Positions 1 through 57,729 of a DNA stretch of 57,729 nt are shown one piece after another. The stretch is from a virus (Duplodnaviria; Caudoviricetes). Position 1 is the first letter of the stretch. Each line of letters starts with the position of its first letter. The translations under genes were made by a program, and so were the position numbers. Location of the stretch: positions 1 through 57,729 of IMG/VR virus record IMGVR_UViG_3300008261_000142. One strand, written 5' to 3'. The notes below the pieces were generated by a model that did not search any database, was not told where the DNA came from, and was given only the letters and a program-made list of their open reading frames with translations.

Positions 1-114
1 TTTTGTATTCCGGAAATCGAAGCCTCGATTTTCGGAATGTACCAGGTTTGTAACATTTCTGTCATTCCGGAAATCGATGCTTCGATTTTCGAAATGTACC
101 AGGTTTGTAACATT
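1..114. repeat. terminal direct repeat (circular assembly overlap), left copy
   Basis: 1-114 is identical to 57616-57729. Confidence 0.95.
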
Positions 115-157
115 TCTGTCATTCCGGAAATCGATGCTTCGATTCTCGGAAAACCAG
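1..157. repeat. ~57-bp tandem repeat (3 copies across the circular junction), each with an internal hairpin
   Basis: Unit TTTGTAACATTT..TTCCGGAAATCGA-N4-TCGATTTTCG(G)AA..ACCAGG starts at 57606, 47 and 104. Confidence 0.85.
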
Positions 158-260
158 GCGTTAGCCTAACTTTCACCTAATACGGTGCAGCCGAACCAGG
201 TTCGGTCGGAGCGTATCGGGAAATTTTGCGTACGTCATCGGATGACGTACACCGTCGCGC

Positions 261-330
261 GCTTGCGTTCGCTTGCGTTCGCTTGCGTTCGCTTGCGTTC
301 GCTTGCGTTCGCTTGCGTTCGCTTGCGTTC
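261..330. repeat. 10-bp tandem repeat GCTTGCGTTC x7
   Basis: Seven perfect copies followed by a degenerate one. Confidence 0.95.
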
Positions 331-467
331 GCTTGTGTCGCGCGCTTGTGCTCCCTTAGTGCACGAATGTAGATAGCCGGGCTTCACTTTCTTCACTTTT
401 TGTGCGATGATTCCCTCGTCGGCTGGCGCATCCCGCGCCGGCCTCCGCCTCAAGGAAGCACCTAACG

Positions 468-1430
468 ATGTCTATCTCGAATCCGATCTCTCCCGCGATG
501 CGCGCGCGCTTGCGCTCGCTTCGCATCGCCGAGACCGCCCGCTTGCGCTCGCTCGCTGGCGTCGCCCGATTCATCCCCGCCGAGGGGAATACGGTAGGAC
601 CGCAAAACGACGTCAAGGGCGCCGTGGCCGCCGGAACGTGGACGGCGTCGCGGCCCGACGAAGCATGGCTCGCCATGCCCACCGACCTTCATGCGGCGGC
701 AATGCTTCACGCGCTTCGTCATGCCGCGCGGGGGCGCATCGTCGGCATTCTGGGGCGCAAGGGATCGCCAACGGTCGACGTCGCGCTTCCCGATCCTCAC
801 TTCGTGGAAGACCGCGAAGCGGCTGCCGATGCCGTGGCGTTCGTCTGGCGAGCAATGCAGATGGGCAAAGTGAAGGGCAACCCGTTGCCCTTCCTTTGCG
901 GCGTCGCACGAAGAATGGGCAAGCGGCGCGAACAGCATCGGATCCGTGAGCGAAGCAACATCACCGAGGGTGCAACGGACCGCACCGTTCCGGACGATTG
1001 TCTCGCCTTGAGCGACGCGGAACTGGCGACGCGAACGGAAGGCACCCTTCGTGCTTCTTTCGGCCATCGTTTCGTGCGCGCCGCGAGCGCAAGCGAACGG
1101 AAGCGCGCGGCGAAGGAAGCGCAAACCCGATGGCGTCGCCGTTCGATCGATCCGGCGGAGCTGGAACGCTTGCGCGAAGTGAACGCTCGCGCCGATGCAA
1201 CGGATGAGCCGTGGGGCCTGGCCGTGCACAATCCATGCCACAAGAAAAAAAGAAAAAAAAAGCGCAACAAACGTGTCGCATCGGGACCGCTACGTCGGCA
1301 CCGGACGCCCTGGCCAACTCTGGCACCTCACTATAAACCCCAACTTTTCCGCCCAGGCAAAAATAACCTACCAAAAAAGAGACTTGATTTTTGCCCCCAG
1401 GCCCTTTACGAAGGGCAAAAATACTCATGA
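468..1430 (+). CDS. hypothetical protein
   Basis: 320-aa ORF; its stop overlaps the next ATG (ATGA); weak ECF-sigma region-2-like segment. Confidence 0.45.
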   Translation: MSISNPISPAMRARLRSLRIAETARLRSLAGVARFIPAEGNTVGPQNDVKGAVAAGTWTASRPDEAWLAMPTDLHAAAMLHALRHAARGRIVGILGRKGSPTVDVALPDPHFVEDREAAADAVAFVWRAMQMGKVKGNPLPFLCGVARRMGKRREQHRIRERSNITEGATDRTVPDDCLALSDAELATRTEGTLRASFGHRFVRAASASERKRAAKEAQTRWRRRSIDPAELERLREVNARADATDEPWGLAVHNPCHKKKRKKKRNKRVASGPLRRHRTPWPTLAPHYKPQLFRPGKNNLPKKRLDFCPQALYEGQKYS

Positions 1431-1972
1431 AGATCCGAAAGCTCGCCAAGTACAACCCCGTGGTCCGCATCAACGGCATCTACCTTGATGGCACCGAACG
1501 CGAACTCCGCCGATGTGGGATGCTGCCCGACCTCTTCTCTGACCGGGACGGCAACCTCTACCGACTCTCCCGCGTGCGCCCAAGCAGCCTTGGAGGCCAC
1601 CCGGTCATCAAGTACCGAGGCAACAGCGTCATGGTGCGGCACCTCGTCATGGATGCCTGGAGCCCCGGCTGGGAAGAGGAAGGCAGCCTCGTGACACCGG
1701 TCAACGGCAACGAATTCGAGACCGGCTTCGACAACCTCGAGATCATCGACAAGGGCCGCGGTCGGCCTCGCAGCAACATGGCGATGAAGCAACTCATGGC
1801 AGTCGAGTTGATCCAGATGACCCAGGGCGATATCGAAGCTGTATGCGAAGAGCTCAGCGTCCCGCCCCTCTTCGTCGAGAAGGCAATCAAGGCATGGGCT
1901 CCTTGGCTATTGGAAGACCAGAACAGCCGCTTCAACCGACTTCCGGTTGACGTGGAAACGGAAGATGACTAG
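1427..1972 (+). CDS. degenerate NUMOD4/HNH-like DNA-binding protein with AT-hook
   Basis: FSDRDGNLY..VRHLVMDAW..VTPVNGN..DNLE resembles phage HNH proteins; GRPR; C-terminal HTH-like segment. Confidence 0.55.
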   Translation: MKIRKLAKYNPVVRINGIYLDGTERELRRCGMLPDLFSDRDGNLYRLSRVRPSSLGGHPVIKYRGNSVMVRHLVMDAWSPGWEEEGSLVTPVNGNEFETGFDNLEIIDKGRGRPRSNMAMKQLMAVELIQMTQGDIEAVCEELSVPPLFVEKAIKAWAPWLLEDQNSRFNRLPVDVETEDD

Positions 1973-1981
1973 CATCCTGAT

Positions 1982-2302
1982 ATGCGTCACATTCTTTCTC
2001 TGGCACTTTTGGCTGCTCTTCCGGCTTGCTTCTGCTCTCCTCAACAGGTGGAGCCCGCTGCTCGCAGCGCAGCCGAGCTCCGCGTCCTGTTTGATCGTGA
2101 GCAGGCGGTCAACCGCGCTCTGGTCGAGGCCAGCAACCCGCAGCCCGCGACGCTGCAGGTCTACATCGCTGCCCAGGGCGAAACGAAGCAGGCGTTCATG
2201 GCGGTCTTCAACGCCCACCTCGCCCACCTCGCCAGCCTCGGTCAGGTCTCGCCGGAGTCGATCACCAAGATCATTGACGCGGCTGCGCCGCTGGTGAAGT
2301 GA
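1982..2302 (+). CDS. putative lipoprotein
   Basis: Signal peptide with lipobox-like LPAC. Confidence 0.55.
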   Translation: MRHILSLALLAALPACFCSPQQVEPAARSAAELRVLFDREQAVNRALVEASNPQPATLQVYIAAQGETKQAFMAVFNAHLAHLASLGQVSPESITKIIDAAAPLVK

Positions 2303-2502
2303 TGGACATCCAACTCGATCTCAGCAACGTCTCGCCAGAAGCGTTCATCGCCAAGCTACCGAAGCTCGATAAGGAGCGAATCGAGCTTTTGGTGGCTGAG
2401 CTGGAAGCCATCACGAAGGCCAACATCGACACCGCCGCCAAGTGGAACTCCTTCCTAACGCTGCTGCACACCGCCCTCGTCGTAGCAAGCAAGACGGCTT
2501 GA
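2299..2502 (+). CDS. hypothetical protein
   Basis: GTGA and TTGA overlaps with both neighbours. Confidence 0.6.
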   Translation: MMDIQLDLSNVSPEAFIAKLPKLDKERIELLVAELEAITKANIDTAAKWNSFLTLLHTALVVASKTA

Positions 2503-3281
2503 TCCTCGATGCCGATGACCCAGACTTCCTGGGTCATCGGTTCCTTCGAGCCGCCTACCGCACGACCCGAGCCCTGCTCATTTGCAAGGAGCTCCTCAAC
2601 CCCGGCCAAAGCCTCCACGAGGCGGTCTTGAGCCGAGTAGACGGCGACGTTTTGGCTACTCGAGCCCGGATCTCGTCGGCTTCGGTGTTCTCGGACATCT
2701 CAAGCGAAGCAGGCATCCTCCCAACCGCCCCGCAAGACGACTCATCGCCCGAAGAGGTCGAAAAGATCGCTACCAGCCACGGGTACGCTGCCATCGAACT
2801 CGGCTACGAGCCCGAGGATCCCTGCCTGCACTGGTTCAAGGCAGACCAGATCCAAGAGTTCTTCCCATCTACCCAAGCCCTCATCGAGTTTGAGGTAGAG
2901 CTGATCGAAGCGGCAGGAAAGAGCCTAGTCCGAGACGGGAGAATCGCAGCGGCTCAGCGCATCAAAAACGCCCTAGGAACCCCCTCGGTCATGGAGCGGA
3001 AGGACTGGACCGCCCTGCCGGCTTCCTACCTCAGGGACTACAGCAGCCTGCCTACAGAAGACGACCGAGCCCTAATGCTCGCCAGACTCGAGCGAATCGC
3101 CGCCAAAGCCCGCGAAAGCCTAGATATCCGAACAGAACTGTCCGCCATGAATGCCATGGCTAGGGTCCAAGGCCTCACCTTTGCAGACGACACCAAATCA
3201 CAGCGCGAACTGGTCTTGCTTCTTGGAAACCGGGGCGGGAGGCCCGATGCCCCCATCCCAAAACTGCCCCCGGCAAGCTAA
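2499..3281 (+). CDS. putative terminase small subunit
   Basis: Upstream of TerL; C-terminal RLERIAAKARESLDIRTELSAMNAMARVQGL resembles TerS helices; TTG start inferred from the overlap. Confidence 0.45.
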   Translation: MILDADDPDFLGHRFLRAAYRTTRALLICKELLNPGQSLHEAVLSRVDGDVLATRARISSASVFSDISSEAGILPTAPQDDSSPEEVEKIATSHGYAAIELGYEPEDPCLHWFKADQIQEFFPSTQALIEFEVELIEAAGKSLVRDGRIAAAQRIKNALGTPSVMERKDWTALPASYLRDYSSLPTEDDRALMLARLERIAAKARESLDIRTELSAMNAMARVQGLTFADDTKSQRELVLLLGNRGGRPDAPIPKLPPAS

Positions 3282-3297
3282 GATACCGCCTACGCAC

Positions 3298-3582
3298 ATG
3301 GTCATATGCTCAGCGGTCCTTAGTTCCTCAGCCCTTTTGGGCATGCTCGGCTACGGTGCTCTCATGCTCGGACAAGAAAGCACTGCTCAAGACTGGACCG
3401 TCCTCGGCATCCTAGGTGCCGTGGTGGTAGGGATCGGCAGCCGAATGGTGGTTGCGGTAGAGAAGAATACCCAGACCCTAGCTGACGTGACAAGTTCTTT
3501 GAAGTTGTTGCTTCACGCCCACTCTTCCCACAAGGAAGAACTTCGAGATGCGGTCGAACGCATCCCCTGCCATAAGAAGTGA
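3298..3582 (+). CDS. holin-like membrane protein
   Basis: Small, two hydrophobic segments, charged C-terminus. Confidence 0.45.
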   Translation: MVICSAVLSSSALLGMLGYGALMLGQESTAQDWTVLGILGAVVVGIGSRMVVAVEKNTQTLADVTSSLKLLLHAHSSHKEELRDAVERIPCHKK

Positions 3583-4979
3583 AGCAGTTCTATCGCGACC
3601 TCGATCGAAGCCTCAGCGACATCCACAAGTTCGCTAGAGACATCCTCCGCTTCAAGCCCACGGATCAGCAGGCTCAGCTGTTCGACCTGATCCAGTTCGA
3701 GACCTTCGCACCCCAAGCAGACCGCAAGAAGGGCATCTGCGTCAAATCGGGCCAAGGCCCAGGCAAGACCTCTGCAGCAACCGTAGCTGCACTCTTCCGG
3801 CTCATGCAGACGCCTGGCCGGCTCGTGCTGGTCACCTCCCCAACCCGCCGGCAGGTCGAAGACATCTGGGTAGCCGAGCTCCAACGCCGCGTCAGCCAAG
3901 CACCGCCAGAGTTCCAGACGCTGCTGGATGTCCAGAAGCAGAAGATCCGCGTCGCCGGCTTCAATAAGTGGGAAATCGTGACCGCAACGTCGGTCAAGCC
4001 CGAGAACGTCCAGGGCTACCACGAGGCGGGCATGACCGTCATCGTCGACGAGGCATCCGGCATCGAACGCAAGATCTGGGGAACGCTCAAGGGCACCATC
4101 ACCGGCCCAGACAACCTCCTTGTCGCCATCGGCAACCCGAACGACCGCGACACGGAGTTCTTCGACATGTTCAACAAGGACAAGCACCTCTACCACCGCT
4201 TGACTTGGAACGCCGAAGACAGCCCGAACGTCGATCGCCGCCACATCGATCGCATGGCAGCCGAGTACGGTCGCGACAGCGACGTGTTCCGCGTGCGCGT
4301 GCTCGGTGAGTTTCCTCGAGAGAGCCCGAACGTCGTCATCCGCTACGAGGACCTGCTCTACGCTTGCCGCGAGAAGCCGTTCCTCCAAGCCTTCCAAGAG
4401 CTGGCACCGTACGACAACGGCCAGCGAAAGCAGATCGGCATCGACTTGGCCCGCTTCGGTGGCGACGAGTCGGTTGTCGTGGCGCGCTACAACTGCGCGA
4501 TGGTCGGCAAGCTGCAGTTCAGCAAGCGAGAGCCGTCAGACGTAGTAGAGGCGGCTTTCCGCTACCAGAGAGAGCTCGGCTGGGACGACGCCTCGACGGT
4601 GTACTGCGTCGACGCTGGAGGCATGGGTCAAGGCGTCCTGCACATGTTTTATGAGCAGGGAAAGCGAGTCTTTGAGTTTCACTCAAACGGCAAGAGCTTT
4701 GAGCCTCGTGTCTACAACGACGCGATCACCGAAGCGTACTTCCATCTTCGCCTGCTCACGCGCGAGCGTCGCCTGCACCTGAAGGAGGACATGAACTCCT
4801 TCCAACAGCTGGTCAGCCGGCAGTATCGCTATGATCAGGGGCTCTTTCGGCTAGAATCGAAGGACGAGTTCCTTAGGCGTGTTGGAACCGAGGAATTCAC
4901 CAGCCCAGATCGAGCAGACGCTACCGCCCTAGCTTTTTACCCCTACGCCAACGCCGGAATGAGCTCGGTGACTGCATGA
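3579..4979 (+). CDS. terL: terminase large subunit
   Basis: Walker A KSGQGPGKTS, Walker B IVDEA, GNP coupling motif, nuclease GIDLARFGGD and SPDRADA. Confidence 0.95.
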   Translation: MKQFYRDLDRSLSDIHKFARDILRFKPTDQQAQLFDLIQFETFAPQADRKKGICVKSGQGPGKTSAATVAALFRLMQTPGRLVLVTSPTRRQVEDIWVAELQRRVSQAPPEFQTLLDVQKQKIRVAGFNKWEIVTATSVKPENVQGYHEAGMTVIVDEASGIERKIWGTLKGTITGPDNLLVAIGNPNDRDTEFFDMFNKDKHLYHRLTWNAEDSPNVDRRHIDRMAAEYGRDSDVFRVRVLGEFPRESPNVVIRYEDLLYACREKPFLQAFQELAPYDNGQRKQIGIDLARFGGDESVVVARYNCAMVGKLQFSKREPSDVVEAAFRYQRELGWDDASTVYCVDAGGMGQGVLHMFYEQGKRVFEFHSNGKSFEPRVYNDAITEAYFHLRLLTRERRLHLKEDMNSFQQLVSRQYRYDQGLFRLESKDEFLRRVGTEEFTSPDRADATALAFYPYANAGMSSVTA

Positions 4980-5203
4980 AGTGTCCTAACTGCCCCGAAG
5001 AGCACATGTGCGTCACGCATGTCTACTCTGCCGGCGATCGTGCTGAGTCCCGAAACCTGCGTTGCCCGACCTGCGGCTTCAAGTCCAGCTCGATTACCTT
5101 CCTGATCGAGCGACCCCAGGGGCGGAAGTACGGCCTTGGAGGCCAGGCACTCGCCAGCAAGATCCTCTCAGGCAAGATCCAGAAGCCTAATCTGCCCAGT
5201 TAG
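4976..5203 (+). CDS. Zn-ribbon protein (Ogr/Delta-like transcription regulator)
   Basis: MKCPNC...RNLRCPTCGF. Confidence 0.6.
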   Translation: MKCPNCPEEHMCVTHVYSAGDRAESRNLRCPTCGFKSSSITFLIERPQGRKYGLGGQALASKILSGKIQKPNLPS

Positions 5204-5624
5204 CATCCTCGTAGATGCTTTTGAACTGTGACTGGTCGATAAGTTCCCTTTTTCGACACCGTCTTCCGTATCTGGCAATTTCGATGCATTCGAGGATTTC
5301 TCCTCGAATAGACCACCTAGCCAGAGTCGAAAAATTGAGCTTTTTTGACTCTGAAAAGCTCAAACAGGCCCTCCAGAGGCCCTTATAGCCTGCCTGAAAC
5401 AGGTCTTCCGGCTCAATTCCAGCCGCTCTGGCACGCCAAATTCCGAGTTTTTTGACCCAAGTAGGTACCAATCTTCGATACTTTTCGAAGAGTTCGTAGT
5501 GACTTTCTTTGGGTATTTTGAGTGCTTTTTTGGCTTCTTTTAAGCACTTTCCGCACCAAAGCTGGGCATTTTTAGGCGTTCCGTGCCTAAAATTCGCCCC
5601 GCAGGAGGTGCATCGAGGTTTCAC
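5187..5624 (-). CDS. Zn-finger + sigma-70 region 2 protein
   Basis: CTSC..CGKC then EDLFQAGYKGLWRACLSFSESKKLNFSTLARWSIRGEI; GTG start inferred from the GTGA overlap. Confidence 0.75.
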   Translation of the reverse strand: MKPRCTSCGANFRHGTPKNAQLWCGKCLKEAKKALKIPKESHYELFEKYRRLVPTWVKKLGIWRARAAGIEPEDLFQAGYKGLWRACLSFSESKKLNFSTLARWSIRGEILECIEIARYGRRCRKRELIDQSQFKSIYEDANWAD

Positions 5625-5860
5625 GGCACCAGAGAGACCTCTTTCCAAGCCCCGCCCTGGCTGAACCAGAGCTTCGCGGGGCTCACGGTGGCGACGATGC
5701 ACCGGTCGTAGCTGCCTGCGGCTGGCAGAGCCGCTACGTCGGCAACCTCATGCACTGGAAACGGTGCCTTGAGAGCGGCGTTTAGCAGATCTCGAAGCAG
5801 GGCATCCCACGCTTCGAGCTTGTTGACCAAAAGAGACGGGTTGGGGTTAGGACGGCTCAT
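5621..5860 (-). CDS. small tail-associated hypothetical protein
   Basis: Coupled to the tail tip gene. Confidence 0.6.
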   Translation of the reverse strand: MSRPNPNPSLLVNKLEAWDALLRDLLNAALKAPFPVHEVADVAALPAAGSYDRCIVATVSPAKLWFSQGGAWKEVSLVP

Positions 5861-8800
5861 ACTGGGTACAGAGTAAGCGAAGCCTTTTCAGAAGTATAGG
5901 CTCCCTTGACGTGTGTCACTTCGATGATCCACGAACTCATCGTCTCAAGTCCAAGGTCTCCGCGATAGAGATCAGACATCACCACTTCGTTCTCTTCAGT
6001 GGTGAACACGGAGATCTTGTTGAGGGTTGTGCCGTTGATCAGGGTGACTTGGAAGTACCCTTGGACACCGCTGGTGCCTACTGCGTTCCCGAGAGGCTGC
6101 ATGCCGAGCCCCGTGTTCGGGAACTCGTTGCTCTCGTAGCACCAAACGATCTTGAGCTGGCCCCCGTAGGACGGGTAGCTTGTCTTGAACGTCTCGAGGC
6201 GCAGCCCTCCCGGCTTCATGGGAGTGAAAGCCTTGGCAGAGATCGTCGTTGTCTTGGCGTCGATCGCAGTGATGTCCGAGCTTCGAAGCATCGAACCTGC
6301 CTGTCCCTTGTAGTAGACCTGTACGCCGGCTGCGTAGATGAGCGATTTGGTCCCCGTGAGCCGGTAGTAGGGCACCACGTAGAACGGCGTTCCTACAGGG
6401 TACGAGGCGGGAGAGGTGCCAAAGCGGCCTCGGATCATTCCGACCAGCTCGTCAGGGTACCCGTTCTTCAAGAAGATGATCTCGTTGCCGATCAGCAACA
6501 GCTGGCGACCAGAACGCCATGCAGCGGCATCCAGAGTGAGGTCCTCGATGACAGCTAGGTCGGGTTGGTAGTCAGCCAGGATGCTGACCGGCTGTTCGTA
6601 GATCATCTCCGTAGTAGCAGGCAGCTCCTCGGCGAGCGTCCCTCGCACAGCGAGGATGCCATCGCCGAGGAAGCTGTAGGCGGTTCCGTCCCTCGAACCC
6701 CAGATAGCCGATTTGACAATCTTGGAACTGGGTCGCGAGGTCAGGAAGGCCACAGAGATCTCCGAGCCAAACGGAATCTCGAAGGCTTGGAAGTCCAGCA
6801 AAGCAGGCACGATCTCCGTAGAGCTCGGGGACGTTACCGGGAGGTCGTCCAGGCCTGGCGTGCTGTCCGTAAACTCGAGGAGAGGCGGGTTGTAGGTATC
6901 GACCATGGCCTCGATCTCGATCTTGCTCGAGTTGACGAAGCGACGGACGTTCATGATCAGGAACTGAAGGCCCTCGCCCTCGAATTCGCTGACCTTGAAA
7001 CGAGAACCCGGCACGGCCATCTGGCAGCCGTGGTTCATTTCGAAGTTGAAGCTGGAGAGGTTGGTGAGCCCTTCCTGCTGCCGGCGAGGGGCAATTCGAG
7101 AAATCGAGTCTCGGTCCTTGGTGATCTCGATCGGGACTTTCTGAGCCCTCTGAGTCTCGTACTCGGAGATCTGTCCGCTGTCGATCACCTTGATCGGCAC
7201 CTCTCGGTAGTTGCGATCACGGTCCTTGTAGGTGAACGCGACAACGTCGATCGGGCGGTCGCCCTGGACTGCCGTCATCGACGGTTCTTTGAGTACCAAG
7301 TCCTTGGGGATATCGAGGCCGGTTGCCTCGTATCGGATCAGTCGGAACACGTACTTTCCGACCGACACATCCCAAGCGATCATCAAGCCGGCGTCTTGGA
7401 GGATGGGGGAGAGTGCGCTCTCCAAGCCCTCGCCATCGAAGATGGCAATGCTGCCTCGAATCTTTTCCTTCTGCATCTGCTCTGCAGCTGCTTCGATCGA
7501 TCTGGTGTCGAACTTGCTGCGGTCGCGACCTGCTCCGTACGGGAACTTGGCGAACAGCAGCTGATCAATCATGTGGATTGGATTGACACCGTCGGTGCCC
7601 GTAGTGCTGCAGGGGCTTACGTAGCAAAAAATGCTGGGAGACGTTATTGCTCCAGAAACTCCCGGAGATCTCAGTACAGGGATACTGATATTTGAGTATG
7701 TTTGCTTGATATATTCGTCCAAAACCTCAGGCCCCAAAAATACTTCTAGGCATCCGCGAGTAGAAAGCGTACCAGCACTGGTTTGATTTTGCGTAAACGA
7801 AGTGGAGCTGTCCTGCACTGCTTTAGCAATCCAAAAATACTTCCATACATTGTTTTGATAAAATAGCCCAGGAAGGCGTGTATAGTCTAGGCAGTAGATT
7901 CCAATGATGCCTCCAGCAAAAATAATCTGATTTAAAGCTTCAATTCTTTGATTTGTGGGTGTTGGAAGTATGTCTGACCAAAGAACTCGAGTGTTGCTAG
8001 CAGGAGCACCCTGGCCGGTGTCCATGCAAAGTCTGTCTAGGACAGTTAACTTTCTTTCTAACTGTGTGTAAGAATAGGCCGACAAAATCATGGCACTATC
8101 ATCGCTGCCAGTCCAAGAACTTACAGGCCCAAAATTGCCTCCATATAGATTTCCGGCAAATATAAACCCGTTATGCAAATAGCCTTTTCTAGAGATTGGA
8201 GAATTGTTAATAGTGTCGTCGTACCATTCTTTATAAGAGGGCTTAGACTTATCTCCAACTAGAGGCGTCTCGAACGCCGATGAGGTGATCTCGCTGTAGC
8301 AAGGACATGTCACCTCGTATTCGAGACGAGGCCAATTTCGAGACTGTCCAAGATTCTTGTCTTCCCAGACAATCTTTGTTGCTAGCGGAAAACGGGTATC
8401 GACCGGCAGGCCAGAGATCACTGGGTCGTCTCTGAATCCCCAGTAGATGCGGAACGTTCCCTCAGACTGGCTGCTTCCTTGAGCGTTCTGAAGCGTGATT
8501 GAAGATCCCGAAGGGTGGCTGCCTGGCGAGATGTCGCCGCTCCAGATCAACTCGCCGTTCTGCCAGATGGCCGATAGCTTTGATGCAGGGCCTACGCAGA
8601 GAGCATGCACAGCACGCTCCCAGATCTGAGGCGGCTCGGGAACACCGCCTCCGCCCTTTCCCAGCTCAGGTGGGGTGTCTACCCCACCCCCAAGATCGGT
8701 GAATGCGGTGGCGTCCTCGACCCACAGAAACACGGGACCCACACGCTCACGACCGATGACCAGAGGGATGTAGGCCCCCATGGTCGCGCTAGAGCCCAAG

Positions 8801-8922
8801 AAGTCATCTAGCGGAGCCGCCTTCGGCTTCTTCATCGACAGCAGCGTGCCCGCTGTCAGCAGAAGGGAGGCGATGGCGAGGTAGAGAGCGATTTCACCGC
8901 CGGTAGCTAGCATGGCTTCCAA
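5857..8922 (-). CDS. tail tip / host-specificity protein (GTA-like, Phage-tail_3 type)
   Basis: GAYIPLVIGR, NPIHMI, LLIGNEII..RGRFGT motifs; follows NlpC/P60 and hub genes. Confidence 0.85.
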   Translation of the reverse strand: MEAMLATGGEIALYLAIASLLLTAGTLLSMKKPKAAPLDDFLGSSATMGAYIPLVIGRERVGPVFLWVEDATAFTDLGGGVDTPPELGKGGGGVPEPPQIWERAVHALCVGPASKLSAIWQNGELIWSGDISPGSHPSGSSITLQNAQGSSQSEGTFRIYWGFRDDPVISGLPVDTRFPLATKIVWEDKNLGQSRNWPRLEYEVTCPCYSEITSSAFETPLVGDKSKPSYKEWYDDTINNSPISRKGYLHNGFIFAGNLYGGNFGPVSSWTGSDDSAMILSAYSYTQLERKLTVLDRLCMDTGQGAPASNTRVLWSDILPTPTNQRIEALNQIIFAGGIIGIYCLDYTRLPGLFYQNNVWKYFWIAKAVQDSSTSFTQNQTSAGTLSTRGCLEVFLGPEVLDEYIKQTYSNISIPVLRSPGVSGAITSPSIFCYVSPCSTTGTDGVNPIHMIDQLLFAKFPYGAGRDRSKFDTRSIEAAAEQMQKEKIRGSIAIFDGEGLESALSPILQDAGLMIAWDVSVGKYVFRLIRYEATGLDIPKDLVLKEPSMTAVQGDRPIDVVAFTYKDRDRNYREVPIKVIDSGQISEYETQRAQKVPIEITKDRDSISRIAPRRQQEGLTNLSSFNFEMNHGCQMAVPGSRFKVSEFEGEGLQFLIMNVRRFVNSSKIEIEAMVDTYNPPLLEFTDSTPGLDDLPVTSPSSTEIVPALLDFQAFEIPFGSEISVAFLTSRPSSKIVKSAIWGSRDGTAYSFLGDGILAVRGTLAEELPATTEMIYEQPVSILADYQPDLAVIEDLTLDAAAWRSGRQLLLIGNEIIFLKNGYPDELVGMIRGRFGTSPASYPVGTPFYVVPYYRLTGTKSLIYAAGVQVYYKGQAGSMLRSSDITAIDAKTTTISAKAFTPMKPGGLRLETFKTSYPSYGGQLKIVWCYESNEFPNTGLGMQPLGNAVGTSGVQGYFQVTLINGTTLNKISVFTTEENEVVMSDLYRGDLGLETMSSWIIEVTHVKGAYTSEKASLTLYPV

Positions 8923-9446
8923 AGCTCCTTTTTAAAGGAGCGGTAAATGCCTACAAGAACTTGAGACTGTGTGATGCCGTAACCCGTGTAGCATACTCTT
9001 GGTGAAGAGGCGTGCCAAAGCCTTCCTTGCGAGCCGGCAACCATCAAGTGGGATGCAGTAGCAGTCGAGCGGGGTCCCGTGATCACCAGGTCGCCGGCCT
9101 GAAGGCAGTCTCCGTGGTACCGTTCCATGCCAGGGAAGTAGGTCATGAGGGCTCGAACTGCGGCAGCCACGCCCTCTCGGTTGTGGACGCAGGCGTCCGG
9201 AGCAAGACTCTTCAAGCTGGCAGAGATGGAGCTGCCGTAGAGGTCGTCCAGTACAGCAGCGGCGAAGTGCAGGCAGTCGACGCCGATGCCCTTGAAGTGC
9301 TTACCATGCCGGTAAGGGGTGCCTTCCCACGAAGCGCAGGATCGCTCGACGGTCTCGTCCCAAGCTGTCTCTTGAAACGACAGCTGAAGGTTCTGCGTCC
9401 GATTAACCACGAATTTCCAGAGTCGGGTTATAGGCAGGAATTCCAA
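8907..9446 (-). CDS. NlpC/P60 tail-associated peptidase
   Basis: WEGTPYRH..GVDCLHF..AGDLV..SH..WHA; start uncertain. Confidence 0.9.
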   Translation of the reverse strand: MEFLPITRLWKFVVNRTQNLQLSFQETAWDETVERSCASWEGTPYRHGKHFKGIGVDCLHFAAAVLDDLYGSSISASLKSLAPDACVHNREGVAAAVRALMTYFPGMERYHGDCLQAGDLVITGPRSTATASHLMVAGSQGRLWHASSPRVCYTGYGITQSQVLVGIYRSFKKELWKPC

Positions 9447-10371
9447 TGCCCATGCCCCCGAAGTTGGCTGTGTTTTGCCTCAGCTGGCAGTCATAAAGAG
9501 ACTTCGCACAGTCGGGAACGAGCTCTAAACGAGAGTTTGCCCAAGACTCTGGCGGGATGCGGTTCAGTACGAACAGCCCCGAGCCGGTTTTCCATTGCTG
9601 AATCGTGATGCGAAGACCGTCCTTCTCCAGAAACGAACGCAGCCACCAGCCGGGGGACTGTGCTCGGATGTAGAGCTGGATCTGGTTGTCAGGGGTGCCC
9701 ACCAGAGTTGAGTGTTCCGGAGCGGTGAGATCAAACCGCAGCTCTACTTCTCTAGAGTTGGCTTGAGCTGCCGGAATCATCACTACTTTAGTTCTGCGAA
9801 TCTTGTTTACATAGCTGAGGGACTGCGCTGGCGGCCCATCGCTCAGGGTCCAGTACTGGCTTCTGGACAGGCCGCATCCGTTTGATGCAAAAATGAAATC
9901 GCATTCGGGATCGCACCTGCGCCCGAGCGTGATGTCCTTCAGACCAGTGGACAGCTCGCTCTCGAACTCAAGTCTGACAAGAGAGGCCTTTCCGTCCGGG
10001 TTTCGAACCACCCTGACAAGTCGACCTTCGTACAGGTACAGCGGCTTGAAGTCGTTGCCGTTCTTGAGCAGGTTGATGACGCTCAGCTGGGTCCTAGGGA
10101 CGCTCCTAGGCTTGCTCATCTGAATAGCCATCGAGGCTAGTTCGGGATTTACAGAGGACCGCAGGGTGGGCAACTCGATCCGGGCAGCCTCTTCGGACAG
10201 CCCGCCGCCCTGACGCGGGAACTCGCATTCGATGGCTGGCTCAGGCTTGTAGGTCTCGCCCTTCCAGATCACCGGACTTTTGGCTGTCGTAGCCGTGACT
10301 ACGGACGTGCCGAACTCGAACCGAAATAGAGGCAGGGACTCCTTAAACGGTTGAAGTAGGGTAAAGCTCAT
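9403..10371 (-). CDS. baseplate hub protein (DUF2163/BR0599-like)
   Basis: Cys pattern RCDPEC..CG..PDCAKS..DC..NTANFGG; gene order. Confidence 0.85.
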   Translation of the reverse strand: MSFTLLQPFKESLPLFRFEFGTSVVTATTAKSPVIWKGETYKPEPAIECEFPRQGGGLSEEAARIELPTLRSSVNPELASMAIQMSKPRSVPRTQLSVINLLKNGNDFKPLYLYEGRLVRVVRNPDGKASLVRLEFESELSTGLKDITLGRRCDPECDFIFASNGCGLSRSQYWTLSDGPPAQSLSYVNKIRRTKVVMIPAAQANSREVELRFDLTAPEHSTLVGTPDNQIQLYIRAQSPGWWLRSFLEKDGLRITIQQWKTGSGLFVLNRIPPESWANSRLELVPDCAKSLYDCQLRQNTANFGGMGIGIPAYNPTLEIRG

Positions 10372-12635
10372 GCGTAGATGGTAACCGGCTCAACTGTGGT
10401 TTTGTACATGGTGCCGATGATATTATGTACTTGGTCTATTTCTGCTGCAGAAAGAGCTCTACCGTAAGAAGCTACTAGATTTGCAGCAGCCGAAACACCG
10501 TAGTTAGTTGCTATCCACGAAGAGTTTGTTGTGACATTCTTCCAAAAACCAGTAAACCAGCTACTGGTCGTATAGTTGCTAGCTGTCCATTTGGTAAAAT
10601 CGTTCGAGGTAGAAAAGGCCTTTTGGCCGTTCACCCAAACTCGGATCTTGGCTGGAGATGCTGCGAAGTTGAGCTGCAGGGTCACTACAGTCGGAACGTC
10701 GGATGAAAGCGAGTAGGTCAGAGGCCACGTCTGCGATGCAAGCCCTGTGGGCAAGTTGACCACCCGACCTCGCGCTGCACCGCTAGTCGGGGAATCGAAA
10801 CGGAATACCAGTCGTCCTTCTGGGCTAACGATATCGAACAGGTCTCTATTCGTGCCTGGGTCAGGGCCGTAGGTCTCGGGTGAGAAGCACAGGAAGAGCG
10901 TCCAGCCCAAAGCAAGATCAGGATCCCACATGTGGCGGTTTCTGATCGGGATAGACGAGTTTGTCTGGTACTCGTACGAGAAGTAGGGATCCTTGATCGA
11001 CAGCTCTCCCCCGTTTTGAAACGGGATAGCCCACCGAATTACGCTAGTGTTCGTGGTTCCCCCGGAAAGCTGCACAAACCTACGCTTTCCGTAAAGGGTC
11101 GATTCTGACCGAGCTACTAGCCTGCTCTCGTCTTCCCAAGAAGAAACTCTCTGGGGAATCTGCGGAAAGGCCCCCACCCTAGTAACCACCCCGTTTACTG
11201 TCGTGTAGCAGCCCACGCCGGCCTTCAGCAGCAGGTTGCACCCTGACACTCCGAGAAATCCGGGGGATTCTTCAGAGTAGCCGATGTTGGCTACAGTTCC
11301 GACTGTTCCGTAGTTGGGCTCTTCTACGATCGAAAGCTGAAAAGCCGGCACAGTCGAAGTATTTGCCCAACGCTCTACGAGATCGTCCTGCTCGAAAGAG
11401 CAAAGCAGGATCGGCTGCACCTCAACAAAGTTGAAGTCGGGCAGGGCCGAGTCGAGGTCTACTCGGAAAAGGCCTCCGGACAGCCTGCTGGCGTCCACAG
11501 CCACTCGCGTGACCTTCTCTCCGTTCGCCCTGATGAACACGAGCTTTTTGAAGTGCGAGTAGACGCCGTAGGAGCTGCCTACCGCCTTAATCAGGATGCG
11601 AGTGCTGGTCACAAACGACCCCAGAGTCCAGGGTCGATGGGGGTGGATCATGTAGAAGCTTCCCGCGCGCCCGCGCATGGCGTCGAAGAAGCGAACTACC
11701 TTCCAACAAGCCTCTCGGTCGTAGCCCATCACCGAGAGTTCGATGGCGTGGTAGGGCACGCCGTAGGGATCCTGAACCGAGGTTCTTCCGATGCGATCCC
11801 TGCTCACATCCTTCCGCATCTCAATCTGCACGCCCTCCGACCAGTCGGGGCTGAGCGGGAAGATCGGCAAGTTGTCCAGGATCTCGCAAAGCGGCGCGAT
11901 CGTCTCAGCGTTGTCAGGCATCACCGCCGGCCAGGTGCCCGGAAGCGCACTGGCTCCATCGAGTTCCTGCCAGGTAAGAGAGAGGCGATAGACACTATCG
12001 GTAAGGTTGACGCCTGTGAGCCTTTCGGCCATCTCGACATCCATGCACGGGATGACCGAGTCTAGAACCGTCACCGTTCGGTAGGCAGCCGTGATGAACT
12101 GCACAAGCATTTCTTCAGGACCCAGTTCTAGGATCGTCCCGAAGATGACGCTGTTCTGGCCTGTGTCGGGGTTGACCTGCAGGGGCATGAAGCAGACTCT
12201 GCCCCCGATGAAGAACCGGCGGTACCTGAAGTCGCCCGTTACCCGACCGGTCGCAGTCCCTGAGTCGTAGGTAAACCCGGTGACCACCGAGGCATCCGGG
12301 TAAATCGGCGCGGGAAAGCCGATGCGCGTTGAGTAGTCAAACGCGGATTGCAGCAGGGCGAAGCTCTCTTCTCTAGACGCACCAACAACCGAGACTTCAA
12401 GCGAGCGCGACGGGCGGGAAAGCAGCGACCACTTTTCAGGCTTGCTCGAGGCGTGAGCTCTCGTGATGTCTGTTTCCCACCGAGAAGACAGCGACACCTC
12501 CATGCCCCAGTCGTTCGGGAACAGCATGGGGTTGATCGGAACCGCGCCTGCTCCGACCGGGAACGGAATCGGCTCCGGCCTCTCGGCTGTGCGTACGAGG
12601 GTGTCGAACTCGAGGGCGGAGATTCTAAGGCTCAT
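10368..12635 (-). CDS. distal tail protein (DUF2460-like, duplicated) with C-terminal LamG-like domain
   Basis: FFDAMRGRAGSF motif; C-terminal IRVWVNG..YGRALSAAEI. Confidence 0.7.
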   Translation of the reverse strand: MSLRISALEFDTLVRTAERPEPIPFPVGAGAVPINPMLFPNDWGMEVSLSSRWETDITRAHASSKPEKWSLLSRPSRSLEVSVVGASREESFALLQSAFDYSTRIGFPAPIYPDASVVTGFTYDSGTATGRVTGDFRYRRFFIGGRVCFMPLQVNPDTGQNSVIFGTILELGPEEMLVQFITAAYRTVTVLDSVIPCMDVEMAERLTGVNLTDSVYRLSLTWQELDGASALPGTWPAVMPDNAETIAPLCEILDNLPIFPLSPDWSEGVQIEMRKDVSRDRIGRTSVQDPYGVPYHAIELSVMGYDREACWKVVRFFDAMRGRAGSFYMIHPHRPWTLGSFVTSTRILIKAVGSSYGVYSHFKKLVFIRANGEKVTRVAVDASRLSGGLFRVDLDSALPDFNFVEVQPILLCSFEQDDLVERWANTSTVPAFQLSIVEEPNYGTVGTVANIGYSEESPGFLGVSGCNLLLKAGVGCYTTVNGVVTRVGAFPQIPQRVSSWEDESRLVARSESTLYGKRRFVQLSGGTTNTSVIRWAIPFQNGGELSIKDPYFSYEYQTNSSIPIRNRHMWDPDLALGWTLFLCFSPETYGPDPGTNRDLFDIVSPEGRLVFRFDSPTSGAARGRVVNLPTGLASQTWPLTYSLSSDVPTVVTLQLNFAASPAKIRVWVNGQKAFSTSNDFTKWTASNYTTSSWFTGFWKNVTTNSSWIATNYGVSAAANLVASYGRALSAAEIDQVHNIIGTMYKTTVEPVTIYA

Positions 12636-14461
12636 AGCGTCTCGATCTTGATGGTATTGAAGCTGACGCTTTCAGGGAACGCTATCTGGCTTGCCGTGGA
12701 GTGATAAGCAGCCTGGACACCAGACTCCGCTACAAGAGTGCCTGGAACTTGGACGGGTCCTAGCGAGAACGAGACCGTGTACGGCAAGTCGATCCCGTCG
12801 CCCAGAGAGATCGAGTCCGCATGGAACTTGCAGTTCACGGAAAGCACTGGCGAGTTGGTCAAATCTATCTTGTATCTCTTATCTGAGTTAAACAGTATAG
12901 ACTTTTGTGTTCCTCCCGATACAAAAAGGGAGTCTACTGCAGAGAGAGTAAAGTAATCGTTGAGGTAAGATGCCAGGGGCAGGCTGCTCTTCCACACCTC
13001 AAAATACTTTTCTCCAAGGGCGTTGTATCCTTGGTTCGTAAAGTGGATCGAGTCTTGTAGGGGGAACTCGTCCATCTCAAGCAAGCTTCCAGGGATGTAA
13101 CTTGAAGAAAGGATGCTCCTGACCCTGTCGATTTCGTAGTAGGTGGGTGAGGTGATTCTACTTGACAGCAAAACCCTAGTAAATCTAATTGTTGCTGGGA
13201 TGTCTGTTTGAAGCTTGTTGAACAGGTTTTTAGTCAGGTTAGCCAGCACCGAGACCCCTTCTGAGGTAAGGGATTCCGTTTCGCCTTGGTGCCAGAAGAA
13301 GTCAATCGAGTCGATAGCAGGCCAGCCCCCCAAGGCTGTTACAGCCGCGTTGATCTGAGTGAGGCTTTGCTGGTAGAGGCTGCCTGTTTGTGTTGGCAGC
13401 CAGCTGTACTGCGGAGATTTGTCGACCTCGTCCAGGAGGCTCGAGTCTTGGCAAAGCTTGATCAGCCTGATGTTCGGGGAGGGCAACTCCTCTGCGCTCT
13501 CGAAGAGGCTTGCGATCTTCTCTGCAAGCATCATCTCCGGACCCCAGTAGGCTGGCGGAACCCCGGTCAAGAAGAAGCCGTAGGTGTTGACCCCCGCCTG
13601 CAGAGGGGCAAAGCCGTAGGAGGCTCCCGAACGCCGCCAAATCTGCACTGCCGAGTTGGTCGTACGCCAAGGCGGGGTTACGCCCACCGAGTACTGCCCT
13701 CGCCCGTGGTTGTTGTTAGAGCCCGCAAGGATGATCAGCCGGTACTTGCCACCGAACTGCGGTGCTGGTGCCCACGACGTGTTGGAGGCCGTTGAGGACA
13801 CCGCCATGCGGCTTCCCATGACCTTGCCTAGGGGCTTTGAGAAGGTCTTCTTGCCGGTCTCCAGGACAGCGTCGGCGATGTAGAGGTCGGCGATGCGGGC
13901 GTACGAGTTCAAGCCAGAGCTGGCTGGGATGATCTGTACTTGAGACCAGTACGAAGAGACGTTTGGCTGAGTGTTTACAAAATTTGCTCTACTGTCGATA
14001 GTTCCGTCGATGTAGAGCTCGATGGAGCCCGAGTTTCCGATCTTTACAACTATTTCGATATACTTTGGAGTGGTGAAGTCTATCGGAGAAGACTCGTGAA
14101 GCAGCTCTTGGTCGTTGGCTCGCATGAACCGCAGCACCGTCTTTCCGTTGACCGGCACAGCTCTGACGCGGACTTGGACAGCTGCTCCAGAGGTTCGAAT
14201 GTCGATAAATGCGAAGCCGGTTGCCGTCGGGTACAGCGTGGCCCAGAACAGAAAGCCGACGATGCAGGTTTCTGCGCCGAAGGCGTTGGGATCCGGCTGA
14301 CTGACTTGCTTGACAAGTGTTCCGATGGTTGCGGTAGTCTGAAGGGACTTCTTGCCCGACTGAGGGTGCAGCCCAGTCATCGTGAAGCCGCTCGCAGTGA
14401 AGTAGCGAGAGGCCAGCAGTGCTGTGGATCGGTAGTCGAGGCTGTCGTGCCAGAGCAACAT
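12632..14461 (-). CDS. minor tail protein with SASA (SGNH, DUF303-like) esterase domain
   Basis: IILAGSNN, WGPEM, FFWHQGETES, DSIHF..GY..LG. Confidence 0.8.
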   Translation of the reverse strand: MLLWHDSLDYRSTALLASRYFTASGFTMTGLHPQSGKKSLQTTATIGTLVKQVSQPDPNAFGAETCIVGFLFWATLYPTATGFAFIDIRTSGAAVQVRVRAVPVNGKTVLRFMRANDQELLHESSPIDFTTPKYIEIVVKIGNSGSIELYIDGTIDSRANFVNTQPNVSSYWSQVQIIPASSGLNSYARIADLYIADAVLETGKKTFSKPLGKVMGSRMAVSSTASNTSWAPAPQFGGKYRLIILAGSNNNHGRGQYSVGVTPPWRTTNSAVQIWRRSGASYGFAPLQAGVNTYGFFLTGVPPAYWGPEMMLAEKIASLFESAEELPSPNIRLIKLCQDSSLLDEVDKSPQYSWLPTQTGSLYQQSLTQINAAVTALGGWPAIDSIDFFWHQGETESLTSEGVSVLANLTKNLFNKLQTDIPATIRFTRVLLSSRITSPTYYEIDRVRSILSSSYIPGSLLEMDEFPLQDSIHFTNQGYNALGEKYFEVWKSSLPLASYLNDYFTLSAVDSLFVSGGTQKSILFNSDKRYKIDLTNSPVLSVNCKFHADSISLGDGIDLPYTVSFSLGPVQVPGTLVAESGVQAAYHSTASQIAFPESVSFNTIKIETL

Positions 14462-17400
14462 TAGACACCTCCCTCCATGCCCAAGGCTTGGCGGTAGGCA
14501 GCCCTGTTCACACGCGCGAAGCGGAGGGTCGCCTTACTGCCCGCAGCCAGCGCACGATCCATGGTCTGCTCGTCGTTGAACTGCAGCACGAACGGCGGCG
14601 TGGAAGAGCCCTCCGATCGCGCCGGCATGGCCCCGACAGGGCCGCCCGTGGCAAAGGAAGATCTCGGAGCAACCTTCGGGGCTGCAGAGCGTCCCTTGGC
14701 GATGGCCGAGACAGCCGAAAGGGCACCAGGGTTCAACTGGCCCTTGTTGAGCATGTCCATGAACCCGTTGCCGTACTTTCGGACGGACTCTGGGCGGATG
14801 ACCCACTCGCCTGGCCGCAGCCATGCAGGGATCGTATCGCGGGCATCGATGCCAAGCGGCTTGCGCGCACGCGCGCCGCGAGCGAATCCCTGCACAGCAC
14901 CGCCCATGGCGAAGGGGCTAGCACCGGGGATCATCCTCATCTTGTCGACAGAGCCGCCTCGAGCTGCGGCAGTTCCTGCGCTAGCAACAGCAAGAAGTGC
15001 AGCAGCATCGGCGATAGCCGCTGCGCCCCCGAACAGCGCAAGCTCCATGTTGAGGGCTGATGCGTTTACGGAAGTGCTAAATGCCGCAGTTGCCGTACCG
15101 ATAGAGACGCTAAACGCTCCGCCAGCCGCAGTGACTGCCGTTGAGAATGCCGCACCCTGAGCCGCGCCCTCAGCCGCGCCCTTGCCTGCGCCTCCCAACA
15201 CATCGATGCCTAGACCGGTGATGGCCTCTGCAAGCAGCTTCTTAAGAACGTCCGTGATCAGCTGCTGGCCGAGCCCGAACAGCAGGCTGCCTGCCGCAGC
15301 CTTCAGGTCGAAGTTGCGGTTGGGATCGAACGCAGAAGCGACCGCCTCGCTGAGGGCCGTTCCGCCGAAGGTGGTAATCGAGTTGGCGAGGTCGTTGCCG
15401 AAGTTCTCGCCGATCTGGAACGTGCTCTGGTTCTCGGCAGCAAACCGCTCAAGCCCGAAGCCCACGCCTTGGGTGATCGAGCCGCTCTCACGCAGCTTAG
15501 CGAGACGGGCCTCGAGCTCTGCACGGGCCTTGCGGGCTCGGTACAGGCGTTCTTCGAAGGCCAGTTCGCTGTTGAGGTTTTCTAGCTGCTTTGCTAGTTC
15601 GCGCGAATTTTGACTTTCAGCGTTGCCACTTCGATCCTTTTCAAGGTTGATAAGCTCTTCAAGACTCAGTCGAGCTTTCGTTGCTTCTGCCTGCTTGATT
15701 TGGAACTGAGCATCTATTCTGGAGCTTTCAGCCTGCTTTGAAAGTACATCTGCCTGCAGCTTTCCAAGTTCGGTAGCGGCCAGAGCAGCAGCAGTGGCAG
15801 CTTGGAGGTCCGAGTCAAAAAGCTTGGAGCGGTTTTCAAAATCAAAATTGCTAACGATCGCCTTTCCTAGAATTTGATTTCTGGCAATCTCATAAGACTT
15901 CCTTTCCTGTTCTGTAATTTGTGCCTGAATATCTGCCCTTTTTTCTAGGAGAATGTTTCTCTTTGCCTCTACCTTAAGCTGCTCTTCAACAGCAGTGTTG
16001 AATTCTTCTAGGCTATTAAGATACTCATCGTTAATAATAGACCCTCTTTGATCTGAAAAAGACTTCAAGACGTTTTTAATTGTCTCAATTCTTTGCTTTA
16101 CATCATCGGTTTCTTGCTGAGTTAGAGATTTTCCAACTACAGACCCAAGAAGTTCTTGGTTCTTTTTAAGCTCTTCTGAAAGTTCAGAGACCTTAGACTT
16201 GTAGTTTTCAAAAGTCTTTACGGTGTTTATTAGCTTTTGACCTGCCTTTCCGGTGGTCTCTTGATACTTCTCTACGACCTTATCGGCCTCTTTAATGGCA
16301 GCTGACTGCCTTTGAATTTCTAGCGACGCTTCAAAGGTGCTTTCAGAAAGTCTCTGCTGCGTATCCAGCAAGGAGTTGATTTGGTCTGCAATTTCGGATG
16401 GCAGGCCTAGGGTCGCTTGAGATTTCTTCAGCTCTGCCGCGCTTTGCCTAATCGACTTCTTCAGATCTTCTCCGACTTCTTGGAGGTCTGAAGAGATCTG
16501 GCGGAAGTCGTTGGCAAGAAGGCCGAGCGAGGTGTCGGAGGCTTCAGTCGCGCTTTCCTTCAGGCCACCAAGGCCGCCAAGCATCTTGTCCAACTGATCG
16601 TTGAGGTACCCAAAGACCGTTGCGATGCCTTCAACGATTGTGAATTTAGAACCCAGAGACTCTAGGGCGAAATCGATCAGTGTGATTCCTGCGACCACCC
16701 CGAGCACGGGAAGCAGCAGCAGCCCGAAAGTCTTCCTAAGAGCAGCACCCGCCTTAGCCGCCAGCGAGAGGTTTGTAGCAAGTGCGGCTGACGCACCCTT
16801 AGAAATGCCTAGAGCAACACCGATGCTCTTGATTCCCAGGTAAGCTCTTTCGACCGCCTTCCTGATTAGCCCCCAAACCTTGAAGAAAAGTACAGCCTTA
16901 GCCGTGAGTAGGACAAAGCTTGCTAGCAGGCTGAGGAGCCCCCCGGCCACCCCAGAAGAGTCTCGAATGACCGAGACGATCTTGTTTAACGCCTTCAGGA
17001 GGTTCGCAACAAGCTGAAGGATCGGCGATGCTAGGTTGAACGCGATGGAGAACGCATTCGCGATGCCTGAAGCGATTAGGCCGAGCGTCTCACCGACCGC
17101 AGCGAGCGTGTCGGCAAACCCTTGAGCATCGATGTCGCGAAAAGCGGCACGGATGCCCTGAACGCCGGTAGCAAGGCCATCGAACAAGCCCTTGAAGGCT
17201 GTAATCGCGGCTGGGTTGAAGACAACCGCTTCTTCAGTGGTCTGAAAGATAGCCTGCTGAATCTCAGCCAGCGAGGCCTTCAACTGCGCGAAGAGGGGCT
17301 CGCTCGACGTAGCGAGCAGTTGCTGGAACGCATCCGATGCGTTGCTGAGCTGGCCCGTGAAGGTGCCCATCAGCTGCTTTCCAGTCGAAGCGATGGCAGC

Positions 17401-18798
17401 AAACCGACGGTCGAGGAACTCGAAAAGCCTTCCGGTTTCCTTGGCTCTCCGGATGTCCTCGTTGGAAATGCCCAGAGCCGTGGCGATTCGGGTGTTTCTC
17501 GCCGAGATCGTGCCCTGGAAGATCGAGCGGATTTCTTCGGCCAGTTGGTCTTGGGCAAGACCAAGGCCGGTAGCTGCCTGCGAGATGTTGACCGTCAGCT
17601 GCCGGATCTGATCGACGGTCAGGTTTGCTTGAATGCCCGGAGCAACGGCTGTCTGGAACGCTTGCGAAAGCTGCTCGTAGCTCGCGGCTGTCTCAAGCGC
17701 GTCCTTGCGGAGCTGCTTGAACTGGTCGATGGCAATGTCCTGCGCCCGCAAAACCTGCTGGTCAATCTCGAGCACGCCGCCGAACGGGTCTCGGACCTCA
17801 GCGGAGGCGGCGATCAGGCCTGCAAGACCAACGCGGCTCGACTCGATCGATGCGTTGAACCTGATCGCCGAAGCGATCATGTTGTTGAACTCGCGAACAA
17901 CAACGCGGGCGACCGTGAATGCCGCCATGATCCCGATGAGGCGGCGGAACGTGAACGAGATCCGGTTGAATACGCTCTGCGTCTTCTCGCCAGTAGTCGT
18001 GAGCTTTCGAAGCTCTTCCTCCGCCTTCTTGATTTTCTGAGCGTTCTCGATGTAGGCAGAGTTCTGACTCAGCAGCTGGAGAGTCTTGAGCTTGAGGGCA
18101 GCCTCTTCGGCTCGGCGTTGGGCGGTATCTTCAGCGGTCTGCCTACCCTCGGCAGTGAGCTTGCCCCTGACTGAAAGAGGGGCCTGGAGCGGCTTTCCAC
18201 CCGCATCCAGGCCCATTTGACGCAGCTTCTCAGTAACCGCCAGCTCGTTCTGCGCCTTGGCAGCCCGCTTGGCAGCTTCTTCCTCTGCGTTGAACTGCTT
18301 GACCTTCTTCTTGCCAATCTCGATGCCAGCCTCAGCGGCCAGTCTTTCGTACTCCCGCTGAGTGGCAATCCTGGTCAGCTCTTTCGTGAGCTTTTGAATA
18401 GCCCCCGCTTCGGCCCGCAGCTTGATGATCTGCGGGTCCTTCTTCAGCTGAAGCTGCTCAAGAGTCTTGAGTTCGCTGGCACGCAGTACAGCGAGCTTGT
18501 TCGTCTCTCGAACGAGGCGATTCTGCGCCTTGCCGATGATCGCTGACGAGTCGGCAAGGCGTACTTGGTTCTCTCGGAGGGCGTCGAACGCTTCTGCGCT
18601 TTCTCGGGCAGCACCCGAGAGCTTCTCCATCTCAGCAGCCGGTCGCTTGAACTTGGCCTTGGACGCCTCAAAGCCGGCTGCTAGCTCAGCCCAGTCCTTC
18701 TTGGAGTCATCGATCGCCTTCGACAGCTTTTTCAGTTCCTCCCGGTAGTTGCCCTGGAGGTTGATTTGATAGATGTCTTGGATCGTGTTGGTAGCCAT
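14461..18798 (-). CDS. tape measure protein
   Basis: 1445 aa, helical and Ala-rich, hydrophobic middle, C-terminal DTIPAWLRPGEWVI..LN..FATGG. Confidence 0.93.
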   Translation of the reverse strand: MATNTIQDIYQINLQGNYREELKKLSKAIDDSKKDWAELAAGFEASKAKFKRPAAEMEKLSGAARESAEAFDALRENQVRLADSSAIIGKAQNRLVRETNKLAVLRASELKTLEQLQLKKDPQIIKLRAEAGAIQKLTKELTRIATQREYERLAAEAGIEIGKKKVKQFNAEEEAAKRAAKAQNELAVTEKLRQMGLDAGGKPLQAPLSVRGKLTAEGRQTAEDTAQRRAEEAALKLKTLQLLSQNSAYIENAQKIKKAEEELRKLTTTGEKTQSVFNRISFTFRRLIGIMAAFTVARVVVREFNNMIASAIRFNASIESSRVGLAGLIAASAEVRDPFGGVLEIDQQVLRAQDIAIDQFKQLRKDALETAASYEQLSQAFQTAVAPGIQANLTVDQIRQLTVNISQAATGLGLAQDQLAEEIRSIFQGTISARNTRIATALGISNEDIRRAKETGRLFEFLDRRFAAIASTGKQLMGTFTGQLSNASDAFQQLLATSSEPLFAQLKASLAEIQQAIFQTTEEAVVFNPAAITAFKGLFDGLATGVQGIRAAFRDIDAQGFADTLAAVGETLGLIASGIANAFSIAFNLASPILQLVANLLKALNKIVSVIRDSSGVAGGLLSLLASFVLLTAKAVLFFKVWGLIRKAVERAYLGIKSIGVALGISKGASAALATNLSLAAKAGAALRKTFGLLLLPVLGVVAGITLIDFALESLGSKFTIVEGIATVFGYLNDQLDKMLGGLGGLKESATEASDTSLGLLANDFRQISSDLQEVGEDLKKSIRQSAAELKKSQATLGLPSEIADQINSLLDTQQRLSESTFEASLEIQRQSAAIKEADKVVEKYQETTGKAGQKLINTVKTFENYKSKVSELSEELKKNQELLGSVVGKSLTQQETDDVKQRIETIKNVLKSFSDQRGSIINDEYLNSLEEFNTAVEEQLKVEAKRNILLEKRADIQAQITEQERKSYEIARNQILGKAIVSNFDFENRSKLFDSDLQAATAAALAATELGKLQADVLSKQAESSRIDAQFQIKQAEATKARLSLEELINLEKDRSGNAESQNSRELAKQLENLNSELAFEERLYRARKARAELEARLAKLRESGSITQGVGFGLERFAAENQSTFQIGENFGNDLANSITTFGGTALSEAVASAFDPNRNFDLKAAAGSLLFGLGQQLITDVLKKLLAEAITGLGIDVLGGAGKGAAEGAAQGAAFSTAVTAAGGAFSVSIGTATAAFSTSVNASALNMELALFGGAAAIADAAALLAVASAGTAAARGGSVDKMRMIPGASPFAMGGAVQGFARGARARKPLGIDARDTIPAWLRPGEWVIRPESVRKYGNGFMDMLNKGQLNPGALSAVSAIAKGRSAAPKVAPRSSFATGGPVGAMPARSEGSSTPPFVLQFNDEQTMDRALAAGSKATLRFARVNRAAYRQALGMEGGV

Positions 18799-18801
18799 CC
18801 C

Positions 18802-19236
18802 TTATCCCCCGAACAGCTTCTTCAGCTTGTCATGGCCGTCCGCGATCTTGCGTTCTTGGATCGCTTCCTTCTGAGTAACCGGCAGAAGGCTTTCGAAGAA
18901 CTCTTCGAACTGCTTCTGGTCTCCGTTGAAGGCGACTCTCATGGCAACGGCGTTCTCACGCAATTCCGAATTCTTGGCATCGTGAGCTCGACCGAGAAGC
19001 CGGTCGAAAGACACGATGTCTAGGTCGAGCAGGAAGTCTAACGGAAAGTGGTGTGAGGACACGGCGACAATCACAGCAAGCTCGAAGTCTTGCCAGAGTG
19101 CATCGTCGCCGTCCTTGCCTGCGCCTGCTGCGGCGCGGCTGGCTACGTTCCGTCGGCTGCCAGAGCCTCGTCCCGCAGACGCGCCACCGCCCCCTTCAGG
19201 GTGGCGGAGATCTCCGTCACCCGATCCTTCAAAGGG
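18802..19236 (-). CDS. tail assembly chaperone T segment (reached by -1 frameshift)
   Basis: The -1 frame is open from slippery CCCTTTG (19236-19230) to the stop at 18802, directly before the TMP gene. Confidence 0.75.
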   Translation of the reverse strand, partial: PFEGSGDGDLRHPEGGGGASAGRGSGSRRNVASRAAAGAGKDGDDALWQDFELAVIVAVSSHHFPLDFLLDLDIVSFDRLLGRAHDAKNSELRENAVAMRVAFNGDQKQFEEFFESLLPVTQKEAIQERKIADGHDKLKKLFGG

Positions 19237-19715
19237 TCGAAAAGCTTCCTGTTGGCCTTGGAGACGCCAACCAGCATCTCGATCATCTTCTCAGCCGGCA
19301 TCTCTGCGACGAACTTGCTGAGGTCTGCAGCAGAGGGGTTGCGCGGGAAGTCGTCGCGCATGCTGTCGACCACCAGAAGAGCCAGCATCGACGAGGCACC
19401 ATCGCTCATCAGTTGCTCGATCAGCTGATCGAGCGTGGTGGCCCGCTGATCGAAGCGGGTCTTTGCCAGGCTGTCCGAGATCGGCTGGATGGTGGTGCGG
19501 AGCTGGCGACCACCATCCGGAGCCTGAACCTCCACCGACTCCCGCCCGATGTCGTTCTGCTGCGAAGTCAGTAGAGCGGCGATGCCCTTTGCAAGCGGCT
19601 TCGCCAAACCACGCAGCTGAAACAGCACCTTCGTGCTGATCGGGTAAAACTTGCAGACCTTTTCGCCGACCGGATGTTCGACGAAAGACGGAGTCAGGAA
19701 GGGAGTGAGGTTCAT
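19143..19715 (-). CDS. tail assembly chaperone G
   Basis: Lies between tail tube and TMP genes; TGATG-coupled start. Confidence 0.8.
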   Translation of the reverse strand: MNLTPFLTPSFVEHPVGEKVCKFYPISTKVLFQLRGLAKPLAKGIAALLTSQQNDIGRESVEVQAPDGGRQLRTTIQPISDSLAKTRFDQRATTLDQLIEQLMSDGASSMLALLVVDSMRDDFPRNPSAADLSKFVAEMPAEKMIEMLVGVSKANRKLFDPLKDRVTEISATLKGAVARLRDEALAADGT

Positions 19716-20716
19716 CAGGTCGTCGAGTATGCCGTGCGGCCCACCCAACGTCCATAGGCAGACGCGCCCGGAGGCGGATTCGTGATCGACTCAAGAGCTC
19801 CCGTGAAACTGAGAGCCGCCCAGTCGTCACCAATGCCTGCGAACTCGCCGTCTGGCTTGAGCTTCACCTTGAAAAGCTCAAGAGCCGCTTGGCTGTCGCT
19901 GTCGTTCGGATTCTCACTGATGAACATCAGCGAGACCGAGACGCCCGACGTGGTCAGCGGCTTGATCATGAACAGCTTGTCGTCCGCCATCGAGGTCGCG
20001 CTCTTCGGCGTCGTCGGGGCAGCCCAACGGACAAGGAACGTGTCGCCCAGCTGGAGACCGCCCGCACCAGAGCTGATGAATCGGATTCGACCCATCTTGC
20101 GGTCGAGCTCGTAGTGGGTGCCCTCGGTGAGAAGCGTGCCGCCCGAGATGTCCGTGTTGTTGGTGACCGCCTTACGGACGGTGATGGCTTGGGAGGCGTT
20201 CGCTTCGAAGTCGATCGCTCGGTACAGGCCGGCAGTAATGCTGCCTGAGGTCGGCAGGTTGAGCTCCAGGTTGTACCACATGTCGTACACCTGATGCGTC
20301 GTGGCGGTGTCGACGAAGAAGTTGCGGTTGCCAGAGGCAATCGAAGAATCATCGCTGGCGATGGCCGAGGCGTTTGCCAGCACATAGCCCAGCTCCGAGG
20401 TCAGCAGCTCGCCGCTGAAGAAGCGAGCGAGGTTGTGCTGGTTGATCTCATCCACCGCAAAGGTGACGATCATCTTCTGCGAGACCGGCACCTCGAGGTC
20501 GACGATCTGGATGCCCGAAAGCGACGAGCGGTGCTCCTTCGTCTCCGACTCTTGCGAGATCGTGAAGTTCGTGACGTTGCCCACGTCACGCCAGCCGGTC
20601 GAAGCCGTTTGAGCCACGCCGCCCGAATAGCGAGTGACATCGCCCTGGACGTACAAACGCCCACGGCCAAGCAGGTAGGTGAACGGCTTACCGCCGCGCG
20701 TATCGAAGAGCACCAT
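19715..20716 (-). CDS. tail tube protein paralog 2
   Basis: LGRGRLY..WRDVGN..EH..S.SG..NLARFFSG; similar to the adjacent gene. Confidence 0.8.
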   Translation of the reverse strand: MVLFDTRGGKPFTYLLGRGRLYVQGDVTRYSGGVAQTASTGWRDVGNVTNFTISQESETKEHRSSLSGIQIVDLEVPVSQKMIVTFAVDEINQHNLARFFSGELLTSELGYVLANASAIASDDSSIASGNRNFFVDTATTHQVYDMWYNLELNLPTSGSITAGLYRAIDFEANASQAITVRKAVTNNTDISGGTLLTEGTHYELDRKMGRIRFISSGAGGLQLGDTFLVRWAAPTTPKSATSMADDKLFMIKPLTTSGVSVSLMFISENPNDSDSQAALELFKVKLKPDGEFAGIGDDWAALSFTGALESITNPPPGASAYGRWVGRTAYSTT

Positions 20717-20718
20717 GG

Positions 20719-21573
20719 TTACGCATCCTCGTGGAAGTAGATTCGACCGACAGGCGCGGTCGGATAGCCGGTCTCGTTGCGTTCCGCGACACCGACCAGG
20801 GAAAGCGTGGCAAACTCTTCGCCGATCATCGGCAGTTCACCGTCCGCAGAAAGCGAAACCGAGTGCAGGTCCAAAAGCACTTCCTTGTCGCTGTTGGCGG
20901 GGTTGATGCCGACAAAGCGGAGGAACACCGACTGCTTCGACTGCGTCAGCATCGTCACCTGATCGACGGTCTTCTCGCCGCCCGGAGACGTATAGCTGAA
21001 CCAGAGGTTGTTGCCGTCGACGTGGGCACCCGTGCCAGTCAGGAAGATCATGCCCCACTTGGCATCGATCTCGTAGTCCGTGCCAGCGGTAAGCGTGCTA
21101 GCCGAGCCGACCGCGCCGGAGCCGCTCTTGACGACCAAGCCGCCAGTCGCGATGTCGTACAGTCGGCCACCCGAGCTGTTCACCAGCTCGTAGCTGCGCG
21201 TCTTCAGAGCATCGGCATGAATGAGGATGTCCGTCAGCGTCGCGCCCGTCGCCGAGTTGGTGACATCCTTGGAGGCGGTGCCGCTGAAGAAGTAGGCGAG
21301 GTTCTCTGCGTTGAGGACCTCATCGAGCGTCAGCGTGACGCCGACCTTCTGAGAAAGCGTGATCTCGCGGTCGATGGCCTTGACGCCCGATCGCGAGTTC
21401 TGGTGTTCCAGCTTCTCCGACTCGACATTCATCGAGAATGCCGTGGAGTTGCCGACGTGACGGAAGTGCGTCGGCCTCTGGGTGGTCGAGTCGAGAGAAG
21501 CCAGGTACACGCGACCGCGACCCAAGAAGATGTCGCGCGTGTCTGGCTTGCCGGTTCTGTTGATGCCTGGCAT
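20719..21573 (-). CDS. major tail tube protein paralog 1
   Basis: LGRGRVY..FRHVGN..EHQNSRSG..NLAYFFSG. Confidence 0.85.
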   Translation of the reverse strand: MPGINRTGKPDTRDIFLGRGRVYLASLDSTTQRPTHFRHVGNSTAFSMNVESEKLEHQNSRSGVKAIDREITLSQKVGVTLTLDEVLNAENLAYFFSGTASKDVTNSATGATLTDILIHADALKTRSYELVNSSGGRLYDIATGGLVVKSGSGAVGSASTLTAGTDYEIDAKWGMIFLTGTGAHVDGNNLWFSYTSPGGEKTVDQVTMLTQSKQSVFLRFVGINPANSDKEVLLDLHSVSLSADGELPMIGEEFATLSLVGVAERNETGYPTAPVGRIYFHEDA

Positions 21574-21576
21574 GAA

Positions 21577-22971
21577 CTACTTCCTCAAGGTGTCGGGGAC
21601 GATCTCGAATACAAAGGTTACAGTCGTCCCTCTGTTGGGTGACTGCTCTGGCGGGTGATCGTAATCACTATCGGCCAACCGTGCAAGCAACGCTCTCTGT
21701 TCTGGTGCGCCGATTGCTGGAGGAATCTTGATACCTACAGCAGTGGCTGCTTCCTCAAACTCTTCGCAAGCAACTTCTTCAGAGAATTGGACTCTGGCAT
21801 TCCAAAGCCACTGACTCAGTTCACCCGCGCCAAAGCTCCTCTTGTTGCGAAGTGCCTCTTTGAAAGATGAGCTGATTTCTTTGATCGAAACGCCTGTCGG
21901 CTTGATGTTTCGATCCACGTCGATTGTCATCTGGCCTGTCTTGGGGTTGATCGAACACGGGTAGTAAGGACCCGTCTTGATCAGAGCCAAGAGCGTGTTG
22001 TGGATGCGTTGCTTCATGAGGACCTTCTTGACAACTGTAACCTTTTGAGGAGTTACAGTTACCTGATAAATAACTGCTGCCGAGCTGCCCACAACAGCCA
22101 CGACACTCGAGGCAGAGGCAGTTACGCCAGAGATATCGGAAGCGTATCCAGTTACGACGACGATCGTCTGAGCGGTCGCTGTCGTGGATACCGAGGCAGC
22201 AGACGTTCCAGTAGTCGAAGCACTTCCCGAGGCACTTGCCGACACCGCTGCGCTTCCGGGCGCAGATGCAGAGCCGGTTACCGACGCTGTTCCGGATGCC
22301 TCGCAGTCGTAAGAGAACCGTCCGGAGACAGTGCCTGACGTGCTCGCATCACCGCTAGCGGTAGCGGTGATCGAGGACTGCCCCGTGGAACTGCCAGTCG
22401 TGTTGGCGTCACCGCTCGCGGTAGCGGTGATCGTAGATTGGCCGGATGAGCTGCCTGTAGTAGCTGCTTGTCCTGAAGCAGTGGCTACTAGGCCAGCATC
22501 GGCTACGGCTTCCGCACTGCCGGTCGTGTTCGCTTCACCGCTAGCGGTAGCGGTGATCGAAGACTGCCCCGTGGAGCTTCCGGTCGTGTTCGCGTCACCG
22601 CTTGCCGTAGCGGTGATCGAAGACTGCCCCGTGGAGCTTCCGGTCGTGTTCGCGTCACCGCTAGCGGTAGCGGTGATCGAGGACTGCCCCGTGGAACTGC
22701 CAGTCGTGTTCGCATCGCCGCTGGCAGTAGCGGTGATCGAGGACTGCCCCGTGGAGCTGCCAGTCGTGTTCGCGTCACCGCTGGCAGTGAAGATCGATAC
22801 TTCACCGATCTCAGCGTCGACCGCGGTGATCGCCGAGAGGGTCAGCGATGCCGAGACTAGGACCTCAGTAGTCGAGGATCCGGTTACGCCTACCGTTCCG
22901 GTAGCGGTGGCCGTCTGTGGCGCAGGCGGCTGCGCGGCAAAAGCCGCTGAACTGTGCCACAGAAACGACAT
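21577..22971 (-). CDS. Ser/Thr/Ala repeat protein fused to putative tail terminator
   Basis: 20-aa repeats, then a ~146-aa globular C-terminus just before the tail tube genes. Confidence 0.65.
   Translation of the reverse strand: MSFLWHSSAAFAAQPPAPQTATATGTVGVTGSSTTEVLVSASLTLSAITAVDAEIGEVSIFTASGDANTTGSSTGQSSITATASGDANTTGSSTGQSSITATASGDANTTGSSTGQSSITATASGDANTTGSSTGQSSITATASGEANTTGSAEAVADAGLVATASGQAATTGSSSGQSTITATASGDANTTGSSTGQSSITATASGDASTSGTVSGRFSYDCEASGTASVTGSASAPGSAAVSASASGSASTTGTSAASVSTTATAQTIVVVTGYASDISGVTASASSVVAVVGSSAAVIYQVTVTPQKVTVVKKVLMKQRIHNTLLALIKTGPYYPCSINPKTGQMTIDVDRNIKPTGVSIKEISSSFKEALRNKRSFGAGELSQWLWNARVQFSEEVACEEFEEAATAVGIKIPPAIGAPEQRALLARLADSDYDHPPEQSPNRGTTVTFVFEIVPDTLRK
22345..22790. 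repeat. 60-bp coding tandem repeat (ATASGDANTTGSSTGQSSIT)
   Basis: About 7-8 copies including degenerate ones. Confidence 0.9.
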
Positions 22972-22980
22972 GCTTTAATG

Positions 22981-23331
22981 CTAGCCGATCAAGCGGATGG
23001 AGGCATCGAAGGCTCTGTCGGTGCCTGAGATCTTCTGGATTCGGAAGTCCCAGGAGTTCAGCATCGCAAGCGGCGGAGCTACGAACACCTCGCTCTGAGC
23101 TCCCTGCAAAAAGGCAGTGAAAGCCAGTCGAGTTGTGCCGCCAGTTCCTTCGACTTTCTCGTAAGCAGAGATCTCGAAAACGTCTCCCTTCTGCATGTTG
23201 GAGCAGTCCACCCAGAGCTGGTAGACGCCTGCTGCATCAGACGCGCCCGGCGTGGTGGTGCCGGTGATGATCGAGACTTCGGTGGCACCGACCGTAACTC
23301 CGTCCAGTTCGTAAACCTGAGTAACTGCCAT
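22981..23331 (-). CDS. putative virion structural protein
   Basis: Beta-rich ORF in the head-tail region. Confidence 0.7.
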   Translation of the reverse strand: MAVTQVYELDGVTVGATEVSIITGTTTPGASDAAGVYQLWVDCSNMQKGDVFEISAYEKVEGTGGTTRLAFTAFLQGAQSEVFVAPPLAMLNSWDFRIQKISGTDRAFDASIRLIG

Positions 23332-23334
23332 GGT

Positions 23335-24111
23335 TTAGCTGATCGCGTGGATCACTCCGTTGTATGCACCGTCGTTTGTTCCGTTATTGGAAGCTCTCAG
23401 TGCGAGTCTAGTTCCGGAAGGATACCGACAGAAGTGCGGCCATACAGACCCGCCCATTTCTTCGTTTCCTGTAGTGCAGAAAAGCCAGTCTGCGGCGATA
23501 GTGTCTTCGGTAGCTGCGCCTACACCGAGATCTAGCTTGATATAGCGAAGGTTTGTTGTGGTATCGCCTGAGACCTGAAATGATGGAATGAAGGCAAAGT
23601 GATCGCTGGTGGTGCTTGCAGTGATCTGCGTGTAAGAACCCTCGGCACCAGACGCACCCGGCGTGATCGAGGTGCCGTTAGGCAGCGTGCTCATCCCGTA
23701 GGTAGTTACTAGGCTGCCGACTTGAAACGGCGCACCTGCAGGGAAGCCGATGCAGCGGACTTGGACGCTAAAGGCTGTGCTGACTCGAGCACCGGCTGCT
23801 TGAGCGGAGATTCTGGTTCCTGCAGGCACGTAGACCGGAAAGAACCAAGTCTTGACACCTGCGTGGCCTCCCAAAAGGTTTGGGATCAGGACCGATTCCG
23901 TTGCACCCCCTACAAGGATGTCAAAGCACATCTGCGATGCGGCTGCCGCAAGCGCGTAGTTGTAGGCGGTGACAACCAGCAAGTGAGTGTCGCGGGCGGT
24001 GCTAGCGATGATCTGCGAGACGGCTCCCTTGGTCGTCGCAGCCGCTCCGGTGGTAACGGATGCCTCTGCAACTTCAGTGACCGTGCATCCCTTAGTAGGC
24101 GACCAGAGCAT
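23335..24111 (-). CDS. putative virion structural protein with internal duplication
   Basis: Two repeats (QIIASTARD..PAGTRISA / QITASTTSD..PSGTRLAL); start MLWSP inferred. Confidence 0.7.
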   Translation of the reverse strand: MLWSPTKGCTVTEVAEASVTTGAAATTKGAVSQIIASTARDTHLLVVTAYNYALAAAASQMCFDILVGGATESVLIPNLLGGHAGVKTWFFPVYVPAGTRISAQAAGARVSTAFSVQVRCIGFPAGAPFQVGSLVTTYGMSTLPNGTSITPGASGAEGSYTQITASTTSDHFAFIPSFQVSGDTTTNLRYIKLDLGVGAATEDTIAADWLFCTTGNEEMGGSVWPHFCRYPSGTRLALRASNNGTNDGAYNGVIHAIS

Positions 24112-24113
24112 GG

Positions 24114-25178
24114 CTAGTAGGAAGAGATGGTAGCCGTTGAGACGGCAAATGTCTGACCGGAAAAGATGGACAGGTTGTCGAGCACCATGTCTCCACCCCC
24201 TCCTGCGGTCGAAATCGACCCCTGGATGTGGCAAGTCCCGCCTTGCTTGATGCGGAAGTGTCCTGCGGTTCCGGTAGCGGACGCGCTTGCGGACCAAGTG
24301 CCCGACTTGCTCTTGCTGCCGGCAGAGGCGTTGCTCATCCAGTCGCTTGGGAGCGTGACCGATACCAGAAGCGTGCCTGTGTCGGATGCCGCGCAGTCTG
24401 CCGGCTGCGTACCGGTGCGGATTTGGAGTACTGGCGAGGTCGAGACGGTGCTCTCGATCGAGTCAAGCCACGCATTCCTCACTGAGGTGCTGAAGTCGGC
24501 TGGGTAGATTACAGCTGGAAACAGCTGACCGGCGGCAGTCGGCCTAAAGGCTACCGGCGGTGGATCTTCTGAAGAGTAGCTTGCCGGGGCCGTAAAGTCG
24601 GTTGCCAGGGAGCCGTAGTCCTTGAGCGGGCTGGTCGAGAGGGCTGGGTACCAGTAGGCCGCACGGGTCACGGGCCTGTTGGATCTCATCTCCCTCTTCA
24701 GCTGCTCGATGCTTAGAGCAGCATTCCACATTTTGATGGCCCAGACTCGACCGTTCAAGAAGTACTGACTTAGAGAGTCTACGCCGATTCTGCGGTACTG
24801 CGAGTTTCCAAACACCCAACCAGATCCGTCGTAGTCTGTCGAAGCAGCATCCAGGGTGCCGTTCAAAAAGCACTCAATCTTGGAAGACGTGCTTCTGACT
24901 ACCGAAACATGGTACCAAGTTCCAGTAGATAGGGATGCACTGCCAGTTGTCGCTTTAGATCCCCCGCTATCTCCGACGAACAACTCTAGACTTGTGCCAT
25001 TCACATACAGGTCGCTGAACTCTGCAAAGTCGTTAGATATCGAGATCAGGCCGCTGTTAGCTGGGAAGCTGACGAAGTACACCCAAAAACAGATGGTGTA
25101 CGGGCCTTGTGGATCCAAGCCCTGAGACGAATCAATGTCTAGGTACTGGCTGCTCGCAGATGTCAGTCGAATAGCCAT
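24114..25178 (-). CDS. LamG/ConA-like domain fused to a copy of the 25688-26089 domain
   Basis: YTICFWVY..GTWYHV..FLNG..MWNAALS; C-terminus paralogous to the 133-aa gene. Confidence 0.8.
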   Translation of the reverse strand: MAIRLTSASSQYLDIDSSQGLDPQGPYTICFWVYFVSFPANSGLISISNDFAEFSDLYVNGTSLELFVGDSGGSKATTGSASLSTGTWYHVSVVRSTSSKIECFLNGTLDAASTDYDGSGWVFGNSQYRRIGVDSLSQYFLNGRVWAIKMWNAALSIEQLKREMRSNRPVTRAAYWYPALSTSPLKDYGSLATDFTAPASYSSEDPPPVAFRPTAAGQLFPAVIYPADFSTSVRNAWLDSIESTVSTSPVLQIRTGTQPADCAASDTGTLLVSVTLPSDWMSNASAGSKSKSGTWSASASATGTAGHFRIKQGGTCHIQGSISTAGGGGDMVLDNLSIFSGQTFAVSTATISSY

Positions 25179-25684
25179 CAGGCATCGCTGTACTCAAGCA
25201 CAACTCCGACGAGCTGCGCGTCCCCTGAAAGCGTGTCTGACCCGTTAGTGCCCAGCCGCTGAATCCGCAGCGACAGGTAGTCGCCGGCAGCGATGGAGTC
25301 TAGGTTGCTGATGGTGATCGAGGCCTCGTGCAGCCGCTGGGCGGTGGTGCCGAGGTGAGCGTCGGTAACCGTGTTCTCGGTAGCCCAGGCATCCGTTTCG
25401 ATGTCCTGAGTGTCGGTCTCCGGCGTGATGCATGCGATGGAAGCCCCCCAGACCACACTGCCGGTGGTTGCCGTGTCGGCGTACCACCGGAGTTTGCAGG
25501 TCAGGTTGCCGCTGCCATAGCTGCCTACGTAGGGCAGAACGAACTGGATGCCTTCGGTCGCGCCAGCGTCAAATGAGTAGCTGGCGACGGCGATGTTGGT
25601 GCCGGCCTGCTTGTACTCAGGAAAGGCAACCGAAGGCAGGGGCAGAGCCAGGTCTGCCGTAAGCACTACCCTAACGGTACCCAC
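25178..25684 (-). CDS. putative virion structural protein
   Basis: Beta-rich, coupled ORF. Confidence 0.7.
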   Translation of the reverse strand: MGTVRVVLTADLALPLPSVAFPEYKQAGTNIAVASYSFDAGATEGIQFVLPYVGSYGSGNLTCKLRWYADTATTGSVVWGASIACITPETDTQDIETDAWATENTVTDAHLGTTAQRLHEASITISNLDSIAAGDYLSLRIQRLGTNGSDTLSGDAQLVGVVLEYSDA

Positions 25685-25687
25685 GGA

Positions 25688-26089
25688 TCACGCGCCGCCT
25701 GCGTTCAGCGTAAAGGCGGTAACCGTGATCTGCTGACCGCTGGCGATGCTGGTGTTCTGCACGATCATGTCGGCAGCGGAAGTGTTGACCGAGCCTTGGA
25801 TGTGGCAGGTCGTGCCGCCACTGTCGTAGACGCGGAAGTGGCCTGCCGTGCCCGAGGCGTTCGCACTCAGGTCTTGCCAAGTGCCCGAAATGCTCTTCGA
25901 GCCGCCCGTGGCATTAGCCATCCAGTCGGAAGGCAGCGTCATCTCGGCCAGCACGGTGCCGGTGTCAGCATCGCCGCAGGCTGCCGGAGCAGCTCCGGAA
26001 CGGATGCGAAGGATTGCAGAGGTGCCGATCGTCGTTTCGATCTGATCGAGCCACGCGTTGCGAACTGTCGTCGAGAATTGAAAGGCCAT
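25688..26089 (-). CDS. putative virion fibre/collar subunit
   Basis: RNAWLD..GTAGHFR..HIQGSV family-like sequence. Confidence 0.7.
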   Translation of the reverse strand: MAFQFSTTVRNAWLDQIETTIGTSAILRIRSGAAPAACGDADTGTVLAEMTLPSDWMANATGGSKSISGTWQDLSANASGTAGHFRVYDSGGTTCHIQGSVNTSAADMIVQNTSIASGQQITVTAFTLNAGGA

Positions 26090-26102
26090 GTTTCTAGCTT
26101 CC

Positions 26103-28091
26103 TTAGAGCACGTTCAGGACAGTCTCGCCGGGGGCAATGGTGTCATCCGGCTTCACGATGTCCACAGAGATGTTGGTGCTGTCGACAAACGAGGCAGAGT
26201 ACAGCACCGCAAGGTTTTGACGAATCTCTTCGTCGAGCCTTCTAATCTCTTCTCGAGTTGCGAGAAAGCTGCCCTCACGGAAGGCTGACTTGATCTTCTC
26301 CTCGCCAAGGTTGCGGAAGAAGCCTGCCTTGACCGCCTGGACCGCGCTGTCGATCATCGACAGCGCATCGTTGTCTTGGCCGAGCTTGGACAGGCGCAGA
26401 GCCTTTCGGAGTTCGATCATGGAAGACATGAACATCGGCTGCACGGAAGAGACTTGAGTCTGCTTCCAGGCCGAGTAGATGTCCTGAGCAAGCTTGATCT
26501 GGCTCGCACCCGTCAGAATCGTGCCTGAAGGCACGGTCGCGTAGCTCGAGAGATCGATCGTAGAGACGTTCTCGACGGTCTCAGGAATCGCAAGAAGCGA
26601 GTCGCGCACCGTCCCAAGAAGCGTCTCATCGGCTTGCATCGAAGCCGAAGGGACACAGACCACAAAGCGAGGCGTGCCGGAGATGCTTAGGTCTTCGACC
26701 AGCTTCTGTACGCTGGCAATGGCCTGACGGACGGTGGCAGCCACCTGATCAGCAAGGGCATCATCCTCAAGCAGGTCGGAGTGGCCGAGGCAGATCACAA
26801 CTAGCTCAAGCTTCGGACGCTTGCTCTGCTTGCGGAGCAGGTCGACAGCCGAGACCAGCCAGCCTCGAACGCTGAGTTCCCACAGCTGGTTTCGCGCAGC
26901 GGGCGACCAGCTGACCATCGTGCGGTCGTAGTGAGGCGGGTTGGCAGTCGGCTGCGTGCCGAGGTAAATGCTGCCGAACGCCCCAATCGCAGACCCCTTC
27001 ACGAGCCAAATGTCCCCTGAACCTCGCATCTCACTTGCGAGGATAACCTCTGGCCCAAATCCGGCTGGAGCGTTCGGCAGCGAGGTAAGGTTGTTGACGC
27101 CGACTTGAAGCGTCTGAAAGTCGCCTTGGTTTGGACGCCAGATGCTGGCACCCGAGATGGCTCCCTGCAGATGGTCAGGGAGATCCGAGAGCACGCCCGC
27201 GCCCGGCACCGTGGAGCCAGAGTAGCCCTCGCAAACGCTGTCCGAGATGATCAGGGCGATGCGACCATCAGGGTTGGCAAGGTCGTTGGGTGCTTCTGGC
27301 TCAAGAAGCGACTTCGCAACGTCCGTCGCCATCGAAACCATCGAAGCCGACGAGAAAGAGATGCTGTCTGTGCAGGTCTCGGCGTGCGTGCGGATGACCG
27401 AGATTCGCTCATCGTTGCTGGCAAGAGCCTGCGCCTGCATTCGGCAGAGGTTCAACTGCCCACGGGCAGCAGTCGACATGCCCGTGTACTTGTAGTGCGG
27501 CTCGATTACGGCTACCGGAATTGCGTTGCCGTCAGCTCGGAAGGTGCCGGCAGTGCAGTAGGGGATGCTGCTCACCGCTGACCGGACAGCGTCGATGACC
27601 GATCGAAGCAAGCCACCGTAGCTGCGCCAGCTCGACAGATTCCAGTCATCGGTCTGCACCGAGATGACGATGCCGTCGATGCTCAAGGTGTCGCCAGCAA
27701 GGTTCGCTGCGGCAGCAGCGTTGGTGATCTGAGCGATCGTCAACGCATAGGCATTGCCGGCGATGCCTGGAGTCCAGCTAGGCTTGGAGCCCGTGTGCGT
27801 CAGGACTGAATCCAGCGAGTACTTGATAACGTACAGGTTGCCGGTAGGAAACTCCGACCGCATCGCTTCACGGAAGCGAGACTCGTACGACCAGCGGTCA
27901 CTTCCAAGCACCGCCGAATTGGTGTTGGTGCCTGGCGTGAGGCTCTGCCAGACCTGCGACTGGATGTTCCAGATGAAGCAGTCCGCTTGCGGATCGTCGT
28001 ACGACGAGTTGATGGCGTTGAGTTCCGACACAGGTCGGTTGCCCGCTGCCGTCACGTCGCCAACGATCAAAAGTGTCTTGCGGACTGCCAT
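26103..28091 (-). CDS. tandem degenerate SASA/SGNH domains + C-terminal putative head-tail connector
   Basis: Two SASA-like repeats (IVGDV.., ISDS..FGPEV..LGHSD); helical C-terminus ELRKALRL..IDSAV; position after capsid genes. Confidence 0.6.
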   Translation of the reverse strand: MAVRKTLLIVGDVTAAGNRPVSELNAINSSYDDPQADCFIWNIQSQVWQSLTPGTNTNSAVLGSDRWSYESRFREAMRSEFPTGNLYVIKYSLDSVLTHTGSKPSWTPGIAGNAYALTIAQITNAAAAANLAGDTLSIDGIVISVQTDDWNLSSWRSYGGLLRSVIDAVRSAVSSIPYCTAGTFRADGNAIPVAVIEPHYKYTGMSTAARGQLNLCRMQAQALASNDERISVIRTHAETCTDSISFSSASMVSMATDVAKSLLEPEAPNDLANPDGRIALIISDSVCEGYSGSTVPGAGVLSDLPDHLQGAISGASIWRPNQGDFQTLQVGVNNLTSLPNAPAGFGPEVILASEMRGSGDIWLVKGSAIGAFGSIYLGTQPTANPPHYDRTMVSWSPAARNQLWELSVRGWLVSAVDLLRKQSKRPKLELVVICLGHSDLLEDDALADQVAATVRQAIASVQKLVEDLSISGTPRFVVCVPSASMQADETLLGTVRDSLLAIPETVENVSTIDLSSYATVPSGTILTGASQIKLAQDIYSAWKQTQVSSVQPMFMSSMIELRKALRLSKLGQDNDALSMIDSAVQAVKAGFFRNLGEEKIKSAFREGSFLATREEIRRLDEEIRQNLAVLYSASFVDSTNISVDIVKPDDTIAPGETVLNVL

Positions 28092-28095
28092 GAGC

Positions 28096-28380
28096 TTACC
28101 AGAGGGCTAGAACGCTATTAGCAGGGGCGGTAGTGCCGGCTGAATTGAAACGCCGAACTCGAATCGGCAACAAAGTACCGGGATTGACTGCAGTGATGAC
28201 CACAGTCGAGCCATCCCCGTCCATCACGACCGAGATGGCGTGATTCGTGCCGCCGCCATGCGAGAAGTAGAACCCTCGGCAAGGCGTAGTCAGGTTGGTG
28301 CTGTCACTAAACGTCACGACCTCAGCGTGCGTATAGCACGGGCCTGACGAGCTCTCTCGAATGGTGGTTGGCGCGGCCAT
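28096..28380 (-). CDS. head spike base protein (RcGTA Rcc01079-like)
   Basis: VTFSDSTNL..RGFY..GTLLPIRVRR..GTTA..ALW. Confidence 0.8.
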   Translation of the reverse strand: MAAPTTIRESSSGPCYTHAEVVTFSDSTNLTTPCRGFYFSHGGGTNHAISVVMDGDGSTVVITAVNPGTLLPIRVRRFNSAGTTAPANSVLALW

Positions 28381-28382
28381 GA

Positions 28383-28730
28383 CTATTCCTTGTCCTTGCT
28401 AAGCCAGAAAATCGCTTCTTCCTCGGTCTCAAACGGAGCGATCGGAGCCATGCCGTACTTCTTGACATGCTCGGCGATCATCATGTTGAGGACTTCAATA
28501 CCCTTGCCCTCAAGCGTCTTCGGATCGTAAGCCCACCTGCTGGGATCCAAGACTTCCTGATTCATCGGCGATTCCACAGCAGCAGGAACCTGCGTGGTGA
28601 ACTCTCGAACGGCACCCTTTTGGATAAGCCGTTCGAGAGTCGCCTTGTCGAGGAGCCCGTCGCGGATACGGACTCCGGGCTGGATGTCGATGTTGCCGAC
28701 TCGAAGGACATGAACAGCGAAGTAGCTCAT
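28383..28730 (-). CDS. hypothetical protein downstream of capsid
   Basis: ORF in the head operon. Confidence 0.7.
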   Translation of the reverse strand: MSYFAVHVLRVGNIDIQPGVRIRDGLLDKATLERLIQKGAVREFTTQVPAAVESPMNQEVLDPSRWAYDPKTLEGKGIEVLNMMIAEHVKKYGMAPIAPFETEEEAIFWLSKDKE

Positions 28731-28757
28731 GCATCTATCCTAGCCGGCAACCTCAAA

Positions 28758-29861
28758 TCAGCCATTCACATCCAGAACAAAAACCGCATTCGGCTGACGC
28801 AGGAACGGCAGCGGGCGGCTCTGCATCAGCTGGACGTAGACCGACGGGTCGTTCTCCTTCCAGCTCTTGGCAAAGCGGCGACCGACGAACAGGCCGCCGT
28901 CGAAGGCGTCGTGGTCCGGGATCGCGCCGTACATGATCTCGGCGTCCGAGAAGGCCGTCTGGCCCGCCAGGAACACCACGCGGCCATCGCCGCCCGAGGT
29001 GCCGCCCAGGAAGACCTTCGTGGTGCCATCCTCGTCGACGTACTCGCGCGAGTACTCCCAGCACTCGATGCCCATGAAGCGGCCAAGGTAGATCGCGCCC
29101 TGCTCGTTGAACTGCTCCTGCAGCTCAAGCGTGCCGGCGTTGACGTTCTTGCGGTCGAGCAGCGTCTTCACCGAATCAAGCTTCAGGAACGCATCGGCAG
29201 CGACCGGATCCATGATCGCCAGACGAGCGGTGTTGTTGATCTTCTTGCTGAAGAACCGCTTCGCCTTGTGGAAGTCGCCGATGACATCCGGAGCCGAATC
29301 GGTCCAGCGAGCCGTCGAAGTCAGCGTCACCGTGGCGTCCGACGAGCGCGGCAGACGGACGCGCCAGTTCGCCTTCTCAGCGACTTGGTACGACAACGTC
29401 ATGTTGCCCGAGGTCTTGTCGGCAATCATGTTGCCGACCATCCACTCAACACGGTTGGCGATCAGGTCCATCATGTACTGCGTGTCTTCGGCGATAGCCA
29501 ACTGACGCGCAGCAGCGACGGCATCGCCGCCCGTGATGAAGATGTCCGACCCCGGCTGACGCCGGTTGAACACGTTGTACGCCTCCATCGGACGCTTGAT
29601 GCGGATGTTCGGCGTGCTGACGTTCGCGAACGTGACATCGCGCGCGCCGACGGTCACCGCTTCCGCGTTGACCTCGACAAACGGAGCCAGCAGACGCTCG
29701 CCTTCGCGGAACGACATCTCGACCGACTCGGTCGGCAGGGCGCGCTCGCGGCCACCGAAAACGATGCTGGTCAGGAAGCCGCTCGGCGTCTTCGTGCGGT
29801 TGGTGAAGCCGGTCTGGTAAGCCCAGCCGAGCCAATTCTGAGTCAAGACAGGAGTAGGCAT
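28758..29861 (-). CDS. major capsid protein (lambda gpE family)
   Basis: LAPFV..RVEWM..KSWKENDPS..QSRPLP. Confidence 0.92.
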   Translation of the reverse strand: MPTPVLTQNWLGWAYQTGFTNRTKTPSGFLTSIVFGGRERALPTESVEMSFREGERLLAPFVEVNAEAVTVGARDVTFANVSTPNIRIKRPMEAYNVFNRRQPGSDIFITGGDAVAAARQLAIAEDTQYMMDLIANRVEWMVGNMIADKTSGNMTLSYQVAEKANWRVRLPRSSDATVTLTSTARWTDSAPDVIGDFHKAKRFFSKKINNTARLAIMDPVAADAFLKLDSVKTLLDRKNVNAGTLELQEQFNEQGAIYLGRFMGIECWEYSREYVDEDGTTKVFLGGTSGGDGRVVFLAGQTAFSDAEIMYGAIPDHDAFDGGLFVGRRFAKSWKENDPSVYVQLMQSRPLPFLRQPNAVFVLDVNG

Positions 29862-29880
29862 TGGAGTGTTCCTCTAGAGA

Positions 29881-30336
29881 TCAGGTCAGACTGGCGTTGC
29901 CGCCAGCCTTGGTGAGGCCTTCGACCATCAGGCCCTTGGACTGGACAGCGGGCTTACGCAGCATGTCCTTCAGCTGCTGCTCCGTGCCCGTGAGCTGGAC
30001 CAGGTGGGCCGAGACCACGCTGTAGGGCAGCGAGCCCTTCACCATGACCGTGCCGATGACCGTGTCCGTGGTCGAGCTGCGCGAAATCGGCAGCGGCCAG
30101 ACAAAACCGTAGACCTCGAGCTCGTGCAGGTTGGTCGAGGTCTGATCCGGGTCGCAAGCATCGACCAAGCCGGTGGTCGGGACCACGCAGACCGGGAAAC
30201 CGACCGGGAGCGTGTCGACCGAGCCGGGGGCGGTGAACTCGCGAATGACAACCGCGCCGGGACCAACGTCCGGTTGGATAGCAGCCAGCGGGCTGCGCGT
30301 CGATTCGCTGTAGAGATCGTTGTTGACAAGAGCCAT
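29881..30336 (-). CDS. head decoration protein (lambda gpD-like)
   Basis: Lies between protease and gpE-type MCP; size. Confidence 0.7.
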   Translation of the reverse strand: MALVNNDLYSESTRSPLAAIQPDVGPGAVVIREFTAPGSVDTLPVGFPVCVVPTTGLVDACDPDQTSTNLHELEVYGFVWPLPISRSSTTDTVIGTVMVKGSLPYSVVSAHLVQLTGTEQQLKDMLRKPAVQSKGLMVEGLTKAGGNASLT

Positions 30337-30347
30337 GTTCGGTTACC

Positions 30348-31424
30348 TCACTTGATGGTCGCGGTCTTCGCGACGCGGGACTTCTGGAACGACTCGGCCA
30401 GTTCCGCGCCAGCGGCGAGGAGATCCTGATCCGACTTAGCGACACCGATTGCCGTCAGGTGCGACTGCTCGGCCTTGCCTTCGGCAGGACCAGCCTTGCG
30501 AACCTGCTTCTGCTGAACAGCCGACTCCTCGACGACGCCGGCAGCATCGTCGGCTTCCTTCCACTCCGCCTTCAGCACGCTGACGGCTTCGCGGTAGGTG
30601 CGAATCGACTCGGCATCGTCCCACTTCACCGCCTTCTTCAGGTGGTGCAGCTGGACGGCGCGAGCGTGCAGTTCCAAGTGACGGTCGTTCGACGCATCAC
30701 CCTTGAAGACCGGCGTATCGTCAGCCGGCTTGGCGTCAGCCTTCTTCGTCTCAACAGTCGGGACGATGGCCTTAGCCAGAGAATCAAAACCCTCCTTGAG
30801 GGCGGTCTTGAGGACCTCGAGATCTTGCGGAGTCATGGATGGTTGCTGGTTGGTGGTGGGCGGGTTGATCGCCTTCGTCAGAAGCTCCACGAGCTTCTCT
30901 ACGTCGGCCTTCTCCTGCTCGACGATGGCGGTGCCGCCCATCGACACGCCTGCCCAATCGCCGTTCTTGTACTTCTTGCGGAGATCCGGATCGTCGATCT
31001 TGATCACGGTCGCCCATGCGCCCGAGAGATCGATCGGGTTGCCGTCGCGATCTGCCCAACCGTGGAACCGCTCGTCGGTCTTCTGCACGATGAACGTCTC
31101 AGCGACGCGCGCACGGTCATGAGTGACCGGCTTGTTGTCGTGGTTGATGTCGATGCTCGCCCCGTTGGCGATGAAGTCGTAGGCCATCTGCTTGACGACT
31201 TCGGCATCCGCAACATCGCCCTGCGAATCGCGCATGTTCGGCGCGTACACAACTGCCGTGAGCTCGCCCTTCTCCTCGAGAGCGTCTGCCTTGATCAGCG
31301 TGCCAAAGGACACGCTTCCGTCCGACTTGTAGACGGGCTCGATCCTGTTCGCCCCTGCGGGAACGAGCGAGATGAACTTGATGCTGGCCTTCTTGATGCG
31401 GCGCATGCTGGAAAACTCTCTCAT
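30348..31424 (-). CDS. prohead protease (XkdF-like) / scaffold
   Basis: ISLVPAGAN, VYAPNMRDSQGD, IDINH, GVSMGG; start may be the second Met. Confidence 0.9.
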   Translation of the reverse strand: MREFSSMRRIKKASIKFISLVPAGANRIEPVYKSDGSVSFGTLIKADALEEKGELTAVVYAPNMRDSQGDVADAEVVKQMAYDFIANGASIDINHDNKPVTHDRARVAETFIVQKTDERFHGWADRDGNPIDLSGAWATVIKIDDPDLRKKYKNGDWAGVSMGGTAIVEQEKADVEKLVELLTKAINPPTTNQQPSMTPQDLEVLKTALKEGFDSLAKAIVPTVETKKADAKPADDTPVFKGDASNDRHLELHARAVQLHHLKKAVKWDDAESIRTYREAVSVLKAEWKEADDAAGVVEESAVQQKQVRKAGPAEGKAEQSHLTAIGVAKSDQDLLAAGAELAESFQKSRVAKTATIK

Positions 31425-31530
31425 CTACGCTCTTTCGTCAAGGAGGCATATTCGAGGTTTGTGGATAGGGGCCTCAGTATTGCATCAGATTCCTTGTGCT
31501 TTTCAGCAGTCTGTGCAGAATCCAGGCTGC

Positions 31531-31740
31531 ATGACGCAAGAAGAGACTTACTGCTGCTCGATGCGCCGACACTTTCTGGTCGGCATTGTTGGTGAGAGGT
31601 CTAACGAAGAGGCACCTATTGACGTTGCCGATTTCATGATGTCGTTCGACCCGCCTATCGTGTCGATCAAGTACTGTCCCTTCTGCGGAAAGATGATCGA
31701 CAGCAGCCAATCTCTGCGAACCGGAACGAGGATTGAGTGA
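31531..31740 (+). CDS. small Zn-binding protein
   Basis: YCC...IKYCPFCGK. Confidence 0.7.
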   Translation: MTQEETYCCSMRRHFLVGIVGERSNEEAPIDVADFMMSFDPPIVSIKYCPFCGKMIDSSQSLRTGTRIE

Positions 31741-33167
31741 TGACAGACCCGAAGGATGTGTTTGGTTTCATCGGCATGGAGTCGGTCCCGATCTTTGAAT
31801 ACAAGATCGCCGACATCAGGAAGGCTCTCACGCCTTCGATGGTCTCGAATCAAGGCCGAGCGGTCGGGCGTGTCATGCGACCGATCAACTTTGATGCTGC
31901 CCATCAGACCACGATGGCGGTGACGACACACGCCGTCTGCATCGCCACCAAGCGAGATGCCATCGTCGGCCTCGGCTTTGAGACCGAGGAAGAGCGGGTC
32001 GCACGGCAGCGAAAGAAGGAGCTTGACGATCAAATGGCCGCTTTGACCGCTGCTGCAGGGCCGCCTCAGGCCCCCGCAGCCGCTAAGAAGCCGGTTTCGA
32101 CCGCCAAGCAAGAGCATCTTGGCGAAGAGGAAGAAGGTCTTCAAGAGCTGCCTGAAGATGTCGAAGGCGAGATGCTGACGGGTGCCCGTCCCAAGAGCAA
32201 GGTCTCGGAGATCCTCGACCCTCTGTGCGAGGACGGCTTCCAGTCCCTCCTTGATCAGGTTGGTGAGGACTACGAAACCACCGGCAACGGCTACATCGAA
32301 GTCGTTCGTGAGGGAGACGACGGCAAGATTGTCGCTCTCTGGCACATGCCTGCGGGCGCGGTCTCGGTGGTCAACGAGGACACCAAGCCCCTCACGCACT
32401 TCGAGGTCGACGACTACGGCGGCACGCTCAAGTACGCCAACTTCGGAGATGCCGGCGCGATGCGCGCTCGTCTGCAATCGCAGCAGAAGCAGATCACCGA
32501 GCTGATCCACTTCAAGTATCCGACGGCGAAGAATCCCAAGTACGGCATGCCTGGCTGGCTCTCGTGCGTGCCGTGGCTCGAGCTGGCTCAGATGCTGGTT
32601 CAGTACAACTTCGACTACTTCCAGAATCGAGCCGTTCCCGACCTCCTTCTGATGATCACCGGGGCGAAGGTTCCTCCGGCGGACATGGAGAAGCTGACTA
32701 GCCAGCTGAAGATGACCGTCGGTGCGAACCAGCGGTTTCGCACGGTTGTCGGCAACATCCCGTTCCCTGAAGCAAAGGTTCAGCTCGATCGGCTCAGCTC
32801 GGACAACCGCGAGCGTTTCACCGACCTCTGGCAGACGATTGAACTGGAGATCGTCTCGGCTCACCGAGTGCCGCCTCTACTGGCCGGCGTTGTTCTTCCT
32901 GGCAAGATGGCTGCTGCGAACGAGCTGCCGAACGCTCTGATCGCGTTCCAGACGCTGTACGTCGCTCAGCATCAACAGGTCTTCGAGCTCAAGCTCGGCC
33001 AGACCTTGGGCATGGCCGGCATCGGCCTGCAGCCGACAGACTTCCTGCTCAAGAAGATCACTGACTACTACGACATGGGCCAGGTCGAGACGATGTCGCG
33101 CATGCGCGAGACGGCTGTCGAGGCTCAGGCTCGTGGGAGGGATTTGAAGGATGGCCTCGAGGACTAA
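31737..33167 (+). CDS. portal protein (PBSX/P2 gpQ-like)
   Basis: DYETTGNGYIEV, YGMPGW, YFQNRAVP, SAHRVPPLLAG. Confidence 0.92.
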   Translation: MMTDPKDVFGFIGMESVPIFEYKIADIRKALTPSMVSNQGRAVGRVMRPINFDAAHQTTMAVTTHAVCIATKRDAIVGLGFETEEERVARQRKKELDDQMAALTAAAGPPQAPAAAKKPVSTAKQEHLGEEEEGLQELPEDVEGEMLTGARPKSKVSEILDPLCEDGFQSLLDQVGEDYETTGNGYIEVVREGDDGKIVALWHMPAGAVSVVNEDTKPLTHFEVDDYGGTLKYANFGDAGAMRARLQSQQKQITELIHFKYPTAKNPKYGMPGWLSCVPWLELAQMLVQYNFDYFQNRAVPDLLLMITGAKVPPADMEKLTSQLKMTVGANQRFRTVVGNIPFPEAKVQLDRLSSDNRERFTDLWQTIELEIVSAHRVPPLLAGVVLPGKMAAANELPNALIAFQTLYVAQHQQVFELKLGQTLGMAGIGLQPTDFLLKKITDYYDMGQVETMSRMRETAVEAQARGRDLKDGLED

Positions 33168-33702
33168 GCCGACCCTAAAGCTGCGCCTTGCTGCCGAGGA
33201 GCCCAACTCCCCGGCAAGGCAGGTAGCCATCGTGCGCGACATCGCGCAGCTGGCGCAGCAAGCGATCATCTCGTTCATCCCGACAGTTCAGTACGGGCGA
33301 CTTCGCAAGTCGATTCGATTCATCGCCACGCGCGATCGAATCATCATCTACTCGTACTACTACTGGGCAAAATTCGTCAACGACGGTCGAAAGGCAGTTA
33401 AGGGCGACCCGCTGCTGATCTACTTCAAGGATCCAAGTAAGGACCCGCGAATCTCTCTCGACTATCCAAGAAAGCCGGGGGATATTAAAAAGCTAACTAA
33501 AAAGCAGTTCAAAAATGCTCGCGCTAACGACGAGCTAATCATCGTCAAAAAGGTCGGGCCATCGAAGCCTCTACGGTTTATCGAGCAGGGCGTCGAGCTG
33601 ACCCGCAACGAGGTCCCGACTGCCTTTCGCCAGTTCCTACGCGGCTCGGTTAAGAAGATGATCCGCCGGGACACCAACAAGATCACCGTAGTGATCGGGT
33701 AG
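33151..33702 (+). CDS. HK97 gp10-like neck/tail completion protein
   Basis: GRLRKSI..YWAKFVNDG..P.RFI. Confidence 0.55.
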   Translation: MASRTKPTLKLRLAAEEPNSPARQVAIVRDIAQLAQQAIISFIPTVQYGRLRKSIRFIATRDRIIIYSYYYWAKFVNDGRKAVKGDPLLIYFKDPSKDPRISLDYPRKPGDIKKLTKKQFKNARANDELIIVKKVGPSKPLRFIEQGVELTRNEVPTAFRQFLRGSVKKMIRRDTNKITVVIG

Positions 33703-33705
33703 GCC

Positions 33706-34161
33706 ATGCGCTGCTTGCTCTCTGCTCTTCTTATGCTTGCGTCTTGCGGAGCTCTGCCAGACGAGGTCTCTGTCTCCGGCTTCAGCAGCGAGTACGACTT
33801 TCTGGGCGGAGACGATCTAAAAGGCCTGGGATCAGAAGACGGGACTTCAACAGGCGCAATGGTTACGGCAACCTACAAACTTAAGCCGACGCAAATTCAG
33901 ATAGTGCAGCAGCCAATACCGCCAATTCAAATTCCGAAGAACCTAGATGCCCAGGGGCTGCTGGAGACAGCTAGAGCCGAAGCAGATAAAGCGGTCAAAG
34001 GCGCGACAAAGGATTTTGAGCAGTTTTCGATCCAGAAAATTGAGGATCTTCTGGGAGTTCCAATAAGCAGCTTTACTTCGGGCAGCTTGCTAATAGTAGT
34101 GATCTTGCTGCTGCTCGTGCTTCTTCTCCGAAGGAAGAATCACTCAACCAAGCCCGAGTGA
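33706..34161 (+). CDS. lipoprotein with C-terminal TM helix (u-spanin-like)
   Basis: Lipobox LASC; C-terminal LLIVVILLLLVLLL-RRK. Confidence 0.6.
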   Translation: MRCLLSALLMLASCGALPDEVSVSGFSSEYDFLGGDDLKGLGSEDGTSTGAMVTATYKLKPTQIQIVQQPIPPIQIPKNLDAQGLLETARAEADKAVKGATKDFEQFSIQKIEDLLGVPISSFTSGSLLIVVILLLLVLLLRRKNHSTKPE

Positions 34162-34685
34162 ACTAGGTCTGCGCCAAATCGGGCTAGGCCGATCGCATCG
34201 GTCACGTGCTTCCAGTCGGAGTTCTTCAAAGCAGAGGCACCGACGACCTGCGCGATCTTGCTGCATCCTGCAGGCCGGCAGTACTCGCGCTCTTCGACGG
34301 CTAGGATGCCGTAGTGCTGGAAGATGCGCTTGTGGTGGATCGGCTTGGGGACCTGACCCTTCCACTCGCGGGGAACCGGCAAGCACAGCTTCGTGGTCGG
34401 GCAGACGGCTGAAAGGATGCCGAGAATGCCGCCTGCGACGTGGGCAAGCTTAAGAATATCGGCAGGAGGTGCCTTGCCCTGATAATGGATTTCTTGCGAT
34501 TCTACTACCGCTATTTCGGCTGAGCGAATAGTAGGGATTGCCAGCGAGGCGTTTCGAAGCATCTCCGAAACAGAGCCGCTAGAGCTGCGGACAACGCCGA
34601 CAGCATAGATCGTGTGGCGGTCGGCAAGAGCCCAAGCAAGAGCCTTGGTGTCCGGATCGATGCCAAGAGCTAGAGGGTTAGCCAC
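34140..34685 (-). CDS. RuvC-like Holliday junction resolvase
   Basis: LGIDP, VVESQ, PREWK, DAIGLA. Confidence 0.8.
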   Translation of the reverse strand: MANPLALGIDPDTKALAWALADRHTIYAVGVVRSSSGSVSEMLRNASLAIPTIRSAEIAVVESQEIHYQGKAPPADILKLAHVAGGILGILSAVCPTTKLCLPVPREWKGQVPKPIHHKRIFQHYGILAVEEREYCRPAGCSKIAQVVGASALKNSDWKHVTDAIGLARFGADLVHSGLVE

Positions 34686-35233
34686 TTCTCTACCTCAAGA
34701 AGAAGGTCGGAGGTCACTTTGTGCTTCAGCTCTTTGATGTTCGGGCAATCGTTGTCGAATTCGACGAAGCCGATGCTGGGGTGGTCCCATGTCGACCGGC
34801 TGTCTCCATGGTAGGAGCAGCCTCGGCGGGACAGGCGGATCTGCAAGATGTTGCCCTTGCCGACATGGGCAAGGACTGGCACTGCCTCAGCCAGAAAGCC
34901 GCTATCAGTGAAGATCGCGACCTTCTGCCGCTCCTGAGTTCGACGAATCACCTGCTCAACGGCACACTTCCCAAACACATCGTGCCCCCAGAGCGGCTTG
35001 GCAAAGCCTTCGGAGTAGCGGATGGCTACCTGCCGAGGCGTCCTGCCCAGCAACTTTGGGTGCGGATGATCCTTCTCAACCGACTCCATGCGAATGTCAA
35101 AATTCTTGTGCATGAAGTCGACGATCGGCTGAGCGAACTTCTCAAGACAGGAGTTGGCGACGCTCTCCCAGAGCATCTTGCCAACCGTGTCTTTGCCGCT
35201 GCCGGGAGGGCCGTTGAGCAGTAAGACTTTCAT
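34670..35233 (-). CDS. deoxynucleoside monophosphate kinase
   Basis: NGPPGSGKDT, KFAQP, TPRQ, IFTDSGF..E. Confidence 0.85.
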   Translation of the reverse strand: MKVLLLNGPPGSGKDTVGKMLWESVANSCLEKFAQPIVDFMHKNFDIRMESVEKDHPHPKLLGRTPRQVAIRYSEGFAKPLWGHDVFGKCAVEQVIRRTQERQKVAIFTDSGFLAEAVPVLAHVGKGNILQIRLSRRGCSYHGDSRSTWDHPSIGFVEFDNDCPNIKELKHKVTSDLLLEVEKWLTL

Positions 35234-35234
35234 C

Positions 35235-35540
35235 TCACCAAGCTGCGCTGATGCCGAACTTGTTGCCCTCAAGGACGCGGATGCGAACCTTGAACTTGGC
35301 CTTCGGGTTCAGCTTGCCGAGCGAGCGGTGCATCGCAGCGTAGACCTGGCTGCGGTAGCGAACGATGTCGCGGTCTGCCGGGACCTCGAACACGACAGCC
35401 TTGTTCGGATTGTCGGCTTCGTACAGGGCCTTGGCGATGGGATCGAACTGCGAGGCGCGGACCTTGCGCGGAGCGACCTTGAGATCGTCGATGTGGACGA
35501 CAGAGACGGAAACGGGCTTCTTCACGGTTTTGGTTGCCAT
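35235..35540 (-). CDS. small basic hypothetical protein
   Basis: Lys/Arg-rich ORF in the replication operon. Confidence 0.65.
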   Translation of the reverse strand: MATKTVKKPVSVSVVHIDDLKVAPRKVRASQFDPIAKALYEADNPNKAVVFEVPADRDIVRYRSQVYAAMHRSLGKLNPKAKFKVRIRVLEGNKFGISAAW

Positions 35541-37672
35541 ACAGAAAGACGGTTGTTGGAATCGAAGACTGCTTCAGCCTTCTTGTTCCATCGGTACATC
35601 AGTGCCGGCTCTGCGCCGACCTTGACGCGGCTCATGACCTGGGACATTCCCTCGCGCATGACTCGAGCGACTTCGTAGGCTCGCTCATGCATGAGATGGT
35701 CTTCAGGAATCTCGACGATCACCTCGTCATGAATAAACGCGACTAGGTGACAGCCAAGCAAACAGCTCTCTAGGCTAGCGTCGTGCGTTGCTCGCGCAAG
35801 ATTCCAGAGAGATATTTTTGCTCCTTCTGCGGTAGGAGTCTGCAAAGCAGCACCGTTTGTTGCCTCGGTATACATGCAGTTCCGACGGATCATGCCGTGC
35901 GGGCTTGCGTACACATACCGAGGATCCTGCGGGGAAGACCACTCAAGATCCTCGCACTGGCTGCTGACCCAGTGAAAGTACTTCTCCATCTCAGGGTAGG
36001 TGCGCTTCCACTGATCCTTGAGGGACCGTGCAAGCTCTTCGGCAGCCTGAGGACTACCGGCCATCTTCACGATGTCGACACCGAAGGTGCTCTTGGCGTA
36101 GCCGATGAAACGAGCCGCCCCTAGCCCACCAGGGAATCCAAGGCCGGTGGGCTTGGCAAGCGTTCTCCACTTGTCGTACCTCGGCCTGTCGGTCTTCTTG
36201 AGAGCCAGGAAGCTTTCGTAGGTCACTCGGCCCTGAAGATCAGGATCGAGAACATCCGCGATGCCGGCACCGAGGTAGGCGTGCGGGTCGTAGCCGGCGT
36301 TGATCTTCTCGGCTAGGACGCTTTCGTCGAACAGGTCGAGGCACTTCTGAGCGACGCTGACGAGCTCGATGAAGTTGTAGTCGACCGAGCAGAGCACATG
36401 GCCTGGAGTAGCCACGTAGGCATGACGCACTCGAGGGTCTATCTGCTGGATGTTTACTGCTGGGTAGGCAGGCTCCTTGTCCTTCTTGCTGTTGCCAAAG
36501 CTGCTGGTGCGCCCGGTCTTCTTGAGAATGTCGTACTTCGGGTGGACGCGCCCTGCTCGCATGCGCGGCAGTTCGGTAGTCACCAGCTTTCGAATCTCGT
36601 TGCGGTCAATGTACTCATCGATGCCGGAGTCGAGGCCCTTCAAGGTCTCCTGCATCTCTTGGTCAGTAGAGACCTGTCCCGACTCGGTCATCTTGGGATC
36701 GATGCCGGAGTTCTTGCAGACTTGCTCGAAGAGCTGCTTGAGCTTGGTCGTGTCGTAGCTCGACTCCTTCGGCTCGGTGAACCGGATGCCCTTCTCCTCG
36801 AGAAGGGCGCGGTGCGGTTCCCAATTGATCGGAGAGAAACCCAAGGTCGAGACAGCTCTCGAAAGTTGGCTGCCGTAAGGCTTCGAAGCCACTGAGGGTC
36901 GAAGGATCCCCAGCTCTAGCAGCCGTCCGTAGGCAGGAGCAACGGTCCCATCGGGAAGTTGGATGGTCGCGTTCTCGTCGTACCTCTTCGAGAGCTCTGC
37001 AAAAAGCCGTTCGACCTCCTCGTGATCCACGGCAAAGCCCCAGCAGCTGGAAAGCTGTAGAGCAAGCGCGGCCCGAACGCTGATGCTCTGAGCAGCCAGA
37101 GCATCGTACGCTTGCTGCTTGTTGCGGCTCTCCTGGGCATGGAAGAGTCGCAGGGCATTTACCGCGTCGGCAAGAGAGTAGGCGAAGGCTTCTTGCGGGT
37201 ACTCCTTGGCCGGCAAACCTTTCAGGGCGATGTAGTTTGACCGCCAAGCATCCTCGTCTTCCTTGTCGGCAGACCGATCGATGTTGAGGTACCTCTTCTC
37301 CAGCGTAGCTTGGCTGAACGACAGCTTCTGCTTTGCGCCGTTCGGGAGAGTCTCGTACTCGAGATCGCCGGTATCCGCGAGCATCAACAGCTTCTCGCGA
37401 ATAGAGAGATCCTGAACGCGGGCGTCTTCGTAGGCCTGCCACACAAGCGGGGCTAGGCTAGGTCGGTGAGCAAGCACCACCGACATGTCGAATGCGATGT
37501 TGGTATTGACCTGCTCACTGCTCAAGCAGTGGGCAAGGATCTCATCAAACTCGGGCTCGCACGCGGCTACCACAAGCCTGTTGCCGTCATCGTCTGCCAT
37601 CGACAAGCAGATCGGCTCAGGTGCGAGGTTAGAGGGACCGAAACGATCTGTTTCGAGATCCCAACTAAGCAT
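35522..37672 (-). CDS. polA: DNA polymerase family A with 3'-5' exonuclease
   Basis: Exo DLET, NIAFD, YSLADA; TGRTSS; motif A DYNFIEL; motif B RTLAKPTGLGFPGG; motif C HDE. Confidence 0.95.
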   Translation of the reverse strand: MLSWDLETDRFGPSNLAPEPICLSMADDDGNRLVVAACEPEFDEILAHCLSSEQVNTNIAFDMSVVLAHRPSLAPLVWQAYEDARVQDLSIREKLLMLADTGDLEYETLPNGAKQKLSFSQATLEKRYLNIDRSADKEDEDAWRSNYIALKGLPAKEYPQEAFAYSLADAVNALRLFHAQESRNKQQAYDALAAQSISVRAALALQLSSCWGFAVDHEEVERLFAELSKRYDENATIQLPDGTVAPAYGRLLELGILRPSVASKPYGSQLSRAVSTLGFSPINWEPHRALLEEKGIRFTEPKESSYDTTKLKQLFEQVCKNSGIDPKMTESGQVSTDQEMQETLKGLDSGIDEYIDRNEIRKLVTTELPRMRAGRVHPKYDILKKTGRTSSFGNSKKDKEPAYPAVNIQQIDPRVRHAYVATPGHVLCSVDYNFIELVSVAQKCLDLFDESVLAEKINAGYDPHAYLGAGIADVLDPDLQGRVTYESFLALKKTDRPRYDKWRTLAKPTGLGFPGGLGAARFIGYAKSTFGVDIVKMAGSPQAAEELARSLKDQWKRTYPEMEKYFHWVSSQCEDLEWSSPQDPRYVYASPHGMIRRNCMYTEATNGAALQTPTAEGAKISLWNLARATHDASLESCLLGCHLVAFIHDEVIVEIPEDHLMHERAYEVARVMREGMSQVMSRVKVGAEPALMYRWNKKAEAVFDSNNRLSVWQPKP

Positions 37673-37804
37673 GAAAGACCCCGACGCGATCTTGGGGTTG
37701 CTGGGGAGCGGGAAGCATGAACATCTCTCTACGGGTCAGAAGATCGCGTCGGGGAGGTGTACGAAACACCCCCGATTTCTCGGGGGAAGGGTCTTCAGCC
37801 GGGT

Positions 37805-38335
37805 TTAGTCGGCCTTCGACGTGTCGATCTTCAGCGACGCCAGAACCTCCGGCGGCACGTTGTTCTTCACCTCATCGCCCGACCAGCGGCGACGAGCCTT
37901 GATGACGGTGAACGGCATACCACGCTGCTTGGTCGTGATGATGCGGTTGTCCCATTCCACGTAGAAGCCGGTCATCGGCTGGTTGGCCGAAGCGAGCTGG
38001 TCACAGAATTCCTCGGTCACCTGATCCTCTCCGACCCCGGTGATCGCCTTAACAGCGGCCTTCAGGGAGGGCATGGTAGTGTCCTTGGTCAGCTGCATCA
38101 GCCAGCTCACGTTCTCGCCGACGCGATGCGCCCCCTTCGGGTCGTTCGCTGCAGCGGAAGCGTCCAGAACGGACACGATCGTCATCTCGAAGATGACGTT
38201 CGGCACGCCCTGACGGTTCTTGCTAGTGGTGAACCTCCGGATGTAGGTCAGGTAACGACCTCCACGGAAGTACTCGCTCTCTCGGGATGCCTTGGCGGCA
38301 CTGATGCCCGCAAACGGGCTCTTGCTATTGCTCAT
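37805..38335 (-). CDS. putative single-stranded DNA-binding protein
   Basis: OB-fold-like size and pattern, between helicase and PolA. Confidence 0.45.
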   Translation of the reverse strand: MSNSKSPFAGISAAKASRESEYFRGGRYLTYIRRFTTSKNRQGVPNVIFEMTIVSVLDASAAANDPKGAHRVGENVSWLMQLTKDTTMPSLKAAVKAITGVGEDQVTEEFCDQLASANQPMTGFYVEWDNRIITTKQRGMPFTVIKARRRWSGDEVKNNVPPEVLASLKIDTSKAD

Positions 38336-40430
38336 TGTTTCCTTGGAATCTCTCGCGCAACAACTGCTGTTGACGAGCTGTGAGAAGGGTAGCTTGGGCT
38401 CCTGCACGAATCAATACTTCGCTTCCAAAAGTTGTGGGCATCGGGTTCCACGAAGCGATCAGTACCTTTCGAGGCGAGTTCATCGTCTCTCGAACGTAGA
38501 TCGCGTCGTTGAGGATGGCACCCAAGGCCATTCGATCATGGTCTGAACTAATCAGCGTGGTGATGACGACCTCATCAGCGGTCTGGCCCTTGCGGTGAGT
38601 GCGCCCGATGGCCTGCTCCATCGAGAGCTCGTTTACCGGCAGCTGCGCGAAGATCTGATCGGTCATGAACTGCAGATTCTTGCCGGTGCCGTGAGCAGCG
38701 ATCGAGCAGATCAGCACCTTCTTCTTGCACCGATCAGCCGCTCCTTCGGAGGTGAGAAAGTCGTTTGCCTGCTTTCCAGCAGGGCAGTGAACGACATCCA
38801 CGCCCGCAGCCGACAGCTTCTCGAACAGCCAATCGCCCATGACTTGGTGCCAGTACCACACGATGCCCTGATCGCGTTCCTTGGCCCAGCTGATCGCCTT
38901 CTGGATCTTGTAGTCGCAGACTCGCATCGGGACCGACTGCCGCTCAATCCGACCTTGGAAATCAGCAGACTCCTTGAGCCTCCAAGCGTCGTAGAGCACG
39001 GTGCCGACATCCCTAGAGCCGTGCTTAGCCATGCTGGAGCCGACCAGCATCGGCGTGTCCAGACCGGGGCGGTGAGGGTGCGACGAGAACCACTGCCGCA
39101 GGACCCGGTGGTACTCCTGCTGCAGGCGATGGTACTCCCTGCTACGGGCAAGAAGATCCTCGGCGAAGGCTACTGAGATGTTGCGGCTCTCGGAGACCTT
39201 CCCTGCATCAGGCCAGACCAAGGCGTTGTAGATGCCTGCCGTCAGCTCGTTGTTGCACTTCCAAACCTGCATGGCGTGATCGAGCTCGTCTCCGCTTGGA
39301 GACACCCAGTCGTTGTTTAGCCGGTCTAGAAGGCTGGTCAGGTTTGCGCCGCCTTCAGAGGCCATCCGGTCAGCTTGCAGGTTCTCGACAACAATCGAAG
39401 TGCCGAGCGCATCCGGCGGGGAGGACACGACGCCAGGCGATGTCAAAAGGCGATTCTGGAACGCATGACGGAAGCCAGGCACATCGAACTGCAGCTGAGT
39501 CGCCGGGAAGTTGTCGTTGCTCCAGTTGATCAGCGGGCGTAGCGGGCCTGCAGAAGTGCGAGGCTTGTGCCACTCTTCGGTGTTGGCTTGCTCGCTGTCC
39601 AAGGTCGCTGCCCACTCCTGCACCATGTTGGCTTCGAGAGGTACTGGAGCACCTTGGCCTAGCGACATCATCAGGAGGTGCGCGTAGTCGTTGAGCGACT
39701 TAGCAGTCATCGTTCCCGAAAGGCAGATGCACTTCGGGCGGTACTTGCGCCAGTAGGTGCGGATGCGCTTCGTGCGCGCCGAATCGCGGTTCTTCAGATG
39801 GTGCGCCTCGTCGAAGATCATCAGCTCGGGGCGGATCTTCTCCAAAAGCGTGTAGCTGTCCTGAGTGGAGAGCAGCGAGTACGGAATGATCCAGCACCCC
39901 CTGCGACCGCCTGCGAGCTCGAGCCGCCTAGCAGGGCTCTTCCCACCCATCTGGTAGAAGGAGGTCCCTAGAGGTACTCGGCGACGCGCCCAAGCGATGT
40001 CGTGGTTGACCAGCTGGCTATAGACCTGACTCGGCACGAAGAGGCAGATGCGCTGGATGCCCTGCTCGACAGCGATGCCGACGCAGCGCAGCGAAATCAG
40101 CGTCTTGCCGCCACCGACTTGAATCGGCGCGAATAGGCCACCAGTCTCGATGAAAAACTGCAGTGCCTCGACCTGCACACGCTGCAGACGGAAGCCGTCC
40201 TCGTAAGCCTGCTCTTTTACATGGACTCGTTGAAGAGCATCGACCTCGGCATCGCTGAGCGGCTCTGCGATGGGAAGAGAGCAGATGCGCCCGATCTCTG
40301 TCTGTTCTTGCGGGCGATCCTGCATGACTCGAGACACGACCCAATCCATGCCCTGAGCCGGAGGCGGCGTAGGGACAGCTTCAGACGGCGAAGAGCCTCT
40401 GGCAAGAATGGCGGCTACACGGGGATCCAT
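38325..40430 (-). CDS. SF2 (SNF2-like) helicase
   Basis: GGGKT, IFDEAH, LSGT, GKNLQ, QAIGRTHRKGQ. Confidence 0.92.
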   Translation of the reverse strand: MDPRVAAILARGSSPSEAVPTPPPAQGMDWVVSRVMQDRPQEQTEIGRICSLPIAEPLSDAEVDALQRVHVKEQAYEDGFRLQRVQVEALQFFIETGGLFAPIQVGGGKTLISLRCVGIAVEQGIQRICLFVPSQVYSQLVNHDIAWARRRVPLGTSFYQMGGKSPARRLELAGGRRGCWIIPYSLLSTQDSYTLLEKIRPELMIFDEAHHLKNRDSARTKRIRTYWRKYRPKCICLSGTMTAKSLNDYAHLLMMSLGQGAPVPLEANMVQEWAATLDSEQANTEEWHKPRTSAGPLRPLINWSNDNFPATQLQFDVPGFRHAFQNRLLTSPGVVSSPPDALGTSIVVENLQADRMASEGGANLTSLLDRLNNDWVSPSGDELDHAMQVWKCNNELTAGIYNALVWPDAGKVSESRNISVAFAEDLLARSREYHRLQQEYHRVLRQWFSSHPHRPGLDTPMLVGSSMAKHGSRDVGTVLYDAWRLKESADFQGRIERQSVPMRVCDYKIQKAISWAKERDQGIVWYWHQVMGDWLFEKLSAAGVDVVHCPAGKQANDFLTSEGAADRCKKKVLICSIAAHGTGKNLQFMTDQIFAQLPVNELSMEQAIGRTHRKGQTADEVVITTLISSDHDRMALGAILNDAIYVRETMNSPRKVLIASWNPMPTTFGSEVLIRAGAQATLLTARQQQLLRERFQGNNEQ

Positions 40431-41275
40431 TCGAACCTCCGGAGCAGCTGCTCAAACGCGACAGCCGCGCACAGGGGGACCTGAGCGTTGCCTAAGGCTT
40501 TAAGTCGGTCCACCCGTCCGGGATGCCCATCAACCACTCGACCCACCGAGGGTTCAGAAGCCCACCAACTACTTCTGCCAATTGCGGAGAGTGCCCGTTC
40601 GGCTTCCTGCCCTTGCCGCTGCGAAAGTCCCGAGCTGCCGGCGACGGCCACATCCTTACCGCGAGAGACAGCGGCGGAGTGCCCACCGAGCGTTCGTGAA
40701 ATCTGCGCTTCCAAGACTCGGCGTGCTCCGAGGAAGTCTTCTCGGAACGAGGCGTCGGCCAGAGCGCGAGCCGTCCTGTCTGGGTGCGCTCCGAGAATCC
40801 ACATACGGTCTCTCCGGTGAACGGCCCCAATACTGGCTGCGCTAAGCAGACTCCACTCCGCATCAAACCCGCTTTCGGCCAGTCCTTGGAGGACGCTGTC
40901 GAGCCCTCGATGTCGGAGGGCAGCAGCATTTTCCACGAAGACGAAGAGGGGCTCCACTGCGCGCACCACTCGCAGCATTTCGAACCAGAGCCCGCTGCGG
41001 TCTCCTGAGAGTCCCTTGCCCTCGCCAGCGAGCGAGATGTCTTGGCAGGGGAATCCCCCTGAGATGACATCGACCTTTCCTCGCCACTCGTGTCCATCAA
41101 ACGCCTTTACATCTTCGAAAATGGGAAAGCGCGGAAGGCTGCCATCATCCTGACGCGCTTTCAAGACTTGCCGGCAGTAGGGGTTGATCTCGACAGCTGC
41201 CACTGGCTCATGGCCCAGTAGCATGCTGCCCAAGATGCCGCCGCCGATTCCGGCGAACAGGTGTAGTTCACGCAC
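40415..41275 (-). CDS. C5-cytosine DNA methyltransferase, alpha polypeptide
   Basis: FAGIGG, GGFPCQD, ENA, HRRDR, LKALGNAQV; motif IX missing in this frame; GTG start inferred. Confidence 0.92.
   Translation of the reverse strand: MRELHLFAGIGGGILGSMLLGHEPVAAVEINPYCRQVLKARQDDGSLPRFPIFEDVKAFDGHEWRGKVDVISGGFPCQDISLAGEGKGLSGDRSGLWFEMLRVVRAVEPLFVFVENAAALRHRGLDSVLQGLAESGFDAEWSLLSAASIGAVHRRDRMWILGAHPDRTARALADASFREDFLGARRVLEAQISRTLGGHSAAVSRGKDVAVAGSSGLSQRQGQEAERALSAIGRSSWWASEPSVGRVVDGHPGRVDRLKALGNAQVPLCAAVAFEQLLRRFEWIPV
40492..41100 (-). CDS. overprinted methyltransferase beta polypeptide (motif IX/TRD)
   Basis: Alternative frame inside alpha, with WPTP/WPSP repeats and LNPRWVEWLMGIPDGWT. Confidence 0.8.
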   Translation of the reverse strand: MMDTSGEERSMSSQGDSPAKTSRSLARARDSQETAAGSGSKCCEWCAQWSPSSSSWKMLLPSDIEGSTASSKDWPKAGLMRSGVCLAQPVLGPFTGETVCGFSERTQTGRLALWPTPRSEKTSSEHAESWKRRFHERSVGTPPLSLAVRMWPSPAARDFRSGKGRKPNGHSPQLAEVVGGLLNPRWVEWLMGIPDGWTDLKP

Positions 41276-41732
41276 TCTTGCGTCTCCGACCGCCGTGCGG
41301 TTGTGAGCCCAGAACCCTGCGGATTCGGGCACTAATGGTGTTGTGGTTCATCTTTAGAATCTTGCTGATCTCTTTGGCTGTAAGACCCTTGCGGTGCAGT
41401 CGCACGCACAGGGCTGTCTTAGGGTCGTCTAGGACTGTTTTTGTCTTTACCTCAATTCCCCTGCTGCGGAGCACTCGAATGATAGACCCTCGGCTGACTC
41501 CGAAAATCTTGGCGATCTTTGGAGTGCCGACGCCGTCTTTGTAGAGAGCTTCGCAGCGGAGGGCTGAGACCTTGTAGCTTCCCGGCCTGCGTCGAGGCAG
41601 GCCGAGCTGCATGCATCGATGGCTCACGCAAGAGTCGGTGACTCCGAAAGCCTTGCCCATCTCAACCATGGACTTGCCTTGCTGCCACATCTGCAGCAAC
41701 AAGGCGTCATCGATGTTGGCCTTCTCGGCCAT
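41268..41732 (-). CDS. triple helix-turn-helix DNA-binding protein
   Basis: Three HTH repeats (EMGKAFGVT, KIAKIFGVS, EISKILKMN). Confidence 0.8.
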   Translation of the reverse strand: MAEKANIDDALLLQMWQQGKSMVEMGKAFGVTDSCVSHRCMQLGLPRRRPGSYKVSALRCEALYKDGVGTPKIAKIFGVSRGSIIRVLRSRGIEVKTKTVLDDPKTALCVRLHRKGLTAKEISKILKMNHNTISARIRRVLGSQPHGGRRRKSA

Positions 41733-43561
41733 CAGAGCAGTGCCCCGGTGATCACCGTCGTCGCGTGAGGCATCAGCGAAGACATCAGGTTGCTGACATC
41801 CGGATCACGGAACTTCTGAACGATCACGAGGTTTTGCAGTTCCTTCAGCAGCGCGCCATCGGGGCTGTTGACCGCCGAACGCACGGCGTCGCGTCGACGG
41901 AACGCCGCATGAGAGTCGTAGACGCCGCCCTGGATCGTGTCCCAGTAGCCTGGGATCTTGTTCAGCACTGCTTCAGCAGTGGTCACCAGTGCCCCCGGCC
42001 AAGCCGTGACATCTGCGCCGATGACCAAGACCAATCCCGGCTTAACCGGCTCGGGCTTGACCGTCGGCTCGGCCTTGACCGTCGGCTCTGGCTGGGCCAC
42101 GGTCTCCTGAGGTTGCGGGTTCTTGCGGGGACGCCCTGGGCCTCGCTTGACCTGCTGCTGCGGCTCCGGCTGCGGCTCCGGCTGCGGCTGCGGCTGCGGC
42201 TCCGGCTGCGGCTCCGGCTGCGGCTCCGGGTTCGCAGCATCGATGAGCTCGTCCAGCCGGCTCTCAGCAGCTGCGTTCACGATCGCCAGCTCAGCCGAGT
42301 CTTCGCCCAAGGACTTGGTTGCTTCGACAACAGCTTGGCTGACCTGCTCGGGCGAGCTGCAAGCCTTGACCATGGCGATGAAATCTGGAGAGGTGTAGGC
42401 AGTCTTCGAGCCGTTGTCCTGAGCCTTGGCAGTCTGCACTTCCATGACCGGAGCCTTCTCGCCCTTCTTCCACCACACGATGCGACCGTCGCCGGCTGCC
42501 TGCCACTCGTAGTTGTCCGGGGAGTGCTTCGTCGTTGCGACGCAGATGCGGCACGGAGCCTTCTTCTCGTTCCAGCCGGGGGTGGGCTTCTTGGAGCACA
42601 TCGGGCACTGCGCCCACCGCCAAGGCGGCGGCGGTGCGGTCACCTCGACAGCGGCGGCTTGAGCAAGCTGGGGCGGAGGCGGAGGGTTCACGGAGGGAGC
42701 TGACGCCGAAGGGGCGTTGGAGCGGCGAGAAAGAAAATCGTTGGGGGACATCGAGGTCATGGGTTGTGGGTCGGAAACAGTAGCGAATTTTTTCTTGTAG
42801 GTCAAGCGGTCTTCTGCACCAGAGCAGACGCTCATAAAAGTGCATCCGCCGAAGGAGTTGCACGCGGAGGCCTCAGGGTCTGGAATGGCAAAAGGGTCTT
42901 CGATCTTTCTGGTCTCTTCTTGTTTCTCAACGAGCTGCAGCACCACGTCTTGGTAGAACTCGTCGATCTCTCGGGGGGTGACCTCAGCCGATCGCTGTTG
43001 AGTTGCGGGGTGGTCGAAGTCTTTGAGGAACTGGTTGTGGACTAGGGTGATGATGGGAGGGGGCATGAGCCCCTTCTTGCGCCACTGGCTCTCGATCAGC
43101 CACTTGGCATAGATCTGCATCTGCAGGTTCTTCTTGAGTGCTTCTGTGCTCTTGAAGTAGCGCGGGCTCTTGGAGTGCTTGTGGTCTTCGACGCGAACGG
43201 GCATCAGATGGTCGATCTTGCCCACGATCTTGACGCTCTCGGTGGCGTCGAGCTCAAAAGCCACTTCCACTTGGCTGTCGACTCGACGCTCCAGATGGCC
43301 CGCATCGATCGCTTCTTGGATCAGCACCTGAACCAAAGCGGCCTCTGCCGGCAGCAGCCGCTTGTTGGTCTCGCGGTCGTAGTCCCATCCGGCAGGCCAC
43401 ATCTCTTGACCAAGCAGGAAACGCTCGCATGCGCCGTGCAGGATCGTGCCAAAGCCGAAGTGGTCTTTCTTCTGCTCAGGCATCTTGTCGACATACTTGA
43501 ACCACCACTTCCTGGCGCAGAGAGAAAGAGTCTCAAGCTGTGTTGCGGAGGTCTTCTTCAC
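41732..43561 (-). CDS. PD-(D/E)XK exonuclease (Cas4/RecB-like) with Zn finger, PQPE linker and AT-hook
   Basis: CARKWW, GTILH, GKID..DHK, QMQIY, C..C..C; CPMC..CRIC; GRPRK. Confidence 0.85.
   Translation of the reverse strand: MKKTSATQLETLSLCARKWWFKYVDKMPEQKKDHFGFGTILHGACERFLLGQEMWPAGWDYDRETNKRLLPAEAALVQVLIQEAIDAGHLERRVDSQVEVAFELDATESVKIVGKIDHLMPVRVEDHKHSKSPRYFKSTEALKKNLQMQIYAKWLIESQWRKKGLMPPPIITLVHNQFLKDFDHPATQQRSAEVTPREIDEFYQDVVLQLVEKQEETRKIEDPFAIPDPEASACNSFGGCTFMSVCSGAEDRLTYKKKFATVSDPQPMTSMSPNDFLSRRSNAPSASAPSVNPPPPPQLAQAAAVEVTAPPPPWRWAQCPMCSKKPTPGWNEKKAPCRICVATTKHSPDNYEWQAAGDGRIVWWKKGEKAPVMEVQTAKAQDNGSKTAYTSPDFIAMVKACSSPEQVSQAVVEATKSLGEDSAELAIVNAAAESRLDELIDAANPEPQPEPQPEPQPQPQPEPQPEPQQQVKRGPGRPRKNPQPQETVAQPEPTVKAEPTVKPEPVKPGLVLVIGADVTAWPGALVTTAEAVLNKIPGYWDTIQGGVYDSHAAFRRRDAVRSAVNSPDGALLKELQNLVIVQKFRDPDVSNLMSSLMPHATTVITGALL
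42158..42230. repeat. coding 12-bp repeat (PQPE)
   Basis: CGGCTCCGGCTG tandem. Confidence 0.85.
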
Positions 43562-46032
43562 GAGACACCGTTGGCGGTAAGGCGCAGGGCGGTCAGGTCT
43601 GCGATGCTCAGACCTTGGTTAGCGGCACAGAAGATCAGCTTGTCCATGTCGACCATCACTTGAGTGGTCAGGTCTGTGGGTGAGGTGCGGGTAAAGTTGG
43701 TCAGGAAGCGGTCCAGAGCAGTGGCAAACGCTTCAGCTCTCGAAGCACCGCTGGCCGAGATGGCGAACTTCGTGAACGGACGCTTCTTGATCCACACGCA
43801 GCCGTTGACGATCTCGACGCTGCGGTACAGGTCCACAGCCGCCTTCTTGTGGTAGACGCGGCTGATCGCGGAGGTGAGCTCGTCGACAACTTCGCGGCCC
43901 ATGCCGCTGAGATCGAACGAAAGGGTGAAGGCTTGGTGCGGCTTGCCTTGAACAAGCATTCGACCGTCGCGAGCAAACTGCTGCTCGCAAAAGTAATCCA
44001 AGTACAGCTTGATCAAATGGCGAGCTAGGCGGCACTCTCCCCCTAGCCAAGAGCCCCTAGCACTCTCTCGGGTGAAGGTCATCGCTCCTCGGCTGTCAAG
44101 GAAGTCTGCTGGGCGTTGACCGGTCTCGATGACGAGGATGCGTTCGCGGAACGCCTCGCGGTCTTGAGTAGCCAGCGTTCTCTTGCCGACTAGCGTCCGA
44201 ACCATGTCGAACGAGTTGGCGGAGAAGATGACTCGATAGGGCACGCTCGACGTGATCTGGTCCATGAACTTCTTCTGCGTCGAGACCGCGCTGCCGGTCA
44301 CGAGCGAGCGGAACACGTCAGCAGTGTCAGAGCCAGAGAGCCGGATCGGTAGACCTTCGTCGACCATCACGACGGGCGATTCGAGAAGGCGTCCGTTGAA
44401 GTCGCTGAAAGCTTGCTGCCCAGGCACCGGATCTGATCCGAAGCACTCGGCGATAGCCATAGCAAGCATCGACTTGCCCACACGAGCAGGCCCGTAGAGG
44501 TAGCAAGCGGCTGTAGGCCCCCGGTCCAAAGCCAGAGCGGAAGCAAGCCAACGCTTCAACGTGTTGCTGTCGTGGAAGGTCTCGAGCCAGTCGGCAATGT
44601 CAGGGTCGTACTCGGCCCGATCAAGCAGGTCCTTTCGGATGCCAAAAGGGGAGATGCGAAGCAGTCGCTTGTTGCCTAGAGAGCACAAGCGCACGCCTAC
44701 GTCCCTGTCGGCTACGAACTGCACATCGTCGATGTTCGTCGAATAGCGGTTCATGATCTCGTAGCCAGACATCGGCTTGCCGTCACGAGTACGAAAGCCG
44801 CCCTCAACGAGGCAGTGCAGCTCATCGTTGAAGTGTGCTGGCAGCTGCTGCGGCTTGAGAGCGTGCCTGAGGTACTGGCCGTCTCGAGCCACCACGTAGC
44901 AGCCGGCTGCTGTCTGAAGGCAGTAGTGCCTTTGCAGGTAGTCTCGCCTCTCAGGGTCCCCGTTAGGGACTTCGTCAGCCGGCAGTTGCTTGATCATCTC
45001 TTCGGTGATCACGTCGCGCTGCGTCTTGTCAGCAGCCTCCTGCTGCTGCCTGTCGGCTTCCTTCTTGGCCTCCTCGTTCCACGAGTGCCGCACCATGCGC
45101 CAGAGCTTGTCCTGCCACGGCTCACCGTCTTGCGTGAACTCCATGATGACCGGGGTCATCAAGCAGTAGATCTCTTCAGCACTGCTTTCAGGCACCGCCT
45201 TGAAGCACTTGCGGACTACCTCACCTGACATGGCAAGCAAGGTCTGGTCCCGTCGGCCTTGGGTGATCCGAGCGTCTTCAAAGATGTAGTCTCGGAATCT
45301 GCTGCTTTTCAGCACTCTTGCATAAAGCTTCTTTCTAGACTCCGGAAGATCATCGTCGTTCGCAGGCCGCTTCTCCTCAGCCTGCTGAGTCGTGCGCCCC
45401 CTCGAGTCCCAGGGGAGGCGATGCGCTCGCGGCTTGACCTCGGAAGGGTTGATCGATGCTTCCTCGGAGATCAGCGCATCGAAGTAGTAAGGCTCCTGCC
45501 ACGTCGGCCCTCTGGCCTTCTCATCGTCGCGGGTGACCTTGGGAAGGCGGAAGCACCGGCTCCACTGATCCGTAGTCGGATCAAGCTGCAGGCCGGTGAA
45601 GTGGACGAGGTCCATCGCCATTCCCCGCACGAGGGCTGGGTAATCCTCGGTAAGCACCGGCTCCGAGAGTCGGTAGACCAGACGCATCCCGCTCTTGGTG
45701 GGGTAGATCGCAGCAGCTCGGTAGAGGTAGTGATCCTCGGGAACCTGCTGCAGCCGATCCAGAATGGTCGCGTGATCGTTGCTGGCGTCGTAGTCCAGAA
45801 AGACCATTCCGCACAGGAACAAGCCATCTGTCTCGACCCTGCCGCCCGTGGAGCGAGCTCGTACTGCAGGAGCCAGCTCATCGTCGAAGTAGCGGACGTA
45901 GGGCCAGGCGTGTGCGTCGAAGTCGTGCTCTGTCGTGAAGACAGAAAGCCAGTGGTCGACTTGCAGAAGATCTCCCACCTCTCCCGGTTTGGGCGTCCGG
46001 GAGAAGCGGTGTCCGTAGGTGCAGAGCGTCAT
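43558..46032 (-). CDS. primase(-polymerase)/helicase fusion
   Basis: N-terminal LDYD..TKSGMRL..RCFRLP; GRRD PriCT-like; P-loop GPARVGKS, VDEG, FSAN. Confidence 0.85.
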   Translation of the reverse strand: MTLCTYGHRFSRTPKPGEVGDLLQVDHWLSVFTTEHDFDAHAWPYVRYFDDELAPAVRARSTGGRVETDGLFLCGMVFLDYDASNDHATILDRLQQVPEDHYLYRAAAIYPTKSGMRLVYRLSEPVLTEDYPALVRGMAMDLVHFTGLQLDPTTDQWSRCFRLPKVTRDDEKARGPTWQEPYYFDALISEEASINPSEVKPRAHRLPWDSRGRTTQQAEEKRPANDDDLPESRKKLYARVLKSSRFRDYIFEDARITQGRRDQTLLAMSGEVVRKCFKAVPESSAEEIYCLMTPVIMEFTQDGEPWQDKLWRMVRHSWNEEAKKEADRQQQEAADKTQRDVITEEMIKQLPADEVPNGDPERRDYLQRHYCLQTAAGCYVVARDGQYLRHALKPQQLPAHFNDELHCLVEGGFRTRDGKPMSGYEIMNRYSTNIDDVQFVADRDVGVRLCSLGNKRLLRISPFGIRKDLLDRAEYDPDIADWLETFHDSNTLKRWLASALALDRGPTAACYLYGPARVGKSMLAMAIAECFGSDPVPGQQAFSDFNGRLLESPVVMVDEGLPIRLSGSDTADVFRSLVTGSAVSTQKKFMDQITSSVPYRVIFSANSFDMVRTLVGKRTLATQDREAFRERILVIETGQRPADFLDSRGAMTFTRESARGSWLGGECRLARHLIKLYLDYFCEQQFARDGRMLVQGKPHQAFTLSFDLSGMGREVVDELTSAISRVYHKKAAVDLYRSVEIVNGCVWIKKRPFTKFAISASGASRAEAFATALDRFLTNFTRTSPTDLTTQVMVDMDKLIFCAANQGLSIADLTALRLTANGVS

Positions 46033-46090
46033 GCGGACGACCTACCCTACCAACAGCGGCTAGGAATCCCAGCCACTAGATGTTGGGGGG

Positions 46091-48250
46091 TCAGATCGAA
46101 GCGGCTACCAGAGCAGCCGTGAGGCGTCGACCTGCCGTGATCGAACCCTCGGGCGTCTCATGCACGTTGTCGATTCGATCGCGCTCGAGGTCATCGACAT
46201 CAACGACCCGGACCTGGGAGTCTTGCTTAGCAAGAGTTTCCAAAGCGTTTCGGATGACGATGAGCGAGTTCGGGTTGGACGAGGCAGCCAACGCCTGCGG
46301 CCTACGGAAGACAATCGGGAAGGGCTTGCCGCTAGTACGAGTGCTGAGATCGGCGCGCAGGTCGGAAACGAACGTGCCGACGCTCTGAGCGTACAAGTTG
46401 GCAAACGCGAGCGATTGAGAGGGAGTGGTGCCTGCGCTGTCGTTGTGGCCGAGGCTGAAAACAGCTCCACGGAAGTCGGCCTGCTTACCCAAGCTGTTGT
46501 TGATGTATTCGATCGCTGCTTCGATCGACTTCAGCATCGAAGGGTACTGCTCGCCCGCCGACTTGATAAACCGGCCTCCGGTTCCAGCCTGGCCGGGGCC
46601 GGAGGGGACGTAAGGATTCAAGTTACTGGAGAGCGTCGCTCCGTTTGCTGCGTGCTTGATGATTCCGAAGCCGTTGGGGTGCTGCTTTGCCAGCTCAGGG
46701 AACATAGACATCTCAGGACCGGCAGAAGCCCACACGCTGCCTGAGGTGTTGCTGTTCTCGTTGGGGTCGTAAGGCTCGAAAGAGTTGTTGAGGCGGTTGA
46801 AGATCAGCTCGTTTGCCGGCTTCACCGTGCCTGTGGGACCCGGCCCGATCAGGCTTAGAGAAGCGCAGTTGTCAGCCCATGCCGCTGGAATCGGTCCAAC
46901 AGCGATGGAGTCTCCAGCGAGCAAATAGATCGGGAAGCCAGTAGTCGGTTGGCCGGTGGGGAGTCCCGCAAGCTGTCGCTCAAAGAGAGACACGCTCTTG
47001 CTGGCGAAGCTTTGAGACTTCCCAAACAGGCTTTCTCTCGAGTAGTACTTTCTCTCGCCGGTCTGGTTGTTGACCTGAGGGCTTTCCGTCAGCGGAGCAA
47101 AGGATGCATCCGCCATGTCAATGAGAGCCACCCTCGGCGTATATTCGACGACCGATCGGTTCCAAGTGCGAATGGCTCCAGCGGCCAAAGGTGCTGCGAC
47201 TCCCCACAGATCCGGATGAGGATGGCTTACTTGAGCGTGGATGTTCGCGTTGCTGACGAAGTTGTACGGAGAAGCACTGTTTTGGAGTGCTGACGAGGAC
47301 CTGAGCCAGTTGATCAGGTCCACCATGTTGCCCGGATACTCGCCGATACGGGTGTTCACATACACCGGCTGCTGTACGGGATCCGAGGCAACAGACGCCA
47401 CTTGTGCGAGGTCTTCATCGGAAACATCGATGATCACAAGCTGCCATTGGATGACGTTTCCTTGTTCGGCAGCAGCTGCAGAGACTTCTTGAAGAAGGGC
47501 CAGCAGGCCAGTTCGTGAGCCGCCGCCGGTTCGAAAGCCGCTGTAGAGACCCTCCGGCTGCGCGTACTTGACGAAGTAGAAGTAGGGCGCGCTGTTGTAG
47601 ATTCGCCGGCTGATCTCCGGCACCATCCTGGCGTCCGGGCCGATGCCATAGCCAAAGGCAGCCCAAGTACTGCCGCCGCTGCTGTTGCCGTTCAACGTGC
47701 CGGGGATCGCGGCATACTGAGTGAACCGACCAGTGCCGATAACGACCCGCGTCACTGGGTTCGGCGGCAATGCGTGCGGGAGTGTGACAAAGGGATCAGA
47801 AAGGGTAAGAGTGTTCGAGGTGTTTGAAACAATTCTTCGAACAATACGAGTTACCAGATTTCTGTTTTCGTAAGCGTATGGGTAAAAAGCAATATTTGGC
47901 GAGAAGATAAGGCCAGAATATGCACCACTACCGTTGATGAGCGTTGCGGTCTTGTTGGCCCACTGATTTGTCGTCCAGCCGGGGTTTGGAGTTACTACAA
48001 CATTTGAAGCAGTGCATGCTGCTTCGTCCAATTCGAAAAACTCACCTGTACGGTTTGCAGTTCCATCATACCACGGGTAGAAAGTGCCAGTAGGAACGCC
48101 GGCACTGGTTTGAGGAACAACTGTCATCAGTTCCCTGTCGTTGAGAACTGAAGCAAAGTCGCTCTGGAGAGAAGTTCCAGAAGGGATCGAAGGGTTGCCA
48201 CCGTTACCCATCGCTGTGGTGACGTACAGAATGCCAGGGACTGTTGCCAT
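46091..48250 (-). CDS. tandem SASA/SGNH esterase protein (possible spike or moron)
   Basis: C-terminal domain intact: LAGDS, AGPEM, LGHND, DNVH; N-terminal domain degenerate. Confidence 0.75.
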   Translation of the reverse strand: MATVPGILYVTTAMGNGGNPSIPSGTSLQSDFASVLNDRELMTVVPQTSAGVPTGTFYPWYDGTANRTGEFFELDEAACTASNVVVTPNPGWTTNQWANKTATLINGSGAYSGLIFSPNIAFYPYAYENRNLVTRIVRRIVSNTSNTLTLSDPFVTLPHALPPNPVTRVVIGTGRFTQYAAIPGTLNGNSSGGSTWAAFGYGIGPDARMVPEISRRIYNSAPYFYFVKYAQPEGLYSGFRTGGGSRTGLLALLQEVSAAAAEQGNVIQWQLVIIDVSDEDLAQVASVASDPVQQPVYVNTRIGEYPGNMVDLINWLRSSSALQNSASPYNFVSNANIHAQVSHPHPDLWGVAAPLAAGAIRTWNRSVVEYTPRVALIDMADASFAPLTESPQVNNQTGERKYYSRESLFGKSQSFASKSVSLFERQLAGLPTGQPTTGFPIYLLAGDSIAVGPIPAAWADNCASLSLIGPGPTGTVKPANELIFNRLNNSFEPYDPNENSNTSGSVWASAGPEMSMFPELAKQHPNGFGIIKHAANGATLSSNLNPYVPSGPGQAGTGGRFIKSAGEQYPSMLKSIEAAIEYINNSLGKQADFRGAVFSLGHNDSAGTTPSQSLAFANLYAQSVGTFVSDLRADLSTRTSGKPFPIVFRRPQALAASSNPNSLIVIRNALETLAKQDSQVRVVDVDDLERDRIDNVHETPEGSITAGRRLTAALVAASI

Positions 48251-48290
48251 CTCACTAACCTATTGCTTTTGCAGGTATGTTCAAGCAGTC

Positions 48291-49010
48291 TCAAAGCTGC
48301 TGAGCGAAAACTAGCCTATTTCTGATAGCCATAGCTGAAGAAGCCTCTTCAGGAGTCCTCATCAGCGCAGGCCAGGTTGGCGTAGTAGCGACTTGAACGA
48401 TATCGCCATGGCTAGCAGCATAGCCTGCCGGCAAGACCAGCTCGCTGTAGGTTCCCCAGACCAGGACAAGAGGCTGTGCTAGGGAGTATTGAAGAGCCGG
48501 GTGGGCGAAGTCGGCAGCCCTGATGCTGACAGTTGCTTGGGCGAACCCCTGGGTTTCCGGGTACCAAACGAACTCAAGGGTGGCATGCCAGACCTGAGCG
48601 TGGCTCGCATGGCACTTCCAGCGAACGCCTGCGCCATCCACAGCGTAGTCCGACCAGTGAAAGTACGAGTCGTTCAGCTTGGGCATGCCGCCCCAGCCGG
48701 CTACAGGCTCGAGAGGAAGCCTAGGCAGCGGACGAGTGACCGGAGCCATCGGCGGCAACGAAACGTCCCGAACCTGGCCGGCGGGGAGGGAAAGCCTGAT
48801 GTCCAAAGGCCACTCGCCTTCGTTGACCTGCTGCCCAACGACCCAAACCACATCGAAGCTGTTGACAGTCCAGCCTGCCGAGTACGGAGGGGGAGTAGTA
48901 AGGACAGTCCGAAGCCATCCATGCCACGGATGGCTGCTCTGGTTTGAGACCCTGACGGTCTGAGCTGCCGCACAAGCGGCCAGAAGCAGTGCAGTAAGCA
49001 AGTGCCGCAT
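48291..49010 (-). CDS. secreted hypothetical protein
   Basis: Signal peptide MRHLLTALLLAACAAA-Q. Confidence 0.7.
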   Translation of the reverse strand: MRHLLTALLLAACAAAQTVRVSNQSSHPWHGWLRTVLTTPPPYSAGWTVNSFDVVWVVGQQVNEGEWPLDIRLSLPAGQVRDVSLPPMAPVTRPLPRLPLEPVAGWGGMPKLNDSYFHWSDYAVDGAGVRWKCHASHAQVWHATLEFVWYPETQGFAQATVSIRAADFAHPALQYSLAQPLVLVWGTYSELVLPAGYAASHGDIVQVATTPTWPALMRTPEEASSAMAIRNRLVFAQQL

Positions 49011-49072
49011 GGCGGCATCTTACTGCAGACCGGAAACCTCCAGAAGTCCCTGCTCTGAGTAGGTCGACTCGC

Positions 49073-49282
49073 TCAGTTCGCCGGTCGGCTTTTCGAGCTC
49101 TTGCACAGAACCTCCAAGGCAGTTTGGGCGTGCAGCAGGCTGAGGTCGCTTTGCGACCGCAGGTGGTTTGAAACAGCAGCTACCACGTTTTCGAGTTTGA
49201 TGATCTGGAGCTGCAGATCCTGATTCTCTACACGCAGCTCTGCAATGGCTCGAGTTAGAGAGATTTCTTTGTCAGTCATCAT
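49073..49282 (-). CDS. coiled-coil hypothetical protein
   Basis: ORF track; heptad pattern. Confidence 0.6.
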   Translation of the reverse strand: MMTDKEISLTRAIAELRVENQDLQLQIIKLENVVAAVSNHLRSQSDLSLLHAQTALEVLCKSSKSRPAN

Positions 49283-49351
49283 CGCGTTTTACTGCTCTTG
49301 ACCAAAACAGCACGAAAACCGGCTGCATGGCTAAGTATACCAAAAGCAGTT

Positions 49352-49498
49352 TCACGGAACAACTGGGCCTTGTGCAAGTGTCCATTCTCCGCAGTTCTGG
49401 CATCCGAACCAGAGTCCTTCGTGGTTGACGAAAATGGAGAAGTGGTGCCTGTGCCACCAGCAGTGCAGCTTCCAACGAAGCTTGATGCGGTTAACCAC
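49352..49498 (-). CDS. small hypothetical (His/Cys-rich) protein
   Basis: GTG start overlapping the upstream stop; HC..H..CQNC. Confidence 0.45.
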   Translation of the reverse strand: MVNRIKLRWKLHCWWHRHHFSIFVNHEGLWFGCQNCGEWTLAQGPVVP

Positions 49499-49814
49499 GG
49501 GACACCTCCTTGTGCTTCGCCAGCAGTTTGCCGTAGCGGCAGTTCCAGTCGGCGGCGTCTCCCCGCGTGATCCAGTCACGCGGCTGACCGTGCGCTCGCA
49601 GCAGTCCCATGGCCTCCCGCAGATCGGCCCGCAGCCGCTCGACCTCGGCGGGCGGCTGCGGCTGCGGCTGCTCGGGCGCGGATGACAGGAACTTGTCTGC
49701 CAACGCCCAGGCGTACTCTGGCAACTTGTACGGATCGCCCCGGTAACCGATCGCCATCCTCAGCATCAGCTTCTCCGCAATGCGCTCGCGGCGGGCGTTC
49801 AGAGACTCAGCCAC
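49491..49814 (-). CDS. hypothetical protein
   Basis: GAGG + GTG start inferred. Confidence 0.55.
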   Translation of the reverse strand: MAESLNARRERIAEKLMLRMAIGYRGDPYKLPEYAWALADKFLSSAPEQPQPQPPAEVERLRADLREAMGLLRAHGQPRDWITRGDAADWNCRYGKLLAKHKEVSRG

Positions 49815-49977
49815 GGGCCACCTCCCGCAGCACGCGGCGGACAACATCAGCAAACCGCTCTTCGTTCTTGCGCCAGTTTCGGGCTTGGCTGCCGGTTTGA
49901 TCGAAGATGAAACGCCAAGCGGCGTCAGTGATGCGCTTCACGGGGGAACTAGGCTTGCGAGGCTTTTTCTTGGTCAC
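49807..49977 (-). CDS. small basic hypothetical protein
   Basis: AAGGAG upstream of GTG. Confidence 0.55.
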   Translation of the reverse strand: MTKKKPRKPSSPVKRITDAAWRFIFDQTGSQARNWRKNEERFADVVRRVLREVARG

Positions 49978-50002
49978 GTTGGATCTCCTTGAGTAAGAGT
50001 TT

Positions 50003-50278
50003 TTACCTTGCCCTGAAGTGCTCGTAAATCGCTTCAGCGATCGTACAGACAAGCTCCTGGGTCCACTCCTCTTCTGTCTTTTTCGACTTTACGATTCTGA
50101 GCACCAGCTCGTCGAACTGGGGGTTAGGGAACAACATCGGTTCGATGGTGAGCCAGGGCGTGATTCGGATGCTGACCTCCCTCTTTCCTACATGGAGGTC
50201 GAGCTCGAACACCCTCCTGACTACCTCTTCCCGCAGAGCAGAATCAGGAATCCCAGGATGATCAGCCATCCAAGCCAC
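50003..50278 (-). CDS. hypothetical protein
   Basis: ORF in a coupled series. Confidence 0.6.
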   Translation of the reverse strand: MAWMADHPGIPDSALREEVVRRVFELDLHVGKREVSIRITPWLTIEPMLFPNPQFDELVLRIVKSKKTEEEWTQELVCTIAEAIYEHFRAR

Positions 50279-50660
50279 TCGTCGGAGTTGGAATTGTTTC
50301 GATTTTGTGCCATTCTTGCTCTGCGTATTGCCTCATGGTTGGAAGTAGAGGGCCAAAGCGGCCTCGTAGATGCTTCTGTACGTTTTGTGGGTGCTTGTCG
50401 AACTTGGCGAGCGCGTATGCGAACAGCGTCGCTACTTGGATCTTCAGAGTCTTGTAGTCTTCTGGCTCTTTGTTGAAGAAGCAGAGGTTTGCAATGAGTG
50501 CGTTGAACGGCAAAGGGACGCAGATCTTGATGTCCCAGTCGATCAACCAGCAGTCGTAGAAGAAGCGGTCGCCGATCTCGTCGACGAGCAGGCAGCCGTA
50601 GGCTGGAATCTCACAGCCGTAGGCGTCCTTGATGGTGTTGAAGAAGGTTTTTTGGTCCAT
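50262..50660 (-). CDS. hypothetical protein
   Basis: TGATG-coupled start MDQKTFF. Confidence 0.65.
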   Translation of the reverse strand: MDQKTFFNTIKDAYGCEIPAYGCLLVDEIGDRFFYDCWLIDWDIKICVPLPFNALIANLCFFNKEPEDYKTLKIQVATLFAYALAKFDKHPQNVQKHLRGRFGPLLPTMRQYAEQEWHKIETIPTPTSGLDG

Positions 50661-50791
50661 CAGCTTTCCTCGACAACTTGCACGCTTTCGTCGTGGCGGA
50701 GCAGCAGAAGCTGGTGCCAGTCCCACTTGTGTGGCTCGATGCTGCAGGTGCTGTCGTAGATGATGCGCAGGGTAACTGTCGCCTCCGTCAT
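50660..50791 (-). CDS. small hypothetical protein
   Basis: ATGA/TGATG coupling on both sides. Confidence 0.5.
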   Translation of the reverse strand: MTEATVTLRIIYDSTCSIEPHKWDWHQLLLLRHDESVQVVEES

Positions 50792-51117
50792 CCCAGGGTT
50801 TGGATCTTGCATAGTTCCTCTTCGATGTCGCGTGTGATGGCCCAGAACGCTGAGCCGGATAGAACTTCCCAAAGGTTGGACTTGCTGTTGAGCTCGATGA
50901 GGCCCTCGTCCCATCCAACATCAGCGTTGGTGGAGTACATCAGGACCATAACAGCCTTCTTGTGGTAGATGTACCACTCGCTGCTTTCTGCAAACTGATG
51001 GATGATCTCGCTTTCTTCAAGCTTCGGATCTTCCTTCATGCACTGCCGCACTTCGTCGGCCATCGATTTGATGCACCGACGGTAGTCTTGTAGAGAGGGC
51101 TCTGTGTTAGATGTCAT
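50788..51117 (-). CDS. hypothetical protein
   Basis: ORF track. Confidence 0.7.
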   Translation of the reverse strand: MTSNTEPSLQDYRRCIKSMADEVRQCMKEDPKLEESEIIHQFAESSEWYIYHKKAVMVLMYSTNADVGWDEGLIELNSKSNLWEVLSGSAFWAITRDIEEELCKIQTLG

Positions 51118-51349
51118 GGTATTCGTCGAAGCTGAAGTGGTCGTGAAGGTTCTTGAAGACCTCCTTGGCGGCCTCGTCCATGATCTTTTTCTCGTTGAGC
51201 GACGCCATGAGGTGCTCGAGCAGGTAGCAGACGCGCATGCGTACGCCGCGCCACTCGGTGTCCGAGAACTCCTTGCAGATGATCTCGGATGTCTTGAGGT
51301 TGCAGTATGGGTCGATGACCCGGATATCCACGGTTTCCTTCTGGCTCAT
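51107..51349 (-). CDS. hypothetical protein (MSQKETV...)
   Basis: AAGGAG RBS before ATG. Confidence 0.65.
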   Translation of the reverse strand: MSQKETVDIRVIDPYCNLKTSEIICKEFSDTEWRGVRMRVCYLLEHLMASLNEKKIMDEAAKEVFKNLHDHFSFDEYHDI

Positions 51350-51351
51350 GT

Positions 51352-51910
51352 TTACTCCTTGTTGGTGAGGTTCTTGATGATCGCTGCTGCCAGCCGCTCG
51401 TAGCTCATCTCTTCGAGCATGAGCCGTGCGAGGTCGTTGAGGTCGATGTTCTCGGCGGCCTTGTCGACGATCTCGCTTACGTCGACGTTTTCGGTGAGCT
51501 GGTCGATGTCGACGGCGTCGACAACACGACTCTCGATGTCGGAGGTGTCCAGGTTGCTGACAACCTCGTCGACGCTCTGTGGATGCCAGGATCTTGTCGA
51601 GAGCTTCGGATGCCTTGGCCTTGATGGCTGAGGCTTCCTCGTCACCGACACTCATCGACTCTTCGACGATCGATTCGATCGTTGCCGAGTTGAGCTTGCT
51701 GAGGGCCTTGGCAAGCAAGGCCCATGGGTTGGCTGCAGCCGCGACGCGCTGTCGGTAGGCCGAGCCCTTCTTGATCGCGCCTGCGATGCGGATGGTGGTG
51801 TCGACCACCATCGTCGTGTTCTCAGGTAGCTCGAGCGACAGGCTCTTGTAGAGCTTATCGTCGATCACCTTGGCCGTTGCGATCTTCGCTGCGGTTTCGT
51901 GGTTGATCAT
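51352..51910 (-). pseudogene. out-of-frame junction of two gene fragments (or a frameshifted gene)
   Basis: Protein-like sequence switches frame near 51575. Confidence 0.5.
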
Positions 51911-52230
51911 AGGTAGTGGAAGTTGCGGAAGAGTTTTCCGGCGCGTGAGATGGCATCCTTGCCATGGAACTCTCGCACCCAGAAGTACTCGTCGACCCAG
52001 ACAGGGCCGACTCCGTCGATGAAGGCGATGTCGTCGCGCTCGAACATGTCTTCGGTCTGCTCTTCAGCCGGGACAGGGTCGCAGAAACGGGCGTGGTACT
52101 CTTCCCACGCTTCTTCTACGGTGCCGCCGACCTGCAGAAGCATCGGGCCGAACTGGCAGCCTACTACGTAGGCCAGGTCGGTTCGGAAACGGCTGGAGAT
52201 CTGGAGGTCTTTGTTCAAGAGTTTTGGCAT
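51907..52230 (-). CDS. hypothetical protein
   Basis: TAATG-coupled. Confidence 0.7.
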   Translation of the reverse strand: MPKLLNKDLQISSRFRTDLAYVVGCQFGPMLLQVGGTVEEAWEEYHARFCDPVPAEEQTEDMFERDDIAFIDGVGPVWVDEYFWVREFHGKDAISRAGKLFRNFHYL

Positions 52231-52457
52231 TACTGCACCTTGAGGAAGGCTGTCTTTTGCAGCCGGCTGTAGCGGATGCGGATCGTCTTCATGCCGATCT
52301 GGGCAAGCTCATCGATGTTGATGTACTTGCCGGAAGGCGTCATGAAGTCCAGCTTCTTGTCGAGGTCCGCCTGGGCTTGCTTGATGGTCGTGTAGTCACG
52401 ACCGTAGGCAGGCACCAGAGGCTCGAGACCACGAAGGTCGATTTCGTAGATGCTCAT
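52230..52457 (-). CDS. hypothetical protein directly downstream of HHR1
   Basis: LVPAYGRDY..DF..YINI; ATG abuts the ribozyme. Confidence 0.75.
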   Translation of the reverse strand: MSIYEIDLRGLEPLVPAYGRDYTTIKQAQADLDKKLDFMTPSGKYINIDELAQIGMKTIRIRYSRLQKTAFLKVQ

Positions 52458-52510
52458 GCGGTTTCGCCCTGCTGGGGCTCATCAGGCACCGAGCTATACG
52501 GTGCGACCGC
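52458..52510 (-). ncRNA. type III hammerhead ribozyme HHR1
   Basis: GCGGUC^GCACCG-UAUAGCU-CGGUGC CUGAUGA GCCC-CAGCA-GGGC GAAACCGC. Confidence 0.95.
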
Positions 52511-52753
52511 TCAGGAGGACTTCTCAAGCTGATCGGCAAGGTTGGCGATCAGGCCAGAGACGCCCATCAAGTGGCTGGCGTACACAGGATCGTGCTCGTC
52601 GTGTGTGTTGGCCTCGTATTCGATGTGTTGTGCCAGCTCGATGAGTTGCTTGACCGCTACGTCAAGCTCCTCCGTGTTCAGGTACTTGCGGCTGAGGTGG
52701 AGCTGGAAGAACAAGCCCGATGGCTGCCCTGAAGGCGTCGATTGGTCGGTCAT
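52511..52753 (-). CDS. hypothetical protein
   Basis: Stop abuts HHR1; start uncertain. Confidence 0.5.
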   Translation of the reverse strand: MTDQSTPSGQPSGLFFQLHLSRKYLNTEELDVAVKQLIELAQHIEYEANTHDEHDPVYASHLMGVSGLIANLADQLEKSS

Positions 52754-52880
52754 AGAGTTCTGTGGTTGAAGGGAACTGGCTCTTGCGAGCCACGGTGATG
52801 ACACCGCGCCACTTGTCGCGGTCTGGGATCACCGCGACTCGGTAGTTGCCGATGGTGGCTTTGTAGACTAGCTCGGGCAT
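52662..52880 (-). CDS. hypothetical protein
   Basis: GGAGA RBS; MPELVYKA. Confidence 0.5.
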   Translation of the reverse strand: MPELVYKATIGNYRVAVIPDRDKWRGVITVARKSQFPSTTELYDRPIDAFRAAIGLVLPAPPQPQVPEHGGA

Positions 52881-53098
52881 TCGAATGTCTCTCCGGTGAC
52901 GAAGTCTTGCGGATGGTCTCCGCAGTTGTCGCAGTAGAAGCACTCTTCAAAGTCTGCGAGCGAGCATGCTTCCATGAAGCCGGATTGCCAGCCGTCCCTG
53001 CGGACGAGCTGGAGATCGACGTACATGAAGGCCTTTTGCCGCAACACGCTGTTGCAGCTAGCACAAAGGTAGTGCTGAACTCGGTTTTGTGGGTCCAT
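52868..53098 (-). CDS. Zn-finger hypothetical protein
   Basis: CASC..CDNC; TGATG-coupled. Confidence 0.6.
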   Translation of the reverse strand: MDPQNRVQHYLCASCNSVLRQKAFMYVDLQLVRRDGWQSGFMEACSLADFEECFYCDNCGDHPQDFVTGETFECPS

Positions 53099-53262
53099 CA
53101 GGGAGTCCTGAGAACGATCTCGCAGATCGGTTCGTGGAGCCTGCAGATCCATAGGTAGCCGTGCTGTCCTTCCTTGGAGTTCTCGGCCTCTTCGACCGAG
53201 TCGAATGGTCCGACGAAGTCGAAGCCTGAGCCGATGTCTCCCATCACTAGTAGGTACTTCAT
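53098..53262 (-). CDS. 54-aa hypothetical protein (below the ORF-track cutoff)
   Basis: MKYLLVMGDIGSGFDFVGPFDSVEEAE..; ATGA and TGATG overlaps. Confidence 0.65.
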   Translation of the reverse strand: MKYLLVMGDIGSGFDFVGPFDSVEEAENSKEGQHGYLWICRLHEPICEIVLRTP

Positions 53263-53951
53263 GCGTGTTGTAGTTCATCGTGGTCGATGAACTCGATGGG
53301 GAGTTCGACGGACCAGCAGAGACCGCAAGTCAGACACGACTCGGTCTTGCCGGTTTGCTCGGGGCAGGTCACAGCACCGGGGACGGATCCCTGCGTGGTT
53401 GCGACGATCTGACCCTTGATGCGCTTGTTGGTGCTGAAGCGCACCCACCAGCGGTCAGGGAAGTCTTTTCGCATGTCGGTGAGGCACTTCCAGCCCTCAC
53501 GGGCGGTGTAGCCGTAGACATGCAGGTTGGTGTGTCGAACGATCAGCTTGCGCCACATCTTGACGTAGCCGTCGGAGTAGAAGTCGCCGAGGATGTGCAG
53601 GCGCACAGCGAAGCCGTGCGGATGCATCCGTGCGAGCTCGGCAACTTCGCTTTGGATCTTGGCCTCGAGTTCGGGGCCATGTTGGAACCGATGTGCGAAC
53701 GGCATTGAGTTGCCGTAGCACTCGGCCCATCTGAGGCAGGTAGACGGGCAGGTTGCTCGCTCTTCGAGCGTGATGCTGAAGAGTGGGAACCCGCGCCACC
53801 GACCCTTGAGGATGGTGCCCTTGCCCTTGCCGAGCTTGCTGTTGTTCGCAACCGGCTTGAGGACATCGCGGCTGTCATCGACAGTGCGACGGCCCTTCGG
53901 ATGGATCGTGCGAGCTTCGGCCAGAGCAGGGTTGCCTGGCTTGAGTTTCAT
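53259..53951 (-). CDS. GP88-family (radical-SAM-like) protein
   Basis: NSKLG, TCPSTC..CYG, RLHILGDFYS, YGYT, CP..C..CGLC. Confidence 0.8.
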   Translation of the reverse strand: MKLKPGNPALAEARTIHPKGRRTVDDSRDVLKPVANNSKLGKGKGTILKGRWRGFPLFSITLEERATCPSTCLRWAECYGNSMPFAHRFQHGPELEAKIQSEVAELARMHPHGFAVRLHILGDFYSDGYVKMWRKLIVRHTNLHVYGYTAREGWKCLTDMRKDFPDRWWVRFSTNKRIKGQIVATTQGSVPGAVTCPEQTGKTESCLTCGLCWSVELPIEFIDHDELQHA

Positions 53952-54004
53952 GCGGTTTCGCCCTGCTGGGGCTCATCAGTCGGCGCGATATACGCCGAGA
54001 CCGC
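53952..54004 (-). ncRNA. type III hammerhead ribozyme HHR2
   Basis: GCGGUC^UCGGCG-UAUAUCG-CGCCGA CUGAUGA GCCC-CAGCA-GGGC GAAACCGC. Confidence 0.95.
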
Positions 54005-54211
54005 TCAGTCATCACGCTCGATGCCAGTGAACTCTACAGATTCACGATCGAGCTCTTCGGATATGCTGACTGTTTCGGGGAAGATCATCTCTTCATGGAT
54101 GATCTTTCTTGCCTGTTCAAGAGTCAGGTTCGGGTTGTCGTGCTCGAAAGAATATTCGAGCTCTTCCCACACCCTGACTACGCGGCTGCCGTAGACGGTG
54201 TACTTGGGCAT
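54005..54211 (-). CDS. acidic hypothetical protein
   Basis: MPKYTVYG..; stop abuts HHR2. Confidence 0.7.
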   Translation of the reverse strand: MPKYTVYGSRVVRVWEELEYSFEHDNPNLTLEQARKIIHEEMIFPETVSISEELDRESVEFTGIERDD

Positions 54212-54420
54212 CAGCAGGCATCCTCCTCGGGCTGTCGTGAAGTGCTGTGGCGAGCGTGGCAATCGCGGAAGAACTGCGAGGACTTGCGGTAGATGTCCCT
54301 GAGCAGATCGACCGATTCCTTGTCTGCGATCAGGTACATCGTTTCCAGAGCAGCCCAGGCTGCGTTGGACAGAGCGATGCTCTGCTGGTACGCGATGGCG
54401 TACTTGGTCTTGTTTTCCAT
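54211..54420 (-). CDS. hypothetical protein downstream of HHR3
   Basis: MENKTKY..; TGATG-coupled to the next gene. Confidence 0.65.
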   Translation of the reverse strand: MENKTKYAIAYQQSIALSNAAWAALETMYLIADKESVDLLRDIYRKSSQFFRDCHARHSTSRQPEEDAC

Positions 54421-54422
54421 GT

Positions 54423-54475
54423 TCGGTTTCGCCCTTCTGGGGCTCATCAGCCGGCGGACTTTACGCCGGGACCGA
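54423..54475 (-). ncRNA. type III hammerhead ribozyme HHR3
   Basis: UCGGUC^CCGGCG-UAAAGUC-CGCCGG CUGAUGA GCCC-CAGAA-GGGC GAAACCGA. Confidence 0.95.
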
Positions 54476-54580
54476 GCACTGGTCCGCGCCGCAGTTGCGG
54501 CAACGGAACCAGTGCAGGTTGCCGAGCTGCCCTAGGAAGAACAGTTCGCCGTAGCAGTGCTTGCAGGTGTCAGGAGTCAT
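54461..54580 (-). CDS. 39-aa Zn-ribbon peptide overlapping HHR3
   Basis: MTPDTCKHCYGELFFLGQLGNLHWFRCRNCGADQCSVPA*. Confidence 0.7.
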   Translation of the reverse strand: MTPDTCKHCYGELFFLGQLGNLHWFRCRNCGADQCSVPA

Positions 54581-54887
54581 GTCGCACTGCTACGTGGACG
54601 TACTTGGCACCTGGCCGTACTTGCTCGCCCTTCCACACCACGGTGTGCGGGGAGTAGTTGTACGAATCGGTCATGCCATCGAACGACCCGTAGGAGTAGT
54701 CGTTCATCAGGTCACGCCAGAACTCCAGCGGCCTGCTCCGATAGGTCTCGAGGTCCACTTCGATGTAGACGCTCGAACCCATGGAGTAGGTGCTGGAACG
54801 GACGGACAGCGGCTTGATGCCGCTGTCCTTGAGATACGACCGGATCGCCTTGGCGGTCTCAGTCGTACTGAGCATTGTAACAGTCAT
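54570..54887 (-). CDS. LPD29-like domain protein
   Basis: ETAKAIR..LSVRS..YS.G.S..FDGMTDSY..GAKYV; GAGGA RBS. Confidence 0.7.
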   Translation of the reverse strand: MTVTMLSTTETAKAIRSYLKDSGIKPLSVRSSTYSMGSSVYIEVDLETYRSRPLEFWRDLMNDYSYGSFDGMTDSYNYSPHTVVWKGEQVRPGAKYVHVAVRHDS

Positions 54888-55086
54888 GTTCCTCTTCGAT
54901 GATGTCCACCAGACCGGCGATGAGCAGTTGCTCGTTGCCGTAGACCGCGTTCGCACCGCAGGTCTCGCACTTGTACTTTCGAGCATCGGGCTCAACTGCG
55001 AACGCTTGCGCGCCGCAGTTGATGCAATGCCCTTCGTTGCTGTCGAACAGTTCGTGTTCGTACAGCTTGAAGCGTTTCTTGATCAT
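54859..55086 (-). CDS. Zn-finger hypothetical protein
   Basis: GHCINCG..VEPDARKYKCETCG..VYG. Confidence 0.8.
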   Translation of the reverse strand: MIKKRFKLYEHELFDSNEGHCINCGAQAFAVEPDARKYKCETCGANAVYGNEQLLIAGLVDIIEEEHDCYNAQYD

Positions 55087-55094
55087 GCTGTTGA

Positions 55095-55763
55095 TCAGTA
55101 GAACAACTCCCTGATCGCATCGGACGGAGTGTCCGACTCGAGGTGGAGTCTGTAGTTGAGCGGATCGTTGATCCCGGCAGGCGGGAACGTGATCAGCTTG
55201 AAGCTCACCGTACGATCGACCGGGTACATCCAGGTTTGGTGAAGCGGCGGTCGTTCGTACTCGGGCAAGTTTGCCGGCTCGCTGGCTCGGACCACTTTGC
55301 GGTAGCCGATCTTGGCGAGCGGGTAGAGGTGCTCGGGAATGATCAGGGACAGCAACAGAATCCTGCTGCCAGCCTTGACGAACCAGTTGAGCGTGGCCGG
55401 GAGGATCGGGTCATTCACTTCGATGTAGACCGGACCAACCCTTTCGGTGGGCCGGACCATCGAGGTGTACAACTCACCGAGACCCCCGATCGGGCACAGC
55501 AAGCTGTGCTGGAACAGCTGGATTGGCTCAGCCGGCAGTCGCGTTTCGGCGATCGCCAGCATGTGCGAAGGCTGAAGATTCCGCCCGAAGCCGACGGTGA
55601 ACTGGTAGCCGCAACCCTTGTAGCCCGAACCAATGTTCGCGCTCGTGGTCAGCCACTCAGGACAGCCGGCATCGATCAGATCGTCAGACACTTCGATGCG
55701 CTGATCGAGCTGCTCCCTTTCGCGCGCTTGCCGAGCAAGCAGATCGCGCATCAGGTGATGCAT
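55095..55763 (-). CDS. hypothetical protein
   Basis: AGGAG RBS. Confidence 0.7.
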   Translation of the reverse strand: MHHLMRDLLARQAREREQLDQRIEVSDDLIDAGCPEWLTTSANIGSGYKGCGYQFTVGFGRNLQPSHMLAIAETRLPAEPIQLFQHSLLCPIGGLGELYTSMVRPTERVGPVYIEVNDPILPATLNWFVKAGSRILLLSLIIPEHLYPLAKIGYRKVVRASEPANLPEYERPPLHQTWMYPVDRTVSFKLITFPPAGINDPLNYRLHLESDTPSDAIRELFY

Positions 55764-55821
55764 AGGTACTCCTAGTGTAGCGAGCCGCCCAAAGTAGGCG
55801 GCTCCCTTGCTAGGCGCACCC

Positions 55822-56196
55822 CTAGAAGAGCATCAGTTGACCCGGATGGTCAACCGGTCGCACGACCCACTCTAGGTGAGCCGTGGTTGCCCAGTCGATC
55901 GAGTGTGCCAGGTCGGCAATCTCGTGCAACAAACCGCACTGCTTGCAGCGGTCTCTTGCGACACGGATTTCTGACAGCTTCTCAGCCAGCTGGTCAGAAC
56001 CGTCTTGATTCAGTTGCCAGACGACGGCGGTCTCGCCGCTGTCGAGCACTATTGTTCGGTATTCGAGTTTGCTCCACTTGCCGATCTCGTCAGCTTGTGA
56101 CGAATAGCCGGTGGGAAAAACTAGAAATGCCGAACAATAATACGAGCCGTGGAAGGCGTGACGCCATTCCAGGTCGAGGATTATTTTTTCGGTCAT
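55822..56196 (-). CDS. hypothetical protein
   Basis: ORF ending QLMLF (beta-clamp-binding-like motif). Confidence 0.6.
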   Translation of the reverse strand: MTEKIILDLEWRHAFHGSYYCSAFLVFPTGYSSQADEIGKWSKLEYRTIVLDSGETAVVWQLNQDGSDQLAEKLSEIRVARDRCKQCGLLHEIADLAHSIDWATTAHLEWVVRPVDHPGQLMLF

Positions 56197-56858
56197 GAGA
56201 GTACGGTGGTACCGTAGCAGTCTCCATGCGAGTCGTTTTTGGCGAGCTCGCAGGATCGTCTAGGATCGACGATGGGGTAGGGGGGGCTATGGTGGGCCGT
56301 CCCTGTTGCCGATCGTCGATCCTAGCCAATGCCAGGCCGTCTACAAGACAGCCTTATGGAGGGATTCGAGTCGGTTGTTGCTGTTCGCAGAGGATTATTT
56401 GCCTTTGCGGGCAGAAACCGTTTTTCATTGCCGTTCGGTAAGCCCTTGTGAAACCTGGCTTTGTGAGAGTCAGGTCGAAAAAGGGCACTTTTGGCAAAAA
56501 TCCGTTACGCGAGGAGACATTTTTTGTGGAGAAATCCTCACATTTCCTCTTTTCAGTCGGAAATGTTTGTGCCTTTTACGGCAACCCCACCAAAAACATC
56601 TCCCGCGTAAGGGGGATTTGGGCACCTCTTATTTTCATTTTCGAAGAAATCGATGCAAACCCCACGGTTTACAAGGACTTACGACGAGCAATAAAAAAGG
56701 GGTACTTCCAAAAATCGATCGGCCTTTGTTTACAAGGACTTACGTCAAAAGTAGGGAAATCTTCTTTGCCCGAAAAGGTAAATGAAACCCTGGGCAATAA
56801 CTAACTTCCAGTACTCTCGGTTCGGTCCCCGTTAGGGTCCTCGATTTGCGAAAGAGTA

Positions 56859-56901
56859 GCTTTCGGAAAAACTAAGTATGTCACCTAGTTTTTCCGAAAG
56901 C
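56859..56901. repeat. perfect 16-bp inverted repeat with 11-bp spacer
   Basis: GCTTTCGGAAAAACTA-N11-TAGTTTTTCCGAAAGC. Confidence 0.9.
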
Positions 56902-56926
56902 CGCTCCTTTTAGAGCGGTCGATCAG

Positions 56927-57136
56927 TCAGTCCTTCGGATTGACAGCGAACAATCGCTGGTCAACGTGGTCCATGAGGGACAGGATCTTGTCCTGCGCGT
57001 TGAAGAGGTCCTTGCGGATTTGGGAGACCTGGTCCACGAAATCGGAAGTCGACGGGCATGGCGTGACCATGATCGTCAGCTTCTGGATCGTGACCAGGTC
57101 GTCGTGCAGCATTTGCTGCAGTCGGATCGGGGTCAT
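56927..57136 (-). CDS. hypothetical protein downstream of HHR4
   Basis: AAGGAG RBS; MTPIRLQQ. Confidence 0.7.
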   Translation of the reverse strand: MTPIRLQQMLHDDLVTIQKLTIMVTPCPSTSDFVDQVSQIRKDLFNAQDKILSLMDHVDQRLFAVNPKD

Positions 57137-57150
57137 GTCTCTGTCTCCTT

Positions 57151-57205
57151 GCGGTTTCGTCCTTGGCTGGGACTCGTCAGTACGTGGCACCACCACGTAG
57201 ACCGC
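57151..57205 (-). ncRNA. type III hammerhead ribozyme HHR4
   Basis: GCGGUC^UACGUGG-UGGUG-CCACGUA CUGACGA GUCC-CAGCCAA-GGAC GAAACCGC. Confidence 0.93.
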
Positions 57206-57213
57206 GCTCGGCA

Positions 57214-57486
57214 TCAGTTCGCGGCGAGCGGAGCTGCGACGGCGATGTGCGCCTGGATGGCTTCGACAATCGACGGCAGGACATCCGCCTCGGTGCGCTT
57301 CACATAACGCTCAACGTCGCGCTCTTCAGCGTGGAACGTCTCGACGATGCGAACACGCCAACAGTCCTGGCTGCGCGCACACGACGCGAACGCGCAGAAG
57401 GTGCGGCTGTCGCTCGTCACAGCGTGCACGATGATCGTCGTGCCGTTGTAGAAATTGCTTTGCTTGATGCTGGTGATGTAGGACAT
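57214..57486 (-). CDS. hypothetical protein (likely first early gene)
   Basis: GGAGA RBS; MSYITSIK. Confidence 0.65.
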   Translation of the reverse strand: MSYITSIKQSNFYNGTTIIVHAVTSDSRTFCAFASCARSQDCWRVRIVETFHAEERDVERYVKRTEADVLPSIVEAIQAHIAVAAPLAAN

Positions 57487-57508
57487 ATCTCTCTCCGACG
57501 GCGAGGAC

Positions 57509-57552
57509 CAGTCCTCGGACCAGTCCTCCGTGCAGTCCTCGCGGCAGTCCTC
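57509..57552. repeat. CAGTCCTC x4 at 12-bp period
   Basis: Copies at 57509, 57521, 57533, 57545. Confidence 0.85.
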
Positions 57553-57615
57553 CTGGGCGAAGTGCCCAGGCGGATGTCGCAAATGTGTCGCAAAAATGTC
57601 ACAGATTTGTAACAT

Positions 57616-57729
57616 TTTTGTATTCCGGAAATCGAAGCCTCGATTTTCGGAATGTACCAGGTTTGTAACATTTCTGTCATTCCGGAAATCGATGCTTCGA
57701 TTTTCGAAATGTACCAGGTTTGTAACATT
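57616..57729. repeat. terminal direct repeat, right copy
   Basis: Identical to 1-114. Confidence 0.95.

Follow-up and report, generated by a model that had tools for sequence, protein, structure and literature searches.

Clusters of hammerhead ribozymes that flank genes have been known in prophages since 2011, when the processing of polycistronic RNA was proposed as their function and cleavage in vitro and in vivo was reported for clusters other than the one described here (Perreault et al. 2011, PMC3088659). The closest natural case in that paper is HHphage of the haloviruses HF1/HF2, with a mapped 5' end at most 3 nt from the cleavage site (PMC3088659). In the text of that paper, Shine-Dalgarno (SD) sequences and ribosome binding sites go unmentioned, and a start codon is named only for HHphage and a human gene. 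The text describes no zero-spacer arrangement of stop codon, ribozyme and start codon, and its supplementary figures and alignments may show such junctions (PMC3088659). Among engineered systems, the RiboJ insulator increases protein output 2-10 fold and transcript levels about 2 fold (Clifton et al. 2018, PMC6206723), and in aptazymes with the SD inside a hammerhead stem, cleavage turns the gene on (PMC7445771). In glmS, the 5'-OH produced by self-cleavage triggers decay by RNase J1 (review PMC3997798). Literature searches for natural hammerheads directly adjoining a start codon or an SD yielded only Perreault et al. (2011) and synthetic work. The clusters are thus already known, while the flush start-codon arrangement does not seem to be in print.

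The window analyzed here is a complete phage genome of 57.7 kb from freshwater, with almost all genes on the minus strand and encoding a tape measure protein, a major head protein, a polymerase, a helicase and a primase. A genome-wide scan with our own descriptor recovered four type III hammerhead ribozymes (HHRs) and no others, all on the minus strand of the early region, where HHR1 to HHR4 share the same orientation and are spread over 4.8 kb among early genes (Table 1). As in the clusters of Perreault et al. (2011), same-orientation hammerheads lie within a few kb and bracket single genes or short blocks (PMC3088659). HHR1 has a stem III of GCGGU/ACCGC, a stem I of 6 bp and a stem II of 4 bp; HHR2 is identical in stems III and II and differs in stem I through compensatory changes. 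The core of HHR4 is CUGACGAG, with a C at position 7, which is a free position.

Table 1. Hammerhead ribozymes and adjoining features in the phage genome (window coordinates).
Feature	Coordinates	Strand	Details
HHR1	52458..52510	-	53 nt; C17 at 52505, cleavage between 52505 and 52504; RF00008 37.2 bits; MFE -21.7
HHR2	53952..54004	-	53 nt; C17 at 53999; RF00008 43.0 bits; MFE -22.8
HHR3	54423..54475	-	C17 at 54470; RF00008 46.7 bits; MFE -20.6
HHR4	57151..57205	-	55 nt; C17 at 57200; RF00008 22.2 bits; MFE -19.5
80-aa ORF upstream of HHR1	52511..52753	-	TGA 52513-52511 adjoins first HHR1 base
75-aa ORF downstream of HHR1	52230..52457	-	ATG 52457-52455 adjoins last HHR1 base
68-aa ORF upstream of HHR2	54005..54211	-	own AGGAGG; TGA 54007-54005 adjoins HHR2
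230-aa GP88-family ORF downstream of HHR2	53259..53951	-	ATG 53951-53949 adjoins HHR2; PF17338 34.1 bits
39-aa CxxC...CxxC ORF upstream of HHR3	54461..54580	-	last five codons and TAA within HHR3
69-aa ORF downstream of HHR3	54211..54420	-	begins 2 nt past HHR3; one homologue, 82% identical, equal length
AAGGAG, 8-nt spacer and ATG after HHR4	57134..57150	-	69-aa ORF 57136..56927; -8.5 kcal/mol

All four HHRs score below the RF00008 gathering cut-off of 48.5 bits, which is why a default Rfam scan came back empty. These scores, with HHR4 at just 22 bits, are what would favor inactive relics or chance matches, a reading that is hardly credible given the rest of the evidence. Every core position is kept in all copies (CUGANGA, GAAA, the A15.1-U16.1 pair and H17, here GUC, at the cleavage site), and each HHR folded alone adopts the canonical three-way junction by MFE, with stems I and II loop-closed and stem III open. 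In the four-copy alignment, 60 of 60 cells are paired and both sides change in 7 of the 15 pairs. None of 500 shuffles matched the observed paired share or the covariation score, and only 1-2 of 500 equalled the data in number of compensatory pairs, of compensatory cells or of pair types. A loose HHR pattern gave six matches, corresponding to three sites each found twice in nested form, when 1.18 were expected and 0 of 100 shuffles reached that number. Within-genome E-values with RF00008 ranged from 9e-11 to 8e-4 over the four copies, three of which lie between 9e-11 and 4e-8; another search gave 2.5e-5 for HHR1 and 0.46 for HHR4. Core nucleotides, fold and covariation therefore support four real type III HHRs, and from their sequence and structure we infer that they cut early polycistronic RNAs. 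Fast hammerhead cleavage at cellular Mg requires loops I and II to form a tertiary contact. The stem II/loop II sequence CCCCAGNAGGG is also present in 3 viral and 18 metagenome stretches, a recurrence that hints at constraint and at nothing beyond it.

A preliminary description of this region held that ribozymes fill the whole intergenic space, with HHR1 and HHR2 reading TGA-[53 nt]-ATG without a spare base. The sequence confirms this exactly for HHR1 and HHR2, and HHR3 even exceeds its gap, overlapping the end of the upstream ORF. The start codon assigned to the GP88-family ORF is the first in-frame start past the preceding in-frame stop; as read from the sequence, this stop is supplied 8-9 codons earlier by UGAUGA in the core of the ribozyme. 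Homology with its relatives starts at residue 3. Those relatives (41-44% identity), L005 and L006 among them, have no HHR; the frames of these two are open far upstream, so they do not fix the position of the GP88 Met. The 75-aa ORF after HHR1 has a sole homologue cluster, 93% identical and of equal length. HHR1 and HHR2 share the flanks CTGA...ATGA, so the two flush junctions may derive from one duplication rather than from two independent events.

At HHR3, the 2 nt said to precede the ATG are indeed there ('AC', then ATG 54420-54418). The TAA of the 39-aa ORF (54463-54461) falls in loop I of HHR3, 3' of the cleavage site, so cleavage would yield a non-stop message. In a variant contig, this ORF carries four differences, two synonymous and two conservative when read by hand. 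Stem III of HHR3 can be extended past a C/A mismatch by three pairs in which the A and U of the start codon take part, and in HHR1 and HHR2 the ATG could join a stem III extension through two wobble pairs. HHR4 begins 8 nt past the upstream TGA and, as had been noted, it alone is followed by AAGGAG, at 57150-57145.

The claim that HHR1-HHR3 have no SD stands only in part: no strong SD is found, while weak AGGG or AAGGG motifs are present in the 3' strand of stem II. Their anti-SD energies, -3.9 and -4.5 kcal/mol for AGGG (HHR1, HHR2) and AAGGG (HHR3), are at background level. With crude gene calls, an SD of -4 to -5 kcal/mol or lower precedes only 35-50% of the phage genes against a background of 19-25%; genes that lack a strong SD are common in this phage, so the missing SD at HHR1-HHR3 is not unusual. 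The proposed effects of cleavage are supported in part, the structural premise being borne out. The 5' strand of stem III would be released from a helix on which the ATG is directly stacked, and the 3' product would begin with a 5'-OH at the first pair of the hairpin formed by stem I. The expected freeing of the start region was obtained for HHR2, where the ViennaRNA unpaired probability from -12 to -1 rises from 0.27 to 0.49 after cleavage, and not for HHR1 (0.48 to 0.47) or HHR3 (0.62 to 0.63), which makes the accessibility modelling equivocal. The 3'-terminal part of the 5' product is significantly structured for HHR1 (z = -2.5) and HHR3 (z = -3.7); a protective hairpin at this end is not significant for HHR2 (+0.5) and HHR4 (+1.7).

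We suggest, with about even confidence, that stem III opens upon cleavage, or when a ribosome terminates upstream, and thereby exposes the start codon; the cleavage product would have its 5'-OH flush with a hairpin. In HHR1-HHR3, the downstream start codon would stack on stem III, being partly paired in the stem III extension in HHR3 and weakly so in HHR1 and HHR2, so the 30S subunit could not seat the AUG before stem III opens. Self-cleavage after C17 would make this opening irreversible. The 5-bp 5' strand would depart with the upstream mRNA, which would end in ...UGA-GCGGUC with a 2',3'-cyclic phosphate, and the downstream mRNA would present a 9-nt single-stranded leader, CGAAACCGC, ahead of the AUG, with its 5'-OH nucleotide already paired in the stem I hairpin. 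Initiation on the cleaved mRNA would be SD-independent or use the weak SD; before cleavage, a ribosome terminating at the flush UGA would transiently open the same helix. In this way the element would convert a cistron that is masked or coupled into an mRNA that stands alone with a protected end, and the unmasking would result in more translation and stability. On the minus strand from 56196 to 52000, which includes HHR3, HHR2 and HHR1, a single weak terminator-like site is listed (55950-55937, 5 pairs), which we count in favor of a single transcription unit.

The proposed element shares features with each of the described systems. HHphage is likewise positioned just before the ORF that opens an early polycistronic transcript, but it is separated by 13 nt from the start codon, is a high-Mg variant and belongs to an archaeal virus (PMC3088659). 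RiboJ also places a hammerhead ahead of a gene, sheds the upstream RNA by cleavage and leaves a product that starts with a hairpin; it differs in being synthetic, with an added hairpin, a normal RBS downstream and an untouched start codon (PMC6206723). In the aptazymes, an initiation element is sequestered in a ribozyme helix until self-cleavage exposes it, as may happen here, but these are synthetic type I ribozymes under ligand control with the SD masked in stem I (PMC7445771). The phage HHRs, in contrast, are natural and of type III, with the AUG itself against stem III and no strong SD. As in glmS, self-cleavage in the 5' region would put a 5'-OH on the coding fragment, although in glmS this 5'-OH destabilizes the RNA, in hosts with RNase J1 (PMC3997798). 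The effect of a 5'-OH on stability therefore depends on the host nucleases and on the pairing of the 5' end.

Among the matches listed in other phages and metagenomes, the comparison sample comprised at least 69 distinct type III parses, 63 of them followed by an ORF that starts with ATG and spans at least 40 aa. Within these 63 listed matches, the distance from HHR to ATG is 8-27 nt in 44, 0-2 nt in 3 and 3-7 nt in 1, and in 9 (e.g., L136) an SD-like 4-mer begins within the 3' strand of stem III or no more than 2 nt past it. A targeted scan added 13 further HHRs at most 3 nt from an ATG that begins an ORF of 40 aa or more. One lineage, represented by L148, L157 and L174, has the ATG paired within an 8-bp stem III. 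The related contigs L082 and L148 have a common upstream gene and HHR, with the HHR adjoining two different downstream genes. Taken together, these comparative data fit a link of HHRs to translation starts. Tentatively, and below even odds, we further propose that a ribozyme flush with an ATG forms a naturally occurring start module, portable, SD-free and activated by cleavage, which can be placed before different genes, as L082 and L148 would illustrate. Such a module would be the phage equivalent of RiboJ and of aptazymes that mask an SD.

The arrangement could also be a matter of processing only, in which a long early RNA is cut into mRNAs of gene blocks with differing lifetimes, the flush junctions reflect compaction and translation is independent of cleavage. 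We consider this rather unlikely, while recognizing that it agrees with the gene-flanking clusters of Perreault et al. (2011), for which operon- or gene-length mRNAs were proposed (PMC3088659). It also agrees with the two genes between HHR3 and HHR2 and the five between HHR2 and HHR1, with the tight packing of the phage genes, many of them without an SD, and with the equivocal accessibility modelling. Compaction alone does not account well for the rarity of 0-2 nt spacers and the dip at 3-7 nt among the matches listed, where no smooth compaction tail is seen, and the ATG paired inside stem III of L148 is hard to view as neutral. A helix contacting the AUG must physically hinder 30S binding, which also counts against processing only.

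The position of stop and start codons at opposite ends of one helix would suit a different reading, in which the folded HHR masks the start, ribosomes terminating at the flush UGA unfold it so that re-initiation can follow, and cleavage ends this coupling, lowering the output downstream or upstream, for instance by removing the stop of the ORF that overlaps HHR3. Other SD-less genes of this phage overlap the preceding stop (ATGA or TGATG), and the stop of the ORF upstream of HHR3 sits 3' of the cleavage site, both in its favor. Nevertheless, such attenuation is improbable: 53 nt is long for re-initiation, and at most other loci tens of nt and an intervening hairpin separate the upstream stop from the ribozyme, so flush stops are not general. 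Stem III is identical in HHR1, HHR2 and HHR4 (three of the four copies), and five of the six stem I pairs covary, which could indicate that cleavage is followed by ligation, any 5' product pairing with any 3' product to give circular or 'spliced' RNAs that recreate TGA-ribozyme-ATG. Hammerhead equilibrium favors cleavage, the ends would be held by only 5 bp and no joints were seen among the contigs examined, which are DNA only. Ligation was raised for clusters by Perreault et al. (2011), where the product was sought but undetected (PMC3088659), and we regard it as very improbable here. As a bolder extension of the cleavage-activated start, identical stem III strands might allow the cleaved pieces to be rejoined as circular or rearranged mRNAs.

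The role of the hundreds of phage hammerheads has been a standing question since 2011, and this genome is an unusually clean test case, since two of its stop-start gaps leave room for the ribozyme alone and HHR4, with its normal SD, serves as a control within the same genome. Should translation depend on cleavage, phage hammerheads would be modules for translation start and mRNA ends, beyond 'scissors', and a natural precedent for the RiboJ and aptazyme designs; if the start-module reading is true, they would gain a defined role in regulating translation. Should translation proceed without cleavage, the junctions would show the extent of phage genome compaction around structured RNA.

A blastn search of cultured phages gave one irrelevant match of 230 nt and no close relative, and the exact ribozyme core had 0 matches in the genome contigs searched. 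In four freshwater DNA runs, near-identical fragments (at least 99%) were found with zero differences inside the ribozymes, so they provide no test of selection. Contigs often end at the ribozymes, in our reading because of the repeated ribozyme sequence. The idea that stem II doubles as an SD in abutting HHRs gained no significant overall support (one-sided Mann-Whitney p = 0.066; the three copies of the window are ordinary in this respect). Four of the 16 abutting HHRs (L148, L149, L161 and L165) have stem II energies at or below -7.6 kcal/mol, beyond all 61 non-abutting ones.

The coordinates bear out the preliminary description of the junctions. Stop codon, ribozyme and start codon follow one another without a spare base at HHR1 and HHR2, HHR3 ends two nucleotides ahead of its ATG, and AAGGAG follows HHR4 alone.

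Type III hammerhead ribozymes of the virus genome and their bordering codons
Ribozyme	Position	Length (nt)	Strand	Upstream junction	Downstream junction
HHR1	52510..52458	53	-	TGA 52513-52511, flush	ATG 52457-52455, flush
HHR2	54004..53952	53	-	TGA 54007-54005, flush	ATG 53951-53949, flush
HHR3	54475..54423		-		AC, then ATG at 54420
HHR4	57205..57151		-	8 nt past TGA	AAGGAG, 8 nt, ATG at 57136

A default Rfam scan of the window returned zero ribozyme matches because all four copies score under the 48.5-bit cut-off of Hammerhead_3 (46.7 for HHR3, 43.0 for HHR2, 37.2 for HHR1 and 22.2 for HHR4 in the E-value scan). Over 7.7 kb, the E-values are 5e-8, 6e-7, 2.5e-5 and 0.46, respectively; within the genome, those of the four ribozymes range from 9e-11 to 8e-4. 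Every copy (4/4) has the complete core with GUC at the cleavage site and, folded alone, forms a three-way junction (-19.5 to -22.8 kcal/mol). All 60 cells of the four-copy alignment are paired and 7 of its 15 pairs are changed on both sides. The paired share and the covariation score were reached by 0 of 500 shuffles and the three compensatory-change counts by 1-2 of 500, and all slid-alignment controls collapse. A structure-aware scan of both strands of the genome found four sites, corresponding to HHR1-HHR4, and none besides. Judged by sequence and predicted fold, these are genuine members of a known ribozyme kind.

Both the hammerhead kind and its phage clusters are already known. Perreault et al. 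(2011; PMC3088659) described clusters flanking prophage genes and demonstrated that three of them cleave both in vitro and in vivo; they also noted HHphage, 13 nt ahead of a start codon. The terms 'Shine-Dalgarno' and 'ribosome binding' are absent from the main text of that paper, and our full-text literature search found no natural hammerheads described as abutting or pairing with start codons; the supplements may show such junctions. What appears to be new, on comparison of the sequences, is the zero-spacer stop-ribozyme-start junction with no strong Shine-Dalgarno (SD), with start codons at or in stem III recurring in other phage contigs. A known function is still attached to few self-cleaving ribozymes, according to a 2021 methods paper (PMC8782182), and the flush junction offers a concrete, testable function hypothesis for phage hammerheads.

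Other loci were collected by IMG/VR pattern scans with an exact core and a relaxed core (at least 119 stretches) and by an exact-core scan of JGI metagenomes (18 stretches). Parsing of loci L007-L146 gave at least 69 distinct type III hammerheads, 63 of them followed by an ORF that opens with ATG and spans 40 aa or more. Among the matches listed, stem III ends 8-27 nt short of this ATG in 44 of the 63; the gap is longer in 15, measures 3-7 nt in 1 and shrinks to 0-2 nt in 3 (a pair in L033 and one in L082); thus phage hammerheads usually stop at the 5' edge of the ribosome-binding region. An SD-like 4-mer starting in the 3' strand of stem III or up to 2 nt after it occurs in 9 of the 63, again among the matches listed, as in L136, where four ribozymes end in ACCCU directly followed by GGAGGA. 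A scan aimed at abutting cases (38 stretches) added 13 hammerheads at most 3 nt from the ATG of an ORF of 40 aa or longer; for 3 of them (L170 and both in L180) a second ATG behind GGAG is more convincing. The ATG is base-paired within an 8-bp stem III in L148, L157 and L174. The same upstream gene, GC hairpin and hammerhead occur in the related contigs L082 (5960-6050) and L148 (minus orientation, 6470-6570); in L082 the ribozyme borders directly on an 87-aa ORF, and in L148 on the gene that is next along in L082 (N-termini MTQIQK vs MTTIQK). Among the loci compared, only the window has a flush stop-codon side; elsewhere a spacer precedes the ribozyme, often with a GC hairpin.

GC-rich hairpins often lie directly 5' of phage hammerheads (e.g. 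L026, L029, L032, L083, and 54480-54520 of the window, minus strand) and would close off the upstream fragment. The 70-nt stretch leading up to the cleavage site is more structured than usual in HHR1 (z = -2.5) and HHR3 (z = -3.7), not in HHR2 and HHR4. Three metagenome contigs (L131, L133, L146) carry a hammerhead-like core in tandem, 171 nt apart, with the same stem II and weak stems I and III, resembling satellite-type repeats rather than phage operons.

The claim that HHR1-HHR3 have no SD stands for a strong one, while weak sequences are present: the 3' strand of stem II carries AGGG in HHR1 and HHR2 and AAGGG in HHR3, 10-11 nt ahead of the AUG. Anti-SD pairing reaches -3.9 kcal/mol in HHR1 and HHR2, -4.5 in HHR3 and -8.5 in HHR4, and -4 kcal/mol or below is met by 25% of random positions. 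With crude gene calls, an SD of at most -4 to -5 kcal/mol precedes only 35-50% of the genes of this phage vs a 19-25% background, and many SD-less genes overlap the preceding stop. Abutting and non-abutting hammerheads compared overall for SD strength give p = 0.066. Outside the window, four abutting hammerheads of phage contigs (L161 786, L165 4293, L149 676 and L148 6534; CUGAUGAG positions, oriented locus) contain strong-SD-like strings in loop II and the 3' strand of stem II (GGAGGG, GGGAGGG, AAAGGGGG and AAGGGG, respectively), about 8-12 nt ahead of the ATG and stronger than in 61 of 61 non-abutting hammerheads.

ATG 53951 of the GP88-family gene (Pfam; the 230-aa ORF after HHR2) is the first in-frame start codon past the preceding in-frame stop, which, read by hand, is UGAUGA of the HHR2 core, 8-9 codons upstream. 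Homology of its product to two relatives starts at residue 3, and the starts of the relatives themselves are not placeable. For both the 75-aa product after HHR1 and the 69-aa product after HHR3, a single homologue cluster is known, equal in length (93% and 82% identity, respectively), which lends weak support to their start calls. An AUG within CUGAUGAG of HHR3, in frame with the 69-aa ORF, may be an alternative start adding 9 residues. Read by hand, UGAUGA in the CUGAUGAG core (53976-53979 and 52482-52485, minus strand) gives two tandem stops in the frame of the downstream gene at both HHR2 and HHR1.

The AUG of HHR1-HHR3 is predicted to stack on stem III. Past an A/A mismatch in HHR1 and HHR2, the G and U of the stop can wobble-pair with the U and G of the start; past a C/A mismatch in HHR3, three extra pairs are possible, including the A and U of AUG. 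Binding of the 30S subunit needs single-stranded mRNA around the P site, and hammerhead cleavage products carry a 2',3'-cyclic phosphate and a 5'-OH. Upon cleavage, the 6-nt 5' strand of stem III would depart with the upstream mRNA and CGAAACCGC-AUG would become single-stranded. Because the new 5'-OH nucleotide would itself form the opening pair of stem I, 5'-end-dependent nucleases would find no unpaired tail. Stem III would also be opened by a ribosome that terminates on the flush UGA. We give even chances to the start being unmasked by cleavage or by termination. Thermodynamic modelling of unmasking was equivocal: the unpaired probability at -12 to -1 changes upon cleavage from 0.27 to 0.49 in HHR2, from 0.48 to 0.47 in HHR1 and from 0.62 to 0.63 in HHR3, and the MFE structure of the 193-nt HHR1 precursor is not the hammerhead fold. 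Synthetic parallels are RiboJ, which increases protein 2-10 fold and roughly doubles RNA (PMC6206723), and hammerhead aptazymes with the SD in a stem, where cleavage switches expression on (PMC7445771). A ribozyme-made 5'-OH promotes decay in RNase J1 hosts (PMC3997798).

Processing of polycistronic RNA, proposed by Perreault et al. (2011; PMC3088659), could be the only role, a possibility that we regard as rather unlikely. HHR3, HHR2 and HHR1 are probably in one long RNA, since the terminator scan listed a single weak terminator-like site (5 pairs, 55950-55937) for the minus strand from 56196 to 52000; HHR3 and HHR2 enclose two genes, and HHR2 and HHR1 enclose five, in a fragment of 1494 nt. 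Ligation receives small weight. HHR1, HHR2 and HHR4 share one and the same stem III (GCGGUC / ACCGC), so any 5' product could pair with any 3' product; the same study raised ligation or circularisation and detected none (PMC3088659). Five of the six stem I pairs covary, against the unchanged stem III. HHR1 and HHR2 also have their flanks in common (CTGA...ATGA) and may be one duplicated cassette, in which those stem I pairs would have covaried since duplication with stem III kept identical.

Small weight likewise goes to translational coupling or attenuation and to inactivity of the ribozymes. The overlap at HHR3 counts against the unmasking mechanism. A 39-aa zinc-ribbon-like ORF (CxxC...CxxC; 54580..54461, minus strand) lies upstream of HHR3 and overlaps it, its codons UCG GUC CCG GCG UAA crossing stem III, the cleavage site and stem I. 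As the ORF runs past the cleavage site, with its TAA in loop I, cleavage would leave a message without stop codon and without the last two codons, which argues that cleavage is costly, or slow relative to translation.

The window of 57,729 bases is an entire virus record, with direct terminal repeats (1-114 = 57616-57729) and a completeness rating of 100%. Long ORFs are almost all on the minus strand, the early region, which holds the junctions described, being read from high to low coordinates, and PHROG matches include tape measure, tail proteins, major head protein, DNA polymerase, helicases, primase and exonuclease. The major head protein has less than 30% identity to cultured-phage counterparts. 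A proteobacterial host is weakly inferred, since hosts are mostly Proteobacteria in the best 15 of 140 matching records and the name tally over all 140 is likewise mainly Proteobacteria. Several studies of freshwater and lake metagenomes contain near-identical fragments. The 114-nt repeat consists of 57-nt tandem units, three on the circular map (1-171, 57616-57729). It directly precedes the first early gene and overlaps the sole sigma-70-like promoter match. Behind the HHR4 gene pair comes a 20-bp terminator-like hairpin (56901-56859), which opens an AT-richer stretch of about 700 nt (56200-56900, minus strand) before the next operon, with no convincing ORF and a repeated GTAAGTCCTTGTAAAC motif. 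The 72-aa ORF 52880..52662 and the 80-aa ORF 52753..52511 share 92 nt, read in different frames (52662-52753, minus strand), reflecting either a miscalled start or stop or a real overlap. A large minus-strand ORF contains a tandem repeat of six copies at 60-nt spacing (22269-22827).

What the first reader, a model, noticed from the sequence alone, without database searches (positions are those of the whole stretch)
52458..57205. Four hammerhead ribozymes punctuate the phage early operon
Seen: four elements on the sense (-) strand, at 52458-52510, 53952-54004, 54423-54475 and 57151-57205. Each has a complete type III hammerhead: GUC triplet, stem I, CUGAnGA, stem II, GAAA and stem III. Stem I differs in every copy yet always pairs perfectly, and stems II and III also covary, so selection acts on RNA structure. 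Loop I starts with U and loop II ends with A in all four. Known: that U/A loop-loop contact is typical of fast natural hammerheads, and hammerheads are known from some phages. Inference: the phage self-cleaves its early polycistronic mRNA into separate messages, a protein-free analogue of RNase III processing of T7 early RNA.
Basis: partly seen in the sequence, partly recalled or inferred. Interest (0 to 1): 0.95.

Follow-up and report, generated by a model that had tools for sequence, protein, structure and literature searches.

The report
Four hammerhead ribozymes between phage genes
Four genuine self-cutting hammerhead RNAs sit between small genes at the start of an uncultured lake phage genome, an arrangement already described for phages in 2011, so this is a clean new example and not a new kind of system.

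Summary
Four complete type III hammerheads lie on the minus (sense) strand at the stated coordinates. All have intact cores and GUC cleavage sites, and all fold into the canonical three-way junction. Rfam RF00008 scores 46.7, 43.0, 37.2 and 22.2 bits, all under the 48.5-bit cut-off. Nothing similar occurs elsewhere in this complete 57.7-kb phage genome.

HH3 and HH4 fill their intergenic gaps exactly (TGA, 53-nt ribozyme, ATG, no Shine-Dalgarno). HH2 cuts two codons before the stop of a 39-aa zinc-ribbon ORF. HH1 has an ordinary Shine-Dalgarno after it.

Self-cleavage of the early transcript is the best reading but is inferred: no RNA data exist. The idea is not new. Perreault et al. 2011 described clustered hammerheads flanking genes in prophages, proposed this processing role and showed cleavage. 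One metagenome contig found here also carries four such ribozymes, one per small gene. Earlier notes of this scan report hammerhead arrays in other phages.

Two points go beyond that work: the spacer-less, SD-less junctions, and a natural strain variant in which gene E1 plus HH1 is replaced by 9 letters. Verdict: new member of a known kind, with moderate-to-low interest.

The parts
57151..57205 (-). HH1, type III hammerhead. Core has C at N7, 7-8 bp stem I, 7-nt loop II. It starts 8 nt after the E1 stop, and an AAGGAG Shine-Dalgarno and the E2 ATG (57136) follow it. Predicted cut 57200/57199.
   Evidence: 71.4 bits; RF00008 22.2 bits, partial
54423..54475 (-). HH2, type III hammerhead. Predicted cut 54470/54469 lies inside ORF E7, two codons before its TAA, which sits in loop I. 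The E8 ATG follows 2 nt after stem III. The AUG inside the core (54447) is in frame with E8.
   Evidence: 46.7 bits; 81.7 bits
53952..54004 (-). HH3, type III hammerhead that fills the whole gap between the E9 stop (TGA 54007-54005) and the E10 ATG (53951). Predicted cut 53999/53998.
   Evidence: 43.0 bits; 86.2 bits
52458..52510 (-). HH4, type III hammerhead that fills the whole gap between the stop TGA 52513-52511 and the E14 ATG (52457). It is identical to HH3 except for 8 positions, all in stem-loop I. Predicted cut 52505/52504.
   Evidence: 37.2 bits; 83.6 bits
57214..57486 (-). E1, 90-aa ORF upstream of HH1; no Pfam or PHROG match.
56927..57136 (-). E2, 69-aa ORF downstream of HH1, with its own Shine-Dalgarno.
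54461..54580 (-). E7, 39-aa ORF with CxxC...CxxC (zinc-ribbon-like). Its last codons and stop are encoded by HH2 (stem III, cleavage site, stem I, loop I).
54211..54420 (-). E8, 69-aa ORF directly after HH2; no Shine-Dalgarno.
54005..54211 (-). E9, 68-aa ORF with a GAGGAGGA Shine-Dalgarno; its stop abuts HH3.
53259..53951 (-). E10, 230-aa GP88-like protein (PF17338, phrog_2554). Its ATG abuts stem III of HH3. The start is confirmed by homologues aligned from residue 1.
52230..52457 (-). E14, 75-aa ORF whose ATG abuts stem III of HH4.
57139..57504 (-). 366-nt module (E1 ribosome site, E1, HH1, E2 Shine-Dalgarno). Contigs of 2 of the 4 other freshwater runs laid have 9 other letters in its place.
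   Evidence: tables 5 and 5c
57651..57680 (-). Sigma-70-like promoter match (9 of 12, TG extension) inside 57-nt tandem and inverted repeats at the head of the minus-strand gene train.
56859..56901 (-). 20-bp hairpin just after E2, terminator-like but without a clean U run. It could separate HH1 from HH2-HH4 transcriptionally.

Best explanation
These are four active cis-cleaving type III hammerhead ribozymes in the sense strand of the small-gene (probably early) region of a complete, uncultured freshwater siphovirus-like phage.

As RNA polymerase passes each one, the roughly 53-nt element folds into the three-way junction. A loop I / loop II contact stabilises it, and it cuts itself after GUC.

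Each cut leaves an upstream message ending in a 2',3'-cyclic phosphate a few nucleotides past its stop codon. At HH2 the cut falls two codons before the stop. The downstream message starts with a 5'-hydroxyl, and the ribozyme body (stem I hairpin first) forms its leader. The long transcript is thus divided into units E1 | E2...E7 | E8-E9 | E10...E13 | E14... whose stability and translation no longer depend on their neighbours.

Shown here: sequence, fold, covariation, and position relative to the ORFs.
Inferred: the cleavage itself, early timing, co-transcription, and the consequences for stability and translation.
For: All core positions that Perreault et al. require are present in all four copies: C3 U4 G5 A6 N7 G8 A9, G12 A13 A14, A15.1-U16.1, H17, and pairs next to the core (criteria: PMC3088659 methods passage; sequences).

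Statistics and fold:
- Core pattern: 4 hits against 0.35 expected.
- RF00008 E-values: 5e-8, 6e-7, 2.5e-5 and 0.46.
- The MFE is the canonical fold for 4 of 4.
- With 60-150 nt of native flank, the hammerhead fold holds 15-57% of the ensemble for HH1-HH3.
- Covariation: 8 of 16 pairs change on both sides in the window. In 32 distinct relatives, 11 of 15 pairs do so and 98.9% of cells pair.

The loops fit the tertiary motif of Dufour 2009: 5' U of loop 1, 3' A of loop 2, pyrimidine at L1.6.

All four lie on the coding strand, at gene boundaries only, and none lies elsewhere in the genome.

The same layout recurs in other contigs. L100 has 4 hammerheads in 1.14 kb, each before one small ORF; L107 and L109 have 3 each.

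Published tests of comparable prophage arrays showed cleavage at every ribozyme in vitro, and in E. coli for the A. tumefaciens triple (PMC3088659 passages).
Against: - There is no RNA-level evidence of any kind for this phage.
- All four score below Rfam's gathering cut-off, and HH1 matches only partly.
- In native context HH4's fold probability is low at several flank lengths: 0.002-0.06 at 30-100 nt and 0.29 at 150 nt. HH2's is 0.003 at 30 nt.
- 'Early' and 'one polycistronic RNA' are inferred. A 20-bp hairpin and 730 nt of non-coding DNA lie between HH1 and HH2.
- The hammerheads are not conserved with the neighbouring gene. None was found within 4 kb of the E10 homologue in 80 of 80 IMG/VR loci, nor in 50 of 50 whole records searched with RF00008, nor in L005/L006. 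No syntenic conservation therefore supports a fixed role.
- A cut at HH2 would leave E7 without a stop codon, which is awkward for a pure processing role.
Confidence: 0.75

Rival explanations
1. Translation connectors. At HH2-HH4 the ribozyme is more than a cutter: it is the whole translation-initiation region of the next gene. These genes have no Shine-Dalgarno and no stop/start overlap. Initiation would depend on the cleaved 5'-OH ribozyme leader or on the ribozyme fold. Ribosomes finishing the upstream gene would compete kinetically with ribozyme folding; at HH2 the outcome would decide between normal termination and a non-stop message. This does not exclude cleavage; it adds a role.
For: HH3 and HH4 have zero spacer on both sides (TGA|ribozyme|ATG), and HH2 has a 2-nt spacer.

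Other early genes of the phage have either a clear Shine-Dalgarno (E1, E2, E4, E6, E9, E13a) or a stop/start overlap (upstream strings). The three genes after HH2-HH4 have neither.

The E10 start is fixed by homologues aligned from residue 1.

In 16 of the 20 other hammerheads printed, a purine-rich Shine-Dalgarno-like stretch follows or overlaps stem III, so the window's junctions are an extreme form.

In eukaryotic RNA viruses a hammerhead can span a whole intergenic UTR, and its catalytic activity is needed for cap-independent translation (PMC13725137 passages).
Against: Predicted accessibility of the start region does not change consistently on cleavage. It rises for HH1 and HH3 and stays the same for HH2 and HH4.

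L107 also has short SD-less spacers, so the feature may simply reflect a host that does not need a Shine-Dalgarno. The nearest E10 homologues look leaderless.

There is no experimental precedent in bacteria that I found.
Confidence: 0.2
2. Cassette boundaries. The hammerheads travel with individual accessory genes as portable 'gene plus ribozyme' modules. They insulate an inserted gene from its neighbours, so their distribution reflects gene gain and loss more than an operon-wide processing programme.
For: In 2 of 4 other freshwater runs laid (X2, X3, different studies), a contig joins 57138 to 57505 with 9 other letters. This removes exactly E1, HH1 and the E2 Shine-Dalgarno. In X2 the form with HH1 is also present (record 7).

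HH1 is the most divergent copy.

HH3 and HH4 share identical flanks, including the stop and start codons, and differ only in stem-loop I.

Hammerheads are absent from all other phages that carry the E10 gene.

Perreault et al. note that the flanked genes are not constant.
Against: The evidence is a single indel, seen in low-depth contigs (about 5x). Direction (gain or loss) is unknown. The idea does not say what the ribozyme does for the cassette beyond cleavage.
Confidence: 0.3
3. Circular RNAs. The fragments between two hammerheads (HH2-HH3, 471 nt with E8-E9; HH3-HH4, 1494 nt) carry a 5'-OH and a 2',3'-cyclic phosphate. A host RtcB-type ligase, or the ribozyme's reverse reaction, joins them into circular mRNAs.
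For: The end chemistry expected of hammerhead products suits RtcB (established knowledge). Perreault et al. raised the possibility.
Against: Perreault et al. looked for spliced or circular products and found none (data not shown in their paper). No RNA ligase or RtcB family appears among the 45 window ORFs scanned with Pfam at E <= 1e-4.
Confidence: 0.05
4. Inactive look-alikes or plain structural hairpins (for example exonuclease barriers or RNase targets) that merely resemble hammerheads.
For: All four score below the Rfam gathering cut-off. Activity is untested.
Against: Every catalytic core position is intact in 4 of 4. The loop-loop motif is kept. Compensatory changes preserve all three helices. 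Chance expectation is 0.35 for the core pattern alone.
Confidence: 0.03

Closest known systems
Clustered cis hammerhead ribozymes flanking single genes or short gene blocks in prophages (Perreault et al. 2011, PLoS Comput Biol, PMC3088659; passages read)
   Same: Several complete hammerheads, co-oriented with the genes, sit at boundaries of small genes of mostly unknown function in phage DNA. That paper proposed the same role (long phage transcripts processed into operon- or gene-length mRNAs). Comparable arrays cleaved in vitro, and one cleaved in E. coli.
   Different: This is a complete DTR-bounded genome of an uncultured freshwater phage with no integrase match among the 45 ORFs scanned, not a prophage. 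All four are type III. Three junctions have no spacer and no Shine-Dalgarno, and one cut site lies inside an ORF. I could not see that paper's figures or supplements, so such junctions may be shown there.
Rfam RF00008, Hammerhead ribozyme type III
   Same: Core, three helices, open stem III, closed loops I and II, and a loop-loop U/A motif.
   Different: Scores of 46.7, 43.0, 37.2 and 22.2 bits are under the 48.5-bit gathering score. Relative to the model, loop I is longer (a 6-nt insert), loop II is shorter and stem III is only 5 bp.
Hammerheads in UTRs of linear RNA viruses that enable translation initiation (NAR 2026, PMC13725137; passages read)
   Same: A hammerhead spans essentially a whole short intergenic region just before the next ORF.
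   Different: Those are type I ribozymes of eukaryotic RNA viruses that cut 7 nt before the start codon, and they concern cap-independent translation. Here a type III ribozyme of a DNA phage cuts at its 5' side, so about 48 nt of ribozyme remain as leader.
RiboJ and similar synthetic ribozyme insulators (Clifton et al. 2018, PMC6206723: title and start of abstract seen in the listing; that RiboJ derives from a type III hammerhead is recalled)
   Same: Works alike: a self-cleaving ribozyme placed before a cistron removes upstream RNA context and leaves a defined 5'-OH leader.
   Different: RiboJ is an engineered part with an added hairpin that exposes a Shine-Dalgarno. The phage elements are natural, and three of them have no Shine-Dalgarno.
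RNase III processing of the phage T7 early transcript (recalled, not checked in any call)
   Same: Works alike: intercistronic cuts turn one early polycistronic RNA into separate messages.
   Different: T7 uses a host protein enzyme acting on double-stranded hairpins. Here cutting would be RNA-catalysed and the end chemistry differs.

Membership tests
Hammerhead ribozyme, type III (Rfam RF00008) | Catalytic core C3 U4 G5 A6 N7 G8 A9 and G12 A13 A14 | tested here: met
   4 of 4 copies carry CUGA[U/C]GA and GAAA
Hammerhead ribozyme, type III (Rfam RF00008) | Cleavage triplet N-U-H, with U16.1 paired to A15.1 | tested here: met
   GUC in 4 of 4. The U-A pair is invariant in 4 of 4 and in 32 of 32 relatives.
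Hammerhead ribozyme, type III (Rfam RF00008) | Three helices around the core, with standard pairs next to the core (1.1-2.1, 10.1-11.1) | tested here: met
   The MFE gives the three-way junction in 4 of 4; 62 of 64 cells pair
Hammerhead ribozyme, type III (Rfam RF00008) | Type III topology: stem III open, stems I and II closed by loops | tested here: met
Hammerhead ribozyme, type III (Rfam RF00008) | Score at or above Rfam's curated gathering cut-off (a database criterion, not a property of the RNA) | tested here: not met
   46.7, 43.0, 37.2 and 22.2 bits against 48.5. The E-values of three copies are 5e-8 to 2.5e-5.
Hammerhead ribozyme, type III (Rfam RF00008) | Loop I / loop II tertiary motif of fast natural hammerheads (5' U of loop 1, 3' A of loop 2, pyrimidine at L1.6) | tested here: met
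   Sequence motif only. HH2-HH4 have heptaloops with U1 and Y6, and loop 2 ends in A. HH1 has U1 and the 3' A but a different loop length. The motif is defined in PMC2632901.
Hammerhead ribozyme, type III (Rfam RF00008) | Site-specific self-cleavage | not testable with these tools
   Needs in vitro transcription or RNA-end mapping
Clustered phage/prophage hammerhead arrays (Perreault et al. 2011) | Two or more hammerheads close together, co-oriented with the genes and flanking single genes or short gene blocks in phage DNA | tested here: met
   Four copies within 4.75 kb, all on the coding strand at ORF boundaries. Phage identity comes from capsid, portal, tail and polymerase matches.
Clustered phage/prophage hammerhead arrays (Perreault et al. 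2011) | All ribozymes lie on one transcript that is cut at each of them | not testable with these tools
   No RNA data. A hairpin and a 730-nt gap between HH1 and HH2 leave co-transcription open.

The most novel reading that the evidence does not exclude
In this phage the hammerhead has become a complete intercistronic module that also serves as the translation-initiation region. At HH3 and HH4 the stop codon of one gene and the start codon of the next flank the terminal base pair of stem III, with no spacer and no Shine-Dalgarno. Expression of the downstream gene would depend on ribozyme cleavage or on the ribozyme fold. It would be set by a race between the terminating ribosome and ribozyme folding. 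At HH2 the same race would decide whether the zinc-ribbon ORF ends normally or becomes a non-stop message. This would be a bacterial counterpart of the ribozyme-dependent translation recently reported for eukaryotic RNA viruses.
Probability: 0.15. Interest if true: 0.7.

Novelty: new member of a known kind. Interest (0 to 1): 0.35.

Why it matters
Reviews still call the biological role of bacterial and phage hammerheads largely elusive (PMC6765202 and PMC6155905, passages). This genome does not change the picture, but it is a compact, complete example with three useful handles:
- junctions where the ribozyme is the entire intergenic region and the next gene has no Shine-Dalgarno;
- a cut site inside an ORF;
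- a natural strain pair with and without one gene-plus-ribozyme module.

Each can be tested with reporter constructs without culturing the phage. The elements also show that Rfam's default cut-off misses clear phage hammerheads: 0 of 4 are listed at the gathering score.

Tried and rejected
**Searches that gave nothing**
- Rfam at gathering score over the whole window: 0 matches. The hammerheads appear only in E-value mode.
- Rfam E-value mode on 1-50100: nothing at E <= 0.05, so no second ribozyme class of the library was detected.
- tRNA/tmRNA: none.

**RNA evidence**
- No RNA holder is listed for this stretch, so no ends could be mapped.
- The one read-laying run used DNA contigs only.
- Contigs that cover HH1, HH2 and HH4 in other runs are nearly identical to the window (0-1 other letters), so they give no test of covariation. 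HH3 is only partly covered by the listed pieces.

**Relatives**
- The DNA polymerase found no close relative in IMG/VR. The best isolate match is 26% identical.
- E10 homologues are many (2101). The 80 IMG/VR loci fetched share no other early gene with the window and carry no hammerhead (only 50 of the 80 records were searched with RF00008). A survey at syntenic boundaries was therefore not possible.
- The exact stem-II subtype was not found in genome contigs, so there is no host clue from prophages.

**Ideas tested and left open**
- 'Cleavage unmasks the start codon': predicted unpaired probabilities change for HH1 and HH3 but not for HH2 and HH4. Inconclusive.
- A promoter inside the ribozyme giving a leaderless message: by eye I saw no -10-like hexamer before the ATGs of HH3 or HH4.
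- Phage-encoded RNA ligase for circularisation: none among 45 ORFs.
- Pseudoknot between loops I and II: a 3-bp match is possible only in HH4, so I dropped it in favour of the U/A motif.
- Supplements and figures of Perreault 2011 could not be seen. They may show junctions like these.

Full report
**What the window is.** The window is one whole IMG/VR virus record of 57,729 nt. It has a 114-nt direct terminal repeat and is rated 100% complete.
- It encodes a major capsid protein, portal, XkdF-type protease, major tail protein, family A DNA polymerase, helicases, a primase-like protein, a PD-(D/E)XK nuclease, a C5 methylase and sigma-like proteins.
- No tRNA gene is present.
- The closest isolated phage shares only 26% identity over the polymerase. 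Arthrobacter and Microbacterium phages account for 39 of the 66 records hit.
- Near-identical DNA occurs in lake and freshwater metagenomes of several studies.
- Most genes run on the minus strand: a repeat-rich region at 57.5-57.7 kb, then small ORFs, then replication genes, then virion genes.

**Check of the observation.**
- A pattern for just the core plus GAAAC hits 4 times against 0.35 expected; 0 of 100 shuffles reach 4.
- Rfam's type III model scores them 46.7, 43.0, 37.2 and 22.2 bits (E 5e-8, 6e-7, 2.5e-5, 0.46). All are below the 48.5-bit gathering score, which is why the default scan lists nothing.
- A covariance model built from the four (R1), run with filters off, finds them at 71-86 bits. 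Nothing else in the window exceeds 12.6 bits.
- The rest of the window has no Rfam match at E <= 0.05.
- Each element's MFE structure is the canonical three-way junction.
- Within the window 62 of 64 cells pair and 8 of 16 pairs change on both sides. Six of those are in stem I and one each in stems II and III. The claim that stems II and III covary is therefore thin inside the window.
- The wider family makes it solid (next paragraph but one).
- The GUC triplets end at 57200, 54470, 53999 and 52505, as predicted.

**Anatomy relative to the genes.**
- HH3 and HH4 each fill their intergenic gap exactly. The stop TGA is followed at once by the first base of stem III, and the last base of stem III is followed at once by ATG.
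- The ATG after HH3 starts E10, a GP88-like protein (PF17338, phrog_2554). That start is fixed by homologues that align from residue 1.
- HH3 and HH4 are identical, flanking stop and start codons included, except for 8 positions. All 8 lie in the 19-nt stem-loop I, and 6 of them form three compensatory pairs.
- HH2 overlaps the 3' end of a 39-aa CxxC...CxxC ORF (E7). GUC is its codon 37 and its TAA lies in loop I, so a cut would leave E7 without a stop codon. The E8 ATG follows stem III after 2 nt.
- The AUG inside the HH2 core is in frame with E8.
- HH1 is the odd one out. It has C at N7 and longer loops, begins 8 nt after the E1 stop, and is followed by a normal AAGGAG and then the E2 ATG.
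- The other early genes either have a recognisable Shine-Dalgarno or overlap the preceding stop. The genes after HH2, HH3 and HH4 have neither.

**The wider family.** Exact-pattern scans for the stem-II subtype shared by HH2-HH4 found 3 IMG/VR contigs, 18 metagenome contigs and no reference genome.
- R1 then found 38 hammerheads in these 22 sources, 32 of them distinct.
- On that model-fitted alignment 98.9% of 461 cells pair, and 11 of 15 pairs change on both sides. With the partner slid by 1-3 columns, only 25-45% of cells pair.
- Arrays are common among these contigs. L100 has four type III hammerheads within 1.14 kb, each before a single 78-99-aa ORF, with a tyrosine integrase 2.5 kb away. 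L107 and L109 have three each. L094 has two, as do L093 and L105, which look like copies of each other.
- In most of them a purine-rich Shine-Dalgarno-like stretch follows or overlaps the 3' strand of stem III, and sometimes a GC-rich hairpin precedes the ribozyme.
- The window's spacer-less, SD-less junctions are thus the extreme end of a known layout. L107 comes close, with 4-6-nt SD-less spacers.

**No syntenic conservation.**
- E10 has 2101 homologues at E <= 1e-10.
- The 80 best IMG/VR loci have no R1 hit within 4 kb. The 50 whole records I searched have no RF00008 match at E <= 0.001.
- Two further loci, L005 and L006, also have none.
- None of these loci shares any other early gene with the window.
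- The hammerheads are therefore a trait of this lineage and not of the gene they precede.

**Population data.** Contigs from four other freshwater runs were laid on 51900-57729.
- Pieces covering HH1, HH2 and HH4 carry 0-1 differences, so they are uninformative about covariation.
- In 2 of the 4 runs (X2 and X3, different studies) a contig joins 57138 to 57505 with 9 other letters in between. This removes exactly the E1 ribosome site, E1, HH1 and the E2 Shine-Dalgarno (366 nt).
- X2 also holds the form with HH1.
- This fits a portable gene-plus-ribozyme module, but depth is only about 5x and the direction of change is unknown.

**Mechanism.**
- Shown: intact cores, canonical folds, compensatory change, sense-strand placement at ORF boundaries only, and a loop motif that matches the tertiary contact of fast natural hammerheads. 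[quoted passage not shown]
- Inferred from established hammerhead chemistry: a cut after GUC gives an upstream RNA with a 2',3'-cyclic phosphate. That RNA ends 6 nt past the stop at HH3 and HH4, and 14 nt past it at HH1. The downstream RNA starts with 5'-OH and the stem I hairpin.
- With 60-150 nt of native flank, the hammerhead fold takes 15-57% of the predicted ensemble for HH1-HH3. HH4 gets less (0.2-29%). These figures ignore tertiary contacts and co-transcriptional folding.
- A promoter-like site sits in the 57-nt repeats at 57651-57680.
- A 20-bp hairpin lies after E2, followed by 730 nt without a convincing ORF. HH1 may therefore lie on a different transcript from HH2-HH4.
- Predicted start-codon accessibility does not change consistently on cleavage.
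- No RNA ligase was detected among 45 ORFs.

**Literature.**
- Perreault et al. 2011 (PMC3088659, passages) state that multiple hammerheads often flank individual genes or short gene blocks in prophages. They say this implies processing of long phage transcripts. Three tandem arrangements cleaved in vitro, and the A. tumefaciens triple cleaved in E. coli. They did not detect spliced or circular products.
- de la Pena et al. 2017 (PMC6155905) repeat that hammerheads lie close together and flank small non-conserved ORFs, with a persistent link to phages.
- Weinberg et al. 2019 (PMC6765202) call the bacterial roles largely elusive and mention polycistronic processing as a suggestion.
- A 2026 paper on RNA viruses (PMC13725137) shows a hammerhead spanning a whole intergenic UTR, and ribozyme-dependent translation in eukaryotes. 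This is the nearest precedent for the boldest reading here.
- My searches listed no paper, by title or abstract start, on SD-less, spacer-less hammerhead junctions in phages. I read passages of only four of the listed papers and could not see supplements.
- Earlier notes of this scan report hammerhead arrays in early operons of other phages. I did not test them.

**Verdict.** This is a new member of a known kind. The details worth a specialist's second look are the zero-spacer junctions, the cut inside E7 and the E1-HH1 indel.

Noticed in passing
window 57139-57504: Contigs from 2 of 4 other freshwater runs replace this 366-nt stretch (E1 ribosome site, E1, HH1, E2 Shine-Dalgarno) with 9 other letters. 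One run holds both forms.
   Followed up: partly
window 56197-56926: A 730-nt stretch with no convincing ORF and lower GC lies between E2 and E3. It has a 20-bp hairpin at 56859-56901, a 17-nt exact direct repeat at 56667-56683 and 56728-56744, and a 22-nt inverted repeat at 56255-56330. It could hold promoters, an origin or a non-coding RNA.
   Followed up: no
window 57509-57729 (and 1-114): Regulatory-looking repeats at the head of the minus-strand genes: two 57-nt tandem units with a 33-nt inverted repeat, a sigma-70-like promoter match, and three to four 12-nt repeats carrying a GAGGACTG-like motif just before E1. The last 114 nt equal the first 114.
   Followed up: partly
L013-L017, about 40 nt before position 4001: The five closest IMG/VR homologues of E10 (55-61% identity) have -35- and -10-like hexamers ending 6-7 nt before the ATG and no Shine-Dalgarno, which looks like leaderless transcription. 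Together with the Arthrobacter and Microbacterium phage hits of the polymerase, this hints at an actinobacterial-type host. This is not proven.
   Followed up: no
L100 5281-6418: A metagenome contig has four type III hammerheads in 1.14 kb, one before each of four small ORFs (one ORF is a DUF7417 protein), with a tyrosine integrase 2.5 kb downstream.
   Followed up: partly
window 55764-55821: The only other 50-60-nt gap between early genes (E3 to E4) holds an 8-bp GC-rich hairpin followed by AGGAG and the ATG. It has no hammerhead core (read by eye).
   Followed up: no
window 54447: The AUG formed by A6-U7-G8 of the HH2 core is in frame with E8 (27 nt upstream of its ATG). In HH3 and HH4 the core AUG is out of frame, and HH1 has C at N7 and so no AUG.
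   Followed up: no
Pelagibacter phages HTVC142P (39646-39672) and HTVC031P (41002-41028): A BLAST match to the core, stem II and GAAAC part of HH3 lies in an unannotated stretch near each genome end (E 0.03 and 1). These are possible hammerheads in cultured pelagiphages.
   Followed up: no
L095, L097, L110: Two hammerhead-like hits 171-175 nt apart lie inside GT-rich simple repeats with 46-48% GC. They look like satellite-type tandem hammerheads and not like phage elements.
   Followed up: no
window 54859-55086, 54461-54580, 52868-53098: Three small early ORFs (E5, E7, E12) each carry two CxxC pairs, so the early region is rich in mini zinc-ribbon proteins.
   Followed up: no

Follow-up and report, generated by a model that had tools for sequence, protein, structure and literature searches.

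Is a self-cleaving RNA that cuts within a protein-coding gene, ahead of its stop codon, a device which couples translation to RNA processing, or is such an overlap the by-product of tight genome packing? The question is raised by positions 54423-54580 on the minus strand of a freshwater phage genome, the exact union of a 39-aa mini-gene and a hammerhead ribozyme, termed HHR3 here, which begins within the last codons of the mini-gene.

The phage record is complete, with 57,729 bases, direct terminal repeats and about 58% G+C, and this whole stretch is the window that was analysed. Long ORFs lie almost all on the minus strand, where small ORFs (about 57.2-52.4 kb) are followed by replication genes (primase, exonuclease, helicase and DNA polymerase at 46-35.5 kb) and then by the tape-measure and tail genes (18.8-5.9 kb). 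Four hammerheads, all on the minus strand, are situated in the small-gene end of the phage, a stretch that, by its position, looks like an early region. The minus strand shows no terminator-like site from 55937 to 51800, and HHR3, HHR2 and HHR1 are therefore probably located on one transcript. A terminator-like hairpin of 20 pairs (56901-56859) follows the small gene after HHR4. At 57617-57717, at the right end, an A+T-rich stretch that is palindromic or repeated gives several weak Rfam matches of the microRNA type on both strands; it probably represents a repeat or long hairpin close to the terminal repeat. The features considered are the following.

54423..54475, minus strand: HHR3, type III hammerhead ribozyme (Rfam, covariation, fold, own model)
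54461..54580, minus strand: 39-aa mini-gene, putative zinc ribbon (codon-position GC, homologues, alignment, AlphaFold model)
54570..54995, minus strand: upstream gene with LPD29 domain (PF18847, phrog_15549)
54211..54420, minus strand: downstream 69-aa gene (ORF; no family match)
54476..54515, minus strand: strong hairpin inside the mini-gene (folding against shuffles and homologous loci)
53952..54004, minus strand: HHR2 (Rfam 43.0 bits, covariation, own model)
52458..52510, minus strand: HHR1 (Rfam 37.2 bits, covariation, own model)
57151..57205, minus strand: HHR4 (Rfam 22.2 bits; 67.6 bits with own model)

HHR3, its sister copies and the mini-gene

Stem III of HHR3 is formed by a 5' strand at 54475-54471 and a 3' strand at 54427-54423; between them lie C17 (54470), stem I (54469-54464 with 54456-54451) closed by loop I (54463-54457), the core CUGAUGA (54450-54444), stem II with loop II (54443-54431) and GAA (54430-54428). 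CUGAUGA, GAAA and GUC are all found at the expected positions, as is the A15.1-U16.1 pair, and the core is fully canonical. Rfam family RF00008 (Hammerhead_3) matches 54477-54421 over its full length with 46.7 bits (E-value 5.1e-8 in a 7.7-kb search, 9e-11 in the genome), which is below the gathering score of 48.5, and there is no match at the gathering threshold. The sister copies HHR2, HHR1 and HHR4 obtain 43.0, 37.2 and 22.2 bits with the same family, with full-length matches for HHR1-3. While HHR3 shares with RF00008 the core, the three helices and the GUC cleavage triplet along the entire length of the family, the phage copies deviate from its consensus by a longer loop I and a shorter loop II and score below gathering; with the phage's own covariance model, HHR3 obtains 78.2 bits. 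HHR4, with the core CUGACGA (position 7 being the variable one) and a stem I of 8 pairs, folds as a perfect hammerhead.

Aligned with each other, the four copies, which all come from this one genome, have standard pairs in 60 of 60 pair cells and compensatory two-sided changes at seven of 15 pairs, five of these in stem I; none of 500 shuffles matches this, and slid controls are 29-50% paired. Stem III is nearly identical among the four same-strand hammerheads. The minimum-energy structure of each copy is a three-way junction with stems I and II looped and stem III open, which HHR3 retains in a 221-nt context, with an unremarkable fold stability (z -1.2 to -2.0; 7-24 of 200 shuffles fold equally well). 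By core, helices and covariation, HHR3 is confirmed at the sequence level as a canonical type III hammerhead ribozyme for which self-cleavage is predicted. The ribozyme that the initial annotation had described as cleaving inside the mini-ORF is thereby upheld, at correct coordinates.

Across the overlap the minus strand reads ...CAG TGC TCG GTC CCG GCG TAA AGTCCGCCGG CTGATGAG CCCCAGAAGGGC GAAACCGA AC ATG. The last 15 nt of the mini-gene (54475-54461), which encode S36-V37-P38-A39 and the stop, double as the 5' strand of stem III, C17, the 5' strand of stem I and the start of loop I. Codon 37 is GTC (54472-54470) and the predicted cut lies between 54470 and 54469; the stop codon TAA (54463-54461), with which the 7-nt loop I opens, is found 6 nt past this cut, which would remove two codons together with the stop. 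The TAA is the only in-frame stop, without which the ORF would continue through the ribozyme into the next gene, it falls exactly on the first unpaired codon past the cut, and it stands where HHR1 and HHR2 have TAT. Sequence and ORF list thus agree with the earlier description of a 39-aa ORF with CKHC..CRNC that ends TCG GTC CCG GCG TAA, with the GUC cleavage triplet as codon 37 and the TAA in loop I.

Is the ORF at 54461..54580 on the minus strand (MTPDTCKHCYGELFFLGQLGNLHWFRCRNCGADQCSVPA) a gene at all? The evidence says yes, because its G+C by codon position (0.55/0.49/0.87) is as in the confident genes of the phage, 204 matches at E<=1e-3 are present among 1.84 billion representative proteins searched, a motif is shared with these relatives, an AlphaFold model is available and the ORF overlaps with the upstream gene. 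The product has two CxxC knuckles, CKHC and CRNC (C6, C9, C27 and C30), and most relatives are of 35-75 residues with 50-70% identity over residues 5-35. An alignment of the query and 39 short relatives (35-57 aa), taken from the best 150 of the 204 matches, shows C9, G17, L19, G20, C27, C30 and G31 to be invariant in the 40 sequences, with the family motif C..C.G.L..LG.LG...WFRCR.CG.[DE]. The AlphaFold model (pLDDT 89) has three strands, the last of which comprises residues 33-36. The best Foldseek matches are generic zinc ribbons (TM 0.6-0.73; none at E<=0.001), a profile search against solved structures yields weak zinc-finger and rubredoxin matches (E 0.04 or worse) and phrog_33891 matches weakly (E 6.6e-4). 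No Pfam family, PF14354 Lar_restr_allev included, matches the mini-protein at E<=0.01; 13 of the 40 aligned family members match PF14354 at this threshold (best 2.4e-5), and Lar_restr_allev (restriction alleviation) is thus weakly matched by relatives but not by the phage's own mini-protein.

Conservation in the family stops near residue 35, beyond which the tails differ in length and sequence. The overlapped residues V37-P38-A39 fall outside the conserved, folded core, and the overlapped protein tail is dispensable. As this tail is outside the conserved fold, the 37-residue product of the cleaved RNA would, according to alignment and model, keep the whole conserved, folded domain.

The upstream gene, which matches PF18847 (LPD29; E 3.6e-6 and 28 bits, the cut-off being 27) and phrog_15549 and whose true start may be at an internal ATG, terminates with a TGA (54572-54570) 8 nt inside the mini-gene, and the resulting overlap of 11 nt is the usual layout for coupled translation. 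A stem of 11 bp (54594-54584 paired to 54560-54550) encloses the mini-gene ATG in its loop and also pairs the bases just before it, which, together with the upstream stop 8 nt past the ATG, suggests that the mini-gene relies for its translation on ribosomes arriving from the upstream gene. The operon contains a further candidate for a small zinc ribbon, the 75-aa ORF at 54859-55086 on the minus strand (CINCG...CETCG).

A clear Shine-Dalgarno sequence before the mini-gene ATG is missing, as it is for many confident genes of the phage. This bears on the explanation that ribozyme and translation do not interact, with HHR3 inactive or slow in vivo or the mini-gene untranslated. Besides the ATG without clear Shine-Dalgarno sequence in the loop of a stem, the score of HHR3 under the Rfam gathering score and a natural variant which alters the otherwise invariant G20 to A would fit such an explanation. 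On the other hand, the HHR3 core is canonical throughout and its helices covary, the mini-gene combines a strong codon-position bias with 204 relatives, the lack of a clear Shine-Dalgarno sequence is common to many confident phage genes and the overlap with the upstream stop has the layout usual for coupled translation, so that we consider the lack of any interaction quite improbable.

Stop and start codons around viral hammerheads

Relative to the cut, the first base of the upstream stop is at -17 in HHR4, at -9 in HHR2 and HHR1 and at +6 in HHR3. HHR1 and HHR2 read TGA GCG GTC, with the upstream stop TGA at 52513-52511 and 54007-54005, respectively, and HHR3 reads TGC TCG GTC in the same frame. 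The next ATG follows the ribozyme after 14 nt in HHR4, where it is preceded by AAGGAG, after 0 nt in HHR2 and HHR1, which are directly followed by the ATG of a GP88-like gene (53951) and of a 75-aa gene (52457), respectively, and after 2 nt in HHR3, past whose last base the 69-aa gene without family match starts. With 0-2 nt to the ATG (54420, 53951 and 52457), a ribosome-binding site cannot be fitted in separately after HHR1-3; purines cluster only in loop II/stem II (AGAAGGG or AGCAGGG), 9-11 nt upstream.

How unusual this arrangement is was assessed by a scan of viral contigs for the hammerhead core with one stem II pattern (at least 119 loci), followed by a search of these loci with the covariance model built from the four phage copies. 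Among the matches listed, 108 were outside the phage, with many loci carrying two to four, and a strict structural parse of the matches listed gave 57 non-redundant viral type III hammerheads from 43 loci; ORFs of 30 aa or more were judged by length and base composition. For the 32 upstream ORFs among the matches listed that have 60 aa or more and end within 150 nt, the median position of the stop is -33.5 (range -69 to -10), and the next ATG, again among the matches listed, follows at a median of 19 nt and within 2 nt in two of 55 cases. The phage packs its ribozymes against both neighbours far tighter than is usual.

In 12 of the 57 surveyed hammerheads among the matches listed, the cut is crossed by some ORF of 30 aa or more whose stop lies within the ribozyme; most of these were discounted because their composition was that of a wrong frame, because a better ORF lay upstream, or for both reasons. 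The crossing ORFs of L005 and L063 look like real proteins, and these two sites have a better type I reading that moves the cut 56 and 84 nt further on, respectively. The core at L005:9439-9488 (minus strand) can be closed as type III or, better, as type I, because CGGGUC UUAA is present both before and after the core; at L010 both sites are type I hammerheads by Rfam. A first ORF survey had flagged a stop within the ribozyme past the cut for 25 of 101 ribozyme matches, most of which were rejected, many being weak (under 33 bits) with non-canonical triplets and others showing wrong-frame composition with GC2 > GC3 in GC-rich DNA. A credible second ORF that ends after the cut was not found for the 57 other viral type III hammerheads among the matches listed.

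Conservation of the overlap in homologues, proposed in the initial annotation as a check on coupling, did not emerge. A hammerhead is present in none of 24 viral loci with relatives of the mini-protein (within 2.5 kb, model search at E<=1), Rfam at gathering giving none at 20 of those 24, and in none of 80 metagenome loci (within 3 kb) that contain an upstream-gene relative of 34-49% identity. The exact hammerhead core pattern was not found in the viral or metagenome contigs searched, the upstream protein has no relative in the viral contigs searched, blastn against phages returned only the GP88-like gene (230 nt, 68%, Roseobacter phage CRP-114), and the collections searched contain no near relative of the locus. 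Across the loci compared, the overlap accompanies neither of the flanking gene families.

Four further freshwater runs contain contigs of strains with 99-100% identity, and no RNA run is listed among the sources of the stretch. Positions 54423-54475 are unchanged in contigs of three other runs, and one contig has four changes in the mini-gene, namely G20A, F14I and two synonymous ones. The change at position 54522 (C>G on the plus strand), by which the family-invariant G20 becomes A, is seen in contigs of two freshwater runs. Such near-identical contigs confirm the sequence and give little comparative power.

Predicted fate of the transcript if cut

The explanation that we favour, with modest confidence, is compaction, with the overlap as a mainly tolerated by-product and not a demonstrated regulatory switch. 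We infer that each of the four ribozymes severs the polycistronic RNA closely ahead of the following gene's start codon. The downstream piece would thereby obtain a 5'-OH and the stem I hairpin, its start codon being freed as the short stem III falls apart, and a 2',3'-cyclic phosphate would terminate the upstream piece. HHR3 takes the packing one step further, with the start of the ribozyme shared with the end of the mini-gene.

The upstream piece of HHR3 would end 7 nt past a stable hairpin, its 3'-terminal structure. This hairpin (54476-54515) ends 1 nt before stem III; the 55-nt stretch folds with -31.3 kcal/mol (z -3.44), a stability equalled in two of 200 shuffles, and is stabler than the homologous region in 24 of 24 loci (best -25.8, median -16.8). 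The extra-stable hairpin 5' of HHR3 hints at an added RNA-level design. Among the sister copies, the 55 nt upstream of HHR1 are also significantly structured (z -3.30), and those of HHR2 and HHR4 are not.

Since the predicted cut precedes the stop, cleaved HHR3 RNA would be without a stop codon and ribosomes that arrive at its end would need rescue as non-stop complexes. The non-stop 5' product postulated in the initial annotation follows from geometry if HHR3 cleaves, ending ...UCG GUC>p with no in-frame stop, and the proposed conflict between ribosome and ribozyme is equally consistent with geometry, as reading of codons 36-39 or of the loop I UAA requires opening of stems III and I, both of which ribosomes finishing the mini-gene on uncleaved RNA would have to melt. 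Ribosome interference is not specific to HHR3, as the stops of HHR1 and HHR2 are 1 nt before stem III. Bacteria rescue stalled ribosomes by tmRNA-SmpB, ArfA and ArfB. Such rescue may act on the HHR3 product, which would yield either a tagged, degraded peptide or an untagged one of 37 residues in which the fold is complete; the phage itself encodes neither tmRNA nor tRNA genes. The non-stop outcome, a consequence of geometry, may be tolerated or exploited. Against the tolerated by-product stands that one earlier stop, as in HHR1 and HHR2, would avoid a costly non-stop outcome, and the TAA at the first unpaired codon, unchanged in the contigs of three runs, is compatible with selection for the arrangement.

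Selection for coupling would imply that ribosome traffic through codons 36-39 holds HHR3 unfolded and that thinning translation leads to cleavage, upon which the ribosomes on the stop-less fragment would be tmRNA-tagged, the mini-protein would be produced only in a short early burst and the same cut would release the downstream gene. The geometry fits, and the layout, unique among the surveyed hammerheads listed, is not what drift alone predicts, but the sister ribozymes avoid it and it is not conserved with either flanking gene family. Likewise, the TAA as the sole in-frame stop replaces the TAT of HHR1 and HHR2, and HHR3 with its TAA is invariant in the contigs of three runs, one of which has four changes in the mini-gene; these contigs, however, are 99-100% identical and say little. 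Dense and coupled translation is suggested by the 11 nt shared with the upstream gene, and a strong hairpin adjoins the ribozyme, yet the overlapped tail is dispensable, a release-factor-like rescue would free the untagged 37-residue full-fold peptide and thereby blunt the switch, and the phage encodes no tmRNA. Taken together, a selected coupling appears rather unlikely. Of the mutual coupling put forward in the initial annotation, the geometry stands, but a selected device is not supported, as the stops of the sister copies precede the cut and the overlap is unconserved.

A more far-reaching proposal, which we regard as doubtful, is that the ribozyme constitutes a translation-gated timer, whereby one RNA cut switches expression between adjacent cistrons. 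Finishing ribosomes would keep the hammerhead unfolded until the cut removes the stop, which would lead to tmRNA tagging and decay, and the same cut would release the following gene's start codon, located 2 nt beyond stem III.

Alternatively, pairs of ribozymes could excise RNA that is circularised by a host ligase, with the overlap incidental to circular or trimmed RNAs. The HHR3-HHR2 and HHR2-HHR1 segments would measure 471 nt and 1494 nt, respectively, if excised, and four same-strand hammerheads would generate 5'-OH and 2',3'-cyclic phosphate ends, which suit RtcB-type ligation. The excised segments are, though, ordinary protein-coding genes, and we hold this explanation to be extremely improbable.

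Known hammerhead arrays and the significance of the locus

Perreault et al. (2011; PMC3088659) describe prophage polycistronic RNAs with several hammerheads, for which they report cleavage both in vitro and in E. coli, and call the function of such prophage and phage arrays unknown; a processing role for hammerheads is suggested, as unproven, in PMC6765202, which still calls the phage function unknown. The array analysed here has in common with those arrays that several hammerheads are found within a few kb, on the coding strand and between small phage genes. The main text of that study describes the hammerheads as located between genes and does not use the term 'overlap', whereas the hammerheads of the present phage touch stop and start codons and one of them cuts inside the upstream ORF. 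The same main text reports a hammerhead array in Agrobacterium that flanks the anti-restriction gene ardA (PMC3088659).

Engineered hammerhead cuts inside an ORF cause ribosomes to be stalled at the 3' end with an empty A site, according to PMC7026593, and the HHR3 5' product would be a comparable non-stop RNA, the engineered cases being artificial and eukaryotic. PMC7967978 has tmRNA only in its reference list and PMC13725137 concerns eukaryotic RNA viruses. No natural phage hammerhead that cuts inside an ORF before the stop is described in the literature covered, which for PMC3088659 comprises the main text.

In many viral contigs (L011, L015, L077, L095 and others), two to four type III hammerheads share one strand over a few kb, and arrays therefore recur in uncultivated phages. 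RiboJ insulators, used in synthetic biology, are hammerheads in the 5' UTR, close before a coding sequence, that trim upstream RNA and leave a defined, hairpin-capped 5' end. Compared to RiboJ, the phage copies are natural, and HHR1-3 are without room for a separate ribosome-binding site.

Hammerheads are common in phages, and this phage offers a compact natural test case for their function; its layout does not demonstrate a mechanism but lends itself, as a natural case, to clean testing. Should cut and translation not interact, the locus still illustrates the extent to which bases can serve both a ribozyme and a coding sequence, the shared part being limited to a dispensable tail. Should they interact, it would represent a natural ribozyme-made non-stop mRNA in a bacterial system and would show concretely how a ribozyme can adjust the output of neighbouring cistrons relative to each other. 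If the ribozyme indeed acted as a translation-gated timer, bacterial hammerheads would gain a defined biological role.
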